From: Flaccisagitta enflata
Lineage: Eukaryota
Reading direction: 5' to 3'
Length of the DNA stretch: 64,000 nt
NCBI GenBank assembly: GCA_965153355.1
Contig: OZ231126.1
Location: forward strand, 16,120,001 to 16,184,000
The stretch's first letter is position 1, and each line of letters opens with the position of its first letter. The notes beneath the pieces are model-generated. The model saw nothing but the letters and a program-made list of their open reading frames with translations. It was not told where the DNA came from and did not search any database. A program made the translations under genes and the position numbers. Shown in pieces: positions 1-64,000 of the stretch.

Positions 1-500
1 TTCTCCGGTTTCCGTTTTCCGTCCGTCCGTCCGTCCCCCCCTCCCCCAAGCCTCAAATAAAGCCTCTCAGACCCCAAATCAGGCCTTTTCGACTCCAAAT
101 CAGACCTTTCTGACCCCAAATCAGACTTCTCAGACCTCAAATCAGGCCTCCCAGACCCCAAATCAGGCCTCTCAGACCCCAAATCAGACCTCCCAGACCC
201 CAGATCAGGCTTCTCAGACCCCAAATTTGGCCGTTCAGATCCAAATCAGGCCTCAGACCCCATGTCAGGCATTTCAGACCCCAAATTAGACCCCTCAGAC
301 CAAAATAAGGCTTTTCAGACCCCAAATCAAGCCTCTCAGACCCCAAACCACGCCTCTCACACCCTAAATCAGACCTCTCAGTATGTGGAATCATAGGTCA
401 TCGGCCCCTCCGGGGCCGCTGCCCCTCTCATAATCTCCTCTCCACATACACTAACTTAGGGGCATCGGGTACCGCTGACCATTTAACGCTTTTGCGACTA
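1..500. mobile_element. Family B element (21-bp repeats cctctcagaccccaaatcagg), partial
   Basis: Same ggggccgctgccc / gggtaccgctgacc end as 20320-20790. Confidence 0.6.
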
Positions 501-897
501 TTTCTTCTTCTTCTTCTTCTTCTTCTTCTTCTTCTTCTTCTTCTTCTTCTTCTTCTTCTTCTTCTTCTTCTTCTTCTTCATCATCTTCTTTTTCTTCTTT
601 TTCTTCTTGTCTTTTTCTTTTTCTTCCTCTATTTCTTTTTCTTCTTCTTCTTCTTCTTCTTCTTCTTCTTCTTCTTCTTCTTCTTCTTCTTCTTCTTCTC
701 CTTCTTCTTCTTCTTCTTCTTCTTGTTTTTCTTTTTTTCTTGTTTTTCTTTTTCTTCTTCTTTTTGTCTTTTTCTTCGTCTTCTTCTCCTTCTTCTTCTT
801 CTTCTTCTTCTTCTTCTTCTTCTTCTTCTTCTTCTTCTTCTTCTTCTTCTTCTGCTTCTGCTTCTTCTTCTTCTTCTTCCCCTTCTTCTTCTTCTCT
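500..897. repeat. (TTC)n microsatellite
   Basis: Direct inspection. Other long SSRs: (CT)n 2745-2974 and 3413-3673, (GAAT)n 3855-4140, (CA)n 10588-10762. Confidence 0.95.
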
Positions 898-1181
898 AAT
901 TTTGTTCCGTGCTGGTTGTGTTGTTTGTCATTAGTCTTCTTTATCTCTCCGTTTCTGCTGCTTTGCTCCCAATCGTGCCAATTGGTCTCCTCGACTTTTT
1001 TCTCTTGTTTATCTTTTCTGTTTTCAACGCTCCAATATTAGTGTATCCCTCAAAGCCTTGTTTTCCTTCACTGTTTTGGTTTTGAGTGACCGTGTTAGCT
1101 ACAAAGAGGTCTTCAGTTGGATATTTCAACTGTTTACTATGTTTATATTGATTAACAGAAATTTTAAGCTCGTGACTTCTA

Positions 1182-1368
1182 TTTTTAGTCGCGTGCACGC
1201 GACTCTACACCCCGCTTTGTCCGTCGGTCGGTCGGTTGGTCCGTCACATTTTATTTTTTTTATGACTATTTTTGGACCTCACTGCTCCTGCCCAAATGGT
1301 CTAGAGACCTCAAATATGGCCCCTGCCCACCCGCACGCGACTTCGGTAGCCGTGTATCCGGCCTTGTT
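1182..1368. mobile_element. Non-autonomous Helentron-type element, family A
   Basis: Starts ttttagtcgcgtgcacgcgactc (hairpin), has a (gtcg/gtcc)n tract, ends cgcgact..gtagccgtgtatccggccttgtt. Copies or fragments near 5722, 8275, 22260, 26520-26780, 27450-28010, 35945-36108, 50421-50635, 54105-54575. Confidence 0.6.
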
Positions 1369-2142
1369 TAAGTTTCATTCAGCTAAATCAGGCTAACCTA
1401 CATCAAATTGCGTTAACTTTATGTCAGTATGTGTACCGCTGATGTTGTTCGTGCAATTTCAAAAACAGTAAACAATATTTTCCACACATTTGTGATAATT
1501 CATTGATTAAACCAGAATTCAATTAAAGAGTTTGATAATAAATACAGTTAAAAATACATTGTAGTAAATCAAAGATCAAAAGACGAAATAACGATCAATG
1601 CTTGTGTTTTATGGCAAGCGAATGATATCTTTACAAACATGAGATACAGGGCTGTCTTGAGTCTCAAGTTTAGAACAAAAAAGAAAAATTAGGAACATGA
1701 TGAACTATCTTCAATTCTCAATCGTCATGCAAGTAGGGAAAAATGAAACTCACCAGCAGATAAGTTAGCTAGCCATTTCAATTAAGTATTTCATGTCATT
1801 CAGTAACGCTATGCGACTTGATGAATCAGCACTGCTGATTGTACTGGGTATGACGGTTTGATGGTAGAGAATAAGTTTACAAGCATGCATTCTGTTTTTT
1901 TAGGTATTTTACCGAGCGACCTCTCAAGTAAGTGAACTGACGCTCGCCATTAAAGCAAAAAAGTGAAAAATCATCATGGTGAAATTTCCATTGAATCATT
2001 TGTACAACCATTTTAGCAACATCTCAGACATAGACGTGGGGCAGGAAAGTTTGGTTCCCAATTTAGAAAGTGGAGAAAAAAAGTTACCAAATGCAGATTT
2101 GAATCAATCAATGTGCAAAGGTTATCAATTATTTTTTTCAAC

Positions 2143-14093
<11,951 letters not shown>

Positions 14094-14779
14094 CTTGACA
14101 TTACACTAGTGGATTGGGGTTCCGTAAAATGTCTATTTCCTCCTTATCCTTTGTGTGCTTTCTTCCTTTTTTTGGGCAACACGTCGTTAAGCGACGTTAC
14201 TTTTCACTTATCCTGATAAAGAAAGACAGAATGATGAGGCAATTAGGGATGAAAAGGTACATCGGGAACAATGCTATGCTATACTATGTAGATGGAAATT
14301 TCTGATTACCCATCGCCAATTTTCAATTCTAAGGAAAGAATTGAGCCTCAATTCTGATAGAGAGCGGAGATCCGGTTTGGTAAAAAAAATAAATATTCAT
14401 CGCTCGCGTCAGTCACAATTTGTAATTGACACGCCTTCAGCTTGCAAATTTTTCATTTTTTAAAATCTAATCTGTGAAGGACTTCACGATATTGAAAAAA
14501 AAACAACATTGGACTCTGTTTCGTGGCAACCGTCGAAAGATCGACTTCAAAATTCGATAGAAAAAGATTTTTCAAGGATTTCTTTTTTCTTTTTTTTTCT
14601 TTTTTTTTTGCATGAAAGCCAAATCGATTTGTTGCCATTACACCTTCTTATCGTGAAACACGAGAGGGATATAAAGCGAGACTTCGGTCTCGCGCAATTC
14701 ACTGTCTGTTTTCTTTTGTCTGTCTGTCTGTCTGTCTGTCTGTTGTCTGTCTGTTGTCTATCTGTAGTCTATCTGTCTG

Positions 14780-14827
<48 letters not shown>

Positions 14828-15005
14828 TCATCCGTCTGCATTTTGGTTTGTCTGCCTCTTTGTCAGTCAGGCAGTCAATCTGTCTTCACACCTCTCTCTG
14901 TTTCAAATTCAAATTCATGCATGTCTGTGTGTCTGTGTCTGCCGTCTGTCTCTCTTTATCTCTTCTTTGCATCTCTGTCTCTCTGTCTTTTTGTCTCTCT
15001 GTCTT

Positions 15006-15068
<63 letters not shown>

Positions 15069-15110
15069 TTTCCCTCCTCTTGCCGCCACCCAAGATGACG
15101 AACCCCTGAT

Positions 15111-16422
15111 TGGGCGCGTGGTGGCCGAATGGTTAAGGCTCTTGCCTTCGGTTTCGAAGGTCGCGGGATCGGTCCCCGTCTGCGTTCCCCGCTCAGACGT
15201 AGCATTGCTAGCGTAGCGTGTGTTTATGATTGAAATAAAGCTTGTGGATACACGGCGTATCCGCAAGATGTCATGCTGCTGACACCGAGAGACGTGTGCT
15301 AGGTCGAGACGTGCTTTGCTCGGGTCCTGGACTTGGAACCAGGCACAGGGGTAGAGACGTTCCCCCTGAGGTGGCTTACAGCTGTCCTCACGCTTCCCGA
15401 AAGGAGGTGCCCAGGGGAGGATCGATCCTGGGACCATGTGGTCATGCAGCCGAGGCTTTCCTCGGTGCGCCACCGAGTCATGTCCGGAAGCAGATTGTCT
15501 GGAACTTCCTTTATGGATGGCAGATCCTGCATTAAGCCATTATGCAGTGCTAGTCTGGGTGAGGTCATTGCCCACATGCCCCCCAGACTGTGACTCGCCT
15601 GTTCACACCGTGATAGGAAGGGATCATGGCGTTGGCCATGCGGTGTGTCGGGCCGAGGAGCAGTCTCAAGATGGAATGACCGTAGCACGAAGGTTGGAAT
15701 CATATGCACCATTGTAGGAATTTTTGCACTGTTTTGCCTGTCGCATGGGTGTGACCCGTCCCGTGGGCGCCTAGGTGGACCTGTTGGGTATCCACCATCG
15801 TAGGTGACTTTGCACTGTTTTGCCTGTCGCATGGGTGTGACCCGTCCCGTGGGCTTCCTAGGTGGCATATGCGTTGTAGACAGTTCGACTGTCGGGCTCA
15901 CCAGTGTGGATACACGGCGTATCCGCAAGATGTCATGCTGCTGACACCGAGAGACGTGTGCTAGGTCGAGACGTGCTTTGCTCGGGTCCTGGACTTGGAA
16001 CCAGGCACAGGGGTAGAGACGTTCCCCCTGAGGTGGCTTACAGCTGTCCTCACGCTTCCCGAAAGGAGGTGCCCAGGGGAGGATCGATCCTGGGACCATG
16101 TGGTCATGCAGCCGAGGCTTTCCTCGGTGCGCCACCGAGTCATGTCCGGAAGCAGATTGTCTGGAACTTCCTTTATGGACGGCAGATCCTGCATTAAGCC
16201 ATTATGCAGTCCTAGTCTGGGTGAGGTCATTGCCCACAAGCTCCCCTTATGGTTGCAGCAGACAACGATCTGACACGACATTGACAGGAGTCTTACACAA
16301 AAAGATCCAATGGCATGGCCCAATGTTGTGGATTGCATGGCCTCTCTGGAAATCAGATGCCGCATTCATGCTCATCTCGCCCGGGTAGACTCCCCCGGTT
16401 AACAACAACAACAACAACAACA
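15111..16422 (+). mobile_element. tRNA-derived SINE (~310 bp) with (AAC)n tail, interrupted by a TRIM
   Basis: tRNA-like head with A box TGGCCGAATGG and degenerate B box GGATCGGTCCC; 3' stem-loop ccggg..cccgg; (AAC)n tail; 13-bp TSD acgaacccctgat (15098-15110, 16423-16435); empty site in the paralogous arm at ~45634-45647. Confidence 0.88.
15243..16238 (-). mobile_element. TRIM (non-autonomous miniature LTR retrotransposon)
   Basis: 334-bp TG...CA LTRs at 15243-15576 and 15905-16238 (2 mismatches seen); 4-bp TSD AGCT; minus-strand PBS TGGTGAGCCCGAC (15903-15891, tRNA-Trp-like); G-run PPT at 15584-15579; 328-bp non-coding interior with a ~55-bp internal direct repeat. Confidence 0.92.
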
Positions 16423-16666
16423 ACGAACCCCTGATAAATACGGAATTACCGTCGGAGGGGGGGGGGTTGTTGTTATTTGATGGAGGATTGAAATCGAAGT
16501 TTAAATCATACTTTCTATCCTTTTTTCATTTTACCATTTTTTTTTCATTTGTAAGGCAAAAAAGGGGTTTCTGATACTGAGGGTTAATCCGATAATTTGA
16601 GATTTTGCAAGTTGGTGTTTGGTAAAAATGAAGAACGTTCATTGTAAAATGAGATGATTAGATGAT

Positions 16667-17149
16667 AGTTCAAAGATCAAAGTTCAGATCAAAGTTCAGA
16701 TCAAAGTTCAGATCAAAGTTCAGATCAAAGTTCAGATCAATGTTCAGATCAATGTTCAGACCAAAGTTCAGATCAAAGTTCAAAGATCAAAGTTCAGATC
16801 AAAGTTCAGATCAAAGTTCAGACGAAAGTTCAGATCAAAGTTCAAAGATCAAAGTTTAGATGAAAGTTCAGATGAAAGTTCAGATGAAAGTTCAGATGAA
16901 AGTTCAAAGATCAAAGTTCAGATCAAAGTTCAGATCAAAGTTCAGATCAATGTTCAGATCAAAGTTCAGATCAAAGTTCAGATCAAAGTTCAGATCAAAG
17001 TTCAGATCAAAGTTCAGACCAAAGTTCAGATCAAAGTTCAAAGATCAAAGTTCAAAGATCAAAGTTCAGATCAAAGTTCAGATCAAAGTTCACTTAGTTC
17101 AGATGAAAGTTCAAAGATCAAAGTTCGGATCCAAGTTCAGATCAAAGTT
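16667..17149 (+). repeat. 12-bp minisatellite (agatcaaagttc)n; mirrored at 45038-45405
   Basis: Direct inspection. Confidence 0.9.
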
Positions 17150-19535
17150 GCGCGGCTGGGTCTGAGAGGCCTGATTCGATGCTGGGGGGAGCGAGGAACG
17201 GAAACTGGAGAAGATTGTCATATATGGAAGTTTAGCGGCTCTTCGCTGCCCCCCCCCCTAAAGAATTAAAAACAAAGAGAACAAAACAAAAATCATCTCG
17301 CTGTTCAAAATTCATTCCAATTCTCAAAATAGTCGCTTGATTGTCTCGATTAAATAGTCGCTTAATTGTTCGATCAAATAGTCGCTTAATTGTCTCGATA
17401 AACACTTGACCTGTTGACTTAGTTCCATTGTTCCATGGATTGAATTGTTGCAAAGAAAGCGAGTTATTTGTCCAGGTGTGCTACTTTGTTGCTGCTAACT
17501 TTCCATCCATAGAAACAAGGCCAAGTAGGTCAAAAGGTGCGACATGTGGATCATCTAATGAATGCGCGACCGACCAACCGACCAACTGACCAACCAACCG
17601 ACCGACCGACCGACCAACCGACTGACCGACCGACCGACCGACCGACCGACCGACCAACCAACCGGCCGACCGACCGACCGACCAACCGACGGAAACAGCC
17701 AGTTAAAGAGGTGCTTTCTCGCACCTAGACATAGAAGCTCTTGAATTACGTAGGTGACTTCTGTGTTAATGTCATTTTAATTATATTTTAAAATTATTTT
17801 GTTTCTATTCTTAGTTTGATAACTAAATTGCAAAATAACTAAATTAACTAGACTAACTGGACTAACTAGACTAACTAGACTAACTAGACTAACTGAATTG
17901 CAAATCATGTCACGTATATTGGCAATCAACAAATTCAATTGGCAACATAGATTACAAAAAAATTGCACGACATGAGTCGGCTACATACGACAGAAGGTTG
18001 TCCTATGCTGACAGCGTCAATGGCAACAAGGTCATTAGACCAACAACATGTGCGTCGGCACTTATAGAAGAAAATCTGACAGACAGACAGACAGACAGAC
18101 AAACTATTTCATCTTCAAAACGACATTTGAACTACGTGGCTGTTTATTCCTGAAAGTTTCTTTTCTAATGTTCAGAATAATAAAAAAACGCAATGAAAAT
18201 CTTTACACCAACTTTGTGACGGACGGACGAATTGACGGACAGACCGAAAAGTGGCTTATAGAGTCGCGTACCACGCGACTAAAAATTGAAGTTGACCATT
18301 ACATAACCAATTGTATGTGTAATGAAAAATGTATGCTTGAACAGTCTACTAATGAAAGAGTCCATGAAATGAGATGGATTAAAAGAATTGCCGGCACAAA
18401 ATCGAAAATGTATCGATCAAATAGACTAATTAAACGGCCGAAAGTGTACAGTATTGAATCGCTTTACTGCAACAGAGATGGTTGCTAGTGAATTGAATCA
18501 ATCTTGTCTATCCCTGTTTTTTGATAACTGAAACTTCCTTTGGTGCTTCGTATCTTATCTTAGAAATTTAGGATTCATATTCTTTTTTTGTTTGACTTGG
18601 AAATTAAAAAGTCGCAATTTTCAAAATCAAGCCTTTTCTCATGAGCTCACTGTTTCAGTTCAAAAACATTGCTTGCCGAGCAGCACAGATTTGTTGAATT
18701 TTAAGAGGTACTGTACGATGGAGCTCGTGTCCCTCGCCCGCGCGCTTTCTTCATTACTACATAAATACTTTCAGGTTCTCATTGACAAGTATTAGTTGAA
18801 AAAAAGATGGAGGCATTTCTAGAAAAATATTTCGAAATATTTCAAGCCTCTAGCAAAGATGAAACAGGAATTCAGAGCTCTATCGTAGTTGGGGTAAGTT
18901 GTTGTAAGGGATGTTAAAGGCGTTTTTTTTACCAATTAGGTTAATTTTTAACAGTTTACTTGTTTCCCTAAAATTGTCATCATGTATGAAATTTTCATGA
19001 ATCTTAGGCGCATTGTAAAAACTGTAACACTCGGGTGTGTCAATATGCTAAAGGTCTTAAGAGCAAATCATAATTTTCAGGGAGTATGTGGACACCAATT
19101 ATCGGGAAAAAAGGCGAAGTCAGTCTTCGACTTTTTTACATATTCCAGAGAAACATGGTTTTCATTTTCTTATTTGGAAGTTTTGAATCTCCATTGACTG
19201 ATTGGGGCGTCCTATGAAATTGATAGAGTAACTAAATTTGATAATTCTATTTCATTTGGCGCCAAGCAGAATGCTCTACCACAAATATTTTTCAAGTTAT
19301 GATTTTTCAAAGATTTAATTTTGAAAAATTCAAATCAATCTTTTTTTTTCTTATTTCTTTTATGATTTTAAGTAGGATCAATAAAAGAGTGTATCTACAG
19401 GGTCATTGATCTCAAATGACAAAAAGTATCAAGCTTTTACTTCAATATGTATTATCATGCAGCTCTGGAAATTATTTTCCTTTAAGTACTATGTTTTACG
19501 TTATTTGTAATAAAATTTTATTGGTCTGGGTTGAA

Positions 19536-19998
19536 CCAGAGGAGGAAGGAGGCTGATAATGTGTAAAGAGCTCTTTTAGGGTATGACTTTTTTCTTTGGA
19601 ACGAATTCTACCACTTAGTTTTGATTTTTGATCTTTTTATGGTCAGAAAAAGTCACTATCAAGAAATTCTTCGATCAATTTGTAATCTTTGATTACTAAC
19701 GCAACCTGATTTTTGTGTGTCATAGTGCAGTTGAGAATGAAGTGAAACATAGATGAGTTATCCTCTGCTATGTTTTGTTAAAAACAAAAAAATGTTTCCT
19801 CAACCTCTTCTGTTACGATTTCTATAGCAATCTGTTTTAAATAATTTTTTTATATTACTAAAATTAATTTTAGCTATCTTCCTAGGCCGTAAGAATTGAT
19901 TTGACAGCAGATTCTTCTTAGTTTGACATGAATTTGTGTGAAACAAGAAAAAAAATAATTCTTACGGCATGTTAGGTACCCTGCCGGCCCCCCCTGGG
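19536..19998. mobile_element. Insertion with ccag...ctgg termini and 7-8 bp TSD (g)ggttgaa, hAT-like
   Basis: Absent from arm 2 (single ttcaaccc at ~42623-42630). Confidence 0.55.
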
Positions 19999-20319
19999 GT
20001 TGAATAGTTTAGCCACAACATCAATTTGAAGTAAATTAAACATTAGAAAACAAGGTTTTTTTCTAAAGTAATTATTTGGTAAATAAGTTTTATATTTATA
20101 TAGTTTGAGCTAAAGATGCCAAATTAGTGTTAAGAGAAGGGGCAATATGAATATCTTCTTTTTTTTTCCAATTTCAAGCTTATCTGATACTTGTCAGTTA
20201 ATTGGTTAAAAGACAACTGCAATCTAAACAATAGTTATTGTAAAAATATGGTAAATTGGGCTTACGCTGTGAATATTTTTTCTTCTTCAAATTGATGTTG
20301 TAGCCAAATTTTTCAGGAA

Positions 20320-20790
20320 ACAAGTCATCCAAGGATCGCACATGGTCAGCGGTACCCGATGCCCTGCTTGGAGTGATTAGCTGAAAAAGTGGAGTGAAGC
20401 AGGGCAGCGGCCCCAAATGGCCGATGTCCTGTAGGACACAGGGGTGAATTTCCATACGTCCTGAGAGGGCATATTTGGGGTAATTTTCCATAATATTCAT
20501 TGGGAATTTTGAATTATTCTCAATTTTTTATCAATTTGCCATGTTATTCAATGGGAATTTGAGGCCTGAGAGGCTGGATTTAGGGCCCAAGAGGCTGGAT
20601 TTAAGGCCTGAGAGGCTGGATTTGAGGCCCAAAAGGCTGGATTTGAGGCCTGAGAGGCTGGATTTGAGGCCTGAGAGGCCAGATTTGAGGCCTGAGAGGC
20701 TACGAGGGGGTACGTACGGACGGAAGGACATACATAATTTTTAGCCCCTGTGTCCTACAGGACATTGGCCCTTTTGGGCCGCTGCCAAAA
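20320..20790. mobile_element. Non-autonomous Helentron-type (HINE/DINE-1-like) element, family B
   Basis: ~42-bp subterminal inverted repeats (gcagcggcccc..ggccgatgtcctgtaggacacagggg) around 21-bp tandem repeats, with conserved end gggtaccgctgacc. Relatives at 1-500, 27003-27410, 41835-42305, 45751-46150. Superfamily assignment is by structural analogy. Confidence 0.6.
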
Positions 20791-21212
20791 AAAAGTTTCA
20801 AATCTGTCAGATTATATATCTTAAGGTAAAAGCACATTACTTTTTGCCATTTGAGATAAATGATCCTGTATGTTTGTTTGAGCATGCAAATACAAAAAAA
20901 CATATTCATCAGCATAGCTACTCATCTGTGAGGGTGTTTTTCAGTATTCCAGCTCAGTTAGCTCAGTCTTTTTTTATTTTGAATGCGATAAATGTATAAA
21001 TGTTTAGATACATGTTTGAGCAAGCAAATACAAGAAAGCATGTCAGAAAGTGTAGTTGGTCATCTGTGTGAGTGATTTTGAGTATTTTAGCTCATCTAGC
21101 TCATTAGGCTCAGGCCTATTTTTCTCTGACTTTCAGTGCAATCAATACGTACTCTTAATTTTATCTAACATGGTAAGCATGGAATGGATGTTTGGGGGTT
21201 AGTTTTGCTAAA

Positions 21213-21274
21213 TGGAAAACTAGGAGTGATGCGCGTAGTAACTAGTCAGTGAGGGCTCACAAGGCCCTCTTCCA
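21213..21274 (+). ncRNA. Twister ribozyme, type P5 (copy 1)
   Basis: P5 UGGAA/UUCCA, P2 CUAG/CUAG, GA-GUG, short P1, UAA cleavage motif, P4 GAGGG/CCCUC, T1 UC/GG, T2 CAC/GUG. This copy has an A.G mismatch in P1. Confidence 0.6.
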
Positions 21275-21515
21275 TATTTTTCAGTTTGGGTATAGTGAGG
21301 GATGTTGTTCCACCTATCATACTACTCAGTACCTTGGATAAGAATGTCCGGCGGTCGCATTAAGCTTGACCTCGATTCTATCCTTCAAGGGTATGGTTTC
21401 TTGACAATGTTAACCTCGGGTGATTTGTTGAATTTTGTTAATAAAGGTAACAGTCATTGGCCCTTATCTATTTTGGTAAGCATGGAATGGATGTTTGGGG
21501 GTTAGTTTTGCTAAA

Positions 21516-21577
21516 TGGAAAACTAGGAGTGATGCGCGTATTAACTAGTCAGTGAGGGCTCACAAGGCCCTCTTCCA
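21516..21577 (+). ncRNA. Twister ribozyme, type P5 (copy 2)
   Basis: All twister stems and both pseudoknots can form; predicted cleavage U21542/A21543. Confidence 0.68.
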
Positions 21578-21818
21578 TATTTTTCAGTTTGGGTATAGTG
21601 AGGGATATTGTTCCACCTATCATACTACTCAGTACCTTGGATAAGAATGTCCGGCGGTCGCATTAAGCTTGACCTCGATTCTATCCTTCAAGGGTATGGT
21701 TTCTTGACAATGTTACCCTCGGGTGATTTGTTGAATTTTGTTAATAAAGGTAACAGTCATTGGCCCTTATCTATTTTGGTAAGCATGGAATGGATGTTTG
21801 GGGGTTAGTTTTGCTAAA

Positions 21819-21880
21819 TGGAAAACTAGGAGTGATGCGCGTAGTAACTAGTCAGTGAGGGCTCACAAGGCCCTCTTCCA
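21819..21880 (+). ncRNA. Twister ribozyme, type P5 (copy 3)
   Basis: Same sequence as copy 1. Confidence 0.6.
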
Positions 21881-22563
21881 TATTTTTCAGTTTGGGTATA
21901 GTGAGGGATGTTGTTCCACCTATATACATAAGATTTCAGTGATGGAAGACAAAAACTTGGTGGAGAGTGGCCAATGCTTACGACTTTGTTCCTCACGGCG
22001 ATAGCTGCCAGTACTGGTAAAAAAATTACCGTTTTTTTTTTTCAAATTTCATTCATTTTTTGTCACTTTGATATCCTCATTCAGCCCCTAATTTGTACAT
22101 AGTAATCGCGCTCAAAAATGTATTGCCACATAAAGCGTTTGTTTGCTATTCAGCGCAAAGCTCTTGATGGGCAAAAAAGAAAAAAAAAGAAAAAACAAAG
22201 GACCATGATATATGGAAGTACTCATAAGACGAAGCCGGCTTGTAACAGACAAAGATTGAGAGACTACTCCCGTCGCGTGCGGGTGGGCAGGGGTAGTGTT
22301 TTTGGGCAGTTGCATTGAGGTTAAAGGCCCCATCAACGGCAAAAAAAGTATTAAGGTGACCAACGGACGGACGGATGGATGGATGGATGGATGGATATAT
22401 GGATGGATGGATGGATGGATGGATGGATGGATGGATGGATGGATGGATGGATGGATGGATGGATGGATGGATGGATGGATGGATGGACGGACAAAGAGGG
22501 TTGTAGCGTCCCGTGCACGCGACTTGAAAAATTACATATGGCTATCTCCTTGGGTTCCAGGTT

Positions 22564-23894
22564 ATGTTAGATGCCTTACGGGCCATCAATGATGAGGTTT
22601 ATAAATTTAAAAAGAGGTAGAAATGGTATTTTCGGGTATATTTCGGATCGTTTTCCTAATTCGCAACTTTAGTCGCTGTGGCGTGAACTCAACGTGCCCA
22701 ATACACGAGAATGACGAGATTATATATACCCATTTCGGCTCCTAAAAAATGCAATTAGCAATATTCATCTCCAGCTGGTTATACACAACGAAAACTTTTT
22801 TTTAGGGCATAGAAATAATCAATCGCTGCGAACGAAGAGACAGAAAGGATCAATCTGTACTTTTGAAAATCTTCGCGCCTTCATTTTGCCTTCATGTGAT
22901 TATCGCGTGCGTCCTACTGCCTCTTCTGTTGAAAAATCTACGCGGGCATTCAAAGGGCTTACTCATATTTCAGTAAGTGGCGATTGTCTTTTACCTTTTT
23001 TTCACATTCGTAGAATCTCTGATAGACCTCGGCCTTTCATTCGATTCCGGAAACTCTCAGCCCGTAGAGATTCTCCAAAATTTGAGCCATTTCGACGAAT
23101 CCAACACGACCGAGACTGATCAATGGCCATTCCTAAATCTTTCGAAATTTGTCAATTCCCTGGGCAATGGGGTTTCTTACGTGACGCATGAAGTGGAAAG
23201 CAAACCGATTCCGGCGAAATTGTCATATTTCTGGGATACTTTAAGGAATATGTTCTATTACCAACACAACATGCTTATGATTCTTCAAAGCCTTCATTAT
23301 CGAGCCTTGATTTGCGATTCGTTGAATTTCGAAGAATACAGGAGACACGTCTTTAAGAGACTCGTTCTCGTTTTAACATGTTCCTTCATTTTTTCCTCGC
23401 CTCATTCATTATTCTTAGTTATGGAATTTAGCCAAATCGGTAGCAATACGAGTCCTTTCACATTTGTGAAACGGTCCTTCAAACAAATTTTGTACGTGTA
23501 CGATATGACGGGAATGGCTATTACCAAGGCGGCTACCGCTGTCATCCTGATATTCGTCGCCTTTTCTGTAAAAAAGGCGCTAAATCAATCGAATGAGGTT
23601 CGTGATCGGCCATCTCGAGGCTGTTTGTCGCCTCCGTTATTCATCGTCGTCTGTCTCATCCCGCTTGGCATCCATTTTTTCCATCTTCTCGGGGATGTCC
23701 CCAGATTTATTTTGTACCTCGTTCATTACTTGGTATGGAATGGGAAGCTAAACGGTTGTCTGGATCACAATAGCTATTTCAGCGTCAACATATTTTTGCC
23801 GCTTAATTTCTTCGCATATTGTATCGGATCTTTGGTACAATGTTCGGCGTACTTGATCTATTTTCCCAATCTCCGCAAAGTAAAATGCTTTTAA
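22564..23894 (+). pseudogene. Paralogue of the 7TM receptor with an in-frame nonsense codon
   Basis: join(22564..22596, 22806..23894); near-identical to the 39.5-40.8 kb copy, but CAA>TAA at 22974-22976 in TM2. Confidence 0.65.
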
Positions 23895-23927
23895 CATGAC
23901 TCTTGAAACGAGGCTATTACTAGTATA

Positions 23928-24181
23928 CAGTCAGTGGACAAAACACAATAGGTAGAGAGCTCACACTGTTGGCTTCTACCCAATATATTATCAATGAGCA
24001 CTATATTGTATACTTCGACTGGTTGTTAAAACTACACCCGGCTGTAATATTACAAGATTGTAGAATTACAGCCGGCTGTAATTCTAACAATTAATTGTTG
24101 CATACAACATGTTGTTTGTTTTTAATATGTTGGACCAAAATCAACAGTGTGAGTTAACTATTTTGTTTTGTCCACTGACTG
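23928..24181. mobile_element. Palindromic MITE (TIR CAGTCAGTGGACAAAAC); mirrored at 39226-39479
   Basis: Long imperfect inverted repeats, TA on the left flank; lies just 3' of the 7TM stop codon. Confidence 0.75.
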
Positions 24182-24563
24182 CATAGTCTCATATTCTCAC
24201 ATTTTCACTGATTGGTTAACGCCCAATGGCTAATTAGTAATTACCCCACCCCATTATAAAACAAAGACTTTCTCTTTTTCTCATTATTTGTTTATTGTAA
24301 TTCAAACTCTGTTTCTTTTCTCTCTCAATTTCTCATTTCTTCTGTAATTCAAATTTTCTCGAACCAATGCCCAAATTCATGGCGTTTTGTTTTTATCCAC
24401 CCATTTTAATTTCAGCTCCTCAAATTTAGACCCCCCCATACCATTTCTCGTATCTCATTTCTTTATTTTGATCGATTTCGTAGACCCATTAGTGCTCAAG
24501 AGCGATGAAGAAAGAAAGAGAGAAAGAAAGAAATAAAGAAAGATAGAAAGAAAGACAGAGTTA

Positions 24564-24647
<84 letters not shown>

Positions 24648-24676
24648 AATATAGATAGAAAGAAAAGAAAGAAGAA

Positions 24677-24732
<56 letters not shown>

Positions 24733-24733
24733 A

Positions 24734-24774
<41 letters not shown>

Positions 24775-24783
24775 AAAGAAAAA

Positions 24784-24839
<56 letters not shown>

Positions 24840-24883
24840 AGGAAAGAAAGAAAGAAAGAAAGAAAGAAAAAGAAAGAAAAGAA

Positions 24884-24919
<36 letters not shown>

Positions 24920-24936
24920 AGAAAGAAAGAAAGAAA

Positions 24937-24984
<48 letters not shown>

Positions 24985-24999
24985 AGAAAGACAGATTTA

Positions 25000-25078
<79 letters not shown>

Positions 25079-26139
25079 CAAAAAGAAAGGAACGCTTTTG
25101 TTCGAATGTTTTATTTGCGGCGATTTTTGTTTGAAATCGGTTTTTCTCTCGTTCTCTTTCTCTCTCGCGTAAAGAGTCTAAAGTGATTCTTTGTTGCGCA
25201 TTCGATTTTTTTTTACTAGAATTGCCCTCAAATCGCTTTTCTCGCCGTCGTTGTTGATTTTTTGGGCGATTGTTTTCCTCATGGGCCAATCGTGCAATTA
25301 ACAAGCTCCATATCTTCTAGCCTCCTCACTTCCCTCCATATCCCAATATCGAATCCGTATCTTTTTTCAAAACATATCAGTGATGGTTAGGTTACACATT
25401 CCTTGTCTTCCCCCTCCACCCCGTAATTTGTAATTTTCCTTATCAGTTATCATGTATCCCATTTTCAATATCTTTTCGTTTATATTTGCCAACTCTTATA
25501 TCTAATCAAGCCGACTCTGTTCGCATACTTTTATCACTGCGCTAGTCGGTTGTGTCATATTACAAAAGGTTTTTTGATCGCTTCATCAACATCAGGGGGC
25601 ATGGAGGGACGAATTATAAGAAACTTAGCGTTTTTATTTTTTCGAATTTCGTCCATCTTCCGTTTTTTTAGCAACAAAAACTGTTTTCGCCGCTTATATA
25701 TTCCTCCCTCAATTACGTCACCTCGACTTCGGTTTCGAACAACACATACAGTGTAAGATCATTCATCTTTTCACGAGGTTATCTTGGTGCTCAGATATGT
25801 TTCAAAATGTTTTTGCTTTAGCTTGTGACAAGAACAATGCAAGTTCTGTATCAGCGAATTGATTTAGAAAAGACCACGCTGTAACGGTTGCCGAAATAAT
25901 GACGCTGCCTTATGCAAATTAGGAATTCGAACAAAAATTTTCAAGAGACGTTGCGCCTTGTGGAGCCTGTTCGTACACATTATACAAGAAATACGGTTTA
26001 AAAGACCGATGACTCGTTAATTAGACGACTCTACGGTTTACCCGTAAGAATTTAGGCTGCTCTGAAGAAGCGAACAAACAATGAGATAATCGCATTATTA
26101 TTACGTATTGTGCCAAGACTTCCCTGTGCGCGCGCGTGC

Positions 26140-26212
<73 letters not shown>

Positions 26213-28827
26213 GGGCCGTCTCCACGAAAGTAAACAAAAGATCCCTCCAGTTCCCTCGCCGGGTTTCGAAAATAACCTAACGTTTCTCTCGCTCTTACAG
26301 TTTTGATTTAATGACAACACCAACGAATTCCTAGGTGTTGCTTAACTTTTTTCTTAGAAAGCGAAAACCATTGATAAAATACTTGAAATAAGTGAAATTA
26401 CCAATAAATTCTTCTATTTTTTTCAACAAGTGCCATAAATACATCCTTAGATCTTAAAAGGCACTTAACAGGCACTTGTATGAATGTTTTTAATATCATC
26501 AAGTAATGAAATATAAGGTTTGTTATCGGTCTTTGGCCTCACTGCTCCTGCCCAAATGATTGTGACCTTAAATAAGGCCTCTGCCTACCCGCACGCGACT
26601 TGGGTAGCAGTGTATCCGGCCTTGTTGATTCTCAAAGAACAAGGCCGGATACACGGCAATCCAGTCGCGGACGGTTGGGCCGAAGCAGTAGTGCACTAAC
26701 CACTCGGAATTCAAAAATGTTACGGGACGGATGGACAGACAGACCGACTGACACATCAAGGTGTAGTCGCGTGTCACGTGAAAAAGGAATATTGATTTAC
26801 CATGCATGAAATAAGTTGTTCAATCTCTTCTTTCTTTCATATGAAATGGGGAAACAAAAATACTTCGTTATTGTTTTTGAAATAACGACCGGAAGAAAGT
26901 TGTAAGAGTGGATTTTTATATCAAGTTTTTAGTTGCGTGCTACGCGACTCTACACCCCGTTATGTCGGCCCGTCGTTCGGTTGGTCGGTCGGTCGTTCCT
27001 TTTTGGGGCAGCGGCCCTTAAGGTTTGATAACCTATGCTTTCCACGCGGAATTTTCTTCCTCCTCCTTCGCCCTCCCCGCCTCCAGGCCCATATCCAGCC
27101 TTAAAGTGCCCAAATCCCAGTCTCGGGGCCAAATCCCAACCTTAGCCCAAACAATCTTATGCAAAATCCATTTGAGGCTCAAATCCCAGCCTCGAGGACT
27201 GGGCCTCAAGATGGGATTTGCCTTGAGGCTGGGATATGGCCTCGAGGCTGAGATATGGCCTGAAGGGGGGGCAGAGGAGAAGGAGAAGGAGATGGCCTTC
27301 TGCTGAGAGAGATAGGTCATCGTCCCCTTTGGGGCCGCTGCCCTGCTCCCACCCTAAACTACAATCATAAGCAGGGCGCGGGTACCGCTGACAACCTAAC
27401 GCTTTTGTAATTTTGCGATTTTTACTTTTTTGGTGTTATTGAGCTTTTTGAGCCTGCTGCTCCTGCCCAAATGCTCTGGTGACCTTCTCCAGCACTGCTC
27501 CTGCCCATCCATACGCGACTGGGGTAGCCGTGTATCCGGCCTTGTTTAATAAATTTCATATTTTTTTTCTACTTCATTAGTTTTACATGTCATGATAAAA
27601 TTTTTGATTTGAACGCTTAAAAAGTCAGCCTACCTTTTTCGGCCTTTTTTGTCGCGTGCACGCGACTCTACACGCAGCTTTGTCCATCCGTCCATCCCAC
27701 CGTCGGTCTGTCGGTCACATTTTACTTTTTTTATAAATTTTTTTTCTTTATGTCTTTTAAGTCATTTTAGGGTATACTAAGTTATTCTAAGTCATTTTAA
27801 GTCAATCTGTAAGTCTCGCACGCGACTTATAGGTGTTGGCCTTGTTTGTTTTTTTAAGTCGCGGACACGTGTCTCTTCACCTTGCCGTGTCGGTCGGCCG
27901 GTCGGTAGGTCAGTCCATTCGTCGGTAACATTTTTGAAATGCGAGCGAGTTTCTCATTACTGCTCCTGCCCAACCTTCCGCAACTGGATTGCCGTGTATC
28001 TGGCCTCTTTTTTCTTGACAGTTATTACATATAAAAAATATGATGGGAAACTCACAAAACATTTCAGATTCGAAATCTTTTTCAAAACATATTCAATTTG
28101 AGACCATTCAGCAGAACTTTCTGCACAATTTGTTGGTAAATGGCAAAGAAAGAATGCAACCCTCAATGGTTTGCTTAAGAAAAACAGCGATTTTGTTAAT
28201 TTGAGGATGTTTCATTTTTTCCATGTAGGTTTTTCCGTGTAGTTTTTTTTTCAAAACCCGATTTGTAAGTCTAAAACAAACTTTTTTCAGAATTGGATTA
28301 TCATTTATAAAAGCTGAAATATGACAATTTCTTTGGTGTCACTTTTCGGGGTATTTCCTGTAGCTATCTATTGCTAGATAGCTGAGCGCACAATATTATT
28401 CAAACTTATTGAAGCACTCACTTTAGGGGTTAATACAACCCCCTAAAACTGTAGCACCCCCCTTAAAGATCAAACTACAGCAATAAGTTGAAGGGGCATT
28501 TAAAATTGAGCCGCTTTTATTTCCCCCCCTCCTGCCTTTGATTTTCTACCCCGCGATGTGTCGCGTCGTTTTTCTAATCTATGATTTTCTTCCCCATAAA
28601 GCAATGAAACAGTTAAGTAAAGGTTTGAATAATGTTGAATTGTGTTCTATACTGTTTTCATGATTTGGCACTGTCAAAAGTTTTATTTTCCCCAAATTTT
28701 TTTCTTTTTTCTCCTTTGATTTCCTTCCCCATCTCCAAACCCTTTAATTATTTACAGGCCTGTTTAGATGTTTGTGCTGGGTTGTAAATCATAGCTTAGG
28801 ACTATACAAGTGGCGCCACCAAGGCGA

Positions 28828-28837
28828 NNNNNNNNNN
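28828..28837. other. Assembly gap (10 N)
   Basis: Run of n characters. Confidence 1.
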
Positions 28838-31800
28838 TGGTATATCCGGATCTCGCTATGTGATGGTGATTTTGGGGGCTGGGTCAGTTGTAAAAAGCTC
28901 TGAGGTGGTGATAAAGTGTGTATTTGGGGGCATTTCTTGTATTTTTAGGTTAAACTTTCCTCTGGTATATCCGAATCTCGCTATGTGATGGTGATTTTGG
29001 GGGTTGGGTCGTTGTAGGGGTGCCCGAGGTGGTGATAAAGGGGGTATTTGGGGTGATTTTGTATTTTTTAGGTTAAACTTTCCTCTGGTGTGTCCCAATC
29101 TCGCTATGTGATGGTGATTTTGGGGGCTGGGTCATTGTAGGGGTGCCCGAGGTGGTGATGGGGGGGGTATTTGGGGTGATTTTGTATTTTTAGGTTAAAC
29201 TTTCTAGGTATATCCGACCTCATTATGTGATGCAGGATTTTGGGGGCTGGGCTGTTGTAGGTGCCCGAGGTGGTGATAAAGGGGGTATTTGGGGGTGTTT
29301 GTATTTTTAGGTTAAACTTTCCTCTGGTATATCCGAATCTCGCTATGTGATGGTGATTTTGGGGGTTGGGTCGTTGTAGGGGTGCCCGAGGTGGTGATAA
29401 AGGGGGTATTTGGGGTGATTTTGTATTTTTTAGGTTAAACTTTCCTCTGGTATATCCGAATCTCGCTATGTGATGGTGATTTTGGGGGTTGGGTCGTTGT
29501 AGGGGTGCCCGAGGTGGTGATAAAGGGGTATTTGGGGTGATTTTGTATTTTTAGGTTAAACTTTCCCTCTGGTGCATATCCTAATCTCATGTGATGGTGA
29601 TTTTGGGCTGGGTCGTTGTAGGCAAGTGCCCAGGTGTGATAAAGGGGGTATTTGGGGTGATTTTGTATTTTTAGGTTAAACTTTCTTCTGGTATATCCGA
29701 ATCTCGCTATGTGATGGTGATTTTGGGGGTTGGGTCGTTGTAGGGGTGCCCGAGGTGGTGATAAAGGGGGTATTTGGGGTGATTTTGTATTTTTAGGCAA
29801 CTTCTTTCCTCTGGTATATCCGAATCTCGCTATGTGATGGTGATTTTGGGGTTGTCACATAAGGGTGCCCGAGGTGGTGATAAAGGGGGTATTTGAAGAT
29901 TTTTGTATTTTTTTAGTTAAACTCCTTCCTCTGGTATATCCAAATCTCGCTATGTGATGGTGATTTTGGGGGTTGGGTCGTTGTAGAGGTGCCCGAGGTG
30001 GTGATAAAGGGGGTATTTGGGGTGATTTTGTATTTTAGGGGTTAAACTTCTCCGGTATATATCCGAATCTCGCTATGATGGTGATTTTGGGGGTCAAGTG
30101 TAGGGTGCCCGAGGGTGGTGATAAAGGGGTATTTGGGGTGATTTTATATTTTTAGTTAAACTTTCCTCTGGTATATCCGAATCTCGCTATGTATGATTTT
30201 GGGGTCGTTGTAGGGGTGCCCGAGGTGGTGATAAAGTGGGGGTATTTGGGGCATTTTTATATTTTTTAGGTTAAACTTTCCTCTGGTATATCCGACCTCA
30301 CAGGATGGTGATTTGGGGTTGGGTCGTTGTAGGTGCCCGAGGTGGTGATAAAGGGGGTATTTGGGGTGATTTTGTATTTTTAGGTTAAACTTTCCTCTGG
30401 TATATCCGAATCTCAAGCAGGTGATGGTGATTTGGGGGTTGGTTCTTGTAGGTGTCTTAGGTAGGATAAAGGGTATTTGGGGTGATTTGTATTTTTAGGT
30501 TAATCTTCTGGCATATCCGAATCTCGCTGGCGGCATGGTGATTTGGGGGTTTGGTCGTTGTAGGGGTGCCCGAGGTGGTGATAAAGGGGTATTTGGGGTG
30601 ATTTTGTATTTTTTAGGTTAAACTTTCCTCTGGTATATCCGAATCCTGCCATGTGATGGTGGATTGGGGGTTGTCGTTGTGAAGTTTTAGAGGTGGTGAT
30701 AAAGGGGTATTTGTGGGTGATTTTTTGTATTTTTTAGGCGAACTTTCCTCTGGTATATCCGCTAATCGGCTATGTGATGGTGATTTTGGGGGTTGGGTCG
30801 TTGTAGGGGTGCCCGAGGTGGTGATAAAGGGGGTATTTGGGGTGATTTTGTATTTTTTAGGTTAAACTTTCCTCTGGTATATCCGAATCTCGCGGATGTG
30901 ATGGTGATTTGGGGGGTTGGGTCGGTGTAGGGGTGCCCGAGGTGGTGATAAAGGGGGTATTTGGGGTGATTTTGTATTTTTTAGGTTAAACTTTCCTCTG
31001 GTATATCCGAATCTCGCTATGTGATGGTGATTTTGGGGGTTGGGTCGTTGTAGGGGTGCCCGAGGTGGTGATAAAGGGGGTATTTGGGGTGATTTTGTAT
31101 TTTTTAGGTTAAACTTTCCTCTGGTATATCCGAATCTCGCTATGTGATGGTGATTTTGGGGGTTGGGTCGTTGTAGGGGTGCCCGAGGTGGTGATAAAGG
31201 GGGTATTTGGGGTGATTTTGTATTTTTTAGGTTAAACTTTCTCTGGTATATCCGAATCTCGTTTATGTGATGGTGATTTTGGGGGTTGGGTCGTTGTAAG
31301 AAAGTCTTGTAGGATAGAAGGGGGTATCAGTGTTTTTGCATTTTTAGGTTAAACTTTCCTCTGGTATATCCGAATCTATTTATGATGATTTTGGGGTTGG
31401 GTCATAGTAGGGGTGCCCGAGGTGGTGATAAAGGGGTATTTGGGGTGATTTTGCATTTTTAGGTTAAACTTTCCTCTGGTATATCCAAATCTCGCTATGT
31501 GATGGTGATTTTGGGGTTGGGCCGCTGTTGGGGGGTCCTAGGTGGTGATTAAGGGTATTTGGGGGTGATTTTGCATTAAATAAACTTTCTCCGGTATATC
31601 CGAATCTCGCTATGTGATGGTGTTTTTGGGGGTTGGTCGTTGTAGGGGTGCCTGTAGGTGATAAAGGGCATTAGGTGATTTGTATTTTTAGGGTTAAACT
31701 TTCCTCTGGTATATCCGAATCTCGCCATGTGATGGTGATTTGGGGGTTGGGTCGTTGTAGGGTGCCTGAGGTGGTGATATAAAGGGCATTTGGGGTGATT

Positions 31801-33995
31801 TTATATTTTTTAGGTTAAACTTTCCTCTGGTATATCCGAATCTCGCTATGTGATGGTGATTTTGGGGGTTGGGTCGTTGTAGGGGTGCCCGAGGTGGTGA
31901 TAAAGGGGGTATTTGGGGTGATTTTGTATTTTTTAGGTTAAACTTTCCTCTGGTATATCCGAATCTCGCTATGTGATGGTGATTTTCGAAGTTGGGTCGT
32001 TGTAGGGGTGCCAGGTGTGATAAAGGGGGTATTTGGGGTGATTTGTATTTTTTAGGGGTTTAAACTTTCCTCTGGTATATATCCAAACCTCGCTATGTGA
32101 TGGTGATTTTGGGGGTTGGGGTCACAGGGGTGCCTTTTCCCGAGGTGGTGATAAGGGTATTTGGGGTGATTTTGTATTTTAGGTTAAACTTTCCTCCAGT
32201 ATATCCGAATCTCGCTATGTGATGGTGATTTTGGGGGGGGGTTAGTCGTTGTAGGGGTGCCCAGGTGGTGATAAAGGGGTATTTAAAGTGATTGGTGCTC
32301 TTTTTAGGTTAAACTTTCCTCTGGTATATCCGAATCTCGCTATGTGATGGTGATTTTGGGGGTTGGGTCGTTGTAGGGGTGCCCGAGGTAGTGATGCAGG
32401 GGGTATTTGGGGTGATTTTTGTATTTTTTAGGTTAAACTTTCCTCTAGATCGTATATCCCGAATCTCGCTATGATGCAGGATTTTAAAGTTGGGCTGTTA
32501 GGGGTGCCCAGAGGTGACAAGGGGTATTTGGGCATTTCTTGTATTTTTTAGGTTAAACTTTCCTCTGGTATATCCAAATCTCGCTATGTGATGGTGATTT
32601 TGGGGTCAGCAGGGGTGCCCGAGGTGATAAAGGGGGTATTTGGGGATTTTATTTTAGGTTAACTTTCCTCTGGTATATCCGATCTCGCTATGTGATGGTG
32701 ATTTGGGGGTTATCGTTGTAGGTGCCCGAGGGTGGTGATAAGGGTGGGTATTGGGGTGATTTTGTATTTTAGGTTAAACTTTCCTCTTTGTATATATCCG
32801 CATCTCGCTATGTATGGTGATTTTGGGGTTGGGTCGTTGTAGGGGTGCCCGAGGTGGTGATAAAGGGGGTATTTGGGGCGATTTTGTATTTTCTAGGTTA
32901 GCTTTCTCTGGTATATCCGAATCTCGTTATGTGATGGTGGATTAAAGGGTCGTTGTAGGGGTGCCTGAGGTGGTGATAAAGGGGGTATTTGGGGCGATTT
33001 TGTATTTTCTGTGGTTAAACTTTCTCTGGCATATCCGAACTCGCCATGATGGTGACGAAGGTCGTTGTAGGGGTGCCCGAGGTGGTGGATAGGGGGGTAT
33101 TTGGGGCGATTTTGTATTTTCTAGGTTAAACTTTCCTCTGGTATATCCCAATCTGGCTACATGATGGTGATTTTGGGGGCCAGGTCGTTGTAGGGTGCCC
33201 GAGGTGGTGATAAAGGGGTATTTGGGGCGATTTTTGTATTCTTCTAGGTTGAACTTTCCTCTGGTATATCCGAATCTCGCTATGTGATGGTGATTTTGGG
33301 GGTTGGGTCGTTGTAGGGGTGCCCGAGGTGGTGATAAAGGGGGTATTTGGGGCGATTTTGTATTTTTTAGGTTAAACTTTCCTGGTATATCTGAATTCAT
33401 GTGATGGGTGATTTTGGGGGCTGGGTCGTTGTAGGGGTGCCCTGGAGGTGGTGATAAAGGTATTTGAAGATTGTATTTTTTGTAGGTTAAACTTTCCTCT
33501 GGTATATCCGAATCTCGCGATGTGATGGTGATTTTGGGGTTGTCGTTGTAGGGGTGCCTATGGTGATAAAGGGGTATTTGGGCATTTTGTATTTTTAGGT
33601 TAAACTTTCCTCTGGTATATCCGAATCCGCTATGTGATGGTGATTTTGAGTTGGGTCGTTGTAGGGTGCCAGGTGCAGTGATAAAGGGGGTATTTGAAGA
33701 TTTTGTATTTTAGGTTAAACTTTCCTCTGGTATATCCGAATCACGATGTGATGGTGATTTTGGGGTTGGGTCGTTGTAGGGGTGCCCGAGGTGGTGATAA
33801 AGGGGGTATATGGGGCGATTTTGTATTTTTTAGGTTAAACTTTCCTCTGGTATATCCGAATCTCGCTATGTGATGGTGATTTTGGGGGTTGGGTCGTTGT
33901 AGGGGTGCCCGAGGTGGTGATAAAGGGGGTATTTGGGGCGATTTTGTATTTTTTAGGTTAAACTTTCCTCTGGTATATCCGAATCTCGCTATGTG
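28838..33995. repeat. 123-bp satellite, ~42 copies, G/T-rich on + strand
   Basis: Period 123 (e.g. 30999 to 31122); consensus tggtatatccgaatctcgctatgtgatggtgattttgggggttggg...aaactttcctc; abuts the N gap; many indel-type errors. Confidence 0.95.
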
Positions 33996-34870
33996 GGGCA
34001 CGTCCTAGCAATCGAAGAAGGGCCCTTACGATCCGTGAGTTATTCAACAGGCTACAGCCGACTAAGACCGGCTGACCAACCAACTGACCGACCGACCGAC
34101 CCACGTTCTGAAAGGCCGCTTTTAGCGTATCCTACATCACTACCCCTGCACCTTCTACAGATTGCTATCATTTTGCGAAGTAGAACATCTAAGGAAAAAA
34201 ATAAAAAAGCCTCTCCAGAAAGTGATAGTCTGCTCTTTATCGATTATTTTTAGAACAAGATTCTAGATTTGGGATGATATGTTGATGACAAAATTGCAAG
34301 GGGTAGTATTGAGAAGAGGGACTGTTGTGAGACACATATAGGTTAAATGATAAGAGACAACACAGGGCAGAATGGGCAAAATAAGTTATTTAAGTAAAAT
34401 GTGATTTTTTTATATTGAAATTTTGTTGGTGATTTACCCTCAATATGAGTGAGATATAATAAAGGGGGCTAAAAATGAGGTCCATTTTACTCTACGATCA
34501 ACTGTTTACATGTTATAAGCAAAAAAAAAAGAAAAGAAAAAACAATTTCAGCTATCAACTTTTTCACTGTATTGAATGAATTTAAAAACTATCACTTTGA
34601 AGAGCCTCCCTGAGAGGGCCATCCTATTTCGTCAGTCTGGAGAGGGTGCCTGCCCTCCGACATGAGACTAGGGCTGCCGTGTATCCGGTCTTATTCCTGT
34701 AACGATGCATTAATGGCAATACCAGACTCAAATCTTTTCCACTTTTTTTTTCTCGCTTTCATTGGATGTTTGGTTCTTATCGATTTCATATGCTTGGCTC
34801 AACGCCGACTTGTGTTTAATCGCAATCAGCGAACCTAATCTATGTAGGTCTAATCCACCAAGAAAAAAAT

Positions 34871-34938
<68 letters not shown>

Positions 34939-36374
34939 GAGTCCCTTTTCGGAACCGCAGGGGCGGATCAGTCTGATTAAAAAATAAGAAACAGACAGAA
35001 ATTACCAATCGGTGAAATAACAGGGGTGCTCAGGGAGTAGGGGGGAGTAGGGAGTGGCTTGGAGGTAGAAGCTAAGGGACAAGGAGGTCAGAGGTAGAAA
35101 AGATATTTTGATAAAAAATGGCTACTGGAGACCGGTTGAGAAGTGGACAGAATTGAGATGTTTACAATTACGTTTACAAGCCTTATTTATTTATTTTATG
35201 GTTCTACAAGATCTTCAGTAAATTTTATGTTATGCTTCGATACTATCTTCCTGTCACATAAAAAGCACCGCAATAATTTTACGCGAAATCTTTTTACAGT
35301 AAAGTTTACAACTTTTATCTTTGGAAACGTTTTGGATTTTTTATTGGTTTTACGCGCTTTGATTTTAAATCTCAAGTTAAAGGTTTGAAGCTGTCTGTTT
35401 ATGATATTTCTTCTAGGTTCTTAATAATATCTTGTTTGTCTGTCAGTGGATAGATAGTGAGGCGCAATTGCGCGCAATGCACGCACAAGTAAACCGTGTA
35501 AAAAATGGATTTAAATCGCGTTTTTGCTGGGACCGCCACAGCAACGTACTGCCGGTCGCCCAAATTTATTGGGTTTGATAAGCATTTATTTCATGTTTCC
35601 TCGACTTTTCAAGTGCGTCCTCGCACTTCTATAAGAGGTCATGTTCGTCGGTCGGTTGGTCGGTTGGTCGGTCGGTCGGTCGGTCGGTCGGTCGGTCACG
35701 CAAATGTTTGAAATGTGAAAAACGGCTGATTCGGACGTATTCCTTCATCCATATTACCTTCCATGCTCCACCACATTAATTTTCATTCATTCATTCCTTC
35801 ATTCATTCATTCATTCATTCATTCATTCATTCATTCATTCATTCATCAATAACGATCATTCACAAATTCTTAATCAAGCGAGGCGCGCTTATTGGCCTTA
35901 ACTTGGCCTTGTTTGAATTCGTCTTTAGTCTTCCGGAAGTCTTCTTAGTTGCGGACACGCAACTCTATAAGAGGCTTTGTCCGTCGGTCGGTCGGTCGGT
36001 TGGTTGGTTGGTTGGTCCGTAGAGGTGATCAAGTCGAATAGTGGGAAAACGCGCATATCCGCCCCTGCCCACCCGTCCGCAACTGGTGGCCATGTATCCG
36101 GCCTTGTTGACTTTCAATCTTAACAACTGCATCGTGATCGCCCATATTGAAATCTAAGCTAACGGTCTATTTAAAGAGACTAAAAAAAGGGTAGAATTCA
36201 TTTTCAAATCGCAAACAGGAAATTAGAACAACGAAATGGTTTTAAAAGAGAATTTCCAAATTGAAATTCAGGAAACCAGAGAGAAAGGCGATCAGTAAAC
36301 CGGCATTTTAAGAATTCTGTTGTTTTTGTTGCTAACTGTGATTTGAATCGAATTAAGTAGGGAAGAGATAGGCT

Positions 36375-36466
<92 letters not shown>

Positions 36467-37985
36467 GCTGAGTGAAAAATGATAAAATGATGGGCAATTT
36501 CTTTTTCTTGGGTTGGAAAAACAAACTGGAACTCGCATGCCCATGAATTGAGTGAAAAAGAAGGGTAAGACTAAAAACATCGAAAGAGAGAGCAGGCGTG
36601 GGATGGTTGTGAAGGAAGAGGGAGGGTGATACACCATGGCTCAATGCCACCCATACATACTCTTTACCACCCAACACCCCCTCAAAACACGCACAAAAAC
36701 TCATTAAAAGTGGCATTGCGTGGAAAGAGGAGATGTTTGAGTTGGAAGGGGGTATCAGCTGGTAGGGTTGGAAAAGAGCAGCTGCCCATAAGCTGTTTTT
36801 ATACGTCAACAAGAAATGTGATAGTAGCATAAGAAAAAGTCCCATGAAACATCCCACACAACAGTTCAAACTTATCAATCGCTGCTTCTTCTAGGGATAG
36901 ACAATCGTAGAGACGGAAAATCACGTGATGTGATAAATGGAGAGACTCATCGAAAAATACAGAAATCATGAAACTATAATTACTATGAAAGTACGAGAGA
37001 TAAGAAAATACAGCCAGGGTTACATCCAGGGTTGTGTCGGTTGATTGCAGGCGTGCTTTTTCTGGAGTAGCGAGTAGCGCCGCTACTCGGAAGCGTATGG
37101 GCGCCTCTCGGAAGATCTTGGAAGAAAAAGGAAGAAGAAAAGAAGAAGAAGAAGAAGAAGAAGAAGGGGAAGAAGGGGAAGAAGGGGAAGAATGGGAAGA
37201 AGAAGTAAGGGAAGCAGAAGAAAGTTGAGTTATGAATTTTTTGTATGAAATGATTTAATTGATTTTCTTTTTCAAATTGCCTCAATGACAGTGTGTATCA
37301 AAGCATATAAAGTCCTAAGCACGCAGACAACAAAAAGTATGTATATGAGCATACCTGCCCTTTCATAGTGAAAATGGCTCAGGTCATTTTGCACTATTTC
37401 TGAGTCCTTCAATTCTCTTAAGCTGCATAGCTTATGGTCCACAATTTTATACCCCAACACAAACTTGCGGGTTCAAGACCACACCACAATCTTGAAATGG
37501 AGCCACTCTGCTACCAATCTAGTGCAATATGTAGGTCTGCCTCAGATTCCATAACATCACGATTTTTCTGATATTTATTCACATACATCGATCTTAGTTT
37601 CAAAAGGCTGATTAACACATACAGGGATGTTAGCTACTATTTGAGTCGCAAAAATGGTCCTTTGTTTCTTTTGCCATAACAAGAATTTATATCAAAGTTG
37701 ACTGATAACTCAAATTGACCTTTTTTAAAATCATAGGCATTACAGTGGATCAATTACTTCATAACTGCGATATGCAAATGAGAATTTTGTTGCTCATTTT
37801 GGATCTAAGCCATTTGATCGAAATTTGTCAGGAATTTGTCAAGGATTTGGAAATCAAGGCTGGGGTTTGATAAATTGTGGTAGAAAAAGACTAGTCAGAT
37901 AGGTTTGGAAGGGAATGTGGTAATTGGATAAGTAGGAATTACATGCTACTCAGAAGGAAAGAATAAAAACGACGCCTGGTTGATT

Positions 37986-38456
37986 GACTAGCGCAGTGAT
38001 AAAAGTATGCAAACAGAGTCGGCTTGATTAGATATAAGAGTTGGCAAATATAAACGAAAAGATATTAAAAATGGGATACATGATAACTGATAAGGAAAAT
38101 TACAAATTACGGGGTGGAGGGGGAAGACAAGGAATGTGTAACCTAACCATCGCTGATATGTTTTGAAAAAAAGATACGGATTCGATATTGGGATATGGAG
38201 GGAAGTGAGGAGGCTAGAAGATACGGAGCTTGTTAATTGCACGATTGGCCCATGAGGAAAACAATCGCCCAAAAAATCAACAACGATGGCGAGAAAAGCG
38301 ATTTGAGGGCAATTCTAGTAAAAAAAATTCGAATGCGCAACAAAGAATCACTTTTAGACTCTTTACGCGAGAGAGAAAGAGAACGAGAGAAAAACCGATT
38401 TCAAACAAAAATCGCCGCAAATAAAACATTCGAACAAAAGCGTTCCTTTCTTTTTG

Positions 38457-38539
<83 letters not shown>

Positions 38540-38574
38540 TAAATCTTTCTTTCTTTAAATCTTTCTTTCTTTAA

Positions 38575-38639
<65 letters not shown>

Positions 38640-38651
38640 TTTTTTCTTTTT

Positions 38652-38723
<72 letters not shown>

Positions 38724-38727
38724 TTTT

Positions 38728-38825
<98 letters not shown>

Positions 38826-64000: not shown

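What the first reader, a model, noticed from the sequence alone, without database searches (positions are those of the whole stretch)
21171..21922. Candidate twister-ribozyme retrozyme: mobile 303-nt tandem monomers, each with a type-P5 twister
Seen: ~2.5 near-identical 303-bp units with three copies of a 62-nt motif. In copy 2 it folds as P5 UGGAA(21516-20)/UUCCA(21573-77); P2 CUAG(21523-26)/CUAG(21545-48); GA(21527-28); T2 GUG(21529-31)/CAC(21561-63); P1 AUG-cgcg-UAU; U|AA(21542-44); T1 UC(21549-50)/GG(21566-67); P4 GAGGG/CCCUC. The array is absent from the paralogous arm, so it is probably a recent insertion. Established: this double-pseudoknot arrangement with UAA and GA is the twister consensus, P5-open permutations exist, and metazoan non-LTR retrozymes are short tandem monomers cut by hammerhead ribozymes into circRNAs. 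Inference: a read-through transcript would be cut at 21239/40, 21542/43 and 21845/46, releasing 303-nt monomers with 5'-OH/2',3'-cyclic phosphate ends that could be circularised and retrotransposed. That would be a retrozyme family using twister rather than hammerhead. Caveat: the L4 loop is one nucleotide longer than in the rice twister as I recall it.
Basis: partly seen in the sequence, partly recalled or inferred. Interest (0 to 1): 0.9.

Follow-up and report, generated by a model that had tools for sequence, protein, structure and literature searches.

The report
Twister-like module in abundant mobile repeat
A 303-base repeat recently inserted here belongs to a very abundant mobile family of a marine eukaryote, and each unit carries a 64-base module built like a twister self-cleaving ribozyme, though cutting is unproven and standard models miss it.

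Summary
There is a 752-bp array of 2.48 units of 303 bp (98% matches) with three copies of the motif at the stated coordinates. A fourth copy sits in a separate 1.08-unit insertion at 4248-4592. The other inverted arm has a clean empty site.

Public DNA contigs show a very large repeat family: 16171 contigs laid in one run. Tandem joints are common and the 3' end is fixed near 21616-21625.

Checked against published twister anatomy, the module has the U|AA site, the GA with the catalytic G, a 4-bp P2, a 3-bp T1 with one compensated pair, the conserved U and AA of L4, the closing G-C of P4 and a P5 stem.

It also departs from the consensus. The conserved L2 GC is UC, L4 has one extra base, and P2 could extend to 5 bp. 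No Rfam twister model matches, even at E<=10 on 79 bases.

My descriptor predicts about 1.5e-4 chance matches per monomer. In other contexts, similarity to the module stops exactly at the P5 ends.

No cleavage, circle or covariation could be shown.

Verdict: a plausible non-canonical twister in a retrozyme-like element, about 45%. It would be a new variant of a known kind.

The parts
21172..21923 (+). Inserted array, 752 bp = 2.48 units of 303 bp. The boundary is ambiguous by the 2-bp AT present on both sides.
21213..21274 (+). Twister-like module, copy 1. Predicted cut 21239|21240. P1 has an A.G mismatch.
21516..21577 (+). Twister-like module, copy 2. Predicted cut U21542|A21543. With A21515-U21578, P5 is 6 bp.
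21819..21880 (+). Twister-like module, copy 3. Predicted cut 21845|21846. Identical to copy 1.
21578..21623 (+). Conserved 3' tail of the unit. Family copies end at 21616-21625 with unrelated A/T-rich flanks. It contains AGTGAGGGAT, a near-repeat of the P4 5' strand.
   Evidence: (table 7)
21483..21514 (+). Hypervariable stretch just upstream of P5. It cannot be aligned between the two subfamilies in the window.
   Evidence: loose ends before 21501 and 21515
4248..4592 (+). Separate insertion of a 318-nt subfamily unit, 1.08 units. It has a 27-nt terminal direct repeat (4248-4274 and 4566-4592). A possible 10-bp target duplication is 4238-4247 / 4593-4602 (8 of 10 match).
4485..4546 (+). Twister-like module, fourth copy. 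Predicted cut 4511|4512. P1 is GUG/UAU and the extra L4 base is U.
41445..41460 (-). Empty target site on the other arm (ctaacat|atacataag).

Best explanation
The array is one recent insertion of a very abundant family of non-coding mobile repeats of about 300 nt. The family occurs as single units and as short tandem arrays in a marine eukaryote. Each unit has a variable body, a 64-nt module closed by stem P5, and a 46-nt conserved tail that marks the 3' end of insertions. I propose that the module is a non-canonical type-P5 twister ribozyme. It would have T1 as CAC/GUG, a weak T2 (U.G plus C-G), one extra base in L4, and G21527 and A21543 as the catalytic pair. Transcripts through two or more units would then be cut at U|A once per unit. 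This gives unit-length RNAs, or dimers where cutting is incomplete, with 5'-OH and 2',3'-cyclic phosphate ends that a cellular ligase could close into circles. A reverse transcriptase from a partner retrotransposon would start at the tail and copy upstream through more than one unit. That would explain insertions with a fixed 3' end, a variable 5' end and lengths of 1.08 and 2.48 units. Shown: the array, the empty site, the family's abundance and tandem habit, the fixed 3' end, the module boundaries, and the match to twister anatomy. Inferred: cleavage, circularisation, reverse transcription and the partner element.
For: Anatomy. Against the rice ribozyme description and seven parsed Schistosoma twisters (Table 1), the elements occur in the order expected for a type-P5 permutation. 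Those sequences read L1 UAA, L2 GC, L4 GUCCCAAGC, L2 GUAAA, L1 GAGGG. The candidate has U|AA, a 4-bp P2, GA, a 3-bp T1 in which the middle C-G is replaced by A-U on both sides, the closing G-C of P4, the L4 U and AA, and AA before P2. T1 pairs can be exchanged for other pairs with activity kept. P1 is dispensable (abstract).
Chance. The descriptor found only the 4 copies in the window and 5 hits in 20 Mb of random sequence. This does not count the 5-6 bp P5.
Family. 16171 contigs laid in DNA run X1 and 4600 in X2. Tandem joints of 296-303 nt were listed in 26 X1 contigs. The 3' loose ends at 21616-21625 have low-agreement flanks (698 X1 contigs listed).
Module boundaries. Similarity begins at 21515 in 154 X1, 45 X2, 2 X11 and 2 X17 contigs (and at 21516 in 1 X11 contig). 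It ends at 21577/78 in 5 of the 16 listed RNA pieces: records 10, 11, 12 and 14 of run X11, and record 20 of run X17. Records 10, 11, 14 and 20 run on into unlike sequence there. One X1 contig joins 21577 to 21516 across 21 unrelated bases. These are the ends of P5.
Variation. Within the module, the variants listed at 5% or more in either DNA run are 21532 and 21541 (the outer P1 pair), 21559 (the extra L4 base) and 21570 (G-C to G.U in P4). 21546 (a P2 mismatch) is 0.5% in DNA. By my rough estimate, four variants all falling at tolerable positions has p of about 0.01.
Context. The unit is a 303-bp tandem with 41.6% GC, matching the published profile of metazoan non-LTR retrozymes. Twister variants are already tied to non-LTR retrotransposition.
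Against: No Rfam twister model matches, even at E<=10 on 79 bases, and I could run no positive control. The L2 G is U here. That G is described as conserved, and it was intolerant to every single substitution in the rice ribozyme. Its partner is also changed, leaving only a U.G wobble, and the text reports rescue by pair exchange for C14-G30 but not for this pair. A21522-U21549 could make P2 5 bp, as the minimum-energy fold predicts; the analogous A40C mutant has relative activity 0.09. L4 carries an extra base. There is no covariation in 3 distinct sequences. The structure z-scores are weak: -1.68 for the module and -0.63 for the circle. Units 1 and 3 are identical and unit 2 differs, so the template kept at least two uncut or religated sites. 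All runs are contigs, so no RNA ends, strand or circles are visible. No silent stretch was laid as a control, so presence in RNA libraries does not prove transcription. The descriptor was written after seeing the motif.
Confidence: 0.45

Rival explanations
1. This is a mobile SINE-like or satellite repeat whose conserved 3' core is a three-helix structure used for something else, such as recognition by a partner reverse transcriptase. The twister resemblance is then coincidental, or a decayed relic that no longer cuts.
For: No Rfam twister hit. The conserved L2 G is missing, L4 has an extra base, and P2 can extend. The whole stretch 21515-21625 is conserved, not only the module, and high cover near a fixed 3' end is what 5'-truncated retrocopies give anyway. 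The array was copied from an uncut multimer. There is no covariation.
Against: A chance match to the full descriptor is about 1.5e-4 per monomer, before counting P5. Both catalytic positions and the L4 U/AA are in place. The module recurs with boundaries at the P5 ends in other sequence contexts. Common variants avoid the core.
Confidence: 0.3
2. The twister is active, but its role is linear RNA processing rather than circle formation. It would trim read-through or multimeric transcripts of a non-LTR element, as twister variants do at the 5' end of Perere-3 and as HDV-like ribozymes do in R2.
For: There is a published precedent for twister variants in non-LTR retrotransposition and a report of truncated twisters at the 5' ends of RTE elements. 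Insertions have a fixed 3' end and a variable 5' end. The predicted circle is not strongly self-paired.
Against: The cut lies about 80 nt upstream of the insertion 3' end, so it would separate the body from its tail in a single-unit transcript. Insertion 5' ends in the window (21172, 4248) are not at the cut site. In a type-P5 form the cut splits the ribozyme, unlike the 5'-terminal type-P1 variants.
Confidence: 0.15
3. Spread is at the DNA level. Satellite-derived extrachromosomal circles or segmental copies reinsert by microhomology, with no RNA step and no role for the module.
For: The empty-site comparison shows at most a 2-bp duplication (AT) at the array. The array is a heterogeneous multimer, as a copy of an existing array would be. 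The family is often tandem.
Against: A preferred 3' terminus at 21616-21625 with unrelated flanks, in the 698 X1 and 164 X2 contigs listed, is not expected from random circle breakage. The solo copy has a possible 10-bp target duplication, 8 of 10 matching. The family is present in poly(A) and oligo-dT RNA libraries, which is weak evidence.
Confidence: 0.1

Closest known systems
Metazoan non-LTR retrozymes with type I hammerhead ribozymes (Cervera and de la Pena 2020, PMC7229834; passages seen)
   Same: Short tandem repeats of about 300 bp, from dimers to multimers. GC below 45%. Non-coding and dispersed in many copies. One small structured module per unit. Present in RNA libraries.
   Different: No hammerhead on either strand; the module is twister-like. 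The predicted circle is not highly self-paired. Circular RNA has not been shown here.
Twister ribozyme class, type-P5 permutation (review PMC5408937, sections 7 and 11; Kobori 2016, PMC5113685, whole text)
   Same: Element order, U|AA site, 4-bp P2, GA with the catalytic G, 3-bp T1, L4 U and AA, closing G-C of P4, and termini in P5.
   Different: L2 is UC instead of the conserved GC. T2 is U.G plus C-G. L4 has one extra base. There is no P3. P1 is only 2-3 bp. Rfam models do not detect it.
Twister T-variants at the 5' end of Perere-3 (RTE) retrotransposons in Schistosoma mansoni (Liu 2021, PMC8501958; abstract and sections 3 and 17)
   Same: A twister-type ribozyme carried by an abundant non-LTR mobile element, and departures from the strict consensus.
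   Different: Those are type P1, sit at the 5' end of an autonomous element, and cut at the element boundary. This one is type P5, lies about 80 nt from the 3' end of a non-coding 300-nt unit, and is repeated in tandem.
Twister-bearing viroid-like circular RNAs from metatranscriptomes (Lee et al., bioRxiv 10.1101/2022.07.19.500677; passages seen)
   Same: Small RNAs with a single twister; 930 asymmetric clusters are reported. Found in environmental RNA data.
   Different: Those were found as RNA circles through matches to known ribozymes, mostly twister-P1, with no genomic copy shown. This one is encoded in a eukaryotic genome in very many copies and is missed by such models.

Membership tests
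Twister ribozyme | Cleavage dinucleotide N|A followed by A in L1, next to a 4-bp P2 that a sheared A.G pair extends | tested here: met
   U21542|A21543 A21544; P2 is CUAG/CUAG; G21527 is opposite A21544. This is sequence compatibility only.
Twister ribozyme | L1 3' strand GA plus 3 nt pairing with L4 (T1), with an A-A pair | tested here: met
   The strand is GA-GUG, and it pairs with CAC-A in L4. The middle pair is A-U instead of C-G, a change on both sides.
Twister ribozyme | Conserved GC in L2 pairing with two bulged L4 bases (T2) | tested here: not met
   L2 is UC and L4 has GG, giving U.G plus C-G. The G is conserved and intolerant to single substitution. A21522-U21549 competes for U21549.
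Twister ribozyme | L4 of fixed form G-U-NNN-AA-NN-C, with the closing G-C and the U.A pair | tested here: inconclusive
   G21558-C21568, U21560 and A21564 A21565 are present. One extra base (C21559, U in 41% of X1 depth) lies between the G and the U.
Twister ribozyme | Match to curated covariance models (Rfam twister families; the family names are recalled, not from a call) | tested here: not met
   There were 0 gathering-score hits in the window. No twister hit appeared at E<=10 on 901 nt or on 79 nt. No positive control could be run.
Twister ribozyme | Covariation supporting P2, P4, T1 and T2 | tested here: inconclusive
   Only 3 distinct sequences, with 0 pairs changed on both sides. Population variants fall at tolerable positions only. 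Two metagenome scans gave no further copies.
Twister ribozyme | Site-specific self-cleavage | not testable with these tools
   All runs are contigs, and no read ends are available.
Non-LTR retrozyme | Short tandem repeats (150-450 bp), low GC, multi-copy and dispersed | tested here: met
   303 bp, 41.6% GC, two loci in the window, thousands of contigs, tandem joints of 296-303 nt.
Non-LTR retrozyme | A type I hammerhead ribozyme in each unit | tested here: not met
   No hammerhead match at E<=10 on either strand.
Non-LTR retrozyme | Expressed as linear and circular unit-length RNA | tested here: inconclusive
   8 RNA runs from 4 studies hold part of it. In the 2 runs laid, 21 and 40 contigs matched. 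There was no control for DNA carry-over, and a circle cannot be told from a tandem.
Non-LTR retrozyme | Highly self-paired circular RNA | tested here: not met
   Circular minimum free energy is -78.0 against a shuffle mean of -74.8, z = -0.63; 53 of 200 shuffles fold as well.

The most novel reading that the evidence does not exclude
A eukaryotic genome-encoded retrozyme family that uses a non-canonical type-P5 twister instead of a hammerhead. The twister would have an altered T2 and an enlarged L4. The family would be present in very many copies in an abundant marine organism, would produce small circular RNAs, and would be invisible to current covariance models. That would imply that twister-based mobile circles are under-counted in animal or protist genomes.
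Probability: 0.4. Interest if true: 0.75.

Novelty: new variant of a known kind. Interest (0 to 1): 0.55.

Why it matters
Genomic retrozymes are described in print only with hammerhead ribozymes. Twisters in eukaryotic genomes have one demonstrated role, 5' processing of an RTE element. An active twister in a tandem 300-nt mobile unit would show that a second ribozyme class drives the same life cycle of self-cleaving tandem repeats and possible circles. It would link the many single-twister circular RNAs seen in metatranscriptomes to genomic sources. It would also give a natural variant that tests how far the T2 pseudoknot and L4 can depart from the consensus. If the module is inactive, the case still shows how closely a repeat can mimic a ribozyme consensus.

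Tried and rejected
- **Rfam.** The whole window at gathering score gave 0 hits. Permissive scans of 901 nt and 79 nt gave only a P4-hairpin match to Ocean-VII at 11.3 bits, which is noise.
- **Whole genome.** None is held for this window.
- **Fetching real twisters.** I dropped the plan and did not type sequences from papers into tools.
- **More copies for covariation.** A metagenome scan with a tail pattern gave 0 hits. A scan with a gapped core pattern gave 23 loci, and by my reading 0 of 23 have a P4/L4 after the match, so they are chance. Two viral-contig scans gave 0 hits.
- **Own covariance model.** It finds the 4 known copies at 96-100 bits, and the next best hit scores 10.6 bits.
- **Descriptor in type-P1 order.** 0 hits.
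- **tRNA-like head.** None.
- **Pfam on 10 long ORFs.** No reverse transcriptase or endonuclease was found, so no partner element is visible in the window.
- **RNA contig ends.** They lie at 21524, 21527 and 21544 and follow graph branch points near variable sites rather than one cut site. I do not read them as cleavage evidence.
- **Depth values.** Not used as copy number or as expression level.
- **Roth 2014.** The original twister paper is not held. Its consensus is taken from later papers.
- **Supplements.** They are closed. The double-mutant matrix of Kobori 2016 (G13U with C31G) and the sequence lists of Liu 2021 could bear directly on T2 and L4 tolerance.
Full report
**What is there.** TRF reports a 303-bp period, 2.5 copies and 98% matches at 21171-21927. 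Reading the sequence against the other inverted arm shows an insertion of 752 bp at 21172-21923. The site reads ctaacat|atacataag when empty (41454/41453). At most the dinucleotide AT is duplicated. The flanks are 98.6% (774 nt) and 534/540 identical between the arms. A 10-N scaffold gap at 28828-28837 lies between the arms. They could therefore be two haplotypes joined in inverted order. In that case the array would be a presence/absence polymorphism rather than a difference between paralogues. Either way the insertion is young.

Units 1 and 3 are identical over 146 nt. Unit 2 differs from them at 21541 and 21607, and from unit 1 also at 21716.

**A second locus.** The motif also occurs at 4485-4546. 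It lies inside a separate insertion at 4248-4592. That insertion is 1.08 units of a 318-nt subfamily, with a 27-nt terminal direct repeat. A possible 10-bp target duplication flanks it, ACAAATTCAT / ACAAATACAA, with 8 of 10 matching. The two subfamilies are about 90% alike. The exception is a stretch just upstream of P5 that cannot be aligned. Both insertions end at nearly the same unit position (CCACCTAT and CCACTTTTCAT) but start at different ones.

**The family.** No genome is held for this window. The unit is found in DNA runs of a coded organism A and in marine and seawater metagenomes. It is also found in 8 RNA runs from 4 studies.

I laid four runs, all kept as contigs. The number of contigs that fit was 16171 (X1, DNA), 4600 (X2, DNA), 21 (X11, RNA) and 40 (X17, RNA).
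- Joints that go back 296-303 nt show that tandem units are common (26 X1 contigs listed).
- Loose ends behind 21616, 21623, 21624 and 21625 (150, 121, 272 and 155 X1 contigs; 91 and 73 in X2 at the last two places) have A/T-rich flanks with only 0.35-0.43 agreement. This marks a defined 3' terminus followed by unrelated DNA.
- Loose ends before 21501 and 21515 agree at 0.59-0.76. These are subfamily differences rather than element ends.

A fixed 3' end with variable 5' ends is the pattern expected of target-primed reverse transcription. That mechanism is an inference.

**Is the module a twister?** I compared it with published descriptions. These were the review by Gebetsberger and Micura (sections 7 and 11), the full mutational scan of the rice ribozyme (whole text), and seven Schistosoma twisters parsed element by element (Table 1).

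The elements fall in the order expected for a type-P5 permutation:
- P5: UGGAA.
- Spacer: AA.
- P2: CUAG.
- G21527 A21528, corresponding to G45 (the proposed general base) and A46.
- T1 strand: GUG.
- P1 hairpin.
- Cleavage site: U21542|A21543, followed by A21544.
- P2: CUAG.
- L2: UC.
- Linker: AGU.
- P4: GAGGG.
- L4: C-U-CAC-AA-GG.
- P4: CCCUC.
- P5: UUCCA.

The matches are as follows. The cleavage A and the following A are present. P2 is 4 bp. GA is in place. T1 has three pairs, and the usual middle C-G is A-U, changed on both sides. The mutational scan found that most T1 pairs can be exchanged for another pair with activity kept. The closing G-C of P4, the L4 U and the AA are also present.

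The departures are as follows.
- The 'conserved GC' of L2 is UC. Its G is one of only four positions where every single substitution gave relative activity below 0.2. Its partner is also changed, which leaves a U.G wobble. The paper's text reports rescue by pair exchange for the other T2 pair, not for this one.
- A21522 can pair with U21549 and make P2 5 bp, as the minimum-energy fold does. The analogous A40C change in rice has relative activity 0.09.
- L4 has one extra base, C21559.
- There is no P3.
- P1 is 3 bp in copy 2 and in the solo copy, and 2 bp in copies 1 and 3. P1 is reported to be dispensable.

**Model search.** Rfam gives no twister match at gathering score on the window, at E<=10 on 901 nt, or at E<=10 on 79 nt. 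The departures listed above, together with pseudoknot columns that are scored as fixed letters, could explain this. That is an inference, and I had no positive control.

**Chance.** I wrote a descriptor from the literature features. It allows G-U pairs, zero or one extra L4 base, and free P1 and linker lengths. It does not require P5. It finds only the four copies in the window, and 5 hits in 20 Mb of first-order Markov sequence with the window's composition. That is about 0.25 per Mb per strand, 0.03 per window and 1.5e-4 per monomer. The descriptor was written after I had seen the motif, so the true odds are less extreme, perhaps by one or two orders of magnitude. By inspection, the seven published Schistosoma sequences fit it in type-P1 order. 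A type-P1-order scan of the window finds nothing.

**Independent hints from the family.** In other sequence contexts, similarity begins at 21515 (at 21516 in 1 X11 contig). The counts are 154 X1, 45 X2, 2 X11 and 2 X17 contigs. Similarity ends at 21577/21578 in 5 of the 16 listed RNA pieces: X11 records 10, 11, 12 and 14, and X17 record 20. Records 10, 11, 14 and 20 carry on into unlike sequence. One X1 contig joins 21577 to 21516 across 21 unrelated bases. These are exactly the ends of the P5 stem, so the P5-closed unit behaves as a portable module.

Inside the module, the variants that reach 5% in either DNA run are these:
- 21532 A>G (40%) and 21541 T>G (49%), the outer P1 pair.
- 21559 C>T (41%), the extra L4 base.
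- 21570 C>T (7.6%), which turns G-C into G.U in P4.

A P2-breaking change at 21546 is at 0.5%. No listed variant touches the GA, the UAA, T1, T2, or the L4 U and AA. By my rough estimate, four common variants all falling at tolerable places has p of about 0.01. Recent amplification from a few source copies could also produce such uniformity.

**What could not be shown.**
- Covariation. The four window copies give 3 distinct rows, with 65 of 66 cells paired and no pair changed on both sides. Public metagenome and viral contigs gave no further copies. My own model finds nothing else in the window.
- Cleavage and circles. All runs are contigs, so molecule ends and strand are invisible. A circle looks the same as a tandem.
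- Expression. The family is present in RNA libraries, including oligo-dT and poly(A) ones. With a family this large, DNA carry-over or copies embedded in host transcripts are not excluded, and I could not lay a control stretch.

**Mechanism.** The best reading is a retrozyme-like element. Multimeric transcripts would be cut once per unit by the module, and the unit-length RNA could be ligated into circles. A partner reverse transcriptase would start at the conserved tail and run upstream for more than one unit.

Three observations temper this:
- The alternating unit types in the array mean the template was at least a dimer. It could have been an uncut multimer or a dimeric circle, but not a monomeric circle.
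- Insertions end about 80 nt downstream of the predicted cut, so a cleaved linear monomer cannot be the template.
- The predicted circle is not unusually paired, z = -0.63, unlike the published animal retrozymes.

**Comparison and novelty.**
- Animal retrozymes are tandem repeats of about 300 bp with type I hammerheads (passages).
- Twister variants process the 5' end of Perere-3 in Schistosoma. Truncated twisters at the 5' ends of RTE elements were mentioned as unpublished work.
- Circular RNAs with a single twister are common in metatranscriptomes.
- A 2026 paper still describes plant and animal retrozymes by citing the hammerhead work.
- Searches for twister with retrozyme, with tandem repeats and circRNA, and with retrotransposon and SINE found no twister-based genomic retrozyme.

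If the module is active, this is a new variant of a known kind.

**Verdict.** I put the active non-canonical twister in a retrozyme-like element at about 0.45, and a non-catalytic look-alike or relic at about 0.3.

Noticed in passing
window 17249-24954 and 38453-44937; N run at 28828-28837: Large inverted arms, 96-99% alike, with a 10-N scaffold gap between them. This could be a true palindrome or two haplotigs joined in inverted order.
   Followed up: partly
window 28830-34040: A satellite of about 123 bp with dozens of units starts right after the N gap, between the arms.
   Followed up: no
window 56205-56700 and 56735-57230: A perfect (100%) 496-nt inverted repeat with a 34-nt spacer. It abuts a 486-aa ORF (54744-56204, minus strand) with weak helicase/NTPase Pfam hits (ResIII, 27.5 bits). 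It may be a foldback element or an assembly artefact.
   Followed up: no
window 21598-21607 versus 21551-21560: The unit's tail holds AGTGAGGGAT, a 9-of-10 copy of the P4 5' strand AGTGAGGGCT. It could pair with CCCUC instead and give an alternative fold that switches the module off.
   Followed up: no
window 21483-21514 versus 4425-4484: A hypervariable stretch directly upstream of P5 cannot be aligned between the two subfamilies, although the rest of the unit is about 90% alike.
   Followed up: partly
window 20557-20701, 30-400 and 41914-42081: 21-bp tandem repeats of a related unit (ATTTGAGGCCTGAGAGGCTGG and its complement) occur at three places. One of them is the arm partner of another.
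   Followed up: no
table 3, position 21546: The P2-breaking variant T>A is 0.5% of DNA depth (X1) but 8.9% and 7.6% in the two RNA runs. This is possibly an enrichment of uncut variants, but it rests on 2 contigs per run.
   Followed up: no
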